Origin: Bdellovibrionaceae bacterium UBA3535
GTDB taxonomy: Bacteria > Bdellovibrionota > Bdellovibrionia > Bdellovibrionales > UBA840
Direction of reading: 5' to 3'
Assembly (NCBI GenBank): GCA_002376845.1
Contig: DFOS01000008.1
Coordinates: 3,583 to 67,582, forward strand
Length of the DNA stretch: 64,000 bases
Below the pieces are notes generated by a model. That model did not search any database. It saw only the letters and a program-made list of their open reading frames with translations, and was not told where the DNA came from. The position numbers and the translations under genes were made by a program. This document shows, one piece after another, positions 1-64,000 of the stretch; position 1 is the stretch's first letter; the number at the start of each line of letters is the position of its first letter.

Positions 1-4
1 CAAA

Positions 5-1087
5 TTGGACTGTCAATATGCAGGGAAATGCAGTGGTTGCCCTTGGTATGAATTGCCTTATTCCGAGCAGCAGCAGCGTAAAATCAAAGCACTAGAGCCT
101 TATACGGTAGATGCTTTTCACCCAGTGGCTCCCTATGGCCTTAGGGAGAGAATGGACATTTCCTTATTTGAAGGGAAGCTTGGGCTTTATGATTTTGCCA
201 AAAAAGACCTGGTCGACATTCAAGAGTGTCAACAGGTGGTTCCTGAGCTCAATCACTGGATTCATGATTTTCGTAAGCAACTACCACCAGTTCGCTTGGG
301 CTCTTTTCGCTTGCGCATTGGCATCAATGGTCAGCGCGGAATATGGATGGATATTCCTAATGTAGATATTAAAAAGTTGTTAGAAGAAAAGACCTATCTT
401 ATGTCCATGATGAACGAAGGTGTGCATATTGAATTAGGACAAAAACGCAAAGCGCTTTTATTAAAAGGGGAAGAATTAAAGCTGCAAGATGATATTTTTT
501 ACCCTTGGTTTTCTACTTATCAAGGCGAGGATTTTCAACCACTACCATTATTTTCAAAGGTTGGTGATTTTTCACAAAGCGGCCAACAAGCAAATAAAAT
601 AATGATGCAAGTATTATCAAAAATGCTATTCGATCTTCCGGTTCAAAACATAAGCGAGTTGTGCTCTGGTATAGGTAATTTTTCTTTTTTCATGGCCTCT
701 TTAGGCTATGAAGTGGATGCACATGAATGGAACTTAGCAAGTTTAAAGGCTTGTGAGAAAACCTTAGAAACATTCAGTGAAAAGGCGAAAATCAAATTTC
801 ATCGAACCAATATTCATGCGAATAATTTAGAGTTTACCAAGAAGTGGCAGCATACAGATTTGGTGCTTGCAGATCCGCCAAGATCCGGTTTGGGTAAGTT
901 CGTAGACCTATTTGCTAACTATGAGGCTCCAAAGTATTTTATTTATGCTTCTTGCTTTGCCGAAACTTTTAAAAAAGACCTGGAAGCACTAAAGCGCTTT
1001 GGCTACAAGCTAAAGCGCTTAGACTTGGTGGATCAGTTTCCGCAATCTAAACATGTCGAAGCCATTGGGCTTCTACTGCAAGATTAG
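5..1087 (+). CDS. RumA/TrmA-family RNA (uracil-C5)-methyltransferase (5' end may lie beyond the window edge)
   Basis: N-terminal Cys cluster CQYAGKCSGCPW resembles the Fe-S site of RumA-type enzymes. C-terminal SAM-MTase core has LVLADPPRSGLG and YASC motifs. The frame is open to the window edge and the track start is a TTG. Confidence 0.75.
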   Translation: MDCQYAGKCSGCPWYELPYSEQQQRKIKALEPYTVDAFHPVAPYGLRERMDISLFEGKLGLYDFAKKDLVDIQECQQVVPELNHWIHDFRKQLPPVRLGSFRLRIGINGQRGIWMDIPNVDIKKLLEEKTYLMSMMNEGVHIELGQKRKALLLKGEELKLQDDIFYPWFSTYQGEDFQPLPLFSKVGDFSQSGQQANKIMMQVLSKMLFDLPVQNISELCSGIGNFSFFMASLGYEVDAHEWNLASLKACEKTLETFSEKAKIKFHRTNIHANNLEFTKKWQHTDLVLADPPRSGLGKFVDLFANYEAPKYFIYASCFAETFKKDLEALKRFGYKLKRLDLVDQFPQSKHVEAIGLLLQD

Positions 1088-1530
1088 ATGGATGCAGGGA
1101 CAATCTTACCATTTACTTCAATCGCATCTGGTTTTGTCTTTGCTCCCAAGGCAATGTCTGTAGCAAATAGATCCAATGTTAATGCTCTAGTTGATGGGTT
1201 CATCTTTGCTACTGCTGCAAACAAAGAAGTTGTGCGAGGTAGTTTGTTTTGTGCAAACTTTAGAAGTTTCTTTAGATCTGAAAGTCTACTTTTATCCAAA
1301 GCAGTTTTTACTTTTGGGTTTGCTGTTTTTAGTTTTGGAAGTTGAGGGTCTTTTGATTTTCCAAGGGTTCTGGTATCAGCATGGCTTCCACGATTTGGTG
1401 ATTCTAGCTTTGTTTCTAACAAAGCAGGGGGGCGTTTCGGGCTGCTAAGGTGGTCGGGATTAAAGACTCCCTGGGCCATAGCGGGCGAGGATAAGCTTCC
1501 TATCAACAAGATCAAAGTTAAAATTCTCAT
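1084..1530 (-). CDS. hypothetical secreted protein
   Basis: 148-aa ORF with signal peptide MRILTLILLIGSLSSPAMA/QG. No recognisable domain. Confidence 0.5.
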   Translation of the reverse strand: MRILTLILLIGSLSSPAMAQGVFNPDHLSSPKRPPALLETKLESPNRGSHADTRTLGKSKDPQLPKLKTANPKVKTALDKSRLSDLKKLLKFAQNKLPRTTSLFAAVAKMNPSTRALTLDLFATDIALGAKTKPDAIEVNGKIVPASI

Positions 1531-1822
1531 ATTTTCTCCTTTTATTTCTATGTCGATTTAGAATACGAAATGTGTGCCATAAAAAAACAAGTGATTACAG
1601 GTATTTAGAGGTTGCCTCAGGGGTCTTAAAAGAGAATTGTCATTCACCTGACTAAGTCTTGGTCAGCGCTATAAGATGCAATTTGGATATGCCATAAGCA
1701 AAGCTTTGGTAAGACCCGAAAATTACGCTTATCTGCCCCTTATAATAGAAATATTTCTTATATAGCTGCATCACTTCTCTTAAGCCCTCTAAATGTATTA
1801 TTCATCAAGCAGAGAGAGGGGA

Positions 1823-2266
1823 ATGCTTATGAAAATCATCTGTATTATTTTAATGACGATAGGTGTGAAGGCTTATGCGGAAGCCGTTACTTCAAGTAAT
1901 CCTAGCGAGATGCCTGCACTAGAGAGCGAATTCGATGTGGAGAAGGTCTATGCTAACGCCAAACTTCTTACCTCGAGTGCCAATCCTATGGTGGTGGTTT
2001 TGGGGAAATCCGAGAACGCCTTTATTTTAAATGTTCAAGCAAAAGAGACTGTCGTGCCATTTGAGTTGCTACATCCCGAAACGATGGAGTTTTTAGATAT
2101 GCTTTATCAAGCAGAGGGCTATGCCGACTTGCAAATGGCAATAAACTACTACTTGGATTTGAACGATAGCAATATTGTCATTCGTCCAGAAGAGCGCAAT
2201 TTAATGAAGCTATTTGCCTCCATAGTGAATGGCGAGCTTCGCTATCATCGTGTTTATAGTCTTTAA
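1823..2266 (+). CDS. hypothetical secreted protein
   Basis: Purine-rich SD (gagagggg) lies before ATGs at 1823 and 1829. Signal peptide MKIICIILMTIGVKAYA/EA. No recognisable domain. Confidence 0.5.
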   Translation: MLMKIICIILMTIGVKAYAEAVTSSNPSEMPALESEFDVEKVYANAKLLTSSANPMVVVLGKSENAFILNVQAKETVVPFELLHPETMEFLDMLYQAEGYADLQMAINYYLDLNDSNIVIRPEERNLMKLFASIVNGELRYHRVYSL

Positions 2267-2988
2267 TTTTCTTTGAATCGTCCAGGCTCGATGCTATCTA
2301 CCCATTTTTTGTAATTTTGATTGATGGTATCGATGTCTGCGGGCGGATGCACTTCACCAATATGAATGGTGAGTTTGCCGGGCTTTGCAAAGCCTGCACC
2401 TTTAGGCCATAGGTTTTGGGCGTTTTCTAAATATAAAAATAAGATCGGGGTATTGGTTTTTTGCGAAAAAACACTGACTCCTCTTTTAAATTTATGAATG
2501 TAGCCATCTGTAGTTCGAGTGCCTTCTGGAAAAAGTATTAACCAAATTTGCTGAAGCTCAGTTAATAATCGTATGCACAACTTGATAGCGGAGCCGTTCT
2601 TGCCTTTGCGATCAATGGGAATGGCACGAATGCAATGCTTAGAAAAGTATTCTTTCATGGGATTAGAAAAAAAATAGTCCTTTGCTGCAGCAGCATATTG
2701 ACGGTGCCAGTAACGAAGGGGAATGGCTGCCGCAATGCTGATGGCATCTAAGTGTGAAGAGTGATTGGAGATGATTAATAGGCGAGGATGCTTTTCATAG
2801 ATGGCTCGAAAGCTTCCCATCACTTTCAATCGGATATAAAAACGAAAAAATATCTTTTTAAGAAAAAAGGCCCATAACCATTGTACCACTTTTGTTGTGG
2901 TAGTTTGGCTAGGCTCAATCAAGGGTATATGCCTTAAATGACCAGGTAGATGTGACCATTGTTCGTTATCAAATTTCCATTCTTTCAT
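2263..2988 (-). CDS. plsC: 1-acyl-sn-glycerol-3-phosphate acyltransferase family protein
   Basis: HX4D acyltransferase motif (NHSSHLDA) and FPEGTRT motif. Start overlaps the cdsA stop by 1 nt. Confidence 0.8.
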   Translation of the reverse strand: MKEWKFDNEQWSHLPGHLRHIPLIEPSQTTTTKVVQWLWAFFLKKIFFRFYIRLKVMGSFRAIYEKHPRLLIISNHSSHLDAISIAAAIPLRYWHRQYAAAAKDYFFSNPMKEYFSKHCIRAIPIDRKGKNGSAIKLCIRLLTELQQIWLILFPEGTRTTDGYIHKFKRGVSVFSQKTNTPILFLYLENAQNLWPKGAGFAKPGKLTIHIGEVHPPADIDTINQNYKKWVDSIEPGRFKEN

Positions 2989-3917
2989 TACTTCAATAGA
3001 TAATAATCTCTTAGGAGCATGATTGTATAGTAATAGATAGGAGCGACAAAAATCAGTCGATCTATGCGGTCTATAATTCCACCTCTACCAAACACATAGG
3101 CTCCCACATCCTTGACCCCTAAATCGCGCCGTATCACACCCATGGATATATCACCTAAGCCGCCAATCAAACAGGCAATAATTCCAGAGGCTATCCAGTA
3201 GTAATGGTGATCCACTGGAAGAATGTTGCGTATTCCTCTAGCTAAAAGCATGGTACAGACAAAACCGATGATTAATCCTTCCAAACTTCTGCGTGGTGCG
3301 ATTTTTTCAATAAAGTTGATTTTGCCGTAAAGCTTCGACCAAGAAAGTATGATGGTATCATAAAATTCGGTAAGTAGAATGATATAGATAATATAGCGAG
3401 CGCCATGCTCCCATTTCGCAATAAAACCCATATGCAAAAAGGCCCAGCCAATAAATAAAAAGGCAACCAAGCACAGTGAGGTTTTTTGTATCATTTGTTT
3501 GAATTCATTTTTAAGCAGAGGAATCTGAAATAGTAGGCCAAATAATATCATGGGGAGTAGGTTGTATATCCAATAAAGTCCGTAGTGAATGCTTGAAATG
3601 CTTAGTACGGTGGCTATATAGGTGGGCCAAATAAATAATTTGTCGTTATAAACGCCAGTCATTTGAAAGAATTCGCGCATCGCAAGTAAGGCAATTATTC
3701 CAATGAATACAAGGGGAATGGGAGCGGCGAGTCCTAGAATCAAACAAACAATGGGGGCCGCAAATAGCCAAGAAAGATAAATCAGCCAAGCGGTTCGAAA
3801 ATTTAAGTTTTTACGGCGCAGAGGAAAAAGAGCTAGGCCGAAAATCAAAAGGTAAAAGAAAATACCAATGATTGCTTTTTGGTATACTGGATCTAGCCAT
3901 GCCCCCCATAGTTTCAT
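2988..3917 (-). CDS. cdsA: phosphatidate cytidylyltransferase (CDP-diglyceride synthase)
   Basis: Polytopic membrane protein with the C-terminal CTP-transferase signature region GDISMGVIRRDLGVKDVG...GGIIDRIDRLIF. Confidence 0.8.
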   Translation of the reverse strand: MKLWGAWLDPVYQKAIIGIFFYLLIFGLALFPLRRKNLNFRTAWLIYLSWLFAAPIVCLILGLAAPIPLVFIGIIALLAMREFFQMTGVYNDKLFIWPTYIATVLSISSIHYGLYWIYNLLPMILFGLLFQIPLLKNEFKQMIQKTSLCLVAFLFIGWAFLHMGFIAKWEHGARYIIYIILLTEFYDTIILSWSKLYGKINFIEKIAPRRSLEGLIIGFVCTMLLARGIRNILPVDHHYYWIASGIIACLIGGLGDISMGVIRRDLGVKDVGAYVFGRGGIIDRIDRLIFVAPIYYYTIMLLRDYYLLK

Positions 3918-5264
3918 TTATCGCCTAACCTCGATGTTATAATCACTAATCTTCTTATACAGTGAAGAGCGTGAAATTTGCAAGGTTTTGGCAACATCAT
4001 CTATATCGGGCCTATCAGCTAGGGCCATTTCAATGATTTGTTTTTCATGTGAGGATAAGAGTTTATGCAAACCGGATTTCACATCTAGACGAATTGGTTC
4101 TGGATGCTGCTCATTTAGATTAAGGATCTTTGCTACATCCTCAGCCCGTAAAATAGGAAGAGGGGAAGAAAAGCAAAGGTGCTCGAAGACACGTTTGAGT
4201 TCTCGAATATTTCCAGGCCAATCGTAGGCCTTTAATTTTTCTAATGCTTCTGCTGATAGGCGCTTATTGCGGCGTGGTCTTTCTTTTTCTAAAAAATATT
4301 GACTCAATTCTTCGATGTCATCTTTGCGCTGTCTTAAAGGTGGAATGAAAATCTTTTTGCCGTTTAGTCGCCACATTAAATCTTCACGGAACTTTTCTTC
4401 TTGCACCATTTTTTCTAAATTACGATTGGTGGCAGCAATTACGCGCACATTGACTTTCAAAGTATCTTTGGCTCCGACTCGGCGAATTTCACCATCCTCT
4501 AAAAAGCGTAAGAGTTTTGCTTGCAGATTGGTGGGTAAGGCCTCAATTTCATCTAAAAATAAATCGCCGCCATTGGCAGCTTCCGCCAAGCCCATTTTAT
4601 TTTGATCTGCCCCGGTAAAGGAGCCCTTTACATGGCCAAAGACCTCGGACTCAAACAAAGACTCTGGAATGGAGGCAACATTCACTGTAATAAAAGGCGT
4701 GCTGGGACGACCTTGGTGTAAGAGTTTGGCTACTACCTCTTTCCCCGTACCCGACTCTCCTTCAATTAGTATCGGGCCATTTTCTGCGGCAAGCTCTCCA
4801 ATATTACGTTTGATCATTTGTGATATTTTACTTGAGCCAATCCAAGGATCTGTTTTTGTACAGTTCGCTCTTAAAGTGGCATCATTTAACATAAACAGCA
4901 CTTCGATTTTTTCCAGAATCAAGCGAATTTCTTCGGTGGAAAGTGGCTTGGCCAAAAAGCGTGAGGCACCGGCAACCAAGCAGCTTTCCATTAAATCTCG
5001 ATCCAAATCTCCGGAGATGGCAACAATTTCTAAATTGCTTTGTGCCTGGCTAAGATACTTTACGACTTTAAGGCCCTCGGGCTTGGTAATATCCCCGGTG
5101 AGATGCATGTCTACAAAGGCTGCATGGAAAAATTCGCCCTTGGGAATATCTTGCTTGCGTTGTACGCCTAGCATGTCCCATCCTTCGGGTAACGACATGT
5201 GAATCGACTCCAAAATTAGATCATCATCATCTACTACCAATAGTTTGTATTTTCTGTTAGCCAA
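3918..5264 (-). CDS. sigma-54-dependent response regulator (NtrC family)
   Basis: Receiver domain (LLVVDDDD...FVDMHL). AAA+ core with Walker A GESGTGKE, ESEVFGH, GSFTGA and a DEIEAL Walker B region. C-terminal Fis-type HTH (VAKTLQISRSSLYKKI). Confidence 0.9.
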   Translation of the reverse strand: MANRKYKLLVVDDDDLILESIHMSLPEGWDMLGVQRKQDIPKGEFFHAAFVDMHLTGDITKPEGLKVVKYLSQAQSNLEIVAISGDLDRDLMESCLVAGASRFLAKPLSTEEIRLILEKIEVLFMLNDATLRANCTKTDPWIGSSKISQMIKRNIGELAAENGPILIEGESGTGKEVVAKLLHQGRPSTPFITVNVASIPESLFESEVFGHVKGSFTGADQNKMGLAEAANGGDLFLDEIEALPTNLQAKLLRFLEDGEIRRVGAKDTLKVNVRVIAATNRNLEKMVQEEKFREDLMWRLNGKKIFIPPLRQRKDDIEELSQYFLEKERPRRNKRLSAEALEKLKAYDWPGNIRELKRVFEHLCFSSPLPILRAEDVAKILNLNEQHPEPIRLDVKSGLHKLLSSHEKQIIEMALADRPDIDDVAKTLQISRSSLYKKISDYNIEVRR

Positions 5265-5342
5265 GGGATTTCTCCTGTACTTTGATCGTTGGAAAGTTTA
5301 ATTTAATGCTCTGATTATAAAGCAAGCAGCAAGGGAATCTGA

Positions 5343-6536
5343 ATGAAAATCTTGTTATTAGAAAATATTCATAAGGTGGCAAAAGATTTACTCGAACAAG
5401 AGGGGTATGATGTGGATTTGCAGCCGGGTGCACTCAATGAGGGGGACCTAATAGAGGCGGCAAAATCCTATGACTGCATCGGTTTGCGCTCGAAGACCCA
5501 AGTTACTGAGAAAGTGCTGCACGCCAACCCGCATTTATTTGCCGTAGGGGCTTTCTGTATAGGTACCAACCAAATAGATACTAGTAGTGCGGCGAGGCTT
5601 GGAATTCCTGTTTTTAACGCCCCCTATGCCAATACTCGTTCGGTCGCAGAGCTGGTAATCTGTGAAATTATTGGACTGGCTAGGAAAGTCTTTCACTTAA
5701 ATCGACAGGCTCACAAGGGACAATGGCAAAAATCTGCCAAATCCTCCTATGAAGTACGTGGCAAAACCTTGGGAATTGTGGGCTATGGTCATATCGGCTC
5801 CCAAGTAAGTGTCTTGGCTGAAGCAATGGGAATGAATGTGATTTACTATGATATCATCAAAAAACTGCCCCTAGGCAATTCTACACCGGTGGAATCATTG
5901 GAGTGCTTACTTGCGGAATCTGATTTTGTAAGCCTGCATGTGCCTGCGACCGAGCTTACAACAAATATGATTCAAACCAAAGAGCTCAATCTCATGAGAA
6001 AAGGAGCCTATTTGATCAATGCCTCTCGTGGGTCTGTGGTGGATATTGACGCTTTAAATACGGCCATCAGTGAAAAGCATTTAGCCGGCGCTGCCATTGA
6101 TGTTTTTCCTGTGGAGCCAAAAAACAATGAAGAGATATTTCAAAGTCCTCTTCAGGAACAAGAAAATGTGATTTTGACTCCACATATTGGTGGTAGCACA
6201 GAAGAAGCACAAGAGAATATCGGGCGTGAAGTGGCGGATGCTTTTATACGATTTTTAAAAATGGGTTCTACCCAGGCCAGTGTGAATTTTCCGCAAGCGG
6301 ACTTGCCCCTGAAATCTGGTGTTACTCGTATGCTGAACGTTCATAAAAATGTTCCCGGTGTCTTGAGTGAGATCAATAAAATCGTGGCTAGTACAGGGGT
6401 GAACATTAGTTCGCAATACCTGGCTACCAATACAGAAATTGGTTATTTGATTATGGACATCGAAAATGAAGGGGCCAAAGGTTTTAGTGACGAAATTGCC
6501 AAGTTGCCAAATTCGATAAAAACTCGCCTTTTATAA
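5343..6536 (+). CDS. serA: D-3-phosphoglycerate dehydrogenase with C-terminal ACT domain
   Basis: 2-hydroxyacid dehydrogenase fold with NAD motif GIVGYGHIGSQV. The ~400-aa length and ACT-like C-terminus are typical of SerA. Confidence 0.85.
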   Translation: MKILLLENIHKVAKDLLEQEGYDVDLQPGALNEGDLIEAAKSYDCIGLRSKTQVTEKVLHANPHLFAVGAFCIGTNQIDTSSAARLGIPVFNAPYANTRSVAELVICEIIGLARKVFHLNRQAHKGQWQKSAKSSYEVRGKTLGIVGYGHIGSQVSVLAEAMGMNVIYYDIIKKLPLGNSTPVESLECLLAESDFVSLHVPATELTTNMIQTKELNLMRKGAYLINASRGSVVDIDALNTAISEKHLAGAAIDVFPVEPKNNEEIFQSPLQEQENVILTPHIGGSTEEAQENIGREVADAFIRFLKMGSTQASVNFPQADLPLKSGVTRMLNVHKNVPGVLSEINKIVASTGVNISSQYLATNTEIGYLIMDIENEGAKGFSDEIAKLPNSIKTRLL

Positions 6537-7904
6537 GTCAAATATCTTACCTGGGTTTAAAACAAGCTTTGGATCAAAGTGGCGCTTGATTGCGCGCATG
6601 GCCTCAACCTCAGCCGCACTACGAGAAAAAGACAAGTAGGCCTTTTTACTTAATCCCACTCCATGTTCGGCGGAAATACTGCCGCCAAATTCTTGGATTT
6701 TACTAAATAAGCTTTCATCAGATTTTCGGCACTTCTGTAAGAATTGGTCCATCGACATATTTTCTGGCTTCAAAATACTAATATGCAAATTGCCATCACC
6801 GATATGGCCAAACCAAACCACTTCAAATTCTGGGTACTCTTTTTTATAAACCTCATCAATGGAGCGCATAAATTTAGGTACATCGGAAACGCGAACCGAA
6901 ACATCATTTTTATAAGGCGTAGCAAAAGCCAATGATTCCGTGATGTCTTCACGAAGACGCCAAAAGTCTTTGGCTTGTTGTTCGCTTTGGTTAATGACAC
7001 CATCGGATAACCAGCCTTCCTCCAAACACTTTTCAAATGCGGTAAGGATTTCTCCCTCAGTCTCGCTGGATTCTAGTTCCACCTCGCACAATAAATATAT
7101 GGGGCTTTCCGTGGAAAAGGGGCGATTTAGTCCCGTGGACTTAAGCACATACTTCATCGCCAATTCGGTGAACAGTTCGAATGCTGTGATTTGTAAATTG
7201 TGCTGAAAAGTTTTAAATACGTTCATGACGGCATCGAGGTCCATGGCGCCAAGGAGTAAAACCTGTTGCGGTTTGGGTGGGCTGGTGAACTTGATTTCTG
7301 CCTCGGTAATAATACCAAGTGTGCCTTCGCTGCCAATAAACAGATGTCGAAGGTCATAGCCCGTAGCGTTTTTAACTAATGATTGGTTGAGTTTCAGGAC
7401 ATCGCCTTTTCCTGTAACAACTGTTAACGAGCTAACCCAATTGCGCATAAGCCCATAACGCAATACTTTGATGCCGCCAGCATTGGTGGCAATATTTCCT
7501 CCTATATGTGAAGAGCCGCGGGCAGCAAAGTCTACCGGAAAAAAATATCCCTGATCACGGAGGTGATTTTGCAAGTCCTCCGTAATCACTCCAGCCTCCA
7601 CATGTATGGTAGAATCAATTTCGTTGATGCTTCCTATTTGGTTTAACTTTTCTAAACTTAGGACGATTTCTCCGTCCTTGGCCACGGCGCCGCCACTTAA
7701 ACCCGTCCTACCGCCAGAGACCACAATTTTTTTACTTTCTTGATTTGCCCATTTTACTAAGGCCTGCACTTCTTGTGTGTTTTTTGGAAAAACGATGGCT
7801 TCCGGGTTGGGCTCATAGTAGCGCGTCCAATCTTGCCCATAGTTGGTAAGATCCTCTTTGTTCGTGCTAATTTGCTTTGGGTCGATTACTTCTTCAAGAC
7901 GCAT
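6531..7904 (-). CDS. FAD-linked oxidase (GlcD / D-lactate / D-2-hydroxyglutarate dehydrogenase family)
   Basis: FAD_binding_4-type N-terminus (VVSGGRTGLSGGAV) and C-terminal FAD-oxidase domain (SAEHGVGLSKK). Stop codon abuts the serA stop. Confidence 0.8.
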   Translation of the reverse strand: MRLEEVIDPKQISTNKEDLTNYGQDWTRYYEPNPEAIVFPKNTQEVQALVKWANQESKKIVVSGGRTGLSGGAVAKDGEIVLSLEKLNQIGSINEIDSTIHVEAGVITEDLQNHLRDQGYFFPVDFAARGSSHIGGNIATNAGGIKVLRYGLMRNWVSSLTVVTGKGDVLKLNQSLVKNATGYDLRHLFIGSEGTLGIITEAEIKFTSPPKPQQVLLLGAMDLDAVMNVFKTFQHNLQITAFELFTELAMKYVLKSTGLNRPFSTESPIYLLCEVELESSETEGEILTAFEKCLEEGWLSDGVINQSEQQAKDFWRLREDITESLAFATPYKNDVSVRVSDVPKFMRSIDEVYKKEYPEFEVVWFGHIGDGNLHISILKPENMSMDQFLQKCRKSDESLFSKIQEFGGSISAEHGVGLSKKAYLSFSRSAAEVEAMRAIKRHFDPKLVLNPGKIFDL

Positions 7905-8004
7905 GAATTCTCCTGCTATAAAGAAATAGCAAGGATGTTAAAAAAGGCAAGCAATCTTATTGAATGGAGGGAATCTCCAATAAAAGATTCAATATAATAT
8001 TTTT

Positions 8005-8042
8005 ATAAAAAAGGCTCCTTAGTAAATAAGAAGCCTTTTTTG
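8005..8042 (-). terminator. rho-independent terminator after the Hpt/HK/RR operon (bidirectional-looking)
   Basis: Arms are 8011-8020 aaggctcctt and 8028-8037 aagaagcctt (10 bp, 1 mismatch) with a 7-nt loop. A/T runs flank both sides. It lies 6 nt downstream of the Hpt stop on the minus strand. Confidence 0.6.
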
Positions 8043-8043
8043 T

Positions 8044-8334
8044 TTAAGCTGCTTTTTGGATTAAGTCTTCGTAGACTTTATTTAAGCATTTGTGGTGATA
8101 AAGGGCGGATTTCACCCAGTCATTGGCTTTCTGCAAGTCATTTTCAGCTTGCTCAGCACATGTGCTAATATCCACAAAACCATAGGTTTTGCCAGAACCT
8201 TTAATTTGGTGGAACAAACTAATCACAGCTTCTTTATCTTTGCTGTGAATGCGTTTGGATATTTCTTCTAATTTGAATGGAAAAGCATTGATGTAGTCCT
8301 TTTTTAGACCTGCTAATACTTCTTCTATATTCAT
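8044..8334 (-). CDS. Hpt (histidine phosphotransfer) domain protein
   Basis: 96-aa four-helix-type protein with the phospho-His motif HQIKGSGKTYGF. Overlaps the kinase gene stop by 4 nt. Confidence 0.7.
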   Translation of the reverse strand: MNIEEVLAGLKKDYINAFPFKLEEISKRIHSKDKEAVISLFHQIKGSGKTYGFVDISTCAEQAENDLQKANDWVKSALYHHKCLNKVYEDLIQKAA

Positions 8335-9665
8335 GCAACTTGCTCCTTGTCGCCCGATTCTAGTTGCCTAAAATCGTTTAATGTGAAGAAAAACACACTG
8401 CCGTTACCGAGCTCGGATTTCACCCCGATCTCACCGCTATGCGCTTCTACCAATGACTTCGCAATAGATAGACCCAAACCCGTTCCTTTAACAAGCGGGC
8501 GGCCTGGACTATTGGCCTGTCGAAACTTTTGAAAAATGGATTCAATGTGTTGAGGCTCGATACCTGGACCATAGTCCCGGACTTCTATCATGATACATTC
8601 GTTATCGAGCTTTGAAGATAGTTCTACTTTTGCTCCTTCGGGAGAGAATTTAATCGCATTACTAACCAAATTCACTATCACTTGTTTTATTTTATCCTTA
8701 TCTACATAGATTTCAAGGTCTTCTATGTTAGATTTGTATTCGATATTCACATTTGCATTAAGAGATAGACCTTCTAAAGCTTCTTTTGCTCCTTGGATCA
8801 CATCGTCCACCAAATACCAGTCTTTTTCTAGCTCATAGGACTTTGCTTCAATCTTTGCTAAATCCAGCAAGTCATTAATCAGGCGGATCATACGATTGGA
8901 TTCGTCTTCTGCAATCTTTATTAGGTGTTTGATCTTATGCGGAAGCGGAGCAATGCGCTCGGCGCTAATTAGATTTAAAGAACCTTTTATAGAAGTCATG
9001 GGAGTCCTTAATTCATGACTGACAATGTTCATAAATTCAGACTTGGCTTCATCCAACTCTTTTAACTCTTCCATATTACGAATCACTTTCTCTGCCATTA
9101 GTTGAAAGGAGCGATCTAAATTACCAATCTCATTATCTGGAGTATCATTAAAATTGTAGGCATAATGACCATCGATAAAATCGTTGATCTTGCGAGATAG
9201 AGATTGAACAGGGGTTAGAATTTCTTTTTGCAAAAGGGAGAGCACATAGGTCATTGTTAGAATGTTAATTAGAAGAGAGCCTAGATAAGACCACCACATA
9301 AATTTTTCTACTTGCTGTTTCTTTTCGTTAAGGCGCACAAAAAAATCGGCCTCAAATTTTAACCAACTATCAATATTGGCTTGTAGTGTTTTCTCGTTCG
9401 CCGAAGAGTAGGCATCGATAACTTGCTTCATAATTTGTTGTCGGTTTTTGTTTTTTGATAGCTTTCGCACAGTTTGCAGCTGTTTTAGATTATTTTCGCC
9501 TCTAGGTTTGCTGCTGACAAGGCGATAGAAATCAAAATATATATCCTTTTCTAGGGAAATCTGCTTAACCGAAGAAAAGTGTTGATAAGAAAAAAATAGC
9601 AATCCGCAGATACTAAGAGTACATATGGCAAAAAAGAATTGGATCTTTTTTAATAAACTTAGCAT
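8331..9665 (-). CDS. sensor histidine kinase (TM-HAMP-HisKA-HATPase)
   Basis: H-box SHELRTPMTSIKGS; N-box VSNAIKFSPEG; G1 RDYGPGI; G2 GTGLGLSIA. Two predicted TM segments. Confidence 0.9.
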   Translation of the reverse strand: MLSLLKKIQFFFAICTLSICGLLFFSYQHFSSVKQISLEKDIYFDFYRLVSSKPRGENNLKQLQTVRKLSKNKNRQQIMKQVIDAYSSANEKTLQANIDSWLKFEADFFVRLNEKKQQVEKFMWWSYLGSLLINILTMTYVLSLLQKEILTPVQSLSRKINDFIDGHYAYNFNDTPDNEIGNLDRSFQLMAEKVIRNMEELKELDEAKSEFMNIVSHELRTPMTSIKGSLNLISAERIAPLPHKIKHLIKIAEDESNRMIRLINDLLDLAKIEAKSYELEKDWYLVDDVIQGAKEALEGLSLNANVNIEYKSNIEDLEIYVDKDKIKQVIVNLVSNAIKFSPEGAKVELSSKLDNECIMIEVRDYGPGIEPQHIESIFQKFRQANSPGRPLVKGTGLGLSIAKSLVEAHSGEIGVKSELGNGSVFFFTLNDFRQLESGDKEQVA

Positions 9666-10039
9666 GCAATCAATCCACGATCTTTCAAGATGTCAAATAT
9701 TTCATCGCATACACTGATTGGCTCAAATGGTTTGGCTATAACACCAATGGCTCCAAGCTCATAAAAGTGATTAACAGAGGTTTCATCCGTTTTTGCGGTT
9801 AAAAAAATCACGGGCGTTGTTATACCCATAGTTTCTTTGATTTCCTGACAAGCTGTGGCTCCATCTTTTTCTGGCATCATGGCGTCCATAAGAATCAAGT
9901 CGTAGGCTTGTTGTTTAAGCTCATTAATTGCTAGCTGCCCATTTTCCACCGCCGTAACTTTATGATCACCAATTTGCTCAAGCGTAATGGCTAAAATTGT
10001 GGAAATATTTTTATCATCTTCTGCAATCAGGATTCTCAT
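9659..10039 (-). CDS. single-domain response regulator (CheY-like receiver)
   Basis: MRILIAEDD...DLILMDAMMP...KPF receiver signature. 126 aa with no output domain. Confidence 0.85.
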   Translation of the reverse strand: MRILIAEDDKNISTILAITLEQIGDHKVTAVENGQLAINELKQQAYDLILMDAMMPEKDGATACQEIKETMGITTPVIFLTAKTDETSVNHFYELGAIGVIAKPFEPISVCDEIFDILKDRGLIAC

Positions 10040-10048
10040 AACAACCTC

Positions 10049-10744
10049 TTAAGCACTATGCTTTTTTGCACCCTGTAACATCCAGGCGCGTATTTTTTGT
10101 AAGTCTTGCTCTTTCATGCCAATAAACTGCAGTTTGACATGATATTTTCCATTTTCTTCATTCTTTGAACAGTTTAGAACCTTCATAAAGGGTTCTTGAA
10201 TGCCAATTTCTTTGAATATAGCTGTATCTAGTTTTATATTGCGCCCATCGTGCAAGCGTTCCTCGCTCATTACTTCCATGCCCACTTCACTAAGCGTTAA
10301 AATTACAGAGGGCAATCTTAGAAAAGCTTTATTAGAAACATTCGTCTTCGCAATCTCTACACTGGCCACATGCTTTTTGTTTTGTGAGAGAATTTGATTG
10401 ATCTTTTGTGTTAGTAAAAAAGGATCTATCGGCTTGATGATATAATCACTCGCTCCCATGGCTACCGCTCTTTGAATGTCTTCTTTTTCGCGTCTGCCGG
10501 TTAAGAAAGCTACGGGAATATCTTTATGGTTCTTATTTTGTTTTAAAGTTGCCAGTAAGTCATAACCACTATGACGAGGCATATTGGCATCGGTGATTAT
10601 CAAGTCGAAACTTCTTTGATTTAGATGATCCAAAGCCTCCTGTGCATCCTCTGCTACAAATACAAAGTGACCACTGGATGATAAAATTTCAGAGGCTATT
10701 TTTAAAATGTCGATGTCATCATCTACTACGAGTATGCTAGCCAT
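10049..10744 (-). CDS. response regulator with C-terminal PilZ-like domain
   Basis: Receiver (ILVVDDD...DLIITDANMP...KPI). The ~100-aa C-terminal beta-rich domain has LTLSEVGMEV, resembling the PilZ DxSxxG region. No clear RxxxR motif was seen. Confidence 0.55.
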   Translation of the reverse strand: MASILVVDDDIDILKIASEILSSSGHFVFVAEDAQEALDHLNQRSFDLIITDANMPRHSGYDLLATLKQNKNHKDIPVAFLTGRREKEDIQRAVAMGASDYIIKPIDPFLLTQKINQILSQNKKHVASVEIAKTNVSNKAFLRLPSVILTLSEVGMEVMSEERLHDGRNIKLDTAIFKEIGIQEPFMKVLNCSKNEENGKYHVKLQFIGMKEQDLQKIRAWMLQGAKKHSA

Positions 10745-10866
10745 TTAATCTCCCTCTTACTTATCGGTCTGTCTTTTAATAGATTATAGGCCAAGATAAT
10801 AATTGGCCTTTGGTCGGATGTTTAAAATCCATTTATCTTGGATAAAAAGAGTGAGATAATCGAGTG

Positions 10867-11355
10867 ATGGAAAAGGAATGGAAGCTCTTAGTCAGGGCCA
10901 GTCATTGGATGGAGGCTGAGGGTCTGCGTATATATCTAGAAAGTGAAGGCATAGCCTGCAACGTGCCAGAGCGTAGCGTGAGTGGCAGTCTGCACGGTGA
11001 GCCAGACTTAAGGCTAAGTGGTTATTCTGCTGTATCCAGCGGCTTTGATGTTCTGGTGGGGGAAAAGGATTATGATAAGGCGAAGGCCCTATACCAGCTT
11101 TGGCTAGAGAGGCAAAAGCATGAAAATATATCAAGCAATGAAGAAAATCATAAGGACGCAAACTACTATTTGCATCGCTTTTTAGTTGCCTGCATTGGCA
11201 CTTTTTTTGTTCCACCACTCATGCATATGGTGGCCTTGTATGTGGCCTATAAGTATTTAAAAAACAAAGGGCGCATATTGCACCCCAAGTTCTTAACCGG
11301 CATCACATTGTTTGTGATCAATGTGATCGTCTTGTTGGTTTATTTGCAGTTTTAA
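10867..11355 (+). CDS. hypothetical membrane protein with DUF2007-like N-terminal domain
   Basis: N-terminus (LLVRASHWMEAEGLRIYLESEGI) resembles the putative signal-transducing DUF2007 fold. Two C-terminal TM helices. Confidence 0.5.
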   Translation: MEKEWKLLVRASHWMEAEGLRIYLESEGIACNVPERSVSGSLHGEPDLRLSGYSAVSSGFDVLVGEKDYDKAKALYQLWLERQKHENISSNEENHKDANYYLHRFLVACIGTFFVPPLMHMVALYVAYKYLKNKGRILHPKFLTGITLFVINVIVLLVYLQF

Positions 11356-11666
11356 GCTCGAAAGTCTTTTAAACTGTCTTGCAACTCTCCAGATTGATAC
11401 ATTTCTAGTAGAATGTCGCTTCCACCTAATAGTTCTTTTTTGACATAGAGTTGCGGGATCGTTGGCCAGCTACCATATTCTTTAATGCCTTCACGGATTT
11501 CTTGATCTTCAAGTACATCCACAGAATGGAAGCTAACACCGACCTCATTAAGAACGGCAACCGCTCGGGCGGAAAAACCGCACTGCGGAAAACTGGGGTT
11601 TCCCTTCATAAAAAGAGTTACTGGGTTTTTTTCTAAAATTTCATCAATTCTTTCTTTTACGCTCAT
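11352..11666 (-). CDS. grxD: monothiol glutaredoxin (Grx4 family)
   Basis: CGFS active site (PQCGFS), WPTIPQLYV motif, 104 aa. Confidence 0.9.
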   Translation of the reverse strand: MSVKERIDEILEKNPVTLFMKGNPSFPQCGFSARAVAVLNEVGVSFHSVDVLEDQEIREGIKEYGSWPTIPQLYVKKELLGGSDILLEMYQSGELQDSLKDFRA

Positions 11667-11905
11667 TATTCTTCCTTTTTAATTGCTGTATTCAAGCTAA
11701 TAGCGTGCATTTTACCAGAGCGTAGCTCCTCATTAAATAGTGCCATTATCGCTTGATGCTGTTTGACTCGATTAAGACCTGCAAAAGCCTTGGTTTTAAC
11801 ATCAATGTGAATCTTGTAGCCATCGCCATTGGGATCTTCTACATGAACTTCTGCATCGTCAAATCGCTGCTGAATTCGTTGAATGATTTCCTGTTTTGCA
11901 ATCAT
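11666..11905 (-). CDS. bolA: BolA family protein
   Basis: 79-aa protein with a BolA-like sequence (NRVKQHQAI...HAISL). The classic BolA-Grx4 gene pair, with a 1-nt overlap. Confidence 0.75.
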   Translation of the reverse strand: MIAKQEIIQRIQQRFDDAEVHVEDPNGDGYKIHIDVKTKAFAGLNRVKQHQAIMALFNEELRSGKMHAISLNTAIKKEE

Positions 11906-12100
11906 GCCTGTTGGTATAAAAGAAAAACATAAAAAATTCTAGGAAATTGTAAAAAACATCGACAGAAATTGGATGCAAACTAGCATAAATTTTCTGTTTA
12001 AAAAATCGACGAAAACCAAGGGATAAATTCTTAGAATTACTAGAAAAGTCTAAAATTCGTCAGGGAAATGTCGATAGATAAAGGTCTAGTGGAGTTTGTT

Positions 12101-13105
12101 ATGAAAAGAATAATTTCTAGTGCCGCAATTTTTTCCTTAGGTGGTTTTTTTATGATCGCCTACCAGAATTGTGCCGAAATAGATCCCTCCTATGTATACG
12201 ATGATAACGTAATCCATCAACAGCAAAAGCTAGTGGATAACTCCTTTATCGAAATGTCGAATTTAAAAATTCAGCACTCCGCCCTTACCAGTTTTAATGA
12301 GGGATTGGCCTACCAATTGTCAGCAGAGTTTAGGGTAAAATATACCAATCACTTTTTGGGTTTGGAGCCCCGGCTAGAGGATACAGAGCTTTTTGTTTAT
12401 AGCGGCGATAATATGATTTTAACTTTAAATACGGATAAAATTCGTTTGCATCAAAGAGAGTGTTACGAGTCCATAAAAGAAAATGGTAGTACATATTTTG
12501 ATTGTGTATACGAGCTGCAAACCAAACAAGTCTTATCGAGAAACCCGAACTTATTAAAAACAAAGGATTTGCATATTGGTAACCGTGATCAAAAACTTGT
12601 AATCCTATTAGATAAGTATGAAGAAAATCTTGGTGGGAAATCATTTAAAATCAGTGCCATGTATGACAATCAATACACTCCTGTAAAAGAGGCTCCCAAG
12701 CGGATGCTTGCAGAATCACAAGCTAGAAGTGTAAAGAAAGTTAGAAAACAAAAGACAAAAATCACCAAAGTAAAACAGCCGCAAAGAAAAGTGGTTGAAG
12801 TAAAAAAGAAAACACCATTGCCAGAAGGGCTTTTTTGTCACATACAAGTTTTAAACCCACCGCACCTGGAGCTTTTATCGGATGTGAAAAAGGTGGGGGA
12901 GTACTACAGTGATCGCAACAATTGCCGCCAAGTCGCGATTCGTATTTCGCAAAATTACTGTGATCGCTCCCTAATGGGGGAGATCGATTACTCACTTAGT
13001 ATCAAAAATAACCAAGGCGGAAGGGTTCGCGTTCTAAATAAAGAGATCGACAGCATAGACTGCGAGAAAGAAAATTCTCGGGGGCTTGCCCAAAGAAATT
13101 TCTAG
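12101..13105 (+). CDS. hypothetical lipoprotein
   Basis: Signal MKRIISSAAIFSLGGFFMIAYQNC followed by Cys. Central basic patch (KKVRKQKTKITKVKQPQRK). No recognisable domain. Confidence 0.5.
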   Translation: MKRIISSAAIFSLGGFFMIAYQNCAEIDPSYVYDDNVIHQQQKLVDNSFIEMSNLKIQHSALTSFNEGLAYQLSAEFRVKYTNHFLGLEPRLEDTELFVYSGDNMILTLNTDKIRLHQRECYESIKENGSTYFDCVYELQTKQVLSRNPNLLKTKDLHIGNRDQKLVILLDKYEENLGGKSFKISAMYDNQYTPVKEAPKRMLAESQARSVKKVRKQKTKITKVKQPQRKVVEVKKKTPLPEGLFCHIQVLNPPHLELLSDVKKVGEYYSDRNNCRQVAIRISQNYCDRSLMGEIDYSLSIKNNQGGRVRVLNKEIDSIDCEKENSRGLAQRNF

Positions 13106-13137
13106 CTTTTTGCCAAATAATTGCCTATAAAGCCAGC

Positions 13138-13416
13138 ATGGACTATTTCGAGCCGCAAAATCCGGCCTATATAAAGAAAGAGCGAGCCAAGGCCAGGGAG
13201 CTGCGCAAGAGCCAGTGGTGGAAACAGAAATTGGCCACAGGCATCTGTTATTATTGCGAGCAACGCTTCGATAAGGAAGATTTGAATATGGATCATCTGA
13301 TTCCCCTAGTTCGAGGTGGAAAAACTAGCAAATCCAACTGCGTCCTCTCTTGTAAGGCCTGCAATTTCAAGAAAAAGCACAAAACCCCGGTGGACCTTAT
13401 TTTAGAGGAGCTCTAA
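13138..13416 (+). CDS. small free-standing HNH endonuclease
   Basis: 92 aa with zinc-ribbon CYYC...CKAC and HNH core DHLIPLVRGGKTSKSN. Confidence 0.8.
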   Translation: MDYFEPQNPAYIKKERAKARELRKSQWWKQKLATGICYYCEQRFDKEDLNMDHLIPLVRGGKTSKSNCVLSCKACNFKKKHKTPVDLILEEL

Positions 13417-13634
13417 TTTTATGCCAATTTATTGAGCGTTTTATGGGGTGTGGGTTCTGGATGAAGGAAGACATTCCTTGCCTAGAATGACAGATTTTTC
13501 AACATTGGGGCCTCGCTTAATTGCTTAGAATTCAGGTAAATTCTTATTTTTGTTTGGTTTTTTCCGCTTTAGTCTTGCCATAAAGGGACATTCTTCGCTT
13601 AAATAAGCGTAGTTCCAAATCAACGAGGTGAAAC

Positions 13635-15542
13635 TTGGCGCAGCAGACAAAAATTGTATCCAGCTCTACGGCGGAATATTTTGCAAAAAATTTACAGCAG
13701 GTGGGCTTCTCGTCCCCCACAAAAGCCGTGCTTACCACATTGAAAGAGGCGGTGGATAACTCTCTGGATGCTTGTGAAATGGCGGGTATTTTGCCCGAAC
13801 TTACCATTGAGATTAAAAAAATTGGTACCGGCTCACAGAAAAATACCGATTTGATCGAAATATCCGTGGAGGACAATGGGCCAGGGCTTGAGGCCGAGGA
13901 TTTGGCAAAAGTATTTGGCGAGTACTTGGCCTCCTCAAAGTTTGGACGCGGACAATGCTCCCGCGGACAACAAGGGATTGGTATTTCTGCCGCAACCACT
14001 TGGGCGCAGTTGACCAACGCCAAAGGCGTAGTGGTCACCTCGAAAACCAAGCGCATGCGAAAGGCAGTGCAGGGCCTCGTGAATGTTGATATCAAGGGTA
14101 ACAAGGGGATGTTTTTAAATAAAAAAAGCATCGATTGGGATAAAGAGCATGGCCTGAAAGTAGAATTCAAAATTGATGGGCGCATTCAGCTAAATGGTGA
14201 TGGGGGGCTGTTGACCTATCTAGAGGGCACCACCCTTTTAAACCCCCATGTAAAATTTAATTACAAATTGATGGACAATCCTTGGGTAAAGATAGATCGA
14301 GTTAGTAAAGATGTGCCTAGCATTCCGCCGCCAACTGATCCGCACCCGCACACCATGAAGCTGGGTGAGTTTATGACCCATGCACATATCTATGGAAATA
14401 TGAAAGTGGGCAAGTGGCTCAAAACAAGTTTCTCCCGTGTTTCAGAGAACGTTATAAAAAACTTTGTTAAAAACGGTTTAGAAAAAAAGTACCTCAATCA
14501 AACTTTACAAAAACTATCGGACGAAGAGTTTAAAAAGGCCTATACGGCCATTCAAAAAACCGATTTGATGTCACCGAGCACCAAGTCTGTACTGACGGTT
14601 GGAGAGGAGTCCCTAGCAAAAAGTATTCGGCGTATGGGAGAAGTGGATTTTTTCTCAGTAATAACTAGAAAGCCCAAAATATGTGACTTCAAGCCCGTAG
14701 TGGTGGAAGTTGCCATTGCAAGATTTTTAGATCGCGGTGGAGAGCATGACGATCCTGTACGACTTCTGCGCTTTGCGAACCGTGTGCCGCTACAATTCGA
14801 TAAGGGAAATTGCGCCATTACAAAATCCATTGAATCCGTGAACTGGCGCTCCTACGGACTGTCGCAGCCAAAAAATTCTTTGCCGCGCGGACCTTATATT
14901 TTTGCGGTGAGTGTGGTTTCTCCTTTCATTAAATTTAAAAATGCTTCAAAAGAAACGATCGATGCGTCAGACGAGTTGGTGGAGGAGTTGCGCCGAGCCC
15001 TAATGCAGGCGGGACAAAACCTTTCTAGGCATATCAAAAGAGAAGCTAGAGCTGCAGATGTAGAAAGGAAAAAGCAGCACATAGAAAAGTTTGGCCCCAT
15101 TCTTGTGGACACATTGGCGCGCATAGTGAAAGCGCCAGAAAAGAGGCGCAAAAAAGCGCAAGATGGTTTGCATAAGATTTTAGGACGTGACACCAAGGCA
15201 GAAGAGCAAAAGCTAGAGGTTGCCGAACAGCGCTTAATGGATTTAAAAGCAAAACGTTCCCACGTTTTAGAAACAAATGAAGAGGGCGAAGGCGCTAGCC
15301 AAGAGGCTCCAGTCACCGAAGTGAAGGCGAAGAAAAAGAAAACAGCAACGAAAAAGCAGGCTGCGAAGAAAAAAGCAAAAACGGCAAGCAAAAAGAAGGC
15401 CACCAAAAAGAAAACGGCTACAAAAAAGAAAGCTAGTAAAAAGAAAACGGCTACAAAAAAGAAAGCTAGTAAAAAGCAGGCTACTAAGAAAAAGACAAAA
15501 GCTAAGAAGGCCACAAAAAAGAAAACTAAGAGGACTCGATGA
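13635..15542 (+). CDS. top6B: DNA topoisomerase VI subunit B (type IIB, GHKL ATPase) with Lys-rich C-terminal tail
   Basis: Bergerat-fold motifs LKEAVDNSLDA, VEDNGPGL, GQQGIGIS. Alignable by eye to archaeal Top6B through PHPH...ITRKPK...LLRFANRVPLQFD. TTG start preceded by SD gaggtg. ATGA overlap with top6A. Confidence 0.88.
   Translation: MAQQTKIVSSSTAEYFAKNLQQVGFSSPTKAVLTTLKEAVDNSLDACEMAGILPELTIEIKKIGTGSQKNTDLIEISVEDNGPGLEAEDLAKVFGEYLASSKFGRGQCSRGQQGIGISAATTWAQLTNAKGVVVTSKTKRMRKAVQGLVNVDIKGNKGMFLNKKSIDWDKEHGLKVEFKIDGRIQLNGDGGLLTYLEGTTLLNPHVKFNYKLMDNPWVKIDRVSKDVPSIPPPTDPHPHTMKLGEFMTHAHIYGNMKVGKWLKTSFSRVSENVIKNFVKNGLEKKYLNQTLQKLSDEEFKKAYTAIQKTDLMSPSTKSVLTVGEESLAKSIRRMGEVDFFSVITRKPKICDFKPVVVEVAIARFLDRGGEHDDPVRLLRFANRVPLQFDKGNCAITKSIESVNWRSYGLSQPKNSLPRGPYIFAVSVVSPFIKFKNASKETIDASDELVEELRRALMQAGQNLSRHIKREARAADVERKKQHIEKFGPILVDTLARIVKAPEKRRKKAQDGLHKILGRDTKAEEQKLEVAEQRLMDLKAKRSHVLETNEEGEGASQEAPVTEVKAKKKKTATKKQAAKKKAKTASKKKATKKKTATKKKASKKKTATKKKASKKQATKKKTKAKKATKKKTKRTR
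15324..15539 (+). repeat. Lys/Ala/Thr/Ser-rich low-complexity coding repeat (Top6B tail, 72 aa)
   Basis: Sequence is [72 protein letters not shown]. Contains an exact 33-nt tandem duplication at 15408-15440 / 15441-15473 (KKTATKKKASK x2). Confidence 0.9.
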
Positions 15543-16693
15543 AAAAAGCCAGACTCAATCAAGCAGATATAAGCAAAAAATCCAAACTTCTATGCGAAAG
15601 AATGTTGGCCGATCTGGAGCAGGCAAAAAGGCCTGTACTCGAAGCGGTTAAGTGTAGTTTGGACAACTCTTTTTACAAGCCCAGTGTGGGTTACTTAACA
15701 CCTGGAGATAAGCGGGTCCGCACGGAATTAAATGTTTCCAGTGTGCAAAAACTATCGCGAACCGTTTTTATGCTAGAGATTCTTTTGCGCAATTTAGGGA
15801 CTGGCCAAGTGAACACAAAAAGGGAGCTCTACTATATCTCAAAAGGTATGGTGAAGCACAATAAGGAGCTCAAGGTCTTAGATTTTGATGAACAAACCGA
15901 ATCGGATGCAATCATCGACTTTATTTCGGATATGCTCGAGGTATATCGTGAGGAGTTAAATTGCTTTGCCAACGACCGAGGAGGGCAAACCTATTCCAAG
16001 CAATTGATTGTGGAAGAAACTTTACCGAACGGCAAAACGGCAACCATTGATTTAAGCACTTTGGGTACTTCGCCGTTTCAACCTAAGAACAAGCCGCAAA
16101 ATTTAAAACTTAGAAAACGCGGAAAGATTGATTTCGTATTGATCGTGGAATCAGAAGGTACGGCCAATACACTTGTTGCTAACGGCTTTACGGACCGTAA
16201 TAAGTGTATTGTGATTGGTGCTCAGGGGGTTCCCTCCAACGCTGTTCGCGGTTGGGCTCGTACCATTCAAAACCAGTTGGATGTACCCATGTATTTTTTT
16301 GGCGATTTGGATGCCTATACGCTGCAAAATATCTACCGCACATTAAAAGCCGGTAGTGCTGCCAGCCTGATACGAAATAGTGAGTTTTCCGCCCCCTCCG
16401 TGCGCTTTTTAGGGGTTCTACCAGAGGATGTACAGCAATACGATTTGCACTATTACAATGTAACGGAAAAAGATGCTTCCGAGCTGCGATCCATCAAAAA
16501 GGCGCAAGATGCCCTTAAAAATGATCCATTTTTCCAAGACAAGAAAAATAAAAAAATTGCGGCAATTTTGAAATGGTTGGTAAAAGAAAAAAAGCGTTGT
16601 GAACAGCAGGCTTTTTGGATGGTTAACCCGAAAGACCCTGTTACACCTGAAAAAATCATTTTGGATAAAATCAAAAAAGGCGCCTGGGTCTAA
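15539..16693 (+). CDS. top6A: DNA topoisomerase VI subunit A (Spo11/Top6A)
   Basis: Catalytic-Tyr region KRELYYISK. Toprim Glu (LIVESEGTA) and DxD (FFGDLDAYT). The 384-aa size is typical of Top6A. Confidence 0.88.
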   Translation: MKKARLNQADISKKSKLLCERMLADLEQAKRPVLEAVKCSLDNSFYKPSVGYLTPGDKRVRTELNVSSVQKLSRTVFMLEILLRNLGTGQVNTKRELYYISKGMVKHNKELKVLDFDEQTESDAIIDFISDMLEVYREELNCFANDRGGQTYSKQLIVEETLPNGKTATIDLSTLGTSPFQPKNKPQNLKLRKRGKIDFVLIVESEGTANTLVANGFTDRNKCIVIGAQGVPSNAVRGWARTIQNQLDVPMYFFGDLDAYTLQNIYRTLKAGSAASLIRNSEFSAPSVRFLGVLPEDVQQYDLHYYNVTEKDASELRSIKKAQDALKNDPFFQDKKNKKIAAILKWLVKEKKRCEQQAFWMVNPKDPVTPEKIILDKIKKGAWV

Positions 16694-17169
16694 TCAAACT
16701 TGCGTTTTTCGCGCTCCACTCTGGGGCGCTCGGCAAAGTCAAAAAACGAGGGAGGTAGTTTTTCTACCTCACGGCGCATGCGCTCAAGCTCCACCTTTTT
16801 CTTTTCAGCCGCTTCTTTTGCGTTTTTGTCGCGCTCTTTGATGAATTCTTTGCGGTTTTTCTCTTCAGCAATTTGCGCCTGCTTTTGCTGTTCAAGGTAT
16901 TCTTCATAGGCTTTTTGCTCGGCAGCCTTTTGTTCCGCCATTTTTTTGCGCTTTTCTATGATGTATTCTTTTCTGGCCTGCTCTTTTTCCTGTTCGAGTT
17001 TTTCACGTTTTTTTCTTTGCTCTATTTGTGCTCGTTTTTGTTTTTCCTTTTGCTCTACTTTTTGGCGAATGTAATCCGCGTAATTTGGGTCTTCTTGGAA
17101 GCGAATTTCTTCGTCCAAATTTTGGTAGTAGATCTGTGAGAAGCAAAGGCTAAGGAGTAAAAACCACAT
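16690..17169 (-). CDS. hypothetical secreted Lys/Glu/Gln-rich coiled-coil protein
   Basis: Trimmed to the ATG at 17169 (signal-like MWFLLLSLCFSQIYY). About 120 aa of EK-rich heptad-like sequence. Overlaps the top6A stop by 4 nt, tail to tail. Confidence 0.45.
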   Translation of the reverse strand: MWFLLLSLCFSQIYYQNLDEEIRFQEDPNYADYIRQKVEQKEKQKRAQIEQRKKREKLEQEKEQARKEYIIEKRKKMAEQKAAEQKAYEEYLEQQKQAQIAEEKNRKEFIKERDKNAKEAAEKKKVELERMRREVEKLPPSFFDFAERPRVEREKRKFD

Positions 17170-17258
17170 ATGTTTAGTATTGCTTAGAATGTACAAAAAC
17201 CCAACGGATCTGTTAAGTGCAACTGGACGCAGGACTGGCTGACACAGCGCTAATAGCG

Positions 17259-17286
17259 TTGAGACTGAAGGCACTTCTGTTATAAA
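17259..17286 (+). promoter_or_regulatory. candidate sigma-70-type promoter of the aconitase gene
   Basis: TTGAGA (17259-17264), 16-nt spacer, TATAAA (17281-17286), 26 nt upstream of the ATG at 17312, which has SD taggag. Confidence 0.35.
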
Positions 17287-17311
17287 TACTGTACATGATA
17301 TAGGAGATCAG

Positions 17312-19939
17312 ATGGCGATTGAAACAACACCTAAAATGGTAAAATCTGTGTATGCAAATACTCGTAAAAATTTAGATATTATACGCAAGCGCTTAAAGCG
17401 CCCCCTTACGTTGGCAGAAAAAATTCTTTATGGACATTTAAGAGAGCCAAAAACTCAAGATCTTACGCGCGGAAAAAGTTTCTTGATGCTACAGCCAGAT
17501 CGCGTGGCCATGCAAGATGCAACGGCACAGATGGCCTTGTTGCAGTTCATGCTTGCGGGAAAAGAAGAGGCAGCTGTTCCCTCTACCGTGCATTGTGATC
17601 ATTTGATTCGTGCCAACGCGGGTGAAGAAATTGATATGCAAATTGCCATGAGTGAAAACAAAGAGGTATTTGATTTCTTAGAAAGTGTTTCTTCACGCTA
17701 TGGAATTGGCTTTTGGAAGCCAGGTGCTGGCATCATCCATCAGGTGGTTTTAGAAAATTACGCATTTCCAGGTGGTTTGATGATTGGTACAGATTCTCAT
17801 ACGCCTAATGCTGGTGGCTTGGGAATGTGTGCTGTGGGTGTTGGCGGAGCCGATGCCGCGGATGTGATGAGCGGTTTGGCTTGGGAAGTGAAAAACCCAA
17901 AACTTATCGGCGTGCATCTTAAAGGCGAGCTTAGTGGCTGGGCTTCACCTAAAGATGTGATCCTAAAACTATGTGATATCTTAACCGTAAAGGGCGGTAC
18001 CAATTGCATTGTGGAGTATTTTGGTGAAGGTACAGAGTCTTTATCTTGTACAGGTAAGGGCACGATTTGCAATATGGGAGCCGAACTTGGAGCTACTTGT
18101 TCTGTATTTCCTTATGATCACCGTATGGGCGATTATTTAAAAGCTACGAAACGAAAAGATTTAGCGGAAATAGCCAATGCCAATATGGATTTGGTTACTG
18201 CCGATGCGGAAGTATTGGAAAACCCAGAAACTTATTATGATCAGATTATTGAGATTGATTTATCGGGCTTAGAGCCACACTTGGTAGGGCCGCATACCCC
18301 CGATCTTGCCCACAAAATTAGTGATATGGGCGATGATGCCAAAGAGAATGGTTGGGATACGCACCTGTCGGCAGCATTGATCGGCTCTTGTACGAACTCT
18401 TCTTATGAAGATATAGGTCGGGCTGCTGACTTGGTAGAGCAGGCAAAAAGCAAGGGACTAAAAATGAAAACGCCTTTTTATGTTACTCCTGGCTCTATGC
18501 AAATTCATAAAACCATTGAACGTGATGGACAGATGCAGTCCTTTAAGGATGTTGGCGCAGTCGTGTTGGCCAATGCATGTGGACCTTGTATCGGACAATG
18601 GAAGCGAGATGATATTGAAAAAGGTGATGTAAACACCATTGTTACCTCGTTCAATAGAAATTTTCGCGGCAGAAACGATGCCAACCCCGAAACCTTAGGT
18701 TTTATTGGGGGGCCCGAGCTGGTAACCGCTTTAGGTTTTGCTGGGGAGTTGGATTTTAACCCTATGACCGATAGTATACCACTAGAGGATGGCGGGGAAT
18801 TTCGTTTTCAGGCACCGAAAGCACCCGAGTTTCCAGAAAATGGTTTTATTGCCGATGAACAAGGTTATGTAGAACCAAAAGGCGAGGGGGTAGATGTGAA
18901 AGTTTCCCCTGCCTCGGATCGCTTGCAACTGCTTACGCCCTTTCAGCCCTGGAAAGGCAAAGATTTAGAGGATTTGCCTCTATTGCTAAAGGCAAAAGGT
19001 AAGTGTACGACCGATCATATTTCTCCAGCTGGTCCTTGGTTGAAATATCGAGGACATCTAGACAATATTTCGGACAATATGTTCATCGGGGCCGTAAATG
19101 CTTTTACTGATGAAATTGGTACAGTCAATCACCCTATTAGTGGCGATAAAAATCAAAACACATCAAAGGTAGCCCGTGATTTAAAATCAAAAGGCAAACA
19201 ATGGGTAGTAGTTGGTGACGATAACTATGGCGAAGGCAGTTCCCGTGAACATGCAGCAATGAGCCCGAGGTTTTTAGGTGCAGCAGCCGTTATAGTGAAA
19301 TCCTTTGCTCGCATTCATGAAACCAATTTAAAAAAGCAAGGAGTGCTCGCGTTAACCTTTGTTCATCCAGAGGATTACGATAAGGTTCGTGAGGACGATG
19401 CCATTTCGATCAAAGGTTTGAAGGGTTTTGCTCCTGGAAAAAATATGACCATGGTTTTGAGTCATGCCGATGGTTCCAAGGAGGAAATCGAGGTTCAACA
19501 TTCTTATAATAAGGAACAGATTGAGTGGTTCAAGGCTGGCTCGGCGTTGAATGTAATTCGTCAAGGCTTGGACAAGCCTAAAAAGAAAAAGGCTACTAAG
19601 AAGAAGGCGACGAAGAAGAAAGCTACTAAAAAGAAAGCCACCAAGAAGAAGGTAACCAAGAAAAAGGCGACGAAGAAGAAAGCTACAAAGAAAAAGGCCA
19701 CCAAGAAGAAGGCGACGAAGAAGAGAGCTACTAAGAAAAAGGCCACCAAGAAGAAGGTAACCAAGAGGAAGGCGACGAAGAAGAAAGCTACTAAGAAAAA
19801 GGCCACTAAAAAGAAAGCAACCAAGAAGAAAGCCACTAAAAAGAAAGCAACCAAGAAGAAGGCAACCAAGAAGAAGGCAACTAAGAAAAAGGCGACGAAG
19901 AAGAAAGCTATTAGAAATAAAGCCAAACACAAGAAATAA
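17312..19939 (+). CDS. acn: aconitate hydratase (mitochondrial-type, ~755-aa core) fused to a 119-aa poly-(KKKAT) tail
   Basis: Core motifs are [44 protein letters not shown] and [10 protein letters not shown] (Fe-S Cys ligands), plus the swivel domain [15 protein letters not shown]. The tail is in frame with no intervening stop. Confidence 0.92.
19580..19936 (+). repeat. 15-nt-period in-frame tandem repeat encoding ~22 KKKAT-type pentapeptides
   Basis: Hand parse into codons. Units start at 19583 + 15n. A higher-order 105-nt duplication (19598-19702 vs 19703-19807) shows about 7 differences. An exact ~29-30-nt tandem duplication lies around 19802-19860. Confidence 0.95.
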
Positions 19940-20349
19940 GAAAAAAATCAATATCACGTAGGCTCTTGTTATTTAGACGAGAGCTTATGTGATAGAATCA
20001 TCCCTGCACTCCATACGAATGGCCAGTACAGACTATATACAAAAAAACAGAGTCTTTTCGTTGTATACGGTTTATCTTGTATGCAAAAGTTTGGCTTTTT
20101 AAAACCTTAGTCCTGCTTTTTCTATATTTATGAATCATAAGAGTCAGAAAAAACCTTTTATTAGTGTCACCTTTGTTTGCATTAAAAAAAACTAATCAGA
20201 TTTTCAAAGATTTTAGATAATTTCATTTTCAGATCTAAACAAAAAAAATAGTTATAATAAGGACTTACAAAGCGAATAAGACCTATGGCCAGTTGAGAAA
20301 ATTCGGCACAGGTTTTGCTCTTATTTATAAAGATGTAATAGGGGGCAGA

Positions 20350-21354
20350 ATGAAATTTGTGAATCTTCGCTTAATACAAATAGTTTCCATATTTTCTTTA
20401 GTAGGTTGTTCTGGAGACGTGGGCTTTGAAAAAATAGCAGAAGACTCATCTCCGCAAGGTTCAGGCAGTTTTAAAAGTTTTACGGAAGTTTTCTATCAGG
20501 ATTCAGAAGAGCCTATGCTGGACATTCTTGTTATCGTAGACAACTCACCCTCAATGCGTGCAGAGCAAGAAAGGCTAGGAAAGCGAATGCAGAGTTTTAC
20601 GGGACAATTAAGAGATGTTGATTGGCAAATAGCTGTTACGAACACGGATATATCCGATAGCATCCATTCTCTGAAGGGGGCGCTGTTAAGCTTTAATAAT
20701 TCAAATAAAAAATTATTAACGAAATCAGATCCCAACTACAATCAATTGTTTCTAGATGCAGTCGTTATGGAGGAAGCAGCGGATTGTATAGGGGGATGTC
20801 CTAGCACGACAGAGGAGCCGCTTGCAGCGCTTAGCCTGGCGATTCGAAAGAGCACATCGGAGAATAAAGATTTGTTTCGATCAAAAGCAGATTTTGCTGT
20901 GATTGTTATTAGTGATGAAGATGAAAAAAGTAATGGACCAGAGGATGCAACAAAGCCTACCGAAGTTCTATCACTTATGGAAAGTCTTTATCCCAATAAA
21001 ACCTTTACGGTAAATGGGGTCATTATCGAGCCAGGAGATACCGACTGCAAAGATCTGCAAGGAGTTGACGGAAAGTATGGTACTCATGTTGCAGAGTTTG
21101 CCGGACTTACCAATGGTATTACTACAAGTATATGTGCTCCGGACTATGGAGCTGGTTTGGCAGCAATTGGTCAGGGCGCTAGGCGATTGCTGAACTCGGT
21201 AAAGCTAACAAATATGCCGGCAGTAGAATCTGTATCCGTTGCATTTTCGCCTTATCATAAAACTAAGTTTACAGTAGTTGGTAAGACGGTGATCTTTGAT
21301 GTTCCGCCTAAAAAAGGAACTCAGATCCAAGTTAGCTATGACATTCAAAACTAA
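20350..21354 (+). CDS. lipoprotein with von Willebrand factor A-like domain
   Basis: Trimmed to the ATG at 20350. Lipobox SLVGC. MIDAS-like LVIVDNSPSM (DxSxS), plus IVISDEDE. Confidence 0.6.
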   Translation: MKFVNLRLIQIVSIFSLVGCSGDVGFEKIAEDSSPQGSGSFKSFTEVFYQDSEEPMLDILVIVDNSPSMRAEQERLGKRMQSFTGQLRDVDWQIAVTNTDISDSIHSLKGALLSFNNSNKKLLTKSDPNYNQLFLDAVVMEEAADCIGGCPSTTEEPLAALSLAIRKSTSENKDLFRSKADFAVIVISDEDEKSNGPEDATKPTEVLSLMESLYPNKTFTVNGVIIEPGDTDCKDLQGVDGKYGTHVAEFAGLTNGITTSICAPDYGAGLAAIGQGARRLLNSVKLTNMPAVESVSVAFSPYHKTKFTVVGKTVIFDVPPKKGTQIQVSYDIQN

Positions 21355-21402
21355 AAAATTATGAGTTTATGTGCAATCGGCATGTGCTTGTAATTAAAAA
21401 TT

Positions 21403-22248
21403 TTAGTTTGCCGATTCTTTTTCATAAAATTCACTGGCAAATTTTCGAATAATATTTTGTTCGATGATACCTTTAAGATCATAGCGAAGAGGGGTTCTTA
21501 GGTGCAGTTCCACAACATCTTTGTCGGATACATCAATAAATACCTGAGGAGCTAAATCGGGTGCAACGATCCCCTCTTTATCTTCTAAGCGTTTTAAATA
21601 CTTTTTTGCATCATCTAAAAATTCCTTCGTCTCTTCACGAGCTGCGTTCAACAAAATGCTTTCAGCTCTTTGCCAATTGTCTGTATTGGCAATCGGTAAG
21701 CGAATGGTATGTAAAAAATAAGGTGAGGAGGTCGTTTCATTAAAAACGGAATGGGAGAGGAAAAAAGCGTTCGGTATTTTTACAATTCTACCGGTATATT
21801 TTTGAATATTATGCGAGCTACTAACTTCGTATACAGTAGTGCAGAAAAAAGTGTGGTCAATTACATCACCTCGTATGCCATTAATTTCAATGCGATCCCC
21901 CACATCGAATAAGCGATTGCTGGATTTCACTAAGGAGCCTATGGGGTTTGCCAAGGTTTCCTTGAAGGCCAAAACTAGTGCTACCGCAAAAGCCACAATG
22001 GAGAAGGCGAGGGTACGTATTTGTGCTGCCCAAATGATAATTAAGCCTAAAAATATGATGAATATAGAGATGTAGCGGATCTGTACGATCCATTTTCTTC
22101 TTTCATCCTGCTTTCTAATTTTCCAAGAGCTAATTAGTTGTAAAAGTGCATAGCGAATTAACAATATAAAGGCTACATAGATGACCGTAATAATTAGATT
22201 TTCAATTATATTGTCCATATTGAAAATCATTTCATTCATCTTCATCAT
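21403..22248 (-). CDS. mechanosensitive ion channel (MscS family)
   Basis: Three N-terminal TM helices followed by the MscS beta-domain signature FDVGDRIEINGIRGDVIDHTFFCTTV. Confidence 0.8.
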   Translation of the reverse strand: MMKMNEMIFNMDNIIENLIITVIYVAFILLIRYALLQLISSWKIRKQDERRKWIVQIRYISIFIIFLGLIIIWAAQIRTLAFSIVAFAVALVLAFKETLANPIGSLVKSSNRLFDVGDRIEINGIRGDVIDHTFFCTTVYEVSSSHNIQKYTGRIVKIPNAFFLSHSVFNETTSSPYFLHTIRLPIANTDNWQRAESILLNAAREETKEFLDDAKKYLKRLEDKEGIVAPDLAPQVFIDVSDKDVVELHLRTPLRYDLKGIIEQNIIRKFASEFYEKESAN

Positions 22249-22786
22249 GTAGATCCCTTTCTGGTAGCGAAAAATAATACGTAGTTACAATATTCTCATT
22301 TTGCTTAAAAGAGTAAACTTCCAAGCTCGGAAATGCATTATCTTTTTGAAGCCAGTTTTTTACTTGTTCATAAACTTTAATCGGCCCTAATGCGGGAGAG
22401 CCTTTAAAGCTAGCTTGTACTATTTTAGGATATGCCGGAATTTTTAGGAGATGCAATTTCGAAGATTCCTCAATTGCAGGTTTTTTTAAAAATAAACACC
22501 CTGCTTTTGAGCGTAAATCACTCTCCACGGTTTTATTAGGGTCATCATAAAATAGGCCAAAGCTTTGTGTGCACTCGATATTCTGTGCTGCCAATTCTTT
22601 TTCTACTTCATTGATAATAAAAGAAGTTTGTGAATAATTACCTAAAATATTTTTATAAGCTAGATACATTGTAGGGGAGGAATCTACAAAGAACTCCGGC
22701 TCCTTGTAGCCGCCCAAATAAATATAGGTAGCGGTTAAAACTACAACGGTGGCAAAAAAAACGGTCAAAAAAATTGTTTTTAACAT
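22232..22786 (-). CDS. membrane-anchored GyrI-like / SOUL-type small-molecule-binding domain protein
   Basis: N-terminal TM anchor. Body resembles GyrI-like effector-binding proteins (GLFYDDP...RSKAGC). Assignment is tentative. Confidence 0.4.
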   Translation of the reverse strand: MLKTIFLTVFFATVVVLTATYIYLGGYKEPEFFVDSSPTMYLAYKNILGNYSQTSFIINEVEKELAAQNIECTQSFGLFYDDPNKTVESDLRSKAGCLFLKKPAIEESSKLHLLKIPAYPKIVQASFKGSPALGPIKVYEQVKNWLQKDNAFPSLEVYSFKQNENIVTTYYFSLPERDLHDEDE

Positions 22787-22833
22787 AATTCTTTCTTAAT
22801 ATTACAGCCATATAATTGCACTTGGAGATGACA

Positions 22834-23823
22834 ATGGCAAAAGAGAATCTAAGTGAACTAGAGAATTTACTCAATAAAATGATCGAGAACGCTAGTTCCC
22901 GTCGTATATTTTTACAGGTGGCTCCGCTGATGATGGCAGCCTGTGCGGCGCCAGAAAAAACAAGGTACCGAGAAGGCGATAATGCAGGACAGGAAACGGA
23001 GCTAACGGTTGCTGATGAAAAGCGCTTAACTAGCGAAGTCTTGCCGAAGATGCAAAAGGAATACCCGCCTCTTAAGGATTCAGTAGCGCAAGACTATATA
23101 CGTAGCTTGGGACAAAAAATTGTCTACGCCAACGATCTGAACCGCAAACCTTATACATACAATTTCACTCTTGTGGACTCGGAAATGGTCAATGCCTTTG
23201 CCTTGCCGGCGGGAACCATTTTTGTCACCAAACCCTTGTTATTGATGGCCGAAACTGAGGCCGAGCTGGCAGGGGTGATTGGGCATGAAATCGGTCACGT
23301 GGTGGCGCGCCACACGGCGGAGCGCATGGATAAGGCCAAACGCTCGCAAAAACAATCTTTACTTTATACTTTGGGTGGTGGACTGCTTGGTGGAGCATTG
23401 GGTTATGGGGCTAGTAAACTTATTTGCGACAAACGAGATAAAGAATGCATTAAAAGGGCCACTGAGCTAGGGGTTATGGGCGGTGCTGCTGGAGGCCTGC
23501 TCATTCAAAAATATGCATTTATGGCAAATTCTAGAGAGGATGAGATGGAGGCAGATCGGGTGGGTTTTCGTACGGCTTATAAAGCCAATTACTCTAGCCG
23601 TTTTATCGGCAACTTTTACACGCGCCTGCTGGCAATGGAAGAAAAAGCAAAAAGTAGTCGTTCGCGAGTCGAATTGGCGATTGCTGATGCTATGAGTACT
23701 CATCCGCCAAGCCGTGAGCGCGTCGTGCAAATGCGCCAGATGCAGCAAGAGGTAAAGAATAGAAAAAATGCCCTTGTTTCTTCTACGGAATTTGAGCGGC
23801 TGCAAAAGCGCTTAAAATCTTAG
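22834..23823 (+). CDS. M48-family zinc metallopeptidase, predicted Tat-exported lipoprotein
   Basis: HEIGHVVARH zinc motif. Twin-arginine motif SSRRIFLQV followed by lipobox MMAAC. The ATG at 22834 is 7 nt after GGAG. Confidence 0.8.
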   Translation: MAKENLSELENLLNKMIENASSRRIFLQVAPLMMAACAAPEKTRYREGDNAGQETELTVADEKRLTSEVLPKMQKEYPPLKDSVAQDYIRSLGQKIVYANDLNRKPYTYNFTLVDSEMVNAFALPAGTIFVTKPLLLMAETEAELAGVIGHEIGHVVARHTAERMDKAKRSQKQSLLYTLGGGLLGGALGYGASKLICDKRDKECIKRATELGVMGGAAGGLLIQKYAFMANSREDEMEADRVGFRTAYKANYSSRFIGNFYTRLLAMEEKAKSSRSRVELAIADAMSTHPPSRERVVQMRQMQQEVKNRKNALVSSTEFERLQKRLKS

Positions 23824-24494
23824 ATCTCTAGCCAGCTTATTGTGTGATCTTTATAGTGCAAGTTGCCCTCTGCATCGAGGCTCTGCAACTTCGAATCAAA
23901 GTTTTTCACTGCCGTGGTAAGTTCCTCTTGCTCATAAGGCTTTAGTTGTTTTTCACTCAAATCGGACGACTTTATTTTTTGCCAAAAAGTATCTAAAAAG
24001 GCGCACCATTTTTCTTTGGAAATATTTTGATCAAGACAAATGGCGTTTTCCATATTCGGAGTATCTAAGACATTGATACCCACGCCCACAATCAAATAAT
24101 GCCAGTCGCTTTGTACACTCTCCAGCAATAGTCCCGCCAATTTTTTATTATTTAAATAGATATCATTGGGCGCTTTTACGGAGAATTTTTGCTTAAAATT
24201 AGTTTGTAAACTTTCATACAAGAGCAGACCTATTCTTGCCGAGTTAATGGGGGGATAGGCCTTACAGGAGCGAAAACAGATAGAAAGATATAGTGCATTA
24301 CCCTTTGAGCTAGGGGTCCAAGTGTTCTGGCCGCGGCCACGGCCTTGTTTTTGATAGTCACATAGCACAAAATAGGGAAAACTAAATTTTGACAAGTTTT
24401 GTTTGGCAAGTTCATTTGTGCTGGTCATTTCCTCTTGATACAAACAAGCAAGACCTTGCTTCTCACACCAATCTTTTGTCCACAAGCCAATCAT
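23820..24494 (-). CDS. birA: biotin--[acetyl-CoA-carboxylase] ligase (group I, no HTH)
   Basis: GRGRGQNTW biotin-binding motif and KAPNDIYLNNKKLAGLL. Start trimmed to the ATG at 24494, just after the nadC stop. Confidence 0.8.
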   Translation of the reverse strand: MIGLWTKDWCEKQGLACLYQEEMTSTNELAKQNLSKFSFPYFVLCDYQKQGRGRGQNTWTPSSKGNALYLSICFRSCKAYPPINSARIGLLLYESLQTNFKQKFSVKAPNDIYLNNKKLAGLLLESVQSDWHYLIVGVGINVLDTPNMENAICLDQNISKEKWCAFLDTFWQKIKSSDLSEKQLKPYEQEELTTAVKNFDSKLQSLDAEGNLHYKDHTISWLEI

Positions 24495-24495
24495 A

Positions 24496-25350
24496 TTAAT
24501 CCCACTGAAAGAGCAAGCTAAAATCTGCAACGGGAGCTGAGTGGGTTAGTGCGCCAACGCTTATGTAATCAACGCCTAAGTGGGCAACGCTAGCAATGCG
24601 GTCTAAGTTCATATTGCCGCTAGCTTCTGTTTCCACATTATCGGGAATGATTTTTAAAGCTTCCTGAATTTCTTCATTCGACATATTATCTAACATGATT
24701 CGCTCTACTCCACATTTTGTCGCAATTTTTACTTCCTCAAGGTTGGTAACTTCCACCTCAATGGGGCCAGCGTAGCAGGAGCGAATTTGTTTGATCGTAG
24801 CAGCCATGTTTCCGCCAAAGGCGCGAATGTGATTTTCTTTGATAAGTACTGCGTCACTTAAATTTTGCCGGTGGTTTTGTGCTCCGCCATCTTCTACTGC
24901 TTTTTTGGATAGTTGCCTGTAAAGCGGAGTGGTTTTTCTTGTATCCAAAATTTTGCAGCGACTTCCTACGGTCATGTCGACATAGCATCGACTAAGAGAG
25001 GCAATGCCTGAGAGCATTCCTAGAAAATTTAGCGCGGTTCTTTCTGCTTTTAGGCATGAGAGAAGATTGCCCTTAATCTCTGCAACAATTTGCCCCTCGA
25101 GTACTTTGTCACCATCTGTAAAGTGGAAGCGAAAAGCCAGGTCTGGATCGATATATAAGAAGGATTCTTTAAACAAGTCCAAGCCAGAAACGACGAGATC
25201 TTCTTTGGCCACGAGCTTGGCCTTTCCTACCTTGTGTGAAAGACCCAAAGAATCCGTGGTGATGTCACCATCGGGCATGTCCTCCTGGAAGGCTTTTTCT
25301 ATAAAATCAAGAAAAGCGAAATGGTGGTCTTCGAATGTAAGGTATTCCAT
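24496..25350 (-). CDS. nadC: nicotinate-nucleotide pyrophosphorylase (carboxylating)
   Basis: QPRTase family. Motifs are LKAERTALNFL, ILDTRKTTP, IKENH and a C-terminal TIM-barrel (EASGNM...VDYISVGALTHS). Confidence 0.9.
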   Translation of the reverse strand: MEYLTFEDHHFAFLDFIEKAFQEDMPDGDITTDSLGLSHKVGKAKLVAKEDLVVSGLDLFKESFLYIDPDLAFRFHFTDGDKVLEGQIVAEIKGNLLSCLKAERTALNFLGMLSGIASLSRCYVDMTVGSRCKILDTRKTTPLYRQLSKKAVEDGGAQNHRQNLSDAVLIKENHIRAFGGNMAATIKQIRSCYAGPIEVEVTNLEEVKIATKCGVERIMLDNMSNEEIQEALKIIPDNVETEASGNMNLDRIASVAHLGVDYISVGALTHSAPVADFSLLFQWD

Positions 25351-26513
25351 TAAGAATCGGCCTCTTCCGCTACCAAACGATCAATCTCTTTTTGGATCAA
25401 GTCTTTCGCATATTGCGGAACAAGTTCTCGGGCTAATCGTTCGATCACATCTTGGCAATGCTCTCGTACATAGGCTTCAATTTCGGCTTCGGATAGATTG
25501 GCTACTGGCGAATTTTGTCCCTGATTCATTTGAGGGCTAGGTGCGATTTTGGTGTTGGTAGCTGTATCAGGATAGCTATCAGGAATTTCTGGTCTTGCTT
25601 CTTGTGGAACCTCATTGGCTTGTATGTCACTGTTCTCGCTGCGTTGTTTGGTTGGGCTTGCACTTTGTGCCGGAGCGGCAGGTTTTTCTTGTGCCGCCGT
25701 ATCCACTTTCTTTTCTACGGACTCATCTATGGTATTGCCCCACATGATGCTGGAGTCATCAATCTCAATGGGATCTTCCTCGCCGTCCATTTCAAATTCC
25801 CCCAATTCCTCTTTGGGGATATCTAGGGTATACTTGGATAGGCTAGGACTTGAGGCAGAGTCACTACTAGCAGAGACTTCATCCAATTTTCTTGGTTGAA
25901 ATGCATCATCCTCGCTATCATCTTCTTCCAAAAGACTCTCTGCGGAGGGAAGATCTTCAAATTGATCCATGGACCAATTCATCTCTTCTTTGGGCTCTTC
26001 TTGTAGAGCGGGCTCTTGCGCCATATCCTGCTCTGCAGGAATTTGGGTGGGTTCCTCATCCCAATTGATTTCTGGTACATCTAGGTGGGCGGCAATGGGG
26101 TTCGACTGCATACTGGGCACATATTTTAAAATCACATTGCGAAGTGCCTCGGAGTCGAATGGCTTTTCTATCTTGTCTGTGGCTCCGGACTCGGCATATT
26201 TTTGCTCATCAAAGCCCATAAAAGCATTCCACAGCATTATGATGGGGGTATTTGCGGTATTGGGGGCTGCTCGCAGCTCGGAGGCAACTTCGTAGCCACT
26301 CTTTTTTTGCAAGAGAATGTCGACAAATATGATATCGGGCTGAAAGCTTTTTGCCACATCCGCCACATCTGTCCCAAGGTTCACACTGCGGATTTCGACG
26401 CCAAAATCTTGCAAAGTGATTTGCATGACCTTTTTAATGGTTGCACTTTCATCGGCGAGTAAGACGCGTAATGCCATAGATTTAGTATGACGGTTCTTTC
26501 GTATTTCAGTCAA
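25350..26513 (-). CDS. response regulator with Pro/Glu-rich linker and conserved C-terminal helix (RomR-like architecture)
   Basis: Receiver (VLLADESATIKKVM...PDIIFVDILLQKKSGYEV...EKPFDSEAL), then ~200 aa acidic/Pro-rich low complexity, then a helical C-terminus. Architecture and receiver sequence resemble my recollection of Myxococcus RomR. Confidence 0.6.
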   Translation of the reverse strand: MTEIRKNRHTKSMALRVLLADESATIKKVMQITLQDFGVEIRSVNLGTDVADVAKSFQPDIIFVDILLQKKSGYEVASELRAAPNTANTPIIMLWNAFMGFDEQKYAESGATDKIEKPFDSEALRNVILKYVPSMQSNPIAAHLDVPEINWDEEPTQIPAEQDMAQEPALQEEPKEEMNWSMDQFEDLPSAESLLEEDDSEDDAFQPRKLDEVSASSDSASSPSLSKYTLDIPKEELGEFEMDGEEDPIEIDDSSIMWGNTIDESVEKKVDTAAQEKPAAPAQSASPTKQRSENSDIQANEVPQEARPEIPDSYPDTATNTKIAPSPQMNQGQNSPVANLSEAEIEAYVREHCQDVIERLARELVPQYAKDLIQKEIDRLVAEEADS

Positions 26514-26559
26514 CCCAAGGCTGCTTGACCTATTGCGCTACTAGTTCGTAAAATGCTTC

Positions 26560-27639
26560 ATGTTCCAAATCATCGATCGCTATATCATTAAACAATTCCT
26601 AGGATACTTTGCCGGCTCGTTGATTGTGTTTTCCTCCTTGTTTTTAGCTATCGATTTTATGACGAATCTTGCAAAATATTCGGCAAGTGCAGATGTTTTC
26701 CTGGCTTACTATTTGTTGATGACTCCCTCAATCATGTACCAACTCTTGCCCATTGCTTTTATTATGGGGGCAATTTTTACTCTTACAAATTTAAACAAGA
26801 ACAACGAATTGGTGGCCTTATTTTCTAGTGGTATGAGCCTTGCTCGAATCAGTTTGCCAATTTTGTTGAGCGTGGCCTTTATCTCGTTTTTTAGTTTTTT
26901 TATTGCCGATATGGTGATTCCAAAATTGGAGCACAAAAAAGATCAGATTTACTATCATAAAATCAAAAAAAAGCCGTGGTTGATGTCGACGGTTAAGTCC
27001 GACAAGATTTGGTTTCGCTCAGAGAATCGACTTTTCAATTTGCGATCTTTTAGTAGTTCCCAATCAAGTGCACAGGGGCTCACCCTCTATTATTTTGATG
27101 AAGCTTGGAATTTACTGCAAATCATTCGTGCCAAGGACATTGCCATGAAAACCGGGCAATGGTTATTAAAAGATGGTAGTGTTACCGTTTTTGAAGAAAT
27201 CTCTCCCTTTCCCATTGTGAAAAAATTTGCGGAAAAAAGCATTGGGGTTAGCGAGGCTTTTTCGGTACTGGACTCCGACTATTCACAAACGGAGCTCATG
27301 ACCACCGGTCAACTCAGTGAATTTATCGAAAAAAACAAGGCAGCTGGTATTGATACCGTGGAATATGAGGTGAGTTTGCACCAAAAAATTTCCTACGCAT
27401 TTGCCGGGCTGGTATTGGTCTTAATGGGGATTCCCTTCTGCGTTGGCCATGCTCGTAGTGGCTCCTTTGGCAAAAACATTGGGGTCTGCATACTCATTGT
27501 CTTCATCTACTGGGTTTTATATTCTTCCTTTATCAATTTTGGTAAGCACGGAGTATTTCCCCCCTTAATTGCTGCCTGGGCCCCCAATCTACTATTCTTT
27601 GGTTTTGCTATTCACCTGTTGGTACGTGTGAAAAAATAG
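26560..27639 (+). CDS. LPS export ABC transporter permease (LptF/LptG, YjgP/YjgQ family)
   Basis: MFQIIDRYIIKQFLG N-terminus. Six TM segments with a large periplasmic loop, 359 aa. Confidence 0.8.
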   Translation: MFQIIDRYIIKQFLGYFAGSLIVFSSLFLAIDFMTNLAKYSASADVFLAYYLLMTPSIMYQLLPIAFIMGAIFTLTNLNKNNELVALFSSGMSLARISLPILLSVAFISFFSFFIADMVIPKLEHKKDQIYYHKIKKKPWLMSTVKSDKIWFRSENRLFNLRSFSSSQSSAQGLTLYYFDEAWNLLQIIRAKDIAMKTGQWLLKDGSVTVFEEISPFPIVKKFAEKSIGVSEAFSVLDSDYSQTELMTTGQLSEFIEKNKAAGIDTVEYEVSLHQKISYAFAGLVLVLMGIPFCVGHARSGSFGKNIGVCILIVFIYWVLYSSFINFGKHGVFPPLIAAWAPNLLFFGFAIHLLVRVKK

Positions 27640-27716
27640 CCAATTGCTCGTAATTACGGCTTTTTTCTGTTTTTATTCCATAATTTTTGCTAGTATAAAA
27701 GTGTGTAGGAGTGCGC

Positions 27717-28283
27717 ATGACAATACTTGATGTTGTTACATATCCAGATCCTGTTTTGAAAAAGGTGGCAAAAAAAATCGACCTTTTTAATGACGAGCTG
27801 AAAACATTGGCGACCAATATGCTGGAAACCATGTACGAGGCACCAGGGGTGGGCTTGGCTGCCCCCCAGGTGGGACAAAGCATACGTATGATTGTGGTGG
27901 ACACCCGCCCATCTGATGAAAATGGCCCCTATATTTCGGAAAATATGACGGACTTAGAAAAGCAGGCGGATTATCCGCTGGTCATGGTCAATCCCGAGAT
28001 TAAGCAGAAAAAGGGCCATATAAAATGGGAAGAAGGCTGTTTGAGTGTGCCGGGTTATACCGAAGAAGTAGAGCGAGCCGCTTGGGTAGAGGTGCATTAT
28101 CAAGATCTTGACGGCAATCAACATAGCATGGAAGCAGACTCTCTTCTCGGGGTTTGCATACAGCATGAAATCGATCATCTAGATGGAAAGGTCTTCATTG
28201 AGCGACTAAGCCAGCTCAAGTTTGATCGAATACGCAAACAAATTCGTAAATACGGCTATCCAGAAAAAGAAGCTGAGGAATGA
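27717..28283 (+). CDS. def: peptide deformylase
   Basis: Motifs GVGLAAPQ, EGCLSVPG and HEIDHL. ATG at 27717 is 5 nt after AGGAG. Confidence 0.95.
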   Translation: MTILDVVTYPDPVLKKVAKKIDLFNDELKTLATNMLETMYEAPGVGLAAPQVGQSIRMIVVDTRPSDENGPYISENMTDLEKQADYPLVMVNPEIKQKKGHIKWEEGCLSVPGYTEEVERAAWVEVHYQDLDGNQHSMEADSLLGVCIQHEIDHLDGKVFIERLSQLKFDRIRKQIRKYGYPEKEAEE

Positions 28284-29209
28284 GTAAAGTTCGCATTTTG
28301 TTTTTAGGTACAGCGGATTTTGCTGTGCCCGCATTAAAGGCGGCCTTTGAGGATGAGCATTACGAAATAGTAAAGGTCATCACGCAACCAGATCGCCCGG
28401 CGGGTAGAAAACTAGAGATGAAAGCTTCGCCGGTAAAACTTTGTGCTGCAGAGCTTGGGCTGGAAGTCTTGACGCCAGAGAAAATCAATCAGCCAGAAAT
28501 GCTAGAGGAAATCGCCAGCTATAAGGCTGACATTGCGGTCGTAATTGCCTATGGACAAATACTTTCGCAAAAGTTTTTGGATCTTTTTCCCTTTGGCGCC
28601 GTAAATGTACACGGCAGCTTGCTGCCCCGCTGGCGTGGTGCAGCTCCTGTGCAAAGAGCTATAATGGCAGGAGATTCTGTATCGGGCGTTTGTTTGCAGA
28701 AGGTGGTAAAGGAGCTGGATGCGGGCGATGTGCTGGGTGCTAGGCGAGTAGAAATCTCCGAAGAAATGACGGCAAGTGAGCTATATGAAATTCTTAAAGA
28801 GCGCGCTGCGGAACTGATTCATATTGAGTTGATGGACTACATTCGTGGGAACCTTAGTGGTGCTAAGCAAAATCCTGAAGAAGTCACGCACGCGGCAAAG
28901 ATTGGCAAACAAGAAGGTGAGCTCGATTTTTGCAAAACTGCGGAGCAGATTTGGAACACCTATAAAGCTTTAAGTATTTGGCCAGGGGTTTGGACTTTTT
29001 TGAATGGCAAAAAGGTAAAGCTTACGAAGGTAAAAAAAGCATATGCGAAAGGTGAGCCGGGTGATATTATTGAAAACGATAAGCAGTCGTTTTATATCGT
29101 CTGTGGCAAAGGGGCGATTGAGGTCTTGGAGCTGCAGCCGGAGTCAAAGGCGAAGATGAAGGTAAAAGACTTTTTAAACGGATTTTCACTGCCAAAAAAA
29201 GTGGGCTAA
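28280..29209 (+). CDS. fmt: methionyl-tRNA formyltransferase
   Basis: Motifs FLGTADFAVP and NVHGSLLPRWRGAAPVQRAI. ATGA overlap with def. Confidence 0.95.
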   Translation: MSKVRILFLGTADFAVPALKAAFEDEHYEIVKVITQPDRPAGRKLEMKASPVKLCAAELGLEVLTPEKINQPEMLEEIASYKADIAVVIAYGQILSQKFLDLFPFGAVNVHGSLLPRWRGAAPVQRAIMAGDSVSGVCLQKVVKELDAGDVLGARRVEISEEMTASELYEILKERAAELIHIELMDYIRGNLSGAKQNPEEVTHAAKIGKQEGELDFCKTAEQIWNTYKALSIWPGVWTFLNGKKVKLTKVKKAYAKGEPGDIIENDKQSFYIVCGKGAIEVLELQPESKAKMKVKDFLNGFSLPKKVG

Positions 29210-29218
29210 GGAGAGCAA

Positions 29219-29962
29219 ATGTTTTTACTAATGATTTCTCTTGGATTTGCACTAAATGTAAAGCAAGTGATTTTGGATGAGAATATTGTATTGAAGCAAG
29301 ATTGGACCTTCGCGGTAAAATCCAATGCTAGTGCCTACAAGATCAAGAAAAAAGGGCGTCATATTCAAGAAAAGGACGGGCAAGCCCATTATTTTATATC
29401 GCAAAAACATAATCAAAATGCGCGCTCCTTATTTCGAGTGGAGCAGCATACGGGATACAATTTTAAATCCTATAAATATACTTTAGGAAGTGGTGGTAGG
29501 ATTGACGCGGTTACGGTTTGCGAGAAAAATTCAAGAATACGTTTAGATGATGAAGACAATATATTGGTGTGTCAGTACATGGATTATCAGAGCTGTTCTC
29601 ATTTCAAGGGACAAACAGCCAAACAAGCGGCCGTGAAATTAAAGCAATGCCAAGATTTGGCGCAAAAGCTAGCAGGCTATTTTCCAGACGACAAAAAGTA
29701 TGCTAGGCGCACCGAGGATGCCATTGATCAAACGGCCAATGCACTGGATGCTATGGGATTTGACTATGGCAAGGGGGCATTTGCCAGTTTAGTTGCTAGC
29801 GATGATGAGTATCGCAGTCGTACAAGAAAAGACATACTGGCAGATAATATGAAGCATTTGGATTATTTGTACCATTCCATCCATCTTGCTAGTGAAATTT
29901 GCAATACAGTGGGGGATAATGCGCCACCGCGCCAGGCAGCACCAGAGAAGGCTAGCAATTAA
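29219..29962 (+). CDS. hypothetical protein (possible secreted)
   Basis: 247-aa ORF with a hydrophobic N-terminus. No recognisable domain. Confidence 0.45.
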   Translation: MFLLMISLGFALNVKQVILDENIVLKQDWTFAVKSNASAYKIKKKGRHIQEKDGQAHYFISQKHNQNARSLFRVEQHTGYNFKSYKYTLGSGGRIDAVTVCEKNSRIRLDDEDNILVCQYMDYQSCSHFKGQTAKQAAVKLKQCQDLAQKLAGYFPDDKKYARRTEDAIDQTANALDAMGFDYGKGAFASLVASDDEYRSRTRKDILADNMKHLDYLYHSIHLASEICNTVGDNAPPRQAAPEKASN

Positions 29963-30005
29963 TCAAGCTTTCAGTTAATAATACCCTTAGTTTATTGGGG
30001 TATTT

Positions 30006-30677
30006 ATGATCAAAAACAAACGGCAAGCAAAATATATTTCGCCCAGCATTTTGTCGGCAGACTTTACCAATATGAAAAAAGACTTGCTCTCCTGTGAGCG
30101 TGGAGGGGCTAACTTTATTCATATGGATGTTATGGATGGGCATTTTGTACCCAATATTAGTTTTGGTGTGCCGGTGATTCGCTCCTTGCGTGCAGCAAGT
30201 GCTTTGCCATTTGATACGCACCTGATGATCGAGAATCCAGAGCAATATGCTGAGGCTTTTATCGATGCCGGTTCGAATTATCTTACCTTTCATGTTGAAG
30301 CGAGCCAGAATCCTAAGTCTTTATTGCAATTCATTCGCTCTAAGGGGGCCAAGGCTGGTTTGAGTCTAAGGCCGAGCACCCACTTAAAAGAATTGATTCC
30401 TTACTTAAGAGAAGTGGATTTGATTTTGGTGATGACGGTGGAGCCCGGATTTGGTGGCCAAGAATTCATGGAATCGCAACTTGGAAAAATCCAAGAGCTA
30501 CATACTTTAAGAGAAAAGCATGAATTGGAATTTTTTATTTCGGTGGATGGCGGCATCAACCTGCAAACCGGCAGGCTCGCCGTAGATGCAGGGGCAGATT
30601 GCCTTGTAGCAGGCTCCTTTGTTTTTAAAAACAATGCCGTATCGGCACTGCAAGAATTAAGGAATTTACCATTATGA
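30006..30677 (+). CDS. rpe: ribulose-phosphate 3-epimerase
   Basis: Motifs SILSADF, HMDVMDGHFVPN, MTVEPGFGGQ and VDGGI. Confidence 0.95.
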   Translation: MIKNKRQAKYISPSILSADFTNMKKDLLSCERGGANFIHMDVMDGHFVPNISFGVPVIRSLRAASALPFDTHLMIENPEQYAEAFIDAGSNYLTFHVEASQNPKSLLQFIRSKGAKAGLSLRPSTHLKELIPYLREVDLILVMTVEPGFGGQEFMESQLGKIQELHTLREKHELEFFISVDGGINLQTGRLAVDAGADCLVAGSFVFKNNAVSALQELRNLPL

Positions 30678-32197
30678 TAGAGCTGGATGGACAATCGCTG
30701 AATTTAATAAAACTCATGGCCATTGCCGAGGGCGAGAAAGTTGCTCTTAGCAGTGAGGCAAAAAAACGCATTGTCGAGTCGCGCGAGTATATAGAAAAAA
30801 AACTGGCTGGCGAGGATGCGATTTATGGAGTGAATACTGGTTTCGGTGCCTTCTCCTCGGTTCGCATTAGTGATCAAGATATTGAGAAATTGCAGGTAAA
30901 TTTAATTCGCTCGCATTGCACCGGTGTGGGCGATCCGTTCACAAAGGATCAAACCCGCGCCATCATGGCCTTAAGAGCCAACGCTCTAGCCACGGGCCGC
31001 TCGGGCATTCGTTTAGAAACAGTAGAAAAAATTTTAGAATTTTTAAATCATGATATTCTGCCTGTGATTCCGCAGCAGGGGAGTGTGGGAGCCAGCGGCG
31101 ATCTAGCGCCACTATCTCACCTTGCTCTGGCCTTGATTGGTGAGGGCCAAGTGTGGCAGGGGGAGCAGCAGGTTGAAGTCTCCGATATTTTAAAGCAAAA
31201 AAAAATTGAGCCCGTAGTGCTTAAGGCGAAAGAGGGTTTGTCATTGATCAATGGCTGCCAGGTGATGACGGCCGTGGGCATGCTAGCGGTTGGCACGGCC
31301 ATTCGTTTGGCAAAAGCCGTGGATCTTGCCGGAGCCATTACGCTCGAGGCTCTGCAAGGAACACGCGCTGCCTTTGATCCTTTGATTCCGGAAACCAGAA
31401 AACATCCTGGGGAAGCGAAAACCGCCCGCAATTTATTAAAGCTCTTAGGTAGCACCTCGGCCATAGCGGAATCCCATGCCGATTGCTCGCGGGTACAGGA
31501 TGCGTACTCGCTTCGCTGCATGCCCGCCGTTCATGGCGCCGCCAAAGACGCCATTGATCGAGCTTTAGAAACTTTGGAAATAGAAGCCAATTCCTCTACG
31601 GACAATCCGCTCGTATTTGTGAAAGAAGATAAAATTTTATCTTGCGGCAATTTTCATGGTGAGCCCGTGGCCTTTGTTTTGGATTACTTGGGAATTGCCA
31701 TGGCGGCCATGTCGAGCATTGCGGAATGCCGCATTGAAAAGCTTATCAATCCGGCCATGAGTGGGCTTCCGGCCTTTTTGGCCAAAGATGGCGGATTGAA
31801 CTCGGGTATGATGATCGTGCAAGTCTCTGCTGCCTCACTCGTTAGCGAGAACAAAATTTTGGCACATCCAGCAAGCGTGGATTCTATACCTACTTCAGCA
31901 GACAAAGAAGACCATGTAAGTATGGGCACCATTGCTGCAAGAAAATTGCAAAGCATCATTCGTAATGCCGAGAACATTGTGGCCATGGAGCTGCTTTGTG
32001 CGACGCAGGCCTTGGATTTTCTAAAGCCGCTAGAGCCCGCCGCCGGAGTCAAAGCGGCCTATGATCGTATTAGAAAAGAAGTGTCTTTTGCTGAGGAAGA
32101 CCGAGTCTTTGCCAAAGACATTGAGACCATCAAAGAGATTTTACGCGGGGATTTGATGGATGTGGTGGAGAAGGCAAGCGGTAGCTTGGAATACTAA
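30674..32197 (+). CDS. hutH: histidine ammonia-lyase
   Basis: MIO-forming GSVGASGDLAPLSH motif. 507 aa. ATGA overlap with rpe. Confidence 0.93.
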   Translation: MIELDGQSLNLIKLMAIAEGEKVALSSEAKKRIVESREYIEKKLAGEDAIYGVNTGFGAFSSVRISDQDIEKLQVNLIRSHCTGVGDPFTKDQTRAIMALRANALATGRSGIRLETVEKILEFLNHDILPVIPQQGSVGASGDLAPLSHLALALIGEGQVWQGEQQVEVSDILKQKKIEPVVLKAKEGLSLINGCQVMTAVGMLAVGTAIRLAKAVDLAGAITLEALQGTRAAFDPLIPETRKHPGEAKTARNLLKLLGSTSAIAESHADCSRVQDAYSLRCMPAVHGAAKDAIDRALETLEIEANSSTDNPLVFVKEDKILSCGNFHGEPVAFVLDYLGIAMAAMSSIAECRIEKLINPAMSGLPAFLAKDGGLNSGMMIVQVSAASLVSENKILAHPASVDSIPTSADKEDHVSMGTIAARKLQSIIRNAENIVAMELLCATQALDFLKPLEPAAGVKAAYDRIRKEVSFAEEDRVFAKDIETIKEILRGDLMDVVEKASGSLEY

Positions 32198-32432
32198 TTA
32201 TTCCGTTACCCAGACAAACGCCGGATAAAAAATCTTTAAGATCGAAATAAATCTACAAGCAAGACTGGTAGCGTCTTTGCAAAAGAAAAGGCTGCTACCC
32301 ACTTGCAGAGACCTTTTGGCCCTTTTTCAACACTAGTTTAAAGGGGGTTCGATATGGATAGTAAAAGTTATTATCTTTATCGGCAGAAAATGACGCTATT
32401 TAAGTTTTTAGCGTTTAGCAACAATAAAAAAA

Positions 32433-32462
32433 GCTCTTACAAAGTAAGAGCCTTTTTTATTT
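32433..32462. terminator. bidirectional rho-independent terminator between convergent hutH and the fibre gene
   Basis: Perfect 8-bp stem gctcttac (32433-32440) / gtaagagc (32444-32451) with a 3-nt loop. An A-run lies upstream and a T-run downstream. Confidence 0.75.
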
Positions 32463-32478
32463 TGTAGATAGTTGAATT

Positions 32479-34953
32479 TTATTTCATACCAAGATGCGCT
32501 TTGATGGCTTCAATCTCTTTTTTCAATTCGGCATTTTCTTTTTCTAAAGCTTTTACCTTATGACTCATTTCCACAACAGCCTTTAGTTGATAGAGCTGAA
32601 AACTCACGCCATAGCGAATACGCTTATAACCATTTTCATCGGTAACCACCATCTCAGGAAAAATCTTCTCGAGCTCCTGCGCAATCAAGCCTACTTCATG
32701 TCCTTCGCGTCCATGAATATGTTGGTTCTCTTTTTTCCAGTCGTATTCAACAACATTGATCTGCGATACTTTGTCGAGGGTGGATTCGATAGGGGAGATG
32801 TTTTCTTTGAAGCGGACGTCGGATACGCATGTACCTGTTTGTGGCGTCATACCATCATCAACTATACAATCATATACTTGCACATCATTGTTTGCTAACA
32901 AAGACATAGTTGGAAATCCATCAAGCCCATGTTTGAAAGTTATATCTCCATTATCCATTACGTTAATATCCCAATTTTCGGGACTAAAATTGTTTACTAG
33001 CTTTAAAGATGTTTCTGACTGACTTATTGTATGAACTTCAAGACTAGCAATTGGAGCATTAGTCCCAATCCCCAATTTACTGCCTGGATTGGGGAGAAAT
33101 AGTTCGCCAGTTGAAATGTCTCCTTCCATTAGTATGTTAGCACCACTTCCCAAAAGGAATCTATCATTCAGAGGGCCAGGCTCCGTATCATAGACATTAT
33201 ATCCTATAACAACATTATTGTTCCCGCTTGAAGCATCTCTATAGGCGTTAGCACCTATCAATACATTTCCAGATCCCTCAACGTTCCCGCCAGCTCTATA
33301 TCCTAAAGCAGTATTATTATTAAAAGTAGTTAAATATTGCAGAGAACCAAATCCTATAGCAGTATTCATCCCTCCTGATGTAATGGAGCTAATAGAGTTA
33401 CTGCCTAAAGCTGAGTTATAGCTTCCTGTAGTAATGGTACTGCCTGTTGCAAACCCAACACCAGTGTTATGGGTACCGGTGGGCAAATAATCAGTACCAA
33501 TAATCATGTTGTTCCCGCTGAATGAAGCGTCAGTTAGGCTGTCTATAGTGCCGCCGCCGCCACCAGGTGTACCACACACAAATTGATTCATGGCTGAATT
33601 CCATTGAAGAGCATCTGCGCCAGTACAATCAGTGCCTCCTCCTAGACCTCCAATTGAGGCGTCCATAAAAAGGTCATTAACAAAATTGTGAACAGATTGT
33701 TCGGAAGGTATCACATCTGTCGCCATCCCGAGCCCGCCAGTTTGGACACCAGTAATTGTGTTTCCGCCAATAGTCACATTTCCAGAAAATGTGGCGTTGC
33801 CGGTAGTAGTAAGCACACCAGTGAGACTTAGGTCGCCAGCTATATTAACAATCGATGCAGAATTAGAAATTATTGAATCTTCTAGGCCGTTTCCACCAGA
33901 ATTGATTCTAGGAATCTTACCCACAGTACCAGAGATTCCAGCTCCAGTTTGGTCCGTTTCGCAGCCAAATGCAGTGCCAGTCCAAGTAAGAAAACTACCT
34001 GCCTCACAAATGCCACTATCTATACTCAGGTTCGCAGCACCTGATGCCGCTCCTCCACTTAAGCCATTACCTGCAGTAACATCGGTGATATCGCCAACAC
34101 TAGAATCACATGCCCAAGTACTGGGTCCTTTCATTAATACTTGACCTGTAGTACACAAGGCATCATCTAGCTCTGCAAGACCTACTGTATCAGCTTGTAA
34201 AGTAGTTACACCGGTGTTACTCAATTCAATATCGCCGGTAATATCTACAGCTGAGGCTGTACCGGCATTGCCCACATATACATAGCTATCAGTTAGCGCT
34301 GTAGGCAAACCACCACCGCCAGTTTCATCTGTCTCACAGTCAAAGTTCGTACCATTCCAAGTAATTTTATTTCCGGTACCGGAACAGGAAGCAATATTAG
34401 AGGTATCAATAGAAGCGTTTAATACACCACCTGTTAATGAACCTACAATTCCATTTCCTGGAGTGAATGTGTGAGCAAAATCATTAGCTGATTTATCACC
34501 TAGTCTGTTTGCCATCATTGCCATGGGCACGGACTGAATGGGCTGTTTTGGTAGTGTCTCAATATTAGTTTGGTCATTGAAGGTAATTTCAATTAAAAAA
34601 GGTTCACCTGGGTTGTAAGAGGCCGAACAAGATGCTTCCCCTAATATTCCACTTTTGTAAAAGTAATTTTCTAAAAAACCGTTGCTAAAAGTGTTAGGAG
34701 AAGAGCCCTTACCAATATCTAGATAAAAAGCACCGTTACTTGTACTTAAATCATTGTCTAGATGCTGTTCTTCATATATTTTACAATCACCATCAATATC
34801 ATAAAGAGCAACGGTGATGTCGACATCAGGTGCTGTTATAGGGCTGCCACCTAAATCAGTTAAGACTCCGCTATAAGTGAATCCCCATTGTTGCTGTGCA
34901 TGGGCTGTGCCCATAAAAATAAAAAATAGAAAAAACGTACAAAGAGTTTTCAT
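32479..34953 (-). CDS. secreted tail-fibre-like protein with C-terminal peptidase-S74 intramolecular-chaperone domain
   Basis: Trimmed to the ATG at 34953 (signal MKTLCTFFLFFIFMGTAHA/QQ). Four Cys-bracketed C-x(n)-W-x(n)-C modules. Gly/Asn/Ser-rich Hep_Hag-like repeats (NSALGSNS...NTAIGFGS...NTALGYRAG...NVLIGANA...NVVIGYNV). C-terminus SDVRFKENI...VVEYDWK...GLIAQELEKIFPEMV followed by a coiled coil. Confidence 0.8.
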   Translation of the reverse strand: MKTLCTFFLFFIFMGTAHAQQQWGFTYSGVLTDLGGSPITAPDVDITVALYDIDGDCKIYEEQHLDNDLSTSNGAFYLDIGKGSSPNTFSNGFLENYFYKSGILGEASCSASYNPGEPFLIEITFNDQTNIETLPKQPIQSVPMAMMANRLGDKSANDFAHTFTPGNGIVGSLTGGVLNASIDTSNIASCSGTGNKITWNGTNFDCETDETGGGGLPTALTDSYVYVGNAGTASAVDITGDIELSNTGVTTLQADTVGLAELDDALCTTGQVLMKGPSTWACDSSVGDITDVTAGNGLSGGAASGAANLSIDSGICEAGSFLTWTGTAFGCETDQTGAGISGTVGKIPRINSGGNGLEDSIISNSASIVNIAGDLSLTGVLTTTGNATFSGNVTIGGNTITGVQTGGLGMATDVIPSEQSVHNFVNDLFMDASIGGLGGGTDCTGADALQWNSAMNQFVCGTPGGGGGTIDSLTDASFSGNNMIIGTDYLPTGTHNTGVGFATGSTITTGSYNSALGSNSISSITSGGMNTAIGFGSLQYLTTFNNNTALGYRAGGNVEGSGNVLIGANAYRDASSGNNNVVIGYNVYDTEPGPLNDRFLLGSGANILMEGDISTGELFLPNPGSKLGIGTNAPIASLEVHTISQSETSLKLVNNFSPENWDINVMDNGDITFKHGLDGFPTMSLLANNDVQVYDCIVDDGMTPQTGTCVSDVRFKENISPIESTLDKVSQINVVEYDWKKENQHIHGREGHEVGLIAQELEKIFPEMVVTDENGYKRIRYGVSFQLYQLKAVVEMSHKVKALEKENAELKKEIEAIKAHLGMK
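32482..32823 (-). other. predicted auto-cleaving intramolecular chaperone (peptidase S74) domain of the fibre protein
   Basis: The last 114 aa start at Ser750 of the 863-aa ORF numbering, within CVS-DVRFKENI. This matches the S-D-x-R-x-K cleavage motif of endosialidase-type tail-spike chaperone domains. Confidence 0.65.
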
Positions 34954-34954
34954 T

Positions 34955-35653
34955 TTATAACCCCTTAATTTTAAAATGTGTGGTGCCATCGACACCAGAT
35001 TTAGAAATACTTGATCCAATATTACTATTTTTAATACTAAAATCTGTGGAGCCAGGTACATTGCCACCACCAGCTAGAACTTCGCCATTGCGGGGCCCAC
35101 TAGGTGCGGTGCCATCATCCAAACACGTCGGAGGCGCCCCAATCGAGCTGGCCACATGATTTGCTAAACCCGGAAAGCTCGCATTGATTTCCACCGTGAT
35201 TTCCGGGGCATCAAAATTAATGCCATTGGCTTGTCCTATTAAATATACTTCATTAAGTTCACCATTATTTAAGCCAGCCGAGGCTCGGCAACCTGTGCCT
35301 AAAGGCTGTAAGTGTAAATATACTTTTATGTCGCGGGCAGCGCCTCTTGGAGCCAAGATTTCAATATTACCACCAGCGGGAACATAGCCTTGAAATAAAC
35401 CTTGCTCCGGTGAGCACGTATTCGCTGGAGCACTAATCAAATCGGGCGCCGTAATGTTTACGCCAAAGCAGTAATCATAGCCAACCGGAAAGGCGCTCAT
35501 GGAACCAACAACCTTACCTTGCAACTGTTGCTGAGTAGGAGCTTTGATCACGAGCTTAGATTTTGTTTCATCTTCAAAGAAACGTGAACAAGCTGTGGTG
35601 AAAACCAGCAGCGTAATAAGCCCTAAAGTTTTAAAAATACCAAAGATTTGCAT
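34955..35653 (-). CDS. hypothetical lipoprotein co-oriented with, and 1 nt upstream of, the fibre gene
   Basis: Signal plus lipobox LLVFTTAC. Cys-containing beta-rich body with a Gly-rich C-terminus. The start region reads GTG-TTG-ATG, and the ATG at 35653 was chosen. Confidence 0.55.
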   Translation of the reverse strand: MQIFGIFKTLGLITLLVFTTACSRFFEDETKSKLVIKAPTQQQLQGKVVGSMSAFPVGYDYCFGVNITAPDLISAPANTCSPEQGLFQGYVPAGGNIEILAPRGAARDIKVYLHLQPLGTGCRASAGLNNGELNEVYLIGQANGINFDAPEITVEINASFPGLANHVASSIGAPPTCLDDGTAPSGPRNGEVLAGGGNVPGSTDFSIKNSNIGSSISKSGVDGTTHFKIKGL

Positions 35654-35734
35654 CAACACTACTTCGGTAGAGTCGAGAAAAATCTAAAGACATGCATCGT
35701 GATCTTTGTAAAAAAAAATGTATCGGAATGATCG

Positions 35735-35763
35735 ATTGTAAGGGAGGAGTTAAGGCAGTTCAA
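35735..35763 (-). promoter_or_regulatory. near-consensus sigma-70-type promoter of the lipoprotein/fibre cassette
   Basis: On the minus strand: TTGAAC (35763-35758), 17-nt spacer, TACAAT (35740-35735). It lies ~80 nt upstream of the ATG at 35653 and just downstream of the GST stop. Confidence 0.5.
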
Positions 35764-35793
35764 AGTTGATACAATATTGCCAGTATCAATCTG

Positions 35794-36408
35794 CTACATC
35801 TGTTGAATTAATGCTTTGGCCCTCTCAAAAGAAGACAAGGACTTCATATCTTTCACATAGCTTTTTAACCGAGCGTTCGTTAGTAGCTGTAAATGGCTGG
35901 CCCAATTTAGGGTTTGGGCAACAAATAGATCGGCCATATGGTATTCATCCCCGATTAAATATTTTTGTTGCTGTAGACATTCCGCTAGTACCTTTTCGTT
36001 CTTTGCAAAATCCTGCTTGGGGCCTTTTTTGGCATCCTCGGAGCGTAGCTCTTCCGGGTAGACGTGCGTATGCTTGGCAATCGTCCAAGGCGCTTGCTCT
36101 AGCTCGGACAAACACCAAAACATCCACTGATCATTTAGCGCTCGCTCTTTAGACCCCTCTTTGGGCAGAAGCTTTTGCTCGCCTGCCAGATTACAGATGT
36201 AATAGGCAATCGCCGCTGATTCAAAAAGCAAAAAGTCACCATCTTTAAGCGCCGGTACTTTGCCGTTGGGATTGATCTTGCGGAAATCTTCGCTATGAGA
36301 TTCTTGTCCGGGTTTTACCGGATGCATTTTGTAAGGCATAGCTAGTTCTTCGAGTAGCCAATAAATGCGAAAAGCTCTTGTGCCAGGTGCTCCGTAGATT
36401 TCAATCAT
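35794..36408 (-). CDS. glutathione S-transferase family protein
   Basis: 204 aa. N-terminal thioredoxin-like GST region (KINPNGKVPALKDGDFLLFESAAI) and a helical C-terminal domain. Confidence 0.75.
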   Translation of the reverse strand: MIEIYGAPGTRAFRIYWLLEELAMPYKMHPVKPGQESHSEDFRKINPNGKVPALKDGDFLLFESAAIAYYICNLAGEQKLLPKEGSKERALNDQWMFWCLSELEQAPWTIAKHTHVYPEELRSEDAKKGPKQDFAKNEKVLAECLQQQKYLIGDEYHMADLFVAQTLNWASHLQLLTNARLKSYVKDMKSLSSFERAKALIQQM

Positions 36409-36607
36409 GTGCCGATCTTAAAATTGCTTTTGCAATCTGGCTAGCAAAATTTTATTTTGCGTTATGTGCAAAAAAGATTGACGACTTTTTTGCGCCAGCA
36501 GTTTCTTGCCTGTTTGAAAAATAACGAATTCGGAATGATTTTTCTATCTCGATCATGTCTTTTTTCGTCAGCACCTTTGTTAATAGCTTCAAATGACATA
36601 TCTTATT

Positions 36608-37468
36608 TACTTTAAGCAGTGATAAAAAATGGCATTTAAAAACCTGTGTTATAAAAGATTTCGGAGGTACACATGCTGCAAGACTTGCAAAATTTGGTAT
36701 GGATGGAAAAGAAAATCACCGCCGAGATATTAGAAAAACTGCAAGTGGTCTACGACCAGAAAGACTTTGCTGGCTATAGCAATTTATTTGAATATATGGT
36801 CAAGGGCTTGGGCTATTCCGAGGCTACGGCCAGTTTGCGTCAATCCTGTTTGCGCCTACTACGTGAAATGCCGGAGCTAAAAGACAAAGTTAGAGAAGGC
36901 AAACTCAGCTATACAACCATAGCGCGCTCCTACAAATTCATCAAAGAGCAACCTACTGCGAAAAAGCGAGCGACTTTAAGCAGTCTCGAAAATCAATCCT
37001 CTCGAAAAGCTCTTGAGATATTAGAAAAGCAATCACCAGCTCCCGAGATTCAGGTGCAAAAGCGCCATTATCAAGATAGGGTGCGTTTAACGATCGATCT
37101 AAGCCACGAAGAGTATGAAAAACTGCAAAGACTGAAGGCTTTAAGCAGCCATCGCTACGGCTCTTATGAGGAGCTCATAAAATCTTTCATTGCTAAAGCG
37201 CATAAAAAATATGAAGACGATGACTTTAAGCAGTCACGCTCGAAAAACCCACGTTATATCTCGCAAAGATTACGCAACCATCTACTTAAGCAGGCAAATT
37301 ATCGCTGCCAAAAGGCGGGCTGCACGCAGGATCATCATTTGCAGATCGATCATATTCAGCCGGTAGCTAGGGGCGGGCAAGCCACAGCAGAGAATTTGCA
37401 GGTTTTATGCTTTTATCATAACCAACAAAAGGCTTGTCATTAAACCGTGCATTTTCTACTTTAAGCAG
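36608..37468 (+). repeat. dispersed array of six copies of CTTTAAGCAG (five exact, one CTTAAGCAG) in and around the HNH gene
   Basis: Exact 10-mers at 36610, 36974, 37139, 37224 and 37459, and a variant ending at 37293. The outermost copies extend to a 12-nt direct repeat TACTTTAAGCAG (36608-36619 and 37457-37468). Confidence 0.85.
36673..37443 (+). CDS. HNH endonuclease domain protein (long N-terminal helical domain, DUF222-like)
   Basis: C-terminal HNH core CQKAGC...[32 protein letters not shown] cggagg lies before the ATG. The N-terminal family assignment is tentative. Confidence 0.75.
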
Positions 37469-37481
37469 CATAGGAGGCAGT

Positions 37482-39128
37482 ATGCGTAATATTCACAGCC
37501 CGACGGGGGACAAATTACATTGCAAGGGTTGGTTGCAAGAGGCGGCCTATCGAATGATTCAAAACAATCTCGATCCTGCGGTAGCAGAAAAACCAGAAGA
37601 TCTTATCGTTTATGGCGGCATCGGAAAAGCCGCGCGCAATTGGCCTTCTTATGAAAAAATACTAGAAGCTTTAACTACTTTAGAAAATAACGAGACCTTA
37701 TTGGTTCAATCGGGAAAGCCCATCGGCATCATTCAAAGTCATGAAGATGCACCAAGAGTTTTGATTGCCAATTCCAATTTGGTGGGGAATTGGGCGAATT
37801 GGGATCATTTTCATGAACTCGATAAAAAGGGCCTGATGATGTATGGGCAAATGACCGCAGGTTCATGGATTTACATTGGCTCGCAAGGAATCGTGCAAGG
37901 CACTTATGAGACCTTTGTGGAATGTGGCAATCGCTATTTTGGTGGCGACTTGAAAGGCAAAACCATTCTGACAGCGGGCCTTGGCGGTATGGGCGGTGCG
38001 CAGCCGCTGGCAGGAGTTTTTGCAGGCGCCACCGTCTTGGCAGTAGAAATTGATCCCGAAAGAATTCAAAAGCGACTTGCCACACGCTATATCGATGAAG
38101 TAGCCGACAATCTTGATGATGCCCTTGCAAGGGTAGAGAAATACCGCAAAGCCGGAGAAGCTAAGTCCATTGCACTAGAAGGAAATATGGCGGATGTCAT
38201 CCACCAGTTGATTGATAAAGGCTTTCAACCCGACATTTTGACCGACCAAACTTCCGCCCACGATCCGCTCAACGGTTACATTCCCTCCGGTTACTCTTTA
38301 GAAGAGGCCGCCAAATTACGAAACGAAAACCCAGATCTTTACGAACAAAAATCCATCGCCTCCATGGCCAAACATGTAGAGGGCATGTTGAAAATGCAAA
38401 AGCAAGGCGCCAAAACCTTTGATTACGGCAACAACATTCGCGCCCGTGCGGTAGAGGGCGGCTGCGAAAATGCCTTTGATATTCCTGGCTTTGTGCCTGA
38501 GTTTATAAGACCTTTATTTTGTAAAGGCTCGGGGCCCTTTCGCTGGGTAGCACTCTCGGGTGATCCTGCTGACATTAAGGTTACGGATGATTGCTTGCGC
38601 GAGCTTTTTCCTGAAAAAAAGAATCTTCTCCGCTGGCTGGATATGGCCGAAGAGCGCATTGCCTATCAAGGTTTGCCGGCACGAATTTGTTGGCTCGAAT
38701 ATGGCGAGCGCGCCAAAGCGGGTTTGGCCTTCAATCAATTGGTGAAAGAGGGAAAAGTCAAAGCTCCGATTGTCATTGGCAGGGATCATTTGGATTGCGG
38801 ATCGGTTGCCTCTCCCAACCGAGAGACCGAGGCGATGAAAGATGGCTCGGATGCCGTAGCGGACTGGCCGATTTTAAATGCTTTAGTAAATACCGCTTGC
38901 GGCGCTACCTGGGTGAGTTTTCACCACGGCGGCGGTGTGGGCATGGGCTATTCGCTGCATGCTGGACAAGTCATCGTTGCCGACGGTAGCGAGAAAGCGG
39001 CGCAGAGATTGGAGCGTGTTTTAACCGCCGATCCTGGCATGGGCCTTTTTCGACATATTGATGCGGGCTACGAAGAGGCCGAAAAAATTGGTAAAGAGCG
39101 CGGCTTGAAATCTTTGTGGTACAAATAA
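37482..39128 (+). CDS. hutU: urocanate hydratase
   Basis: Trimmed to the ATG at 37482 (SD aggagg at 37471-37476). Motifs [14 protein letters not shown] and [18 protein letters not shown]. Confidence 0.95.
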
Positions 39129-40346
39129 ATGAAACTATTTAAAAATATATCTACACTTTATACTTTAAAATCTGCCGCAAAAAAATCGGGAAAAAATCTT
39201 ACAGCAAAAGATTTGAGCCCGATGAAGAATGCCGCCATGCTAGTGGATAACAAAGGCCGCATTGAGTGGATCGGCAAATCCAGCGCAGCTCCTCGCAAAA
39301 TAAAAAAAGTTATCGACTTAAAAGGGAAAAATGTTTTTCCCGCCTTCATCGATTGTCATAGTCATTTGGTCTTTGCTGGCAATCGGGCAAAAGAATTTGA
39401 GCTACGCAATCAAGGGGCGAGCTACCAAGAGATTGCCAAAGCCGGGGGCGGGATTTTGAATACCGTGAAGCAAACCCGTAAAGCCTCAAAAAAAGATTTG
39501 GCAATTCTAGCGCAAGAACGGGTGAATTGCTTTCTGCGCCAAGGGGTAACGACCATTGAGTCCAAAAGCGGCTACGGTTTGAACTTTAAACATGAAAAAA
39601 AATTATTGGAAGTGAACCAGGAATTAAAAAAGGCGCGCATCATTTCAACTTACCTAGGTCCCCATGCAAAGTCCCCCGATTATAAAAGCTTAGATGAATA
39701 TATGCAGGCAATTTTGCAGCATGATTTGGAAAAGGTCTTTCGTAAAGGCCTAACTTGCCGGGCGGATATTTTTGTTGAGAAGGGCTATTTTACCAAAGAG
39801 CATTTGAAAAAATATTTGGCTAAAGCAAGAGAATTAAAAATGCATGTCACCATTCATGCTGACCAGATGTCCTCCACAGAAATTGTCGATCTTGCCATTG
39901 AAAATAAAGTAAAATCGCTGGATCATTTGGTCTACATTCAAGAAAAGGAAATCAAGCCGCTAGCCCAATCAGAGGTAACAGCGGTAATGCTACCCACAGC
40001 TGAAAAATACATTCATATTCCCTATCCACCAGCGCGCAAGCTTTTGGATCAAGGCTGCCGAGTGGCTTTGGCTACAGATTTTAATCCGGGCTCTTCGCCA
40101 ACCCAGGACCTATCCTTTCTTGGAGTGCTCGCACGATTGGATTTAAAAATGCTGCAACATGAAGTCTTTGCTGCCATGAGCCTAAATGCTGCCCATGCTT
40201 TGGGGCTTGAAAAAGATTTGGGCTCTTTGGAGGTTGGAAAGTATGCCGATTTTTTTATCTCAGAGGCCGACTTAGAGGATTTCTTTTACGGTGTGGGAAG
40301 ACACCCGGTGGAAAAGGTTTACCGCGAGGGCAAGCCTGTTAAATAG
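39129..40346 (+). CDS. hutI: imidazolonepropionase
   Basis: Amidohydrolase metal ligands FIDCHSHLVF, HADQ and ATDFNPGS. Directly abuts the hutU stop. Confidence 0.92.
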   Translation: MKLFKNISTLYTLKSAAKKSGKNLTAKDLSPMKNAAMLVDNKGRIEWIGKSSAAPRKIKKVIDLKGKNVFPAFIDCHSHLVFAGNRAKEFELRNQGASYQEIAKAGGGILNTVKQTRKASKKDLAILAQERVNCFLRQGVTTIESKSGYGLNFKHEKKLLEVNQELKKARIISTYLGPHAKSPDYKSLDEYMQAILQHDLEKVFRKGLTCRADIFVEKGYFTKEHLKKYLAKARELKMHVTIHADQMSSTEIVDLAIENKVKSLDHLVYIQEKEIKPLAQSEVTAVMLPTAEKYIHIPYPPARKLLDQGCRVALATDFNPGSSPTQDLSFLGVLARLDLKMLQHEVFAAMSLNAAHALGLEKDLGSLEVGKYADFFISEADLEDFFYGVGRHPVEKVYREGKPVK

Positions 40347-40362
40347 CTGAAAACATTTGAGT

Positions 40363-40391
40363 TTGCTAAAAGCTTAGGCGTGTGGTACAAT
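40363..40391 (+). promoter_or_regulatory. near-consensus sigma-70-type promoter of the HTH/NTase pair
   Basis: TTGCTA (40363-40368), 17-nt spacer, TACAAT (40386-40391). This places the transcription start downstream of the track's GTG at 40382, which favours the ATG at 40418 (GGAG 7 nt upstream). Confidence 0.5.
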
Positions 40392-40417
40392 ATAATATAC
40401 CAAAATGGAGTATTATA

Positions 40418-40987
40418 ATGTACCATTTTTATTTTCCAATAAAGGCGTTTCTTAAAAAAAACAGATTATCAGAAAGAGCCTTAAGCGAGACTCTTCAAAT
40501 CGCTCGGGGTACCATACGTAGCATTCTATTGAAAAAAGATAGCTTAAGTCTAAACAGCATTAAGTCTGTCGCAAATTATTTTGGCCATGAGGCGAGTTTG
40601 GTGACTTATCCCAAAAACCATCGACCTGAGTCCTCCAGTCTTGCCATCAGTATGAAAATTCAAAAAGATGGCGTAGATTCTTGGAAAATCCATTTAATGG
40701 ATATGGTGGATGAGTTTCGTAAAAGCCTTGATATGCGGCTATTTCTTTTGCCACCCAGTCAAGAATGCCCGGAGCGAATTCAGGCGATGATAGCTTCTAC
40801 CGTGCTTTTTTTATGTCAAGAAGCAGATGTGACGGCGCCGGATTGGGCACACGAAGTTCACTATCTTTCTCAGCCCTGGTTCGTTGCTGAAGTGGAGTCT
40901 TTAAAAGCCTTTGCTTTGCTTGAGTCTCCTTTGAGCTTTCGCCGTAATAATATCTTTGTGCAAAACAACTTTTTGGAGAGGGCTTGA
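40418..40987 (+). CDS. XRE-type HTH protein with uncharacterised C-terminal domain
   Basis: N-terminal HTH (LSERALSETLQIARGTIRSILLKK...IKSVANYFG). ~120-aa C-terminal domain ending in FRRNNIFVQNNFLERA. Stop is immediately followed by the GTG of the next gene. Confidence 0.6.
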   Translation: MYHFYFPIKAFLKKNRLSERALSETLQIARGTIRSILLKKDSLSLNSIKSVANYFGHEASLVTYPKNHRPESSSLAISMKIQKDGVDSWKIHLMDMVDEFRKSLDMRLFLLPPSQECPERIQAMIASTVLFLCQEADVTAPDWAHEVHYLSQPWFVAEVESLKAFALLESPLSFRRNNIFVQNNFLERA

Positions 40988-41494
40988 GTGTTAGAGCAAA
41001 AACAAATAAAAAAACTTTTTTATAAGTTAAATGCAAAGCTCAAAGCAAATAATGAAAAAGGCGAAATTGGCATTGTAGGCGGAGCCGTGATGTGTCTTGT
41101 ATACAATGCAAGAGCCTCAACGAAAGATGTAGATGCCATTTTCGAGCCTGCAAAAATAATTAGGGACTTGGCTGTTGAAATTGCGAAAGAGGAGGGCTTG
41201 CCAGAGGATTGGCTAAATGATGGCGCTAAATCCTTTATACAACCGTACTTTCAGCGGGAGCAAGTTTTAGATCTTAGTCATTTACGGGTTTGGGCTCCAG
41301 ACGCTAGATATATGCTCGCAATGAAGTGCATTAGTGCAAGATTTGATACAAGTGATAAGGATGATGTGATTTTTTTATTGAAAAATCTTGAGCTTAAAAA
41401 GGCAGAAGATGTTTATTCAATTATAGAAAGTTATTATCCTAGAAATGAAATCCCAGCAAAAACCAAATTTTTTATTGAAGAAATATTGGCTTAA
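40988..41494 (+). CDS. minimal nucleotidyltransferase-fold protein (AbiEii/DUF6036-like)
   Basis: IGIVGGAVMCLVYNARASTKDVDAIF fits the GG..L....R.S.D(I/V)D pattern of pol-beta-superfamily NTases of the AbiEii/DUF1814 and DUF6036 type. 168 aa, GTG start. Confidence 0.55.
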   Translation: MLEQKQIKKLFYKLNAKLKANNEKGEIGIVGGAVMCLVYNARASTKDVDAIFEPAKIIRDLAVEIAKEEGLPEDWLNDGAKSFIQPYFQREQVLDLSHLRVWAPDARYMLAMKCISARFDTSDKDDVIFLLKNLELKKAEDVYSIIESYYPRNEIPAKTKFFIEEILA

Positions 41495-42045
41495 TTTAAA
41501 ACATCTTCTATCATCTTTTGAATGCGCTCGGACTTCCAGTCCTGCAAGCCTTGCGACTCAAAAACAATTTCATGGTCTGCGTTTAGTAAAAAATTGGTGG
41601 GCAGTCTGCTAACCATTAATTTGTCGGCACTAGCCTTCGAAAAATCATAATAGGTGGGAAAGGCGATGTTCTTACTTTCCCAGAAACGTTTTACAAAGGG
41701 GTAGGCTTCATCGCCGTTGTCATCCAAATTGATGGCAAGGATTTCCAAACCATCGCTGGAGTATTTTTCATAGAGTTTTTGGAAGTCAGGAAGTTCTATC
41801 AAACAGGGGGCGCACCAAGAGGCCCAGAAACTTACCAAAACGGCCTTGCCCTTTACTTGCTCCAGTTCTTTGGCATGCCCTTTTTTATCGTAAAAAGTAA
41901 AGTTGGGTAGGCTGGTGCCCGAGGTGGAGGCGGGATTTACAATCTTAGCCGCTTGGTATTGCTCGTGCACATAAAAACAAAGTAGTGAAAAGCAAAATAC
42001 AAATGCAAAAATGGAAAGAAAAAACTTATGTTTGTGATTCACCAT
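41491..42045 (-). CDS. TlpA/ResA-like periplasmic thiol:disulfide oxidoreductase
   Basis: N-terminal membrane anchor and thioredoxin-fold motif FWASWCAPC. Confidence 0.85.
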   Translation of the reverse strand: MVNHKHKFFLSIFAFVFCFSLLCFYVHEQYQAAKIVNPASTSGTSLPNFTFYDKKGHAKELEQVKGKAVLVSFWASWCAPCLIELPDFQKLYEKYSSDGLEILAINLDDNGDEAYPFVKRFWESKNIAFPTYYDFSKASADKLMVSRLPTNFLLNADHEIVFESQGLQDWKSERIQKMIEDVLN

Positions 42046-42068
42046 TTTAGAGTGTTACAATCTCATAC

Positions 42069-42284
42069 ATGAGTCAATCAAAACAGAGCGGGCAAACCGC
42101 TGTGGAATACATTCTACTCTTAACCGTTGCGGTCACCATCGCCTTTATCATCGTCTCACAAATGGTTTCACGCAGTGATGGCGATGAGGGTTTTTTAATA
42201 AAGGCCTGGCAACAGATGTTAACGACAATGGGTGAAGATTATGCGGATGTTGTCAGTGAGGATCCGCCGGCTGAGGCGCCTTAA
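42069..42284 (+). CDS. Flp/Fap-family type IVb pilin-like protein
   Basis: 71 aa. SGQTAVEYILLLTVAVTIAFIIV matches the G/xxxxEY class-III signal and hydrophobic stem of Flp pilins. Confidence 0.55.
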   Translation: MSQSKQSGQTAVEYILLLTVAVTIAFIIVSQMVSRSDGDEGFLIKAWQQMLTTMGEDYADVVSEDPPAEAP

Positions 42285-43063
42285 TAAAGCCCTTTAACAT
42301 ATACATATTCGCGCTTTTTTAATTCTTCCAAAATCGCCAACTGCATTTTCTCTCGAATTTCCGCGGTAATTTCATGTACAAGGTCCACCCGGTTGGCAGC
42401 ACTTGGTTTATAGGGAAGATGGATAGGTTCTAAAAACTTGATCTTCCATTTGGCGGGCAGGGGCAGAATATTCAGCGGCAGAGGCAAGACCGTGCCGCGC
42501 AAAAACTTGCTCAGCTTTAACTTCGATAGATTAATATGGGTCTCTTCGGCACCAATAATAATGGCGGGAATGATGGGTTTTTGTGTCGTCAGTGCCATGC
42601 GAACAAAGCCACGTTTAAATTCTTGCAAGGTATAGCGGTCTTTACTGGGTTTGAAATTGCCATTCTCTCCCTCGGGGAAGAGTACGGCAATTTCCCCCTG
42701 ATTTAAGATTTTAAGCCCATTCTCTCGCGTAGCTTCAATAAAACCCATTTTCTTTGCCGGGATCGCCGTAGTTTGTGTCAGAAACCATAGGTGATGGGTA
42801 AGAACCTTGGGGATGCGGCCGCTTTTTTGAAATATTTCATGACCCAAAATGACCGCATCAAAGCCGGAAAAACCAGAATGGTTGGGGGTAATGATGGCGC
42901 TTCCTCTTCGCGGAATATGCTCAGCACCCTCGACCTCTACCCGTAAATATTTAGTTAGCAGCTCCACCAACATATTAGGAAGTACTCGGTAAAAGAGTAC
43001 ATTGCTGGGAACACGCGCAAGGTCCTCTAATTGTTCACTGGCTTTATCAAAGAAATTTAACAT
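42281..43063 (-). CDS. lysophospholipid / glycerol-3-phosphate acyltransferase family protein
   Basis: HX4D-type motif PNHSGFSGFDA and FPEGENG. A second PlsC-like paralogue in the window. Confidence 0.7.
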   Translation of the reverse strand: MLNFFDKASEQLEDLARVPSNVLFYRVLPNMLVELLTKYLRVEVEGAEHIPRRGSAIITPNHSGFSGFDAVILGHEIFQKSGRIPKVLTHHLWFLTQTTAIPAKKMGFIEATRENGLKILNQGEIAVLFPEGENGNFKPSKDRYTLQEFKRGFVRMALTTQKPIIPAIIIGAEETHINLSKLKLSKFLRGTVLPLPLNILPLPAKWKIKFLEPIHLPYKPSAANRVDLVHEITAEIREKMQLAILEELKKREYVYVKGLY

Positions 43064-43197
43064 GCAAACGATTCTAAGTAATCTGTAGGCAAATAGCTAC
43101 GAAATATTTAGAGCTTACGCAATTCTATCCAAAGGTCACGCAAAGAAAAGCGTTGGCAGAAAATGCTACAAGACGTATTTTGTGGGGAGGAGGACTT

Positions 43198-44703
43198 ATG
43201 CGCCAGTTTATATTAGCGATCGATCAAGGCACAACGGGAACTACAGCGGCCATTGTCAATGAGCAAGGAGACATTCTTGCAAAAGTAAACCGGGAGTACC
43301 CACAGATCTACCCGAAGGCCGGCTGGGTGGAGCATGATTTAAAAGATATCTGGGATTCCGTTGCTTATACTGTAGACCATGTGATTACCAAGGCGAAAGA
43401 ACATGGTTTAAAAAGCCGAAGTGAAATCGCCTGCATAGGTATAACCAATCAAAGAGAAACTGTAGCGCTATGGGATAAAAAAACCTCGGAGCCCATCCAT
43501 AATGCCATTGTATGGCAGTGTCGCCGGACGGCGGACTTTTGTAAAAAGCATAAGAAAAAAGAAAAATGGCTAAGAAAGAAAACAGGTCTAGTTTTAGATC
43601 CGTATTTTTCTGCAACAAAAGTTCGTTGGCTGCTGGAGAACGTAAACCATGCCCGTAAGAAAGCGAAGGCAGGCTTATTGGCCATGGGAACCATGGACAC
43701 CTATTTACTATGGCGCCTCACAAATGGTGAGGTGCATGCAACGGATGTTACCAATGCCTCTAGGACTGCGTTGATGAATTTAAAACATTTGCAGTGGGAT
43801 TCGGAGCTGTTGGACTTTTTTTCTGTGCCGGAGGAGATCTTGCCGGAGATTCGCCCCTCAAGTGGTGTCTTTGGCTTAACCAACGGACTTAGCTTTCTGC
43901 CTGATGGTATTCCCATTGCCGGCATTGCCGGGGACCAACAGTCCGCTCTTTTTGGGCAAACCTGTTTTAAAAAAGGCGATGCCAAGTGCACATTTGGTAC
44001 GGGCTCCTTTTTGCTAATGAATACGGGAGATACACTGGTGCAGTCAAAAAGTGGACTGCTGACCACCGTTGCCTGGCAATTAGATGACAAAAAACCAGTT
44101 TATTCCCTGGAAGGTTCGGCCTTTATATGCGGGGCTGCGGTGCAGTGGCTAAGGGATAATTTAGGTTTTATTCAAGAAAGCGCACAGGTAGAAGAATTGG
44201 CGGCTGCCGTCGAGGATGCGGATGGCGTGGAGTTTGTTCCCAGCTTTACGGGACTTGGGGCACCTTATTGGCAGCCCGAGGCCAGAGCAATGCTTTGTGG
44301 AATGACCCGTGGAACCAACCGTCACCATATTGCTAGGGCTTGTCTAGAAGGGATGGCGCTACAAAATGTAGATCTATTAAAGGCCATGCAAAAAGATTTG
44401 GACAAAAAAATGAATTCTCTAAAAGTAGATGGCGGGGCAGTGGCCAACGATCTTTTGATGCAAATTCAATCGGATTTTCTTGGCGCTAAAGTGGTACGTC
44501 CCTCACAGATTGAAACTACGGTATTGGGGGCTGCGTTTTTGGCAGGGCTTGCAGTGGGTGTTTGGTCCTCCACCAAAGACATTGAAAGTGTTTGGAAGCA
44601 AGACAAGATCTTTTGTCCGCAATATACCGAGAAAAAAAGAAAGGATCGCTTGCACCGGTGGCATCGAGCCATCAAGAGTGTTAGTACTTTTGCCAAATCG
44701 TAA
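43198..44703 (+). CDS. glpK: glycerol kinase
   Basis: Trimmed to the ATG at 43198 (SD ggaggagg). Motifs ILAIDQGTTGTTA, GITNQRETV and GDQQSALFGQ. Confidence 0.95.
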   Translation: MRQFILAIDQGTTGTTAAIVNEQGDILAKVNREYPQIYPKAGWVEHDLKDIWDSVAYTVDHVITKAKEHGLKSRSEIACIGITNQRETVALWDKKTSEPIHNAIVWQCRRTADFCKKHKKKEKWLRKKTGLVLDPYFSATKVRWLLENVNHARKKAKAGLLAMGTMDTYLLWRLTNGEVHATDVTNASRTALMNLKHLQWDSELLDFFSVPEEILPEIRPSSGVFGLTNGLSFLPDGIPIAGIAGDQQSALFGQTCFKKGDAKCTFGTGSFLLMNTGDTLVQSKSGLLTTVAWQLDDKKPVYSLEGSAFICGAAVQWLRDNLGFIQESAQVEELAAAVEDADGVEFVPSFTGLGAPYWQPEARAMLCGMTRGTNRHHIARACLEGMALQNVDLLKAMQKDLDKKMNSLKVDGGAVANDLLMQIQSDFLGAKVVRPSQIETTVLGAAFLAGLAVGVWSSTKDIESVWKQDKIFCPQYTEKKRKDRLHRWHRAIKSVSTFAKS

Positions 44704-44712
44704 GAGGTAAAA

Positions 44713-45303
44713 GTGAGTGATTTTATAGCCTGTTTTATCCCCGTTTTTGTGGCCGTGAATGTCCTGGGCATCTTGCCGTCCTTTATGGCCATGACCAACG
44801 ACTTGTCGGTTCACGCGCGGAAAAGAATTACCGCTCAGGCTTGTGCTACAGCCATGGTGGTCGGGCTTGTTTTTGTTTTTTTGGGTAAAAGTATTTTTAA
44901 CTTTTTGGGAATTACCATTGCAGATTTTCAAATTGCTGGTGGTGTGCTGTTGTTTTTATTTGCTTTGCGCGACTTGAACAAAGGTCATGAGGGGCGACGC
45001 GTACTAAGTGATAGTGACGAGGATGTTGGCATTGTACCAATAGGTATGCCCCTTATCGCGGGTCCCGGAGTCTTAACCACAGTGCTTGTGCTTGAGGGCA
45101 AATATGGTTTTCTTCTTACGAGTTTGAACTTATTGATTAATATTGGAATCGTTTATCTAGTTTTTCTCAACTCACAACATATTTTAAAGTTGATGGGAAA
45201 ATCTGGTGCCACGGCATTCGGCAAGGTCTTTTCTATCTTTCTAGCGGCCATCGGAATTAGTTTGATCCGATCGGGCATTTTGGCCTTCGTGGAAAAATTA
45301 TGA
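44713..45303 (+). CDS. MarC-family (UPF0056) integral membrane protein
   Basis: 196 aa with six TM segments and the PIGMPLIAGPG motif. GTG start. Confidence 0.75.
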   Translation: MSDFIACFIPVFVAVNVLGILPSFMAMTNDLSVHARKRITAQACATAMVVGLVFVFLGKSIFNFLGITIADFQIAGGVLLFLFALRDLNKGHEGRRVLSDSDEDVGIVPIGMPLIAGPGVLTTVLVLEGKYGFLLTSLNLLINIGIVYLVFLNSQHILKLMGKSGATAFGKVFSIFLAAIGISLIRSGILAFVEKL

Positions 45304-46361
45304 ATTCCTTAAGAGAAGTGAAAACGCAAATGCACTTTGCCTCAGACAACAATTCTGGAGCTTTGCCGGAAATCATGCAGGCTATGAATGATTGCAATCG
45401 CGGTCATGTTCCTTCTTATGGTGAAGATGAGTTCACAAAACTAGCCAATGCAGAAATGCAAAAAGCCTTTGGTAAGTGCGACATTTATTATATGTTCAAT
45501 GGTACTGCCGCCAATGTTGTGGCCTTAAAGTCCTTGCTGCAGCCTTATGAAGCGGTCATTTGTAGTGACGTTTCACATTTGCAAAATGATGAGTGTGGGG
45601 CACCCGAAGCGAATATTGGCTGTAAGCTGCTTTTATGTGAAACCACCGACGGTAAGCTCAGTCCCCAAAGCATTGAAGAAAAATTGCTGCGCTTAGGTGA
45701 TACTCACCATGTGCAAGCAAAAGTGATCTCGATCACTCAGCCCACGGAATATGGCACCACATATACATTGGAAGAACTGCAAAAACTTCGAGATTTTGCC
45801 AAAGCAAAGAATCTTTATCTTCATATGGATGGCTCGCGTTTGCCAAATGCCACGATTCATCTGAATTGTGATTTAAAAGAAGTGGTGGCCGGCTTTGATA
45901 TTATTTCTTTGGGCGGCACTAAGAATGGTTTGGCAGGGGCTGAAGCCATTTTAAGTTTCTTACCGGAAAAGAAGGATCACTTACGATATTTACGCAAACA
46001 AAGCATGCAGCTAGCAGGCAAGATGCGCTTTGTTTCCTCGCAGTTTTACGCATGGTTAGTAAATGATTTATGGCAAGATACTGCTCGGCATGTATGTGGT
46101 CTTGCGCAAGAGCTTGCCGCAAAGCTTGCGGATCTGCCCGAAGTTGAAATTACACAAAAAGTTCAGTCCAATGCGGTCTTTGCAAAAATGCCCAGAGAAG
46201 TGATCAAAGAAGTTCGTAAAAAATATTTTTTTTACGTTTGGAATGAAAAAACTTGGGAAGTTCGCTTGATGATCAGCTTTGATACTAAGGCTGAGGATGT
46301 GGACGGCTTTGTGCAGGCGGTGAAACAATCTTTGTCAAAGCATGTACCCACTCATCGCTAG
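45300..46361 (+). CDS. ltaE: low-specificity L-threonine aldolase
   Basis: N-terminal FASDNNSG and a PLP-fold body with GGTKNG (Lys) motif. ATGA overlap with the marC-like gene. Confidence 0.8.
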   Translation: MNSLREVKTQMHFASDNNSGALPEIMQAMNDCNRGHVPSYGEDEFTKLANAEMQKAFGKCDIYYMFNGTAANVVALKSLLQPYEAVICSDVSHLQNDECGAPEANIGCKLLLCETTDGKLSPQSIEEKLLRLGDTHHVQAKVISITQPTEYGTTYTLEELQKLRDFAKAKNLYLHMDGSRLPNATIHLNCDLKEVVAGFDIISLGGTKNGLAGAEAILSFLPEKKDHLRYLRKQSMQLAGKMRFVSSQFYAWLVNDLWQDTARHVCGLAQELAAKLADLPEVEITQKVQSNAVFAKMPREVIKEVRKKYFFYVWNEKTWEVRLMISFDTKAEDVDGFVQAVKQSLSKHVPTHR

Positions 46362-47313
46362 CATTTAGGCAAGGTGCCACAAACAATTCTTTGCCGCCAT
46401 GTTCTTCAAAAGTCTCTTTTAATCCCATGCTTAGCTCTTCTATGGTTTCAATGCAGTCGGCTACAAAGGCAGGCGAAAAAACTGCTACAGACTTCACACC
46501 CTGCTTAGCTAGCTCTATGACGGTGTCCTCAGTGTAGGGCTTTACCCATTCGGTGGGGCCAAGGCGAGATTGAAAGCAAATGGTGTAATTTTCTATTCCC
46601 ATCTTTTTGGCGATGGCTACGGCTGTTTTTTTACATTGGGAGACATAACAATTTTTGTTTTGTTCACATTCGATAAAGCAGCAGTTTTCTTTGACCATGC
46701 AATGGCCTTTGCCTTCACCGCGCATTACATCCTTTTTGGGGAGACCGTGAAAAGAAAATAAATAGTGATCAAAGTTTTTATGCGGCAATGAGGTTTCGTA
46801 TACCTGCTTGGAAGCTTCCAGATAATCTTCATGGAAATAAAAGGCGCCAAGGATCTTGGTTTGAATATGCGGATAGCTTTGCATGACTTCTTGAAACTTT
46901 TTAATTGCAGAGCCAGTGGTTGCCTTGGCAAATTGCGGATACAGTGGTAGAAAGTGAATTTCTTCAACACCCTCTTTTGCGAGCTCGGCCACTTTGCTGG
47001 CAATGCTTGGCTTACCATAACGCATGCAAAAATCCACACGCCAGCCATCTAGAGCGCTTTGCAATTTTGCCGTCAAATCCTCTGTGTGTAGCATTAGGGG
47101 GGAGCCGCGCTCGGTCCATACTTTCTGGTAATTTTTGGCTGATTCGTATTTACGTCTAGGCACAATGATAAGATTGACCAAAAACCAGCGAATCGGATAG
47201 GGAATGGTGATCACATCCTCATCCATCAAGAATTCTTTTAAATAGCGAGCCAAGGCTTCCGGCTCCGGAGCATCAGGGGTGCCTAGGTTATTTAGCAAAA
47301 GGGCTTTTTTCAT
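46285..47313 (-). CDS. hemH: ferrochelatase
   Basis: Trimmed to the ATG at 47313 (MKKALLLNNLGTPDAP). Motifs LPLYPQFA, FSFHGLP and FVADCIETIEEL. The 3' end overlaps ltaE by 77 nt. Confidence 0.9.
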   Translation of the reverse strand: MKKALLLNNLGTPDAPEPEALARYLKEFLMDEDVITIPYPIRWFLVNLIIVPRRKYESAKNYQKVWTERGSPLMLHTEDLTAKLQSALDGWRVDFCMRYGKPSIASKVAELAKEGVEEIHFLPLYPQFAKATTGSAIKKFQEVMQSYPHIQTKILGAFYFHEDYLEASKQVYETSLPHKNFDHYLFSFHGLPKKDVMRGEGKGHCMVKENCCFIECEQNKNCYVSQCKKTAVAIAKKMGIENYTICFQSRLGPTEWVKPYTEDTVIELAKQGVKSVAVFSPAFVADCIETIEELSMGLKETFEEHGGKELFVAPCLNASDEWVHALTKIVSPPAQSRPHPQP

Positions 47314-47436
47314 GTATATTGGTACGTATAATTGTCGGGGTTTATTAGCAAAGAAAAAGGTGCGGCCCACTATATTTTTTACCTGTTACTTCGCCCATGT
47401 AACAATATATTACATTGCTCCTTGTGCTATTAGAAG

Positions 47437-48216
47437 GTGCATTGTAATACAGCATGCATGGATGGTCAGGGGCTATTTCGAGATTTTTTAATGACTTATA
47501 TGAGCGATTTGCAGCAAAGCAATCCCTCTTATTCAATGCGAGCGTTTGCTAAAAAATGCTCTGTTCACCCCGCTGTCATCTCGGAGATATTCAGTGGAAA
47601 ACGCAAGGTGTCCACATCGTATGCAAAAAAAATCTTAGAGAACTTAATGATCGACCCCATTAAGCAAGAGCAATTAATTACTTGTTTTGATGATAAGTCT
47701 AGTTCCGAAGATATAAAGTTCAAGCAATTACGAGCTGATCAATACTTTGTTGTGGCGGACCCGATTTATTATTCACTCCTATCATTATTTGATACTCGCA
47801 AGCCTCCCGAACAGCCAGATGAAATAGCGAAGCGTTTAGGCGTCTCGACTTGGAGGGTGGAGCAGGCCATAGAGAGGCTCATTCGACTAGGATTTATTAA
47901 AAAGCATAAAAGTAGCTATAAAAATGTCAGCGAGCCGCTTACAACTACAGAAGATATCGCCAATTCTTCTTTAAAGAAACGTCACGAAAATAATTTAAGA
48001 GCAGCGTTAGAATCACTTTACTCAGATCCAGTTGATGAACGCGATTTTTCTTTTATTACTATGGCAATAGATCCTGACAAAATACCTAAAGCAAAAAAAA
48101 TGATTCGAAAGTTTAAACGAGAACTGGCTAAGGAGCTAGAATCAGGAAATCAAGCAGAAGTTTATGAATTATCTATACAATTATTTCCTCGCTCAAAAAA
48201 AGGAGAGCTAACATGA
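47437..48216 (+). CDS. DUF4423 / TIGR02147-like putative HTH regulator (start uncertain: GTG 47437 or ATG 47458)
   Basis: N-terminus FRDFLMTYMSDLQQSNPSYSMRAFAKKCSVHPAVISEIFSGKRKVS matches my recollection of the TIGR02147 family N-terminal HTH-like region. ATGA overlap with the next gene. Confidence 0.55.
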   Translation: MHCNTACMDGQGLFRDFLMTYMSDLQQSNPSYSMRAFAKKCSVHPAVISEIFSGKRKVSTSYAKKILENLMIDPIKQEQLITCFDDKSSSEDIKFKQLRADQYFVVADPIYYSLLSLFDTRKPPEQPDEIAKRLGVSTWRVEQAIERLIRLGFIKKHKSSYKNVSEPLTTTEDIANSSLKKRHENNLRAALESLYSDPVDERDFSFITMAIDPDKIPKAKKMIRKFKRELAKELESGNQAEVYELSIQLFPRSKKGELT

Positions 48217-50246
48217 AGTATATTATTCTAACCATTACTCAGCTGTTCGTTGTAAGTATGTATGCGTTTGCTGCAAATGAAGGTGGAAATGGGGATTACT
48301 GCGAACAACAAGATTCTATATGTGAGCGAGTGTATTTTGAGGCCTCCAGTAGACATCCTTTGCAAGATAAACTGCTTCAATTAATACGAAGCGCGAAGAT
48401 GCCCAATTACTTAAAAGATGAAATGCTTCGAGATTTACGAGAAACGCTTGTTATTTATAGTGGAGAAGAAATCAGTGTCAAAGATCTACGTTCAAGATAT
48501 GAGAAGCAGGTTACTTCTGTAACCACTAGCGAGGAATTTGATAAGGATGGTAATTTAGTAAAGAAAACAGTTACCACAAAAGAAGATTACCATGAGATTC
48601 TGCCTAAACTAGGAATATTTATACATGGTCCAATAGGTTATAAAGTCGGTGATGAGGAGAACGTTTTTGTAAGAGCGATTACAGAGACAAAACCCATTCC
48701 AAAAGTCATTTATTTTAAGCGCTTCTTAGATTCTATGACAGAGCGCGAGTTAATACAGTTAGTTCTACATGAGCAAGGGCATAGGTTAAAATACTTTAAA
48801 CATAGAGAAGACGAAAGAGCCGTTGAAGGTTGGGCTAATACCATGTCACAGTACCTATTTTCTGAAATTAGCTACGAGGATTTTAAGCAAGATTTAAAAG
48901 CCTTGGGATTTAGATTTGAGACTAGACTTGAGTTTCCGAATCAAAAATATTTAAAGGATAATATTTTTTACTCAGATATCGAGGTAGTTCTTTTTCCCGA
49001 TGATATCATAAACACTGCTATCACTCGTGATCAGTCTTTTCTAGTCGAAGTCGCCGCGAAAGTGTTTGAGAGTTATCCGAGTTTAAAGGGACGTAATCAA
49101 ATACTTCGCATCCGAGGCGAGGTAGAGAGCGCTATAAGATTTTTTGATCAAATAAAAAGGGGTAATGGTGCTACAAGTATAAAATTAAGGGTTACTTATA
49201 CTAAAAAGCTTATAGGGGAAAGTAACAGCTCCTTGTCTACGGAGCAGAGCATTGACTTTATAAGTATGTCAACTTTAGAAATGGAGCAACTAGAGCAGCA
49301 GATTAGTGGTATTACAGAGCCATTTAACTTCTACTTTGATTTTCTAATTGTCGACAAGCATAAATGGGTGCTGCAAAAAAATAAAGAGGAAATGAAGCAT
49401 GTTGTTTTGTATTTGGCCAGTCAATTTGTTGATAGGATTCGAAAAGGGCTGGAGCTTAAGCCTTACGTATACCAAAATATTAACAAAGCATTATATAATA
49501 GAAGTATAACGATTGATTTTTCTGATAAGTGGAATATCAAATATGCTATCGATGAAGATGAAGATGAAGATGAAGATGAAGACGGTAAGTACAGTTTTGA
49601 AAAAATAGAGATTTTTATTGATCAAGATAGCCCCATGGAGGAGCAAGCAGATAAAATATTATCAGCTTTTTTTGAAGAAATAGAGGGGCATTTTGCAGAG
49701 GCTGGGCGTAAAGCAAAGGCTGCTGCAGCCAATAAAAAGTTGCATGAGTATTTTGCGCGTGGTTCAGCGGAAGCTTTGGTGGTGAATATGGATCATCCTG
49801 ATGAGGATTTGCGCTACTATAAAGATGCATTAGCAGAAACAAATTATATTGACTACGCTATGTGTATCCACAGAACTATGCAAGCTAAAAAAATACCAGA
49901 CTTTAAAGTTCACTTGGAGACTAGTAATGATAATTTAGATACTATTTCATATGAATTATATGAAAATAATTTGTATCTGTACATTTCTAGAAATATTTTT
50001 AATGATAAAACTCTTAAGCGAATTTCCAGAGATGTCTTGATTTCTGATAATCTACTTTTTAGGCATCATGAGTTATATTACAAGCGAATTCTTAAAGTAA
50101 ATAGTTATAGTATTACAATGAATGAAAGTAGTTACTCCGAAGTCAGTTTTACATATCGTCCATATTTTCAAGAGTGGAAGATAGATTTTACTATAGCTAT
50201 ATCGGAAAGTTTCGATTTATGTGAGGAGGTCGCTACCTCAAAGTAG
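48213..50246 (+). CDS. hypothetical secreted 677-aa protein with HExxH motif and poly-Asp/Glu tract
   Basis: Signal MKYIILTITQLFVVSMYAFA/AN, LVLHEQGHRL (HExxH), and acidic run IDEDEDEDEDEDGKY. Visibly AT-richer DNA. No family recognised. Confidence 0.6.
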   Translation: MKYIILTITQLFVVSMYAFAANEGGNGDYCEQQDSICERVYFEASSRHPLQDKLLQLIRSAKMPNYLKDEMLRDLRETLVIYSGEEISVKDLRSRYEKQVTSVTTSEEFDKDGNLVKKTVTTKEDYHEILPKLGIFIHGPIGYKVGDEENVFVRAITETKPIPKVIYFKRFLDSMTERELIQLVLHEQGHRLKYFKHREDERAVEGWANTMSQYLFSEISYEDFKQDLKALGFRFETRLEFPNQKYLKDNIFYSDIEVVLFPDDIINTAITRDQSFLVEVAAKVFESYPSLKGRNQILRIRGEVESAIRFFDQIKRGNGATSIKLRVTYTKKLIGESNSSLSTEQSIDFISMSTLEMEQLEQQISGITEPFNFYFDFLIVDKHKWVLQKNKEEMKHVVLYLASQFVDRIRKGLELKPYVYQNINKALYNRSITIDFSDKWNIKYAIDEDEDEDEDEDGKYSFEKIEIFIDQDSPMEEQADKILSAFFEEIEGHFAEAGRKAKAAAANKKLHEYFARGSAEALVVNMDHPDEDLRYYKDALAETNYIDYAMCIHRTMQAKKIPDFKVHLETSNDNLDTISYELYENNLYLYISRNIFNDKTLKRISRDVLISDNLLFRHHELYYKRILKVNSYSITMNESSYSEVSFTYRPYFQEWKIDFTIAISESFDLCEEVATSK

Positions 50247-50352
50247 TTGTAACTAGTGTCTTAGGGTGTTTATACCTGTTGTCGCCCTTATTTTCTAGGG
50301 GCGGTGGAGTGTCGAAAGTTTAAGACTAGCTCGTAGAAGCTCTGCTTAATTT

Positions 50353-51783
50353 TTAAAGATCAAGATCTCTACTTTTATTCTTTGGTCGCGGACGTTTCTG
50401 AAACAGCGACCTTAAATCACGAACGTGAGAGATCCAATGAATATTGGCCAAATCTTTTTTGTCTAGATCTTGCAAATGTCGTTTGTTGGACTTGGGCATA
50501 TAAAACTTTTTATATCCTAGCTTTTTAGCCTCCTGTAACCGCACTTCTGCAAAGGGGACCGCTCGAATTTCACCTGTAAGTCCGATCTCGCCAAAAAAGC
50601 AGGAGCCTTCTTGCAGGCACTGATTGCCTTCGGAGGACATAATGGCTGCAACGATGGCAAGATCGGCAGCAGGCTCTTCGATTTTTAAGCCACCCACCAC
50701 ATTGGCAAAGACATCTTGGTTGGAAAATTGCAAATTTAAATACTTTTCTAAGACCGCCAAAAGCAAATGTAAACGATTGTGCGACAAGCCAATGCTCGTG
50801 CGGCGGGGAATGTTCAACGGCGTAAAGGAAACCAGGGATTGGATTTCGCAGAGAAAAGGGCGTTGTCCTTCCATGCAGGCAAAGACCGCTGAGCCCATGG
50901 TGTCCACTTCGTGCTTTTCTAAAAACATTTCAGAGGGATTGCTTACTTCTTCTAGGCCTGAGCCCAACATTTGAAAAACACCCAATTGGTTGGCGGGACC
51001 AAAACGGTTTTTTAAGGAGCGCAAAAGACGAAACTGGTAATTGGTATCGCCTTCAAAAGACAAGACTGTGTCTACCATATGTTCCAAAACCTTTGGCCCT
51101 GCAAGATTGCCATCTTTGGTTACGTGCCCAATCAAAACCACAGCAATATTTTTGTTTTTTGCTAACATCATCAATTGTCCCGCACATTCTCGAACTTGTG
51201 ATACCGAGCCAGGGGCCGAGGTAATGTCAGGCAGATAAATTGTTTGAATGGAATCGACAATCAAAACCCGCGGTTGTTTTTCATTGGTCAAATTGGTGAT
51301 GCTTTGTAAATTGTTGATCGAGGAAACCTCAACCAAATCTGAAGAGACGCCCAAGCGTTGTGCCCGCAGGGCCGTTTGATCCACACTTTCTTCAGCCGAA
51401 ACATAAAGGCAAGGGATTTTGTTTTTTGCCAAACCGCCAACCATTTGTAATAGCAAGGTGGACTTGCCTATGCCTGGATCTCCACCTAGTAAGGTAAAGC
51501 TACCAGGAACCAATCCGCCGCCTAGCACTCGGTCTAGCTCTTCGTAATTGGTAGACCATCTTTGTACACGTTGCTCCGTTACCTTTTCACTTAGTTTAAT
51601 GGCCTGCGCCTTCTTTTTTTCGGCACCAATGGCCCAGCCGCGCGCGTCTTTTGCTTCTGGCTGAAAAGTTTCTTCCACAATGGTGTTCCATTGATTACAT
51701 TCAGAGCACTTACCTTGCCACTTGGGAAACTGAGCACCGCAACTTTGGCACGAATATACAGATTTGGTCTTCATTTTTGGCAT
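50353..51783 (-). CDS. radA: DNA repair protein RadA/Sms
   Basis: N-terminal zinc finger CQSCGAQFPKWQGKCSECNQWNT, Walker A GDPGIGKST, KNRFG motif and Lon-like C-terminus. Confidence 0.95.
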   Translation of the reverse strand: MPKMKTKSVYSCQSCGAQFPKWQGKCSECNQWNTIVEETFQPEAKDARGWAIGAEKKKAQAIKLSEKVTEQRVQRWSTNYEELDRVLGGGLVPGSFTLLGGDPGIGKSTLLLQMVGGLAKNKIPCLYVSAEESVDQTALRAQRLGVSSDLVEVSSINNLQSITNLTNEKQPRVLIVDSIQTIYLPDITSAPGSVSQVRECAGQLMMLAKNKNIAVVLIGHVTKDGNLAGPKVLEHMVDTVLSFEGDTNYQFRLLRSLKNRFGPANQLGVFQMLGSGLEEVSNPSEMFLEKHEVDTMGSAVFACMEGQRPFLCEIQSLVSFTPLNIPRRTSIGLSHNRLHLLLAVLEKYLNLQFSNQDVFANVVGGLKIEEPAADLAIVAAIMSSEGNQCLQEGSCFFGEIGLTGEIRAVPFAEVRLQEAKKLGYKKFYMPKSNKRHLQDLDKKDLANIHWISHVRDLRSLFQKRPRPKNKSRDLDL

Positions 51784-51806
51784 AAAACTTTGCTATCATT
51801 TTTATA

Positions 51807-54218
51807 ATGAGCATTCAATGGAAAAGCCTCCTACTCATAGCGCTATTTTTTTCTGCCCGGCTAGATGCAAGTCTAGTGGACGAGTTTCGTAGTCTACATC
51901 AAAAAAATGCAGCGATTTCGGATTATGACGAAATCGAAACCAAGCTTTTTAAAGAACTACCTTCGGAAAGGTCTTTGTTGCATTTTGCTTTTGGTAAATT
52001 GCACTTCCAAGCGGGCAATCAGGAGAAAGCGCAGCAACATTTTTCTGAAAGCCTTCGCTTGGGTACAAGTCTTGATCAAATTGCTAGTTTGGATTTGGCT
52101 CGCTCCTACATAGCTACCGATAAAATTCCAGCGGCAAAGGTGGAGTTGAACAAGGTCATTCAGAAGCGATCTTATTTAAAGAAACAAGCACAGTTGGAGC
52201 TTGCTGGTATTCATATGAAGAATGGGCATCATATATCGGCGCGCCGACTTTATCGCTATTTAGAAAGACGCATGCGGCGGGACGAGCGTTATCCTGAAAT
52301 ACTGTGGAATCTAGCAAAGATTGAATTGAATTCGAAGCGGTCCTATCGGGCTTGTCGTTGGGTTCGAAAACTTTACTCTCGTAAACCCGAATATGAAAAA
52401 CTGGCGCATTGGTCGCTGGACCCAAAGAGCATTCAAATCGGTGATCGTAAGGTGAATTGCAATATCAGTCGCTCGCATAAGAAAAAACGCATTCGTCGTT
52501 TTATTTTGGCGGGCATGAGTGATCGCGCGAAAAAAGAAATTGATGATTATGTAGAGAAGTATCGAAATAAATATACCTATGAGAGCCATTTGCTAAGTGC
52601 CTACTATCTTGTGCAAGAGGGTTATCCGAAAGAAGCTTTTCAAATTTTATTGCCTTACTATCCCTCGTATCAAAACGATTTGGATTTTCTCACGCAATTT
52701 GCCAAGGCTAGTGTGCGTGCCGGCGAGTATCAAGCTGCGGTGGGGGCCTACTACAAAGCGCATAGTATACGGCAACGCTCTCGCCAAGGCAGATTCGCCC
52801 TCTATCAAGCCGCGTTTTTAAGTTACCAGTTTCAGGACTATGACGGTGCTACACGTAAGTTTGAAGAGTTCGTAAAGAAGTATCGACGCTCAGGTTTGGC
52901 TAGACAGGCCCGTCAACATTTGGCCTGGTTGAAGTATTTGAAAAAGGATTATGAAGGAGCTCTGGCTGCCTACAAGGATCTACGGCGTTACGGCTACATT
53001 GGTCGAAGCAAGCAGACCAAGTATTGGAAGGCAATGAGTTACTATCATCTGGATGATAAGGAGCAGGCAAAAAAAATTCTGAATTCACTAATCAATGAAA
53101 AGTCTCCTACCTATTACTCTGTCTTGGCCAAGGCCAGATTGTTGGAAATGGGGGAGAGCATTGTCGAGCGCCAACTGGCACAAGCCGATGAAGAAAGTGA
53201 AGCGGAAATCCTTAATAACAATGATGGCATCGTTAGTGAAGCGGAGGAGAGCGAAGAAACGGTGGCAAAAATGGAAGAACTCTTAGAAAAAGAAGAAGAA
53301 GCCAAAGAAGATGCGGCAGATGCAGCGTTGGATCCAGTAGCAGAGCCCAATGGCCTAGCGGTTCTTAAAGCGCCTGAAGATAAAAAAGTAGAAGATGTTA
53401 TTTTGGTGGAGGAGTTTTCCACCTCGAGTGCTAACAAGGCTTTTCGCCGTGCTGATGATTTAATACGACTTGGCTTTTTTGATTTGGCAAGATGGGAGCT
53501 CTTTCAGGTAGAAAAGTATGCCAAAAAAGACAATGAGCGAAAAAAACTCATTCAACAATACGAAAAAATCCAAGCCTATCACCGTTCCCTCCATATAGCG
53601 CATCATCGATTTATTCGAGATCGCATCAAGTATGGTATTGATGGCGTATCGGGTTTATGGAAAAGTGCTTACCCGCAAGCTTTTAAAGACGTGGTGGAGA
53701 AAGAGGCTAGTCGAAAAGATTTAGACCCTTACTTTGTTTGGTCCATTATGCGGGCAGAAAGTCATTTTCGTGTGGATGCCGAATCGCCAGTGGGAGCACA
53801 AGGCTTGATGCAGTTGATGCCTTATACGGCAGTGAAGATTGCCAAAAAAGCAGGAGAGCCAAGCCCCAGTGTTGGGGATTTGCGAAAGCCAGCGGTCAAT
53901 ATCAGCCTTGGCACTGCATATCTAAACCGCTTGATGAATATTTTTAATCGCTCCATGCCTCTTGTGGCAGCAGGTTACAATGCAGGTCCCCACCGAGTGA
54001 AAACATGGGCCAAAAACTTTGGCAATCTTAGTTTTGATGAATTTATTGAGCACATTCCCTTTGTCGAGACGAGAAACTATGTGAAAAAAGCTATCAAAAA
54101 CCACTATATTTATCATCGTCTCTATGAAAAACCAAAGGCCGATGCCTATGTTTGGTTAACAAAAAACCTTCCCTATAGCTTCGATGGCCCTGCTCCTGCA
54201 CGGGAAAATTGGCAATAA
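51807..54218 (+). CDS. slt: soluble lytic murein transglycosylase (Slt70-like; TPR/superhelical N-domain plus SLT domain)
   Basis: Signal peptide and a long helical-repeat region. C-terminal SLT motifs MRAESHF, GAQGLMQLMP and AAGYNAGP. Confidence 0.85.
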   Translation: MSIQWKSLLLIALFFSARLDASLVDEFRSLHQKNAAISDYDEIETKLFKELPSERSLLHFAFGKLHFQAGNQEKAQQHFSESLRLGTSLDQIASLDLARSYIATDKIPAAKVELNKVIQKRSYLKKQAQLELAGIHMKNGHHISARRLYRYLERRMRRDERYPEILWNLAKIELNSKRSYRACRWVRKLYSRKPEYEKLAHWSLDPKSIQIGDRKVNCNISRSHKKKRIRRFILAGMSDRAKKEIDDYVEKYRNKYTYESHLLSAYYLVQEGYPKEAFQILLPYYPSYQNDLDFLTQFAKASVRAGEYQAAVGAYYKAHSIRQRSRQGRFALYQAAFLSYQFQDYDGATRKFEEFVKKYRRSGLARQARQHLAWLKYLKKDYEGALAAYKDLRRYGYIGRSKQTKYWKAMSYYHLDDKEQAKKILNSLINEKSPTYYSVLAKARLLEMGESIVERQLAQADEESEAEILNNNDGIVSEAEESEETVAKMEELLEKEEEAKEDAADAALDPVAEPNGLAVLKAPEDKKVEDVILVEEFSTSSANKAFRRADDLIRLGFFDLARWELFQVEKYAKKDNERKKLIQQYEKIQAYHRSLHIAHHRFIRDRIKYGIDGVSGLWKSAYPQAFKDVVEKEASRKDLDPYFVWSIMRAESHFRVDAESPVGAQGLMQLMPYTAVKIAKKAGEPSPSVGDLRKPAVNISLGTAYLNRLMNIFNRSMPLVAAGYNAGPHRVKTWAKNFGNLSFDEFIEHIPFVETRNYVKKAIKNHYIYHRLYEKPKADAYVWLTKNLPYSFDGPAPARENWQ

Positions 54219-54342
54219 TCTAAGCACAAAACCGGTGGCAAAAAGTATCTGGTTCTAACTACTTAGGTCATTTTGCCCCCTATTTGCTTTTGGTTTGACT
54301 GCCCCAACCCCTTCTTATATTTCAAGTACATCAGGAGGGATT

Positions 54343-55929
54343 ATGAGATCCATATTATTGATCATCGTAGGCGCATTTTTAAGCATTTCGTGCACAAAAA
54401 AGAGTAGCAAAATTGAATATGGTTTGGACTTAAACGAAACTTTAAGGGTTACGGTTTTAACCGAGCCACCTACATTGGATCATAACAAATCCACTGATAC
54501 GACTTCTTCAAAAATTTTATACAATATCATGGCGGGTTTAACTGCGTACAACTACGAAGACCCAGAGTTAAGTTTGTTGCCCGGTTTGGCTGAATCCTGG
54601 TCTTCTTCCAAGGATGCCAAAGAGTGGACTTTTAGGCTGCGAAAAGATGTGAAGTGGACCGATGGAGTACCCTTTAAAGCCCAGCAAGTGAAAGACGGAT
54701 GGTTGCGTTTGCTAGATCCTAAGACGGCATCCGAATATGCCTATTTTCTACATGGAATTAAAAACGCACAAGACTACAATATGGGGAAAACGAAAGATCC
54801 CAATGATGTAGGCATTACGGTTGTGGATGACCACACCATCAAAGTCGAACTAGAAGAAACGATGAGCTACTTTCCTTACCTTATGACTCATCCCTCAACT
54901 TACCCTGTGCGTTTGGATGTCATTCAAAAACATGGCGACAATTGGACAGAACCTGAAAATATCCAAGGCTTAGGGCCCTATACTTTAAAGGTTTGGGATC
55001 ACGACAAGGCGCTTGTGCTAGAAAGAAATCCCAATTTTTATGGTAAGCCCGCAGCGATTAAGAATGTGATTGTTTATATTATCAATGAGCTTTCTACCGC
55101 GATCAATTTGTTTGATGCAGGCAAATTGGATTCAGTGGATGAGCTGCCGAAGTCTGAATTGGCGGCATTAAAAAACCGTCCGGAGTACAAGTACCATTCT
55201 TTTCTGATATTGCAGTATTACGGTTTTAATGTAGAGCAAGAACCATTTGATAACGAAAATTTTCGTAAGGCCATTGCTCATGCCATTGATAAAACCGAAA
55301 TCATAAAAGTTTTAGGCGGTAATGATATCGCCATGAATTCTTGGGTGCCAGCGGGTATGTTTGGCTATGAGCCTGATATGGGTTTGCAGTTTGATGTGGA
55401 AAAAGCCAAAGAATACTTAGCGAAGGCAGGCTATGATTCTGAGGAGAAATTGCCGAAAATTGCTCTGGCATTTAACACCAACGAAAACCATCAAAAGGTT
55501 GCAGAGAATGTTCAAGCACAGCTAAAAAAGAATCTTGGCATTACGATGGAAGTTAAAAATGAAGAGTGGAAGGTTTACCTGGCAAACCTAAAGGCCAATA
55601 AACATGGTATGTACCGTATGGGGTGGGTAGCAGATTATCCAGATCCTGATAACTTTTTAAATTTGATGACCTCATATTCGCAGAACAACCGTTCGCGTTG
55701 GAAGAACAAAGACTACGACAAACTCGTGGAGCAGGCGGCTGCGGAGCTAGACAAGCAAAAACGTAAGGACCTTTACCGAGAGGCGCAAAAAATCCTCTTA
55801 GAGCAAGACACGCCTGTGATTCCTTTGTTTACATCGGTACACCACTTATTAGTTGGCGATCGTGTTGAGAACTATCCCATGAACGTATTGAACAATCTAG
55901 AATTTAAAAATGTTAGGTTGAAGCAATAG
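54343..55929 (+). CDS. ABC transporter substrate-binding lipoprotein, family 5 (oligopeptide/dipeptide type)
   Basis: Trimmed to the ATG at 54343 (SD aggagg). Lipobox LSISC. Family-5 SBP features (GLAESW...WTFRLRKDVKWTDG; GWVADYPDPDNFL). Confidence 0.85.
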   Translation: MRSILLIIVGAFLSISCTKKSSKIEYGLDLNETLRVTVLTEPPTLDHNKSTDTTSSKILYNIMAGLTAYNYEDPELSLLPGLAESWSSSKDAKEWTFRLRKDVKWTDGVPFKAQQVKDGWLRLLDPKTASEYAYFLHGIKNAQDYNMGKTKDPNDVGITVVDDHTIKVELEETMSYFPYLMTHPSTYPVRLDVIQKHGDNWTEPENIQGLGPYTLKVWDHDKALVLERNPNFYGKPAAIKNVIVYIINELSTAINLFDAGKLDSVDELPKSELAALKNRPEYKYHSFLILQYYGFNVEQEPFDNENFRKAIAHAIDKTEIIKVLGGNDIAMNSWVPAGMFGYEPDMGLQFDVEKAKEYLAKAGYDSEEKLPKIALAFNTNENHQKVAENVQAQLKKNLGITMEVKNEEWKVYLANLKANKHGMYRMGWVADYPDPDNFLNLMTSYSQNNRSRWKNKDYDKLVEQAAAELDKQKRKDLYREAQKILLEQDTPVIPLFTSVHHLLVGDRVENYPMNVLNNLEFKNVRLKQ

Positions 55930-57003
55930 ATGGGTAAAATACTAGGTCTTCTCTGTCTATTTTTTGTAATTACAAGTGTAATTATTGATCTTGGTCAGTT
56001 AGAGGGCCTAATCACAAGTATCAACTTGTATGCTTGCCTTCTTGTGTTCACAGCGACCTTTGTTTATATCATCGTGACACAAGGCCTTTCACGATATGTT
56101 ATCAAAAGAACTTTGGAAGCTTTGGCGACAATTTTTATAATTGCCACCATTACTTTCTTAGTCTTGCGAATCATTCCGGGGGGGCCATTTGATACCGATA
56201 AGGTTCTGCCTCCCGAAATTATGGCGAATATTAATGCCAAATACAATTTAGACAAACCGCTTTGGCATCAATACTTCCTTTATATAGGCGGCATATTCCA
56301 AGGCGATCTAGGGCAGTCCTACAAATTCATTGGGCGTGATGTGAGTGAAATCATTGCCGAGTCTTTTCCCAACTCATTTAAATTGGGATTCTATTCTTTG
56401 TTGCTTGCCTATCTAGTTGGAATTCCCCTGGGACTTTATGCTGCAGCCAAACACAATTCCTGGTGGGATTCGTTTTTTATGTTTTTGGCCAACTCTGGGG
56501 TTGCCGTGCCAAGCTTTTTGGTGGCTCCTGTTTTGATCATAATATTTTCTTACAATCTTCGCTGGTTTCCGCCGGCACTTTGGAATGGACCAGAGTATTA
56601 TATCCTACCGGTTCTGACTCTTGGTGTGCGTCCCTCCTCGGTGATAGCCAGGCTTACTCGCTCGAGTGTTTTGGATGTGATTCGCTCCGATTTTATTCGT
56701 ACAGCGAAATCCAAGGGATTGTCGGAGCGTGTGGTTCTATACAAACATGTGCTTAGAAATTCTTTGATACCTGTCTTAACCATATCAGGCCCATTAATCG
56801 CCGGTTTGCTTTCAGGAACTTTTATTGTGGAGCATATATTTGCCGTCCCAGGAATGGGGAAGCATTTTATTCAATCGGTAACCAATCGTGATTATCCATT
56901 GATTCTAGGGCTAACACTTCTTTACTCTGCTATTTTGGTCTTTGCCAATCTCTTAGTGGATTTATTGTATGCGATTGTTGATCCAAGGATTAAGCTATCA
57001 TGA
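55930..57003 (+). CDS. ABC transporter permease (OppB/DppB type) with ~50-aa N-terminal extension
   Basis: RYVIKRTLEAL start-of-family motif lies at ~aa 55. EAA-loop region TAKSKGLSERVVLYKHVLRN. Confidence 0.85.
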   Translation: MGKILGLLCLFFVITSVIIDLGQLEGLITSINLYACLLVFTATFVYIIVTQGLSRYVIKRTLEALATIFIIATITFLVLRIIPGGPFDTDKVLPPEIMANINAKYNLDKPLWHQYFLYIGGIFQGDLGQSYKFIGRDVSEIIAESFPNSFKLGFYSLLLAYLVGIPLGLYAAAKHNSWWDSFFMFLANSGVAVPSFLVAPVLIIIFSYNLRWFPPALWNGPEYYILPVLTLGVRPSSVIARLTRSSVLDVIRSDFIRTAKSKGLSERVVLYKHVLRNSLIPVLTISGPLIAGLLSGTFIVEHIFAVPGMGKHFIQSVTNRDYPLILGLTLLYSAILVFANLLVDLLYAIVDPRIKLS

Positions 57004-57878
57004 GTTCAAGTAATAATCTTTATATCGAAGGTCTAAAACGAATGCAGAAAAATCGCGGGGCGATGATTTCTGCCTACATCATTTTGTTTATGTCCTTTGT
57101 GGCTATTTTTGCCGATGCTTTGGCGCCATTTCCTTTTTACGAGCAGGATGTAGACAATATGTTTCAATCATTTGGCTGGCCCCATGTGCTAGGTACGGAT
57201 GGCTTGGGCCGGGATATGTTTTCAAGAATCATTCATGGTGCGCAAGTGTCTATGGCGGTGGGCTTTTTTACTTCTTTAACCTCACTAGTAATTGGCACTG
57301 TTTATGGTGCTGCCTCTGGCTGGTTTGGCGGCTGGATCGATAGTGTAATGATGCGGGTTGTGGATATTATTTTGGCCATTCCTACATTGGTTTTGCTTAT
57401 TTTGGTCATGGTAATTTTTGATTCTTTTACCATTATCGAAAATCAAAAATACAATGCCATTGCAGGTATCTTTTTTGCTTTAAGTTTTGTGGGTTGGGTC
57501 GGGATTGCTAGGATCGTGCGTGGACAAGTATTGCAAACAAAAGAAATGGTCTATGTGGAAGCAGCAAAATCCTTGGGTGTATCTTCCTCGCATATTGTGT
57601 TTAAGCACATTTTACCCAATATTTTAGGGCCCATCATTGTCACACTTACTTTTCAAATACCAGCGAACATACTATTTGAATCCTTTCTAAGTTTTATTGG
57701 ATTGGGATTGCAACCGCCATATTCCTCCTGGGGAGTTTTGGCCAACGATGGTTGGCGTGCCATTCGTACCTATCCCCACCTGATCATTACACCGGGAATA
57801 GCGCTCTATCTAACCATCATGTCTTTTAATCTATTAGGCGATGGGCTCCGAGACGCCTTTGATCCAAAACTGAAATAG
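57000..57878 (+). CDS. ABC transporter permease (OppC/DppC type)
   Basis: Motifs HVLGTDGLGRD and EAAKSLGVSSSHIVFKHILPN. ATGA overlap with the preceding permease. Confidence 0.85.
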   Translation: MSSSNNLYIEGLKRMQKNRGAMISAYIILFMSFVAIFADALAPFPFYEQDVDNMFQSFGWPHVLGTDGLGRDMFSRIIHGAQVSMAVGFFTSLTSLVIGTVYGAASGWFGGWIDSVMMRVVDIILAIPTLVLLILVMVIFDSFTIIENQKYNAIAGIFFALSFVGWVGIARIVRGQVLQTKEMVYVEAAKSLGVSSSHIVFKHILPNILGPIIVTLTFQIPANILFESFLSFIGLGLQPPYSSWGVLANDGWRAIRTYPHLIITPGIALYLTIMSFNLLGDGLRDAFDPKLK

Positions 57879-57879
57879 T

Positions 57880-58551
57880 TTAACGACTAGCCAATTGCTG
57901 CATTTTGGATTGGTAGCTACGAATCCGAGATAGATAGTTTTTTATCCTATGACTACCGCAGCGCTGGATTTTTGAGACTTTGCCGTATCTATGCATATGT
58001 CTTCTAACCTTTTCTATTCCACATAAATGAATCAAAGCCGCCATTTTTTCTTTATTTCGGTATTCAGGGAAACGGTTCACCCAGTAATTAAGATATGCAC
58101 TGGTTAGGTATATGGAATCATAGGAGGATAGGCGCATGCGAAAGCGATTCCAGAAGCAATTTCCTCTTATTGCTTTGCCATTCTCCCAGCAATATTTTTT
58201 CATCTCCTTCATGGTTCCTTGGGTGATTTGGTACAAGCCAAGGGCTGAAGAAGCTGGATGAAATATGCGATAGATTTCACGGCTCAGATTAACTTGCCAA
58301 TAAACCGTGGCCCAGGGATTGCCAGCGCTCTCACTTTGTGCCAAGGCGGCAAGAAAGCTGGCAGATAGCTGCGGGCTGGCATATTTTTGAAAGTCGGCCT
58401 GATATTCTTGCCATGTATGGTAGGGTACTTTTTTGAATTGCTTGGAGATCGGGTGGAGTATTTGCCAGGGCTTTTCATAAATTGCGTAGCCAATGTTGGC
58501 AACAAATAGAGTGATTAAGGAATAAAATAGCAATCGAGATAGTATCTTCAT
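57880..58551 (-). CDS. membrane-anchored SLT-domain lytic transglycosylase-like protein
   Basis: N-terminal TM anchor. AQSESAGNPWA (catalytic Glu-Ser), LGLYQIT and TSAYLNY resemble family-1 LT motifs. Confidence 0.55.
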   Translation of the reverse strand: MKILSRLLFYSLITLFVANIGYAIYEKPWQILHPISKQFKKVPYHTWQEYQADFQKYASPQLSASFLAALAQSESAGNPWATVYWQVNLSREIYRIFHPASSALGLYQITQGTMKEMKKYCWENGKAIRGNCFWNRFRMRLSSYDSIYLTSAYLNYWVNRFPEYRNKEKMAALIHLCGIEKVRRHMHRYGKVSKIQRCGSHRIKNYLSRIRSYQSKMQQLASR

Positions 58552-59315
58552 TACTTAAATTGAAAGATGTGAACACTAATTCGGTGGCGAATGTCTAAAT
58601 CCTCATTCGGAATGTCCGCGAGCATACTTTTCATATCATCTTCAAAGTCTACAAGCTTCGACTTAGACAGTGTACCAGAGATGTAGTTACTGGCTTTTAG
58701 GCGGCCAATCCACTCATCTTTATTGTAATGAATCTGTTCATCGTAAAAAAACATGGCCTTCACAAAAAGTAGCGGCTGTGACCACGCTGGTTGTGCATAA
58801 ACTTGTCCGTGAAAATCATAGTGCTCCCAACGTGTATTGTAGCGCAATACGATTTCATCGCTTTTCTTGGCTACAATGTCCAATCGTGGCAAGCGGCGTA
58901 TTTCACTATTGACTAAAACCCCACCTGGAGCAATTAGGCGTTTGGCTTCAATTAAAAACTGAGGAATTTGAAAGTGTTTTAAGGCCTGATGTACAAAGAT
59001 TACGTCATAAGAGTGATTGTCCAATGGCATTTCCTCTGCGGGCATGCATTGGTAGTCGACTTCGACGCCTTCTTTTGCCGCCAGCAGGCGAGCCTCATCA
59101 ATATAGTCTTGGCTAATATCCACTGCCGTGACTCGGCAGCCTTGCTTGGCAAAGTAATTGGCCAGTTTGCCATCGCCACAGCCGACCACCAAAATATTTT
59201 GATCGGAGTGTCCCACATCTAGAGATTTTAATTTATAAAAGTAAGACTCTGGTGGGAGTTTCTTATAGCGAATGGAATATTCAATGGAGTTCTGCCAATT
59301 CAAGTTGTCTGCCAT
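58551..59315 (-). CDS. class I SAM-dependent methyltransferase
   Basis: Motif I is ILVVGCGDGKLANYFAKQGCRVTAVDIS, with the post-I acidic residue. 254 aa. Confidence 0.75.
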   Translation of the reverse strand: MADNLNWQNSIEYSIRYKKLPPESYFYKLKSLDVGHSDQNILVVGCGDGKLANYFAKQGCRVTAVDISQDYIDEARLLAAKEGVEVDYQCMPAEEMPLDNHSYDVIFVHQALKHFQIPQFLIEAKRLIAPGGVLVNSEIRRLPRLDIVAKKSDEIVLRYNTRWEHYDFHGQVYAQPAWSQPLLFVKAMFFYDEQIHYNKDEWIGRLKASNYISGTLSKSKLVDFEDDMKSMLADIPNEDLDIRHRISVHIFQFK

Positions 59316-59380
59316 ATCCTATATTCTAGCGGAATCCAAATTCGGCTCAAGGCCGGTAGCGACCTACGTATAGTGCTTTT

Positions 59381-60478
59381 TTATACATTGAAGCGAAAAA
59401 GCATCACATCTCCATCTTGGACCAGGTATTCCTTCCCCTCGGAGCGGTATTTTCCAGCTTCTTTGATGGCAGCCTCCGACTTCAGCTCAAAAAGATCATT
59501 GCAATGATAGGTCTCTGCCCGGATAAAGCCTTTTTCAAAATCACTATGAATGACACCGGCAGCCTCGGGCGCCTTCATGCCATTTTTAATGGTCCAGGCT
59601 CGAACCTCTTTTTCTCCAGCTGTAAAATAAGTGGCTAGACCTAGGAGCTTGTAAGCAGCACGAATCAGGCGATGGAGTCCAGGCTCACTTACGCCTAAGC
59701 TTTCTAGATATTCCTTTTGCTCCTCCAGTTCTAGCTGTGCGATCTCTGCTTCAAGGGTGCCGCATATCATGATGGTTTGATTGCCCTCTTCTGTGGCCCT
59801 TGTTTGAACCTGTTGAACGAAATCATTGCCACTAGCAAGATCTTCTTCGGCAACATTGCAGACATAGAGCACGGCCTTAGTGGTTAGAAGATGCATGTCT
59901 TTAAGTAACTTTTCTTCGTCCTCATTTTCTGGTTTTACTGTACGAGCGGGAAGTCCCTCATCGAGAGCCTTTAGGATTTTTTGGCTAAACTCAAGATCCG
60001 TTTTGGCTTTCTTATCTCCCGATTTGGCAACCTTTTCCAATTTACTAAGCCGTTTGTTGAGTGATTCCATATCACTAAGCATGAGTTCGGTATTGATGAC
60101 ATCCATATCTCGCACTGGATCCACACTGCCTTCTACATGTATGACATTCTCATCTTCAAAGCAACGAACCACATGCAAGATGGCATCGACTTGCCGAATA
60201 TTTCCTAGAAATTGATTGCCCAGCCCTTCACCCTTGGAGGCTCCCGCTACCAAGCCAGCAATGTCGACAAATTCCATCGCAGTGGGAATGGTGGTTTTCG
60301 GTTTGATCAGGGAAGAGATTTGCTCTAGGCGCTCATCGGGCACTTGCACCACTCCGACATTGGGATCAATCGTACAAAAAGGGTAGTTTGCGGCCTCTGC
60401 CGGTGCGTTGGTGAGTGCTTTAAAAAGAGTGGATTTACCAACATTGGGTAGTCCAACAATTCCACATTGTAATGCCAT
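59381..60478 (-). CDS. ychF: redox-regulated ribosome-binding ATPase YchF
   Basis: G1 [25 protein letters not shown] and a C-terminal TGS-like domain. 365 aa. Confidence 0.95.
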
Positions 60479-61050
60479 TAAGTGCTCCGTTTGTTGTGGT
60501 GATTACCAGCATAGGTGTAGCCTTTTTTTACAAACGCCACAACTGCATCTTCTAGATCATTTAAAAGATGATCTTGTAATAAGTCCTGTTGTTTATCATC
60601 AAAGTTTTTTAAAACATAATCACTGGGGGCTTGTTTGCCGTTAGGTCTGCCAATACCGATTTTTAAGCGGGCATAATCTTGCGTGCCTAGTTTTGCATGA
60701 ATGTCCTTGATACCATTGTTGCCGCCAGCTCCACGATTTTTTTGAAAGCGGTAGCAACCAAATTCGGTGTCGAGGTCATCGTGCAAAACCAAAAGATCTT
60801 CGGTTGGAATTTTATAATACTGCATGAGTGCTTGAGTGGGGCCGCCTGATAGATTCATATAGGTTTGTGGTTTGGCCAGTAGCACGCTTTCACCTTCTAT
60901 ATTTAGGCGACTTATCAGCGCTTTTTTTTCTGAGCGAAATGGACCACCATCAAAGCTTTCATTTAGCGCATCGATCAATATAAAACCAATATTATGGCGG
61001 TTTAACGCGTATTCTGCTCCAGGATTTCCAAGACCTACGATTAATTTCAT
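60478..61050 (-). CDS. pth: peptidyl-tRNA hydrolase
   Basis: Motifs MKLIVGLGNPG, RHNIGF and HDDLD. 1-nt TAATG overlap with ychF. Confidence 0.95.
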   Translation of the reverse strand: MKLIVGLGNPGAEYALNRHNIGFILIDALNESFDGGPFRSEKKALISRLNIEGESVLLAKPQTYMNLSGGPTQALMQYYKIPTEDLLVLHDDLDTEFGCYRFQKNRGAGGNNGIKDIHAKLGTQDYARLKIGIGRPNGKQAPSDYVLKNFDDKQQDLLQDHLLNDLEDAVVAFVKKGYTYAGNHHNKRST

Positions 61051-61080
61051 AAAAAAAAGGCAAGGTCGAAATGCCTTGCC
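61051..61080 (-). terminator. hairpin plus U-tract between L25/Ctc and pth (terminator/attenuator)
   Basis: On the minus strand, stem ggcaagg (61080-61074) / ccttgcc (61065-61059) with an 8-nt loop. Eight T (61058-61051) follow and run straight into the pth ATG. Confidence 0.55.
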
Positions 61081-61103
61081 CTTCCTCCTTTTAGCCCTAG
61101 AGG

Positions 61104-61793
61104 CTATTCTTTGTTCTCGCCCTCTGCAGCTTGCTTCTCGCTGGCTTCTGCGGCTTCACCTTCGGCGGCGCCTGCATCAGCTCCTTCAGCCACTGCATCC
61201 ATTGTGCCCTCTGCTGTTGAAGGCTCAAGATCCACTTCGCGAATCTCAGAAACGGTGGCCAAGGTTATATCACTTGTGAGTATTGTAACTCCTTCGGGAA
61301 CTTTTAACTGCGAAACGTGTAGGGAATCACCGATCTGCATCTCTGAGATATCGTGGGTAATTTTAGAAGGAATGTCCTTTGGTAAACATTCGATCTCCAC
61401 GCTAGTGTGGGGAGTGCTAAGTACCCCGCCGTCTTTCACACCTTGCGGCTCTCCTGTAAGCTCGATTTGCACATCGATATAAATAGTTTGGCCTGCGGTA
61501 ATCGCATAAAAATCCACATGGGTAGGCTTGTGATTTACAGGGTGAAAAATAATATCTTTGATCATCACCTGTTTGCCATCCAAGTTCTTTTCTTTGGATT
61601 TTAAAATAAAAATAGGGTTGTCACTGATGATATTGCGATACTTATCGATATATTTATTTTCTACTGCAATGGCCGTGTTGTCGGTGTCCCCACCATAAAC
61701 CACTGCGGGTGCCCATTGTTCACGGCGAAGTACACGCGATGCATGTTTTCCTACGTCTCTTGTTTTGACTTCTAAAGTGTAATCTTTTGCCAT
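61104..61793 (-). CDS. rplY: 50S ribosomal protein L25 / general stress protein Ctc, with acidic Ala/Glu-rich tail
   Basis: Long-form L25 with the Ctc N-domain (GKHASRVLRREQWAPAVVYG). Sits in the conserved prs-ctc-pth order. Confidence 0.9.
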   Translation of the reverse strand: MAKDYTLEVKTRDVGKHASRVLRREQWAPAVVYGGDTDNTAIAVENKYIDKYRNIISDNPIFILKSKEKNLDGKQVMIKDIIFHPVNHKPTHVDFYAITAGQTIYIDVQIELTGEPQGVKDGGVLSTPHTSVEIECLPKDIPSKITHDISEMQIGDSLHVSQLKVPEGVTILTSDITLATVSEIREVDLEPSTAEGTMDAVAEGADAGAAEGEAAEASEKQAAEGENKE

Positions 61794-61805
61794 AACTCCT
61801 CTTTC

Positions 61806-62750
61806 CTACGTAAACATGGCACTAACGGATTCATTACCATGAATTCTTAAAATTGTTTGCGCTACAACTGGTGCCACACTCACCACTTCTACTTTCGAGC
61901 AAGCCTGCGCATTTTCTCTTAAGGGGATCGTGTCTGTAACCAGAATTTTCTCAATCTGGCTTTCTGTGATCCGGCTTATGGCGGGCCCCGAAAATAGGGG
62001 ATGTGTAGCAACTGCAAAAACCTTTTTTGCCCCATTTTTTATCAGACTGTCAACCGCTTCTGTAAGAGTTCCAGCCGTATCAATCATGTCATCTACGATG
62101 ATGGCATTTTTACCACTAACATCCCCGATAACATGGTAGGCCTTGGCCTCATTTGGCCCGCTGCGTCGCTTGTCCACAATGGCAATGGAACAGTCTATGC
62201 GCTTAGCAAAAGCGCGGGTTCTTTCCACGCCGCCGGCATCTGGGCTCACGGCAATAAAATCATCCCCATAGCCGTAGGCTTCCCGCCAACGCCTGGCGAG
62301 GGTAGGAATGGCGTAAATATGATCGACGGGGATATTAAAAAAACCGGCAATTTGGCCCGCGTGCAAGTCTACGGATAGCACTCTGGTAGCGCCGGCAGTG
62401 GTGAGTAGATCCGCCACCAATTTGGCAGAGATCGGGGAGCGAGGTGCCACCTTGCGGTCCTGACGGGCGTAACCATAATAGGGCATCACGGCAGTAATGC
62501 GTTTGGCCGACGCACGCTTTAGAGCGTCCATGACCACAAAGGTTTCCATATAGTTTTCGTTTGTAGGATTACAAGTGGATTGAATAAAAAAGACATCTGC
62601 ACCGCGCACATTGGTCTGTACTTCGGCCTGTACCTCGCCATCGGCGAATCTTTTTAGTAGTATGGGGCTTAGTTCTGAGCCGGCCTCCTTTGCAACATCT
62701 TCGGCAAACTTTTGATTGGAATTTCCGGAGAAAAAAAGTACCTGGCTCAT
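61806..62750 (-). CDS. prs: ribose-phosphate pyrophosphokinase
   Basis: Trimmed to the ATG at 62750 (MSQVLFFSGNSN). Motifs DLHAGQIAGFF, PRPP loop IIVDDMIDTAGT and YGYARQDRK. Confidence 0.95.
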   Translation of the reverse strand: MSQVLFFSGNSNQKFAEDVAKEAGSELSPILLKRFADGEVQAEVQTNVRGADVFFIQSTCNPTNENYMETFVVMDALKRASAKRITAVMPYYGYARQDRKVAPRSPISAKLVADLLTTAGATRVLSVDLHAGQIAGFFNIPVDHIYAIPTLARRWREAYGYGDDFIAVSPDAGGVERTRAFAKRIDCSIAIVDKRRSGPNEAKAYHVIGDVSGKNAIIVDDMIDTAGTLTEAVDSLIKNGAKKVFAVATHPLFSGPAISRITESQIEKILVTDTIPLRENAQACSKVEVVSVAPVVAQTILRIHGNESVSAMFT

Positions 62751-62934
62751 CGTGTGCCATAGATAACGAATCTTGCCTTTTTTGTCTATGTTAAATGTTT
62801 TTCTTTTCTCCTGATTAGAGGATTTTCGAAAACGCCTTTTCCTTAAGCGATTGTGCAAAAACTCCTATGCTTTTGGCTTCAATGTGGGGATCTTTACTTG
62901 ATTCTACCCTTTAAAGCCGTTTTAATGTGCGGCA

Positions 62935-63945
62935 ATGGCAGCTGATAAAGATCTACAAAAACTTCCCAAAGACTTGGCCCTGAAAATCCATGATTTGATG
63001 GTAAAATCGCGTGTGCTAGAGGAACGTTGCATTCGTCTTTACAAGATGGGGGATGCCTTCTTTTGGATTGGCGGCGCCGGCGAGGAAGCCTTTGGTGTAC
63101 CCCTCGGACTGTTGGTCAACAAGGGGCAGGGATTGAACCATGATTGGTTGCACCTACACTACCGCTGTACGCCCACTCTTGTTGCCATGGGCATGCCGAT
63201 GATTGACAGCATCCGTTTGATCATGAACCGAGCCACCGATGTTTCCACGGGTGGAAGAAATTTTTCTTCGCACTACGCTTATCCAAAGTGGAATGTGGCA
63301 CCGGTGACTTCGCCGATTGAAGTGCAGTATTCCATTGCCATAGGTACGGCATGGGCTCAGCACCGTGAGAAAGCAAAAGGCATTAGTATCGTGACCGGCG
63401 GTGATGCGGGTACTGCAGAAGGGGATTTTGCCACTTCTTTGGTTTGGTCCTCGCGCAAGGGCAACGAGTTGCCGCTCTATTGTATTGTTACAAATAATAA
63501 ATGGGGAATTTCTACTGCCTATGATGGCCAACATGGCGAAGAAAAAATCGCCGATCGTGGCAAGGCCTTTGGTATGAAAACACAGTATGTGAATGGCAAT
63601 GATGTGGTGGAGTCCTATCTTAAGTTGCAAGAGGGTATGGATTACATCCGTAAAACTGGCAAGCCCATCTTGGGTGAGTTTTTGGTTTCTCGTCTCTATG
63701 GTCACTCTTCTGCTTCGGGAGCTAATTTTGCCAAAGATGAGGTGGATCCGATTAAGGAATTTGAACAGCGTCTTATCAAGGCCGGCTACATAAGTGAAAA
63801 AGCAGCCCAGAAAATGTGGGAAGATTATTTAAAAGAAAGCCAAGAGCTGGCAGCAAAAGTGCGCAAAGAGCAGGGGCCAGAGGCCGAATCGGTATGGGAT
63901 CATATCTATGCCAATAATGAAAATGCCGATTGGAGGAAGTTCTAA
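62935..63945 (+). CDS. 2-oxoacid (pyruvate/branched-chain) dehydrogenase E1 component, alpha subunit
   Basis: TPP-binding motif GGDAGTAEGDF...IVTNNKWGIST. 336 aa. Confidence 0.85.
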   Translation: MAADKDLQKLPKDLALKIHDLMVKSRVLEERCIRLYKMGDAFFWIGGAGEEAFGVPLGLLVNKGQGLNHDWLHLHYRCTPTLVAMGMPMIDSIRLIMNRATDVSTGGRNFSSHYAYPKWNVAPVTSPIEVQYSIAIGTAWAQHREKAKGISIVTGGDAGTAEGDFATSLVWSSRKGNELPLYCIVTNNKWGISTAYDGQHGEEKIADRGKAFGMKTQYVNGNDVVESYLKLQEGMDYIRKTGKPILGEFLVSRLYGHSSASGANFAKDEVDPIKEFEQRLIKAGYISEKAAQKMWEDYLKESQELAAKVRKEQGPEAESVWDHIYANNENADWRKF

Positions 63946-64000
63946 TGGCGAATATGGCTCAAGCCATTCGTATGGCACTTCACTACGCAGAAAAAAACTT
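63945..64000 (+). CDS. 2-oxoacid dehydrogenase E1 beta subunit (5' fragment, runs off the window)
   Basis: ATG overlaps the alpha-subunit stop (TAATG). MANMAQAIRMALHYAEKN resembles the E1-beta N-terminus. Only 18 codons are visible. Confidence 0.6.
   Translation, partial: MANMAQAIRMALHYAEKN

What the first reader, a model, noticed from the sequence alone, without database searches (positions are those of the whole stretch)
36608..37468. Six copies of CTTTAAGCAG in two reading frames and in non-coding DNA, flanking and filling an HNH gene upstream of hutU, with covarying hairpin-forming flanks
Seen:
- The exact 10-mer occurs at 36610, 36974, 37139, 37224 and 37459, with a one-base-shorter variant (CTTAAGCAG) at 37285-37293.
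- A random 10-mer of this composition is expected about 0.1-0.2 times in 128 kb of two-strand sequence. Five exact copies fall within 860 bp.
- Inside the HNH ORF the copies are read in two frames: L-S-S at 36974 and 37139, and F-K-Q or L-K-Q at 37224 and 37285. The conservation is therefore at the nucleic-acid level.
- The first copy is 54 nt upstream of the HNH start. The last is 16 nt after its stop and 3 nt before the hutU SD.
- These two outer copies extend to a 12-nt direct repeat TACTTTAAGCAG spaced 849 nt apart.
- Flanking bases covary: gaC..Gtc, ggC..Gcc, tgaC..Gtca, taC..Gtg. Several copies could therefore fold as 3-4-bp stems presenting a constant loop TTTAAGCA. At 36966-36987 the stem extends to cgag-c-gac/gtc-t-ctcg.

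Inference, with alternatives open:
1. Target-site or att-like repeats marking an ~850-bp mobile HNH cassette inserted in front of hutU.
2. Recognition sites (dsDNA, or ssDNA/RNA hairpins) for the HNH protein or another binding protein.
3. A genome-wide motif that happens to be concentrated here.

I did not scan the whole window exhaustively. The only other near match I noticed is TTTAAGCAG at 3510-3518.
Basis: seen in the sequence. Interest (0 to 1): 0.65.

Follow-up and report, generated by a model that had tools for sequence, protein, structure and literature searches.

The report
Conserved 12-base motif in HNH cassette
A small mobile nuclease gene sitting in front of hutU carries many same-strand copies of one 12-14-base word, kept by selection on the DNA letters themselves; the word is most likely a docking site for a protein, probably the nuclease itself, but only four related cassettes have it and its function is untested.

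Summary
CTTTAAGCAG occurs exactly five times, all on the + strand, at 36610-37468. A one-base-shorter variant lies at 37285. There is no other exact copy in the 64 kb, against about 0.15 expected by chance.

The motif is real and longer than reported: consensus TACTTTAAGCAGTY. It is shared by the three closest homologous HNH cassettes (70-80% aa identity), each in an unrelated genomic context. Selection acts on the nucleotides:
- The two longest invariant runs in the four-way alignment are motif copies.
- Three of the five fully conserved 4-/6-fold codons in the gene lie in one copy.

Strong sites run 19:0 sense to antisense.

- Hairpin covariation does not survive in the orthologous copies.
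- The outer repeats are not cassette boundaries, because the 36610 copy lies inside a family-conserved leader of about 200 nt.
- The motif is not genome-wide.

More distant homologues (55% identity or less), including genomes with more than 20 paralogues, have no comparable repeated word.

Best reading (about 0.4): strand-polar cis-acting protein-binding DNA sites of a mobile helical-domain+HNH cassette, probably bound by its own product. The main rivals are an RNA-level signal and a host factor. This is moderately interesting: an unexplained, clade-restricted feature of an uncharacterised Bdellovibrionota HNH family.

The parts
36459..36672 (+). Conserved non-coding leader of the HNH cassette. 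It contains GCGTTATGTGCA (36459-36470), the family-invariant TTGAC plus T-run (36478-36490), an A-rich tract, an extended -10 (TG at 36647-36648, TATAAA at 36650-36655) and the SD GGAGG (36663-36667).
   Evidence: The four-way alignment and the 23-sequence family alignment show TTGAC invariant in 23/23 and the TG..TA of the -10 invariant. No consensus RNA structure was found. Two independent short contigs end at 36472.
36608..36621 (+). Motif copy U1 (TACTTTAAGCAGTG), non-coding, 53 nt before the ATG and about 30 nt upstream of the -10.
   Evidence: PWM 20.3 bits. The homologous position holds CTTTAAGCGA in L001 and is degenerate in L086 and L088.
36673..37443 (+). HNH endonuclease gene, 256 aa. 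It has an N-terminal seven-helix domain (weak DUF222 similarity), a beta-hairpin plus two helices, and a C-terminal zinc-ribbon HNH domain.
   Evidence: Pfam HNH E=2.9e-7; DUF222 14 bits, below the 24.4 cutoff. AlphaFold model pLDDT 91. Only the HNH domain matches solved structures. Homologues are Bdellovibrionota, often multi-copy.
36972..36985 (+). Motif copy G1 (GACTTTAAGCAGTC), read as T-L-S-S, codons 101-104.
   Evidence: ACTTTAAGCA is invariant in all four clade members. Codons ACT, TTA and AGC are identical in all four. Gene-wide, only 5 of 64 4-/6-fold columns are.
37137..37150 (+). Motif copy G2 (GGCTTTAAGCAGCC), read as A-L-S-S. It replaces the family-conserved A-L-K-S.
   Evidence: Present in 3 of 4 clade members; L088 has GCCCTACGCAGT.
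37222..37235 (+). Motif copy G3 (GACTTTAAGCAGTC), read in another frame as F-K-Q.
   Evidence: ACTTTAAGCAG is the longest invariant run (11 nt) in the 1,475-column four-way alignment.
37283..37294 (+). One-base-shorter variant G4 (TACTTAAGCAGG), read as L-L-K-Q. It occurs only in this window.
   Evidence: Sister cassettes have CTACTGAAACAA, TTGCTCAAACAA and TTACTGCATAAA here, so this copy is not conserved.
37457..37470 (+). Motif copy D1 (TACTTTAAGCAGCA), non-coding, starting 16 nt after the HNH stop and ending 3 nt before the hutU SD.
   Evidence: 18.8 bits. No exact counterpart follows the stop in L001 or L086. L088 has only GCTTTAAGAT about 45 nt downstream.
37482..39128 (+). hutU (urocanase), immediately downstream. 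No terminator lies between it and the HNH gene.

Best explanation
The repeated word, consensus TACTTTAAGCAGTY, is a cis-acting recognition sequence belonging to a small mobile cassette of about 1 kb. The cassette is a leader of about 200 nt plus a 256-aa protein with a helical N-terminal domain and an HNH nuclease domain.

I propose that a sequence-specific protein reads it on DNA. The most likely reader is the cassette's own product, through its helical N-terminal domain. The strict same-strand orientation implies a polar function. One possibility is placing the HNH active site on one particular strand at each site, that is, nicking that promotes recombination or copying of the cassette. Another is directional occupancy that throttles expression of a potentially toxic nuclease. 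The site about 30 nt upstream of the -10, together with the inverted near-copy over the start codon in the three sister cassettes, would suit autoregulation.

Shown here: the motif exists, is clade-conserved, is under nucleotide-level selection, is strand-polar, occurs in coding and non-coding DNA, is not genome-wide, and does not depend on a hairpin.

For: 1. Cluster far beyond chance and unique in the window.

2. The same motif sits at the same three in-gene positions, plus 1-5 upstream non-coding positions, in the three closest cassettes (L001, L086, L088; 70-80% aa identity). Each lies in a different genomic neighbourhood.

3. Nucleotide-level purifying selection.
- The two longest invariant runs of the four-way alignment are motif copies, 11 and 10 nt, with the next longest at 7.
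- T-L-S of G1 account for 3 of the only 5 fully conserved 4-/6-fold codons among 64 (hypergeometric p about 2e-4, my calculation).
- Copy G2 exists because a family-conserved Lys became Ser.

4. The copies arose by point substitution, not insertion. The protein alignment has no indels at these sites. Upstream copies sit at non-homologous positions in different cassettes. Both facts point to repeated selection for copy number.

5. Evidence favouring DNA over RNA.
- Strong copies lie 259-417 nt upstream of the ATG in L001 and L086, beyond the family-conserved -10 and the TTGAC box.
- An inverted near-copy, ATGCTTAAAGAA, is conserved over the start codon in 3 of 4 cassettes. One exact antisense copy lies inside the L001 gene.

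6. The protein has a confident helical N-terminal domain fused to an intact HNH domain and has no other recognisable partner. No neighbouring gene is conserved that could encode a different binder.
Against: - There is no binding or cleavage data.
- More distant members of the same protein family, including genomes with 4 to more than 20 paralogues, carry no comparable multi-copy word. Self-recognition sites are therefore not a family-wide property.
- The residues of the putative recognition helix are largely family-invariant, whereas the motif is clade-specific.
- The family-invariant TTGAC box is an equally good or better candidate for what the protein binds.
- A 19:0 sense bias among strong sites is what an RNA or single-strand signal would give. 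It is unusual for a simple operator.
- Site spacing is irregular: 364, 165, 85, 61 and 174 nt.
- Only four cassettes carry the motif, and one of them (L088) has an in-frame stop.
Confidence: 0.4

Rival explanations
1. The motif is an RNA-level signal in the HNH transcript. Candidates are a binding site for an RNA-binding protein or sRNA, or a recognition site for a sequence-specific endoribonuclease, read as a linear word or a tiny AC...GU-closed loop.
For: - All 19 strong sites in the four cassettes are on the sense strand.
- The constant flanks A...T allow a 2-bp closure.
- Window copies fold into 3-4-bp stems in 4 of 5 cases, against about 14% expected for 3 or more pairs.
- No terminator separates the HNH gene from hutU, so copy D1 would be on the same transcript.
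Against: - Stems are not conserved. Orthologous copies have 1-3 pairs, and one-sided changes are uncompensated.
- Strong copies lie 259-417 nt upstream of the ATG in L001 and L086, upstream of every conserved promoter-like element.
- Near-copies on the antisense strand are conserved over the start codon in 3 of 4 cassettes.
- Rfam finds nothing.
- RNAalifold finds no leader structure.
Confidence: 0.2
2. The motif is bound by a host-lineage factor, not by the HNH protein. Examples would be a regulator or silencer that keeps an acquired nuclease gene quiet, or a recombinase arm-type site.
For: - The motif is restricted to one shallow clade from marine and saline samples, not to the protein family.
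- Pairs of the carriers co-occur in the same samples: P0001 and P0002 in Tara assemblies, P0003 and P0004 in ERZ27315534. That is compatible with a shared host background.
- Dispersed 10-nt direct repeats over several hundred bp resemble integrase arm-type sites (my knowledge of lambda and L5 attP).
Against: - No other cluster or exact copy occurs in 64 kb + 12.7 kb of host DNA.
- No conserved neighbouring regulator or recombinase gene is present.
- The cassettes sit in unrelated contexts.
Confidence: 0.15
3. The copies are mobility scars or targets. They would be target-site or att-like repeats, or an 'address' next to which new cassettes land, with the outer pair TACTTTAAGCAG delimiting an insertion in front of hutU.
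For: - A 12-nt direct repeat extending to 15 of 17 matching bases flanks the ORF.
- The cassette is clearly not ancestral at this locus. A relative has tag there.
- The L086 leader contains a decayed copy of a cassette start (-312 matching +3..+26), preceded by two motif copies. This suggests cassettes pile up next to each other.
- Two independent assemblies break at 36472, at the edge of the leader.
Against: - The left copy is about 135-150 nt inside the family-conserved leader, so it is not at the boundary.
- Three or four further copies are internal and under selection.
- Sister cassettes lack a copy after the stop.
- No recombinase is present.
- No empty site was found. All contigs with identical GST or hutU carry the cassette.
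Confidence: 0.12
4. There is no function. The cluster is chance, a by-product of amino-acid conservation and codon bias, or a genome-wide word that happens to be concentrated here.
For: - Parts of two copies overlap family-conserved peptides: KAL(K/S)SH and LLKQA.
- The variant G4 copy is window-specific.
Against: - Expected number is about 0.15 per window. Five exact copies are seen, and 14 exact sense copies across four cassettes.
- The motif is read in two frames and in non-coding DNA.
- Synonymous positions are frozen only in the motif.
- Sub-words occur at Markov expectation elsewhere.
Confidence: 0.03

Closest known systems
Cis sites embedded in the gene of the protein that binds them: ori-lambda iterons inside gene O, the P1 pac hexamers inside pacA, and parS inside spo0J (from established knowledge, not tested here)
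   Same: - A short DNA word is repeated in direct orientation inside the coding sequence.
- It is maintained by nucleotide-level selection on top of the protein code.
- It is physically linked to the gene of a DNA-acting protein.
   Different: - Those sites are tightly clustered, with regular spacing over 100-160 bp. Here the copies are spread irregularly over 0.9-1.2 kb and also lie up to about 420 nt upstream.
- No replication, packaging or partition machinery is present.
- The binder is unproven.
Autorepression by a homing endonuclease: I-TevI binding an operator at its own promoter (from established knowledge)
   Same: - A free-standing or mobile endonuclease has a separate DNA-binding module.
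- A recognition-like site lies next to its own promoter. Here that is U1 about 30 nt upstream of the -10, plus the inverted near-copy over the ATG in sister cassettes.
   Different: - I-TevI is a GIY-YIG enzyme with a single operator.
- Here there are 5-10 sites, most of them inside the ORF and all co-oriented.
- No target or homing site is known.
DUF222/HNH 'REP13E12-type' multi-copy endonuclease genes of Actinobacteria and the multi-copy HNH genes of BALOs (PMC13147790 reports 10-13 HNH genes at strain-specific sites in Peredibacter)
   Same: - Same domain order: a helical N-terminal domain with weak DUF222 similarity, then a C-terminal HNH domain.
- Many divergent copies per genome in variable locations.
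   Different: - The Pfam DUF222 score is below threshold.
- None of the other Bdellovibrionota clades examined carries a repeated 12-mer.
- The mobility mechanism of these families is itself unknown.
Hairpin-type repeats recognised on single strands: REP/BIME, IS200/IS605 ends, attC
   Same: Strand-specific short repeats that, in this window, can form small stem-loops.
   Different: - Those families conserve structure with variable sequence. Here the sequence is conserved and the structure is not.
- No Y1/HUH transposase or integron integrase is present.

Membership tests
Target-site duplication / att-type direct repeats bounding an insertion | The repeat copies lie exactly at the two ends of the inserted segment. 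| tested here: not met
   The left copy (36608) is about 135-150 nt inside a leader homologous across the family. Further copies are internal.
Target-site duplication / att-type direct repeats bounding an insertion | An empty site in relatives carries a single copy. | tested here: inconclusive
   No empty haplotype was found. The nearest syntenic relative is too distant (48% GST identity) and has a tag gene at the position.
Structured single-strand repeat (REP, IS200/IS605-end, attC-like hairpin) | The stem is maintained by compensatory changes across homologous copies. | tested here: not met
   Orthologous copies have 1-3 contiguous pairs, against 3-4 in the window. Changes are one-sided.
Genome-wide oriented motif (DUS/USS, Chi, KOPS) | Over-representation throughout the chromosome. 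| tested here: not met
   No exact copy in the other 63 kb. Sub-words are at Markov expectation. None occurs in the L001 flanks. The whole genome was not available.
Iterons / operator arrays | Multiple conserved copies of one word near or in the gene of a DNA-binding protein. | tested here: met
   5-10 copies per cassette, conserved in four cassettes.
Iterons / operator arrays | Regular or helically phased spacing, with demonstrated protein binding. | tested here: not met
   Spacings are 364, 165, 85, 61 and 174 nt. TRF finds no array. Binding is not testable with these tools.
Free-standing HNH (homing-type) endonuclease gene | Intact HNH/zinc-ribbon catalytic motif. | tested here: met
   Pfam HNH E=2.9e-7. 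The invariant C212, D226-H227, N241, C246, H249-N250 are present, and C217 is nearly invariant. The model is confident. The best structural match is the Gme HNH nicking endonuclease 4h9d.
Free-standing HNH (homing-type) endonuclease gene | Presence/absence polymorphism and variable location between related genomes. | tested here: met
   Every homologue sits in a different context. Tag occupies the site in L090. No literal empty allele was seen.
Free-standing HNH (homing-type) endonuclease gene | Cleavage of a cognate target site. | not testable with these tools
   Needs biochemistry.
IscB / HEARO (omega-RNA guided HNH nucleases) | RuvC and PLMP domains plus an adjacent structured omega RNA. 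| tested here: not met
   Only the HNH segment matches the NCBIfam IscB model (35 bits against a cutoff of 175). There is no Rfam hit and no conserved leader structure.
Pfam DUF222 | Score above the gathering threshold. | tested here: not met
   14.2 bits against 24.4. Some distant homologues do carry PF02720.

The most novel reading that the evidence does not exclude
The cassette represents an undescribed kind of HNH-driven selfish element of Bdellovibrionota. Its nuclease reads a 12-14-nt 'address' word, seeded in one orientation through its own gene and leader. It nicks one strand there, and this drives recombination-dependent copying of the cassette next to other copies of the word, including decayed cassettes. 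This would explain the multi-copy, context-hopping HNH genes of predatory bacteria.
Probability: 0.12. Interest if true: 0.75.

Novelty: new variant of a known kind. Interest (0 to 1): 0.45.

Why it matters
Multi-copy genes with a helical N-terminal domain and an HNH domain (DUF222-like) are among the commonest unexplained 'HNH endonuclease' annotations in Bdellovibrionota and Actinobacteria. Nobody knows how they move or what they cut.

This clade offers a rare handle. It has a short, strongly selected, strand-polar DNA word physically tied to the gene, and that word can be put straight into binding and nicking assays.

If the protein reads it, the result gives the first recognition sequence for this family and a model for its regulation or mobility. 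If it does not, the motif points to an unknown host factor or RNA-level control acting on an acquired nuclease gene.

It is also a clean example of nucleotide-level selection overriding a conserved amino acid, where family-conserved K became S.

Tried and rejected
- Rfam on the locus, the whole window and the sister loci gave nothing. The window has no tRNAs.
- RNAalifold on 23 leaders predicted zero pairs.
- The hairpin idea is rejected on orthologue comparison.
- A scan of viral contigs for two motif copies 20-50 nt apart gave one hit. It is a tandem coding repeat (TTLSSTLSVTG) in a phage tail-fibre gene and is irrelevant.
- tblastn against phages matched only the generic HNH domain. PADLOC and PHROGs likewise gave only generic HNH or REase matches.
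- The empty-site search failed to find any cassette-free haplotype, using the GST and hutU proteins. Population copies of the locus are identical.
- A search for an analogous multi-copy word in other clades (bin16, SI075, UBA6776, L006) found none.
- I tested whether the family's left-end box (ACTAARCRTTGCGGC) is a copy of an internal gene segment. It is significant only in L025, and the inverted HNH 3' remnants in UBA6776 look like one ancestral rearrangement. I did not use this as evidence.
- The sigma-70 scan found no promoter using the invariant TTGAC as a -35, because no -10 lies at 16-19 nt.
- Tetranucleotide comparison could not show whether P0001 and P0002 come from one genome.
- Considered from memory and dropped for lack of fit: LexA, IHF, sigma-28, sigma-54, CtrA, KorB, frameshift and Chi readings.
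Full report
**Observation**

The locus reads as the first stage described.
- CTTTAAGCAG occurs exactly at 36610, 36974, 37139, 37224 and 37459, all on the + strand. The shortened CTTAAGCAG is at 37285. No other exact copy occurs on either strand of the 64 kb.
- Base composition predicts about 0.15 exact copies per window.
- One-mismatch matches elsewhere are at chance level.
- Outside the locus, every 6-8-nt sub-word of the motif sits at its Markov expectation, for example TTTAAGC 15 seen against 12 expected.

The ORF at 36673-37443 encodes a 256-aa protein with a C-terminal HNH domain (Pfam E=2.9e-7) and a weak, sub-threshold DUF222 match in the N-terminal half. The in-gene copies are read as T-L-S-S, A-L-S-S, F-K-Q and L-K-Q, in two frames. 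The outer copies extend to TACTTTAAGCAG, 849 nt apart. The last copy ends 3 nt before the hutU Shine-Dalgarno sequence. hutU ATG is at 37482.

**What the gene is**

The protein belongs to a Bdellovibrionota family. Several MAGs carry it in many divergent copies:
- more than 20 loci in UBA6776, many at contig ends;
- at least 4 in 'bin.16';
- several in SI075 and in Bdellovibrio isolates.

Paralogues are only 65-80% identical in DNA. A published comparison of Peredibacter genomes likewise reports 10-13 HNH genes at partly strain-specific sites (PMC13147790).

The AlphaFold model is confident (pLDDT 91). It shows a seven-helix N-terminal domain, a beta-hairpin, two long helices, then the HNH zinc-ribbon domain. 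Only the HNH domain resembles solved structures; the best match is the Gme HNH nicking endonuclease. It is not IscB-like beyond the HNH segment. PADLOC and PHROGs give only generic HNH matches.

I aligned 23 upstream regions from five clades. They share:
- an invariant TTGAC followed by a T-run about 195-215 nt before the ATG (window 36478-36490);
- an A-rich tract;
- an extended -10 (TG-n-TAnnnT; window TG at 36647-36648, TATAAA at 36650-36655);
- a Shine-Dalgarno sequence.

The unit is therefore leader plus gene. No consensus RNA structure is predicted in the leader, and Rfam finds nothing.

The motif copy at 36610 lies inside this leader, about 135-150 nt from its left edge. It cannot be a boundary repeat.

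Two independent short contigs from other assemblies both end at window position 36472, at the edge of the TTGAC box. This is compatible with a graph branch at the cassette's left end.

No cassette-free haplotype was found. Every contig with the identical GST or hutU protein also carries the HNH gene, and the copies are identical in sequence. A distant relative with GST-hutU-hutI synteny has a tag glycosylase gene where the HNH sits here. The position is therefore variable, but no nucleotide-level empty site is available.

**The motif in relatives**

Only three other cassettes are close relatives: P0002 (L001), P0003 (L086) and P0004 (L088), at 80, 73 and 71% aa identity. Each lies in an unrelated neighbourhood.

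All three carry the motif:
- at the homologous G1 and G3 positions in all four cassettes;
- at G2 in three of four;
- at one to five upstream non-coding positions that are not homologous between cassettes: -63 here; -66, -259 and -298 (plus weaker copies at -206 and -347) in L001; -339 and -417 in L086; -129 in L088.

Off-diagonal BLAST matches among the four elements consist only of the motif plus 2-4 flanking bases. This gives the consensus TACTTTAAGCAGTY.

A 14-nt weight matrix finds 19 strong sites (above 15 bits) in the four cassettes, all on the sense strand. In the remaining 63 kb of the window it finds only one unrelated 15.4-bit hit.

Weaker inverted near-copies exist:
- ATGCTTAAAGAA over the start codon in three of the four cassettes;
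- one exact antisense copy inside the L001 gene.

Copy D1 after the stop codon has no exact counterpart in the sister cassettes. The shortened G4 copy is window-specific.

**Selection acts on nucleotides**

In the four-way alignment, 51% of gene columns are invariant. The two longest invariant runs are ACTTTAAGCAG at G3 (11 nt) and ACTTTAAGCA at G1 (10 nt). The next longest run is 7 nt.

Sixty-four alignment columns hold an identical 4- or 6-fold-degenerate amino acid. Only five keep the same codon in all four genes. Three of those five are the T, L and S of G1; drawing all three by chance has p of about 2e-4.

G2 exists because the family-conserved KALKSH became KALSSH in this clade. There are no indels at the sites, so the copies were created by substitution.

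These points, together with the turnover of upstream copies, argue for selection on the number of copies of the word.

**The hairpin idea**

In the window, four of five copies have 3-4 contiguous pairs closing a TTTAAGCA loop. About 14% of random flanks would give 3 or more pairs. In the orthologous and other copies of the sister cassettes the stems shrink to 1-2 pairs, with one at 3 using a G-T pair. Changes are one-sided. What looked like covariation is mostly the constant A...T that is part of the motif. Structure is not what is conserved.

**Distant relatives lack it**

In cassettes at 55% identity or less, TTTAAGC is not enriched. No other 7-10-mer reaches more than about 2 copies per element on average, against 4.75 for CTTTAAGC in the window clade. 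The multi-copy word is therefore a peculiarity of one shallow clade, not a property of the family.

**Interpretation**

The data exclude three readings:
- chance or a codon artefact;
- a genome-wide word;
- a conserved hairpin.

They also show that the outer pair does not delimit the insertion. What remains is a cis-acting word that is selected, strand-polar and physically tied to the cassette.

I favour recognition on DNA by a protein, for three reasons:
- Strong copies lie up to 417 nt upstream of the ATG, beyond every conserved promoter-like element.
- Inverted near-copies are conserved at the start codon.
- No structure is maintained.

The obvious candidate reader is the cassette's own product, because no other gene travels with the motif and the protein has a separate helical domain in front of the nuclease. 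A polar arrangement would make sense if each bound protein presents its HNH site to one particular strand (nicking), or if occupancy is directional. The copy about 30 nt upstream of the -10 and the start-codon copy would suit autoregulation of a potentially toxic nuclease.

All of this is inference, and I put it at about 0.4. The rivals:
- RNA-level signal (0.2). The 19:0 sense bias is its best argument.
- Host-lineage factor (0.15). This fits the clade restriction. P0001 and P0002, and P0003 and P0004, occur in the same samples.
- Mobility-related 'address' or scar (0.12). The L086 leader holds a decayed cassette start preceded by two motif copies, so cassettes may land next to each other.

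**Comparison with known systems**

Functionally, the nearest precedents are cis sites embedded in the gene of the protein that uses them (ori-lambda iterons in O, P1 pac in pacA, parS in spo0J) and the I-TevI autorepression operator. This rests on my own knowledge. The locus is not a member of any of these:
- spacing is irregular;
- there is no replication, packaging or partition context;
- binding is untested.

It fails the defining tests for TSD/att repeats, for REP or IS200-type hairpins, for DUS/Chi-type genome-wide motifs and for IscB/HEARO.

**Verdict**

It is partly wrong on the hairpin covariation, the boundary repeats and the genome-wide option. Novelty is a new variant of a known kind. 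Interest is moderate, because the motif gives a concrete, testable handle on an uncharacterised and widespread HNH family. Only four cassettes show it, and the mechanism is unproven.

Noticed in passing
window 36478-36490 and the homologous positions in L001, L006-L031, L086, L088: An invariant TTGAC followed by a T-run lies about 195-215 nt upstream of the ATG in 23/23 cassettes from five clades. No -10 hexamer lies 16-19 nt downstream, so it does not look like a sigma-70 promoter. It is a family-wide cis element of unknown role, and a candidate binding site for the protein.
   Followed up: partly
L007-L031, about 255-275 nt upstream of the ATG (e.g. L031 3729-3743): A conserved box, ACTAARCRTTGCGGC, marks the left edge of homology in the UBA6776 and bin.16 cassettes. 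L025 carries an inverted copy just after the stop codon, and the 3' flank of L027 reads as one by eye. The variant ACTAAGCAT resembles the window motif ACTTTAAGCAG.
   Followed up: partly
L031 3560-3723; L024 3680-3722; also the L019 and L023 leaders: An inverted remnant of the HNH 3' end, starting exactly at the codons L-R-N-D-V-L, abuts the left-end box at the junction ...CGTAG|TGT|CTAC.... It is probably one ancestral rearrangement inherited by a sub-clade of paralogues.
   Followed up: partly
L013-L047 (UBA6776), 100-800 nt on either side of the HNH genes: The HNH genes of this MAG are embedded among several families of 70-150-nt repeats that occur in both orientations up- and downstream. 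Many HNH loci sit at contig ends.
   Followed up: no
L088 1283-1285 (and L089): The fourth motif-bearing cassette has an in-frame TAG in the HNH domain, yet homology continues beyond it. It is probably a pseudogene, seen in two independent assemblies, that still keeps its motif copies.
   Followed up: partly
L086 1649-1670 versus 1963-1986: The leader contains a decayed copy of a cassette's first 24 nt: GCTTAAAAACTTCAAAACTAGT against GCTTAAAGAACTGCAAAACCTAGT. This suggests a degraded tandem cassette upstream of the intact one.
   Followed up: partly
window 36472: Two independent short metagenomic contigs (L094, L096) end at exactly this base, inside GTGCAAA|AAAGATTGACG. This may be an assembly-graph branch at the left end of the cassette.
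   Followed up: partly
window 37457-37484: TACTTTAAGCAGCATAGGAGGCAGTATG places a motif copy directly in front of the hutU ribosome-binding site. From memory, it resembles the phage T7 gene 10 leader AACTTTAAGAAGGAG ('epsilon' enhancer). No terminator separates the HNH gene from hutU, so hutU may depend on cassette transcription.
   Followed up: no
window 36724-36737 and 37015-37028: An exact 14-nt repeat, GAGATATTAGAAAA, occurs in the same frame both times and encodes E-I-L-E-K. The peptide is also repeated in the sister cassettes, so this looks like an amino-acid-level internal repeat.
   Followed up: no
L001 5654-5761: Upstream motif variants (CTTTAAGCGA / CTTTAAGCGC) are embedded in a local duplication of about 39-45 nt: ATTGCGAGAGGATYACTTTAAGCGMTTCA, and TTTAAGCnCnnCAGTAATTG.
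   Followed up: partly
window 32479-35070 (- strand): A large ORF of 863 aa whose counterpart on other contigs carries a Peptidase_S74 (tail-spike/fibre chaperone) domain. It lies two genes from the cassette, and hutH lies beyond it. Gene order around the hut genes differs from the relative L090.
   Followed up: no
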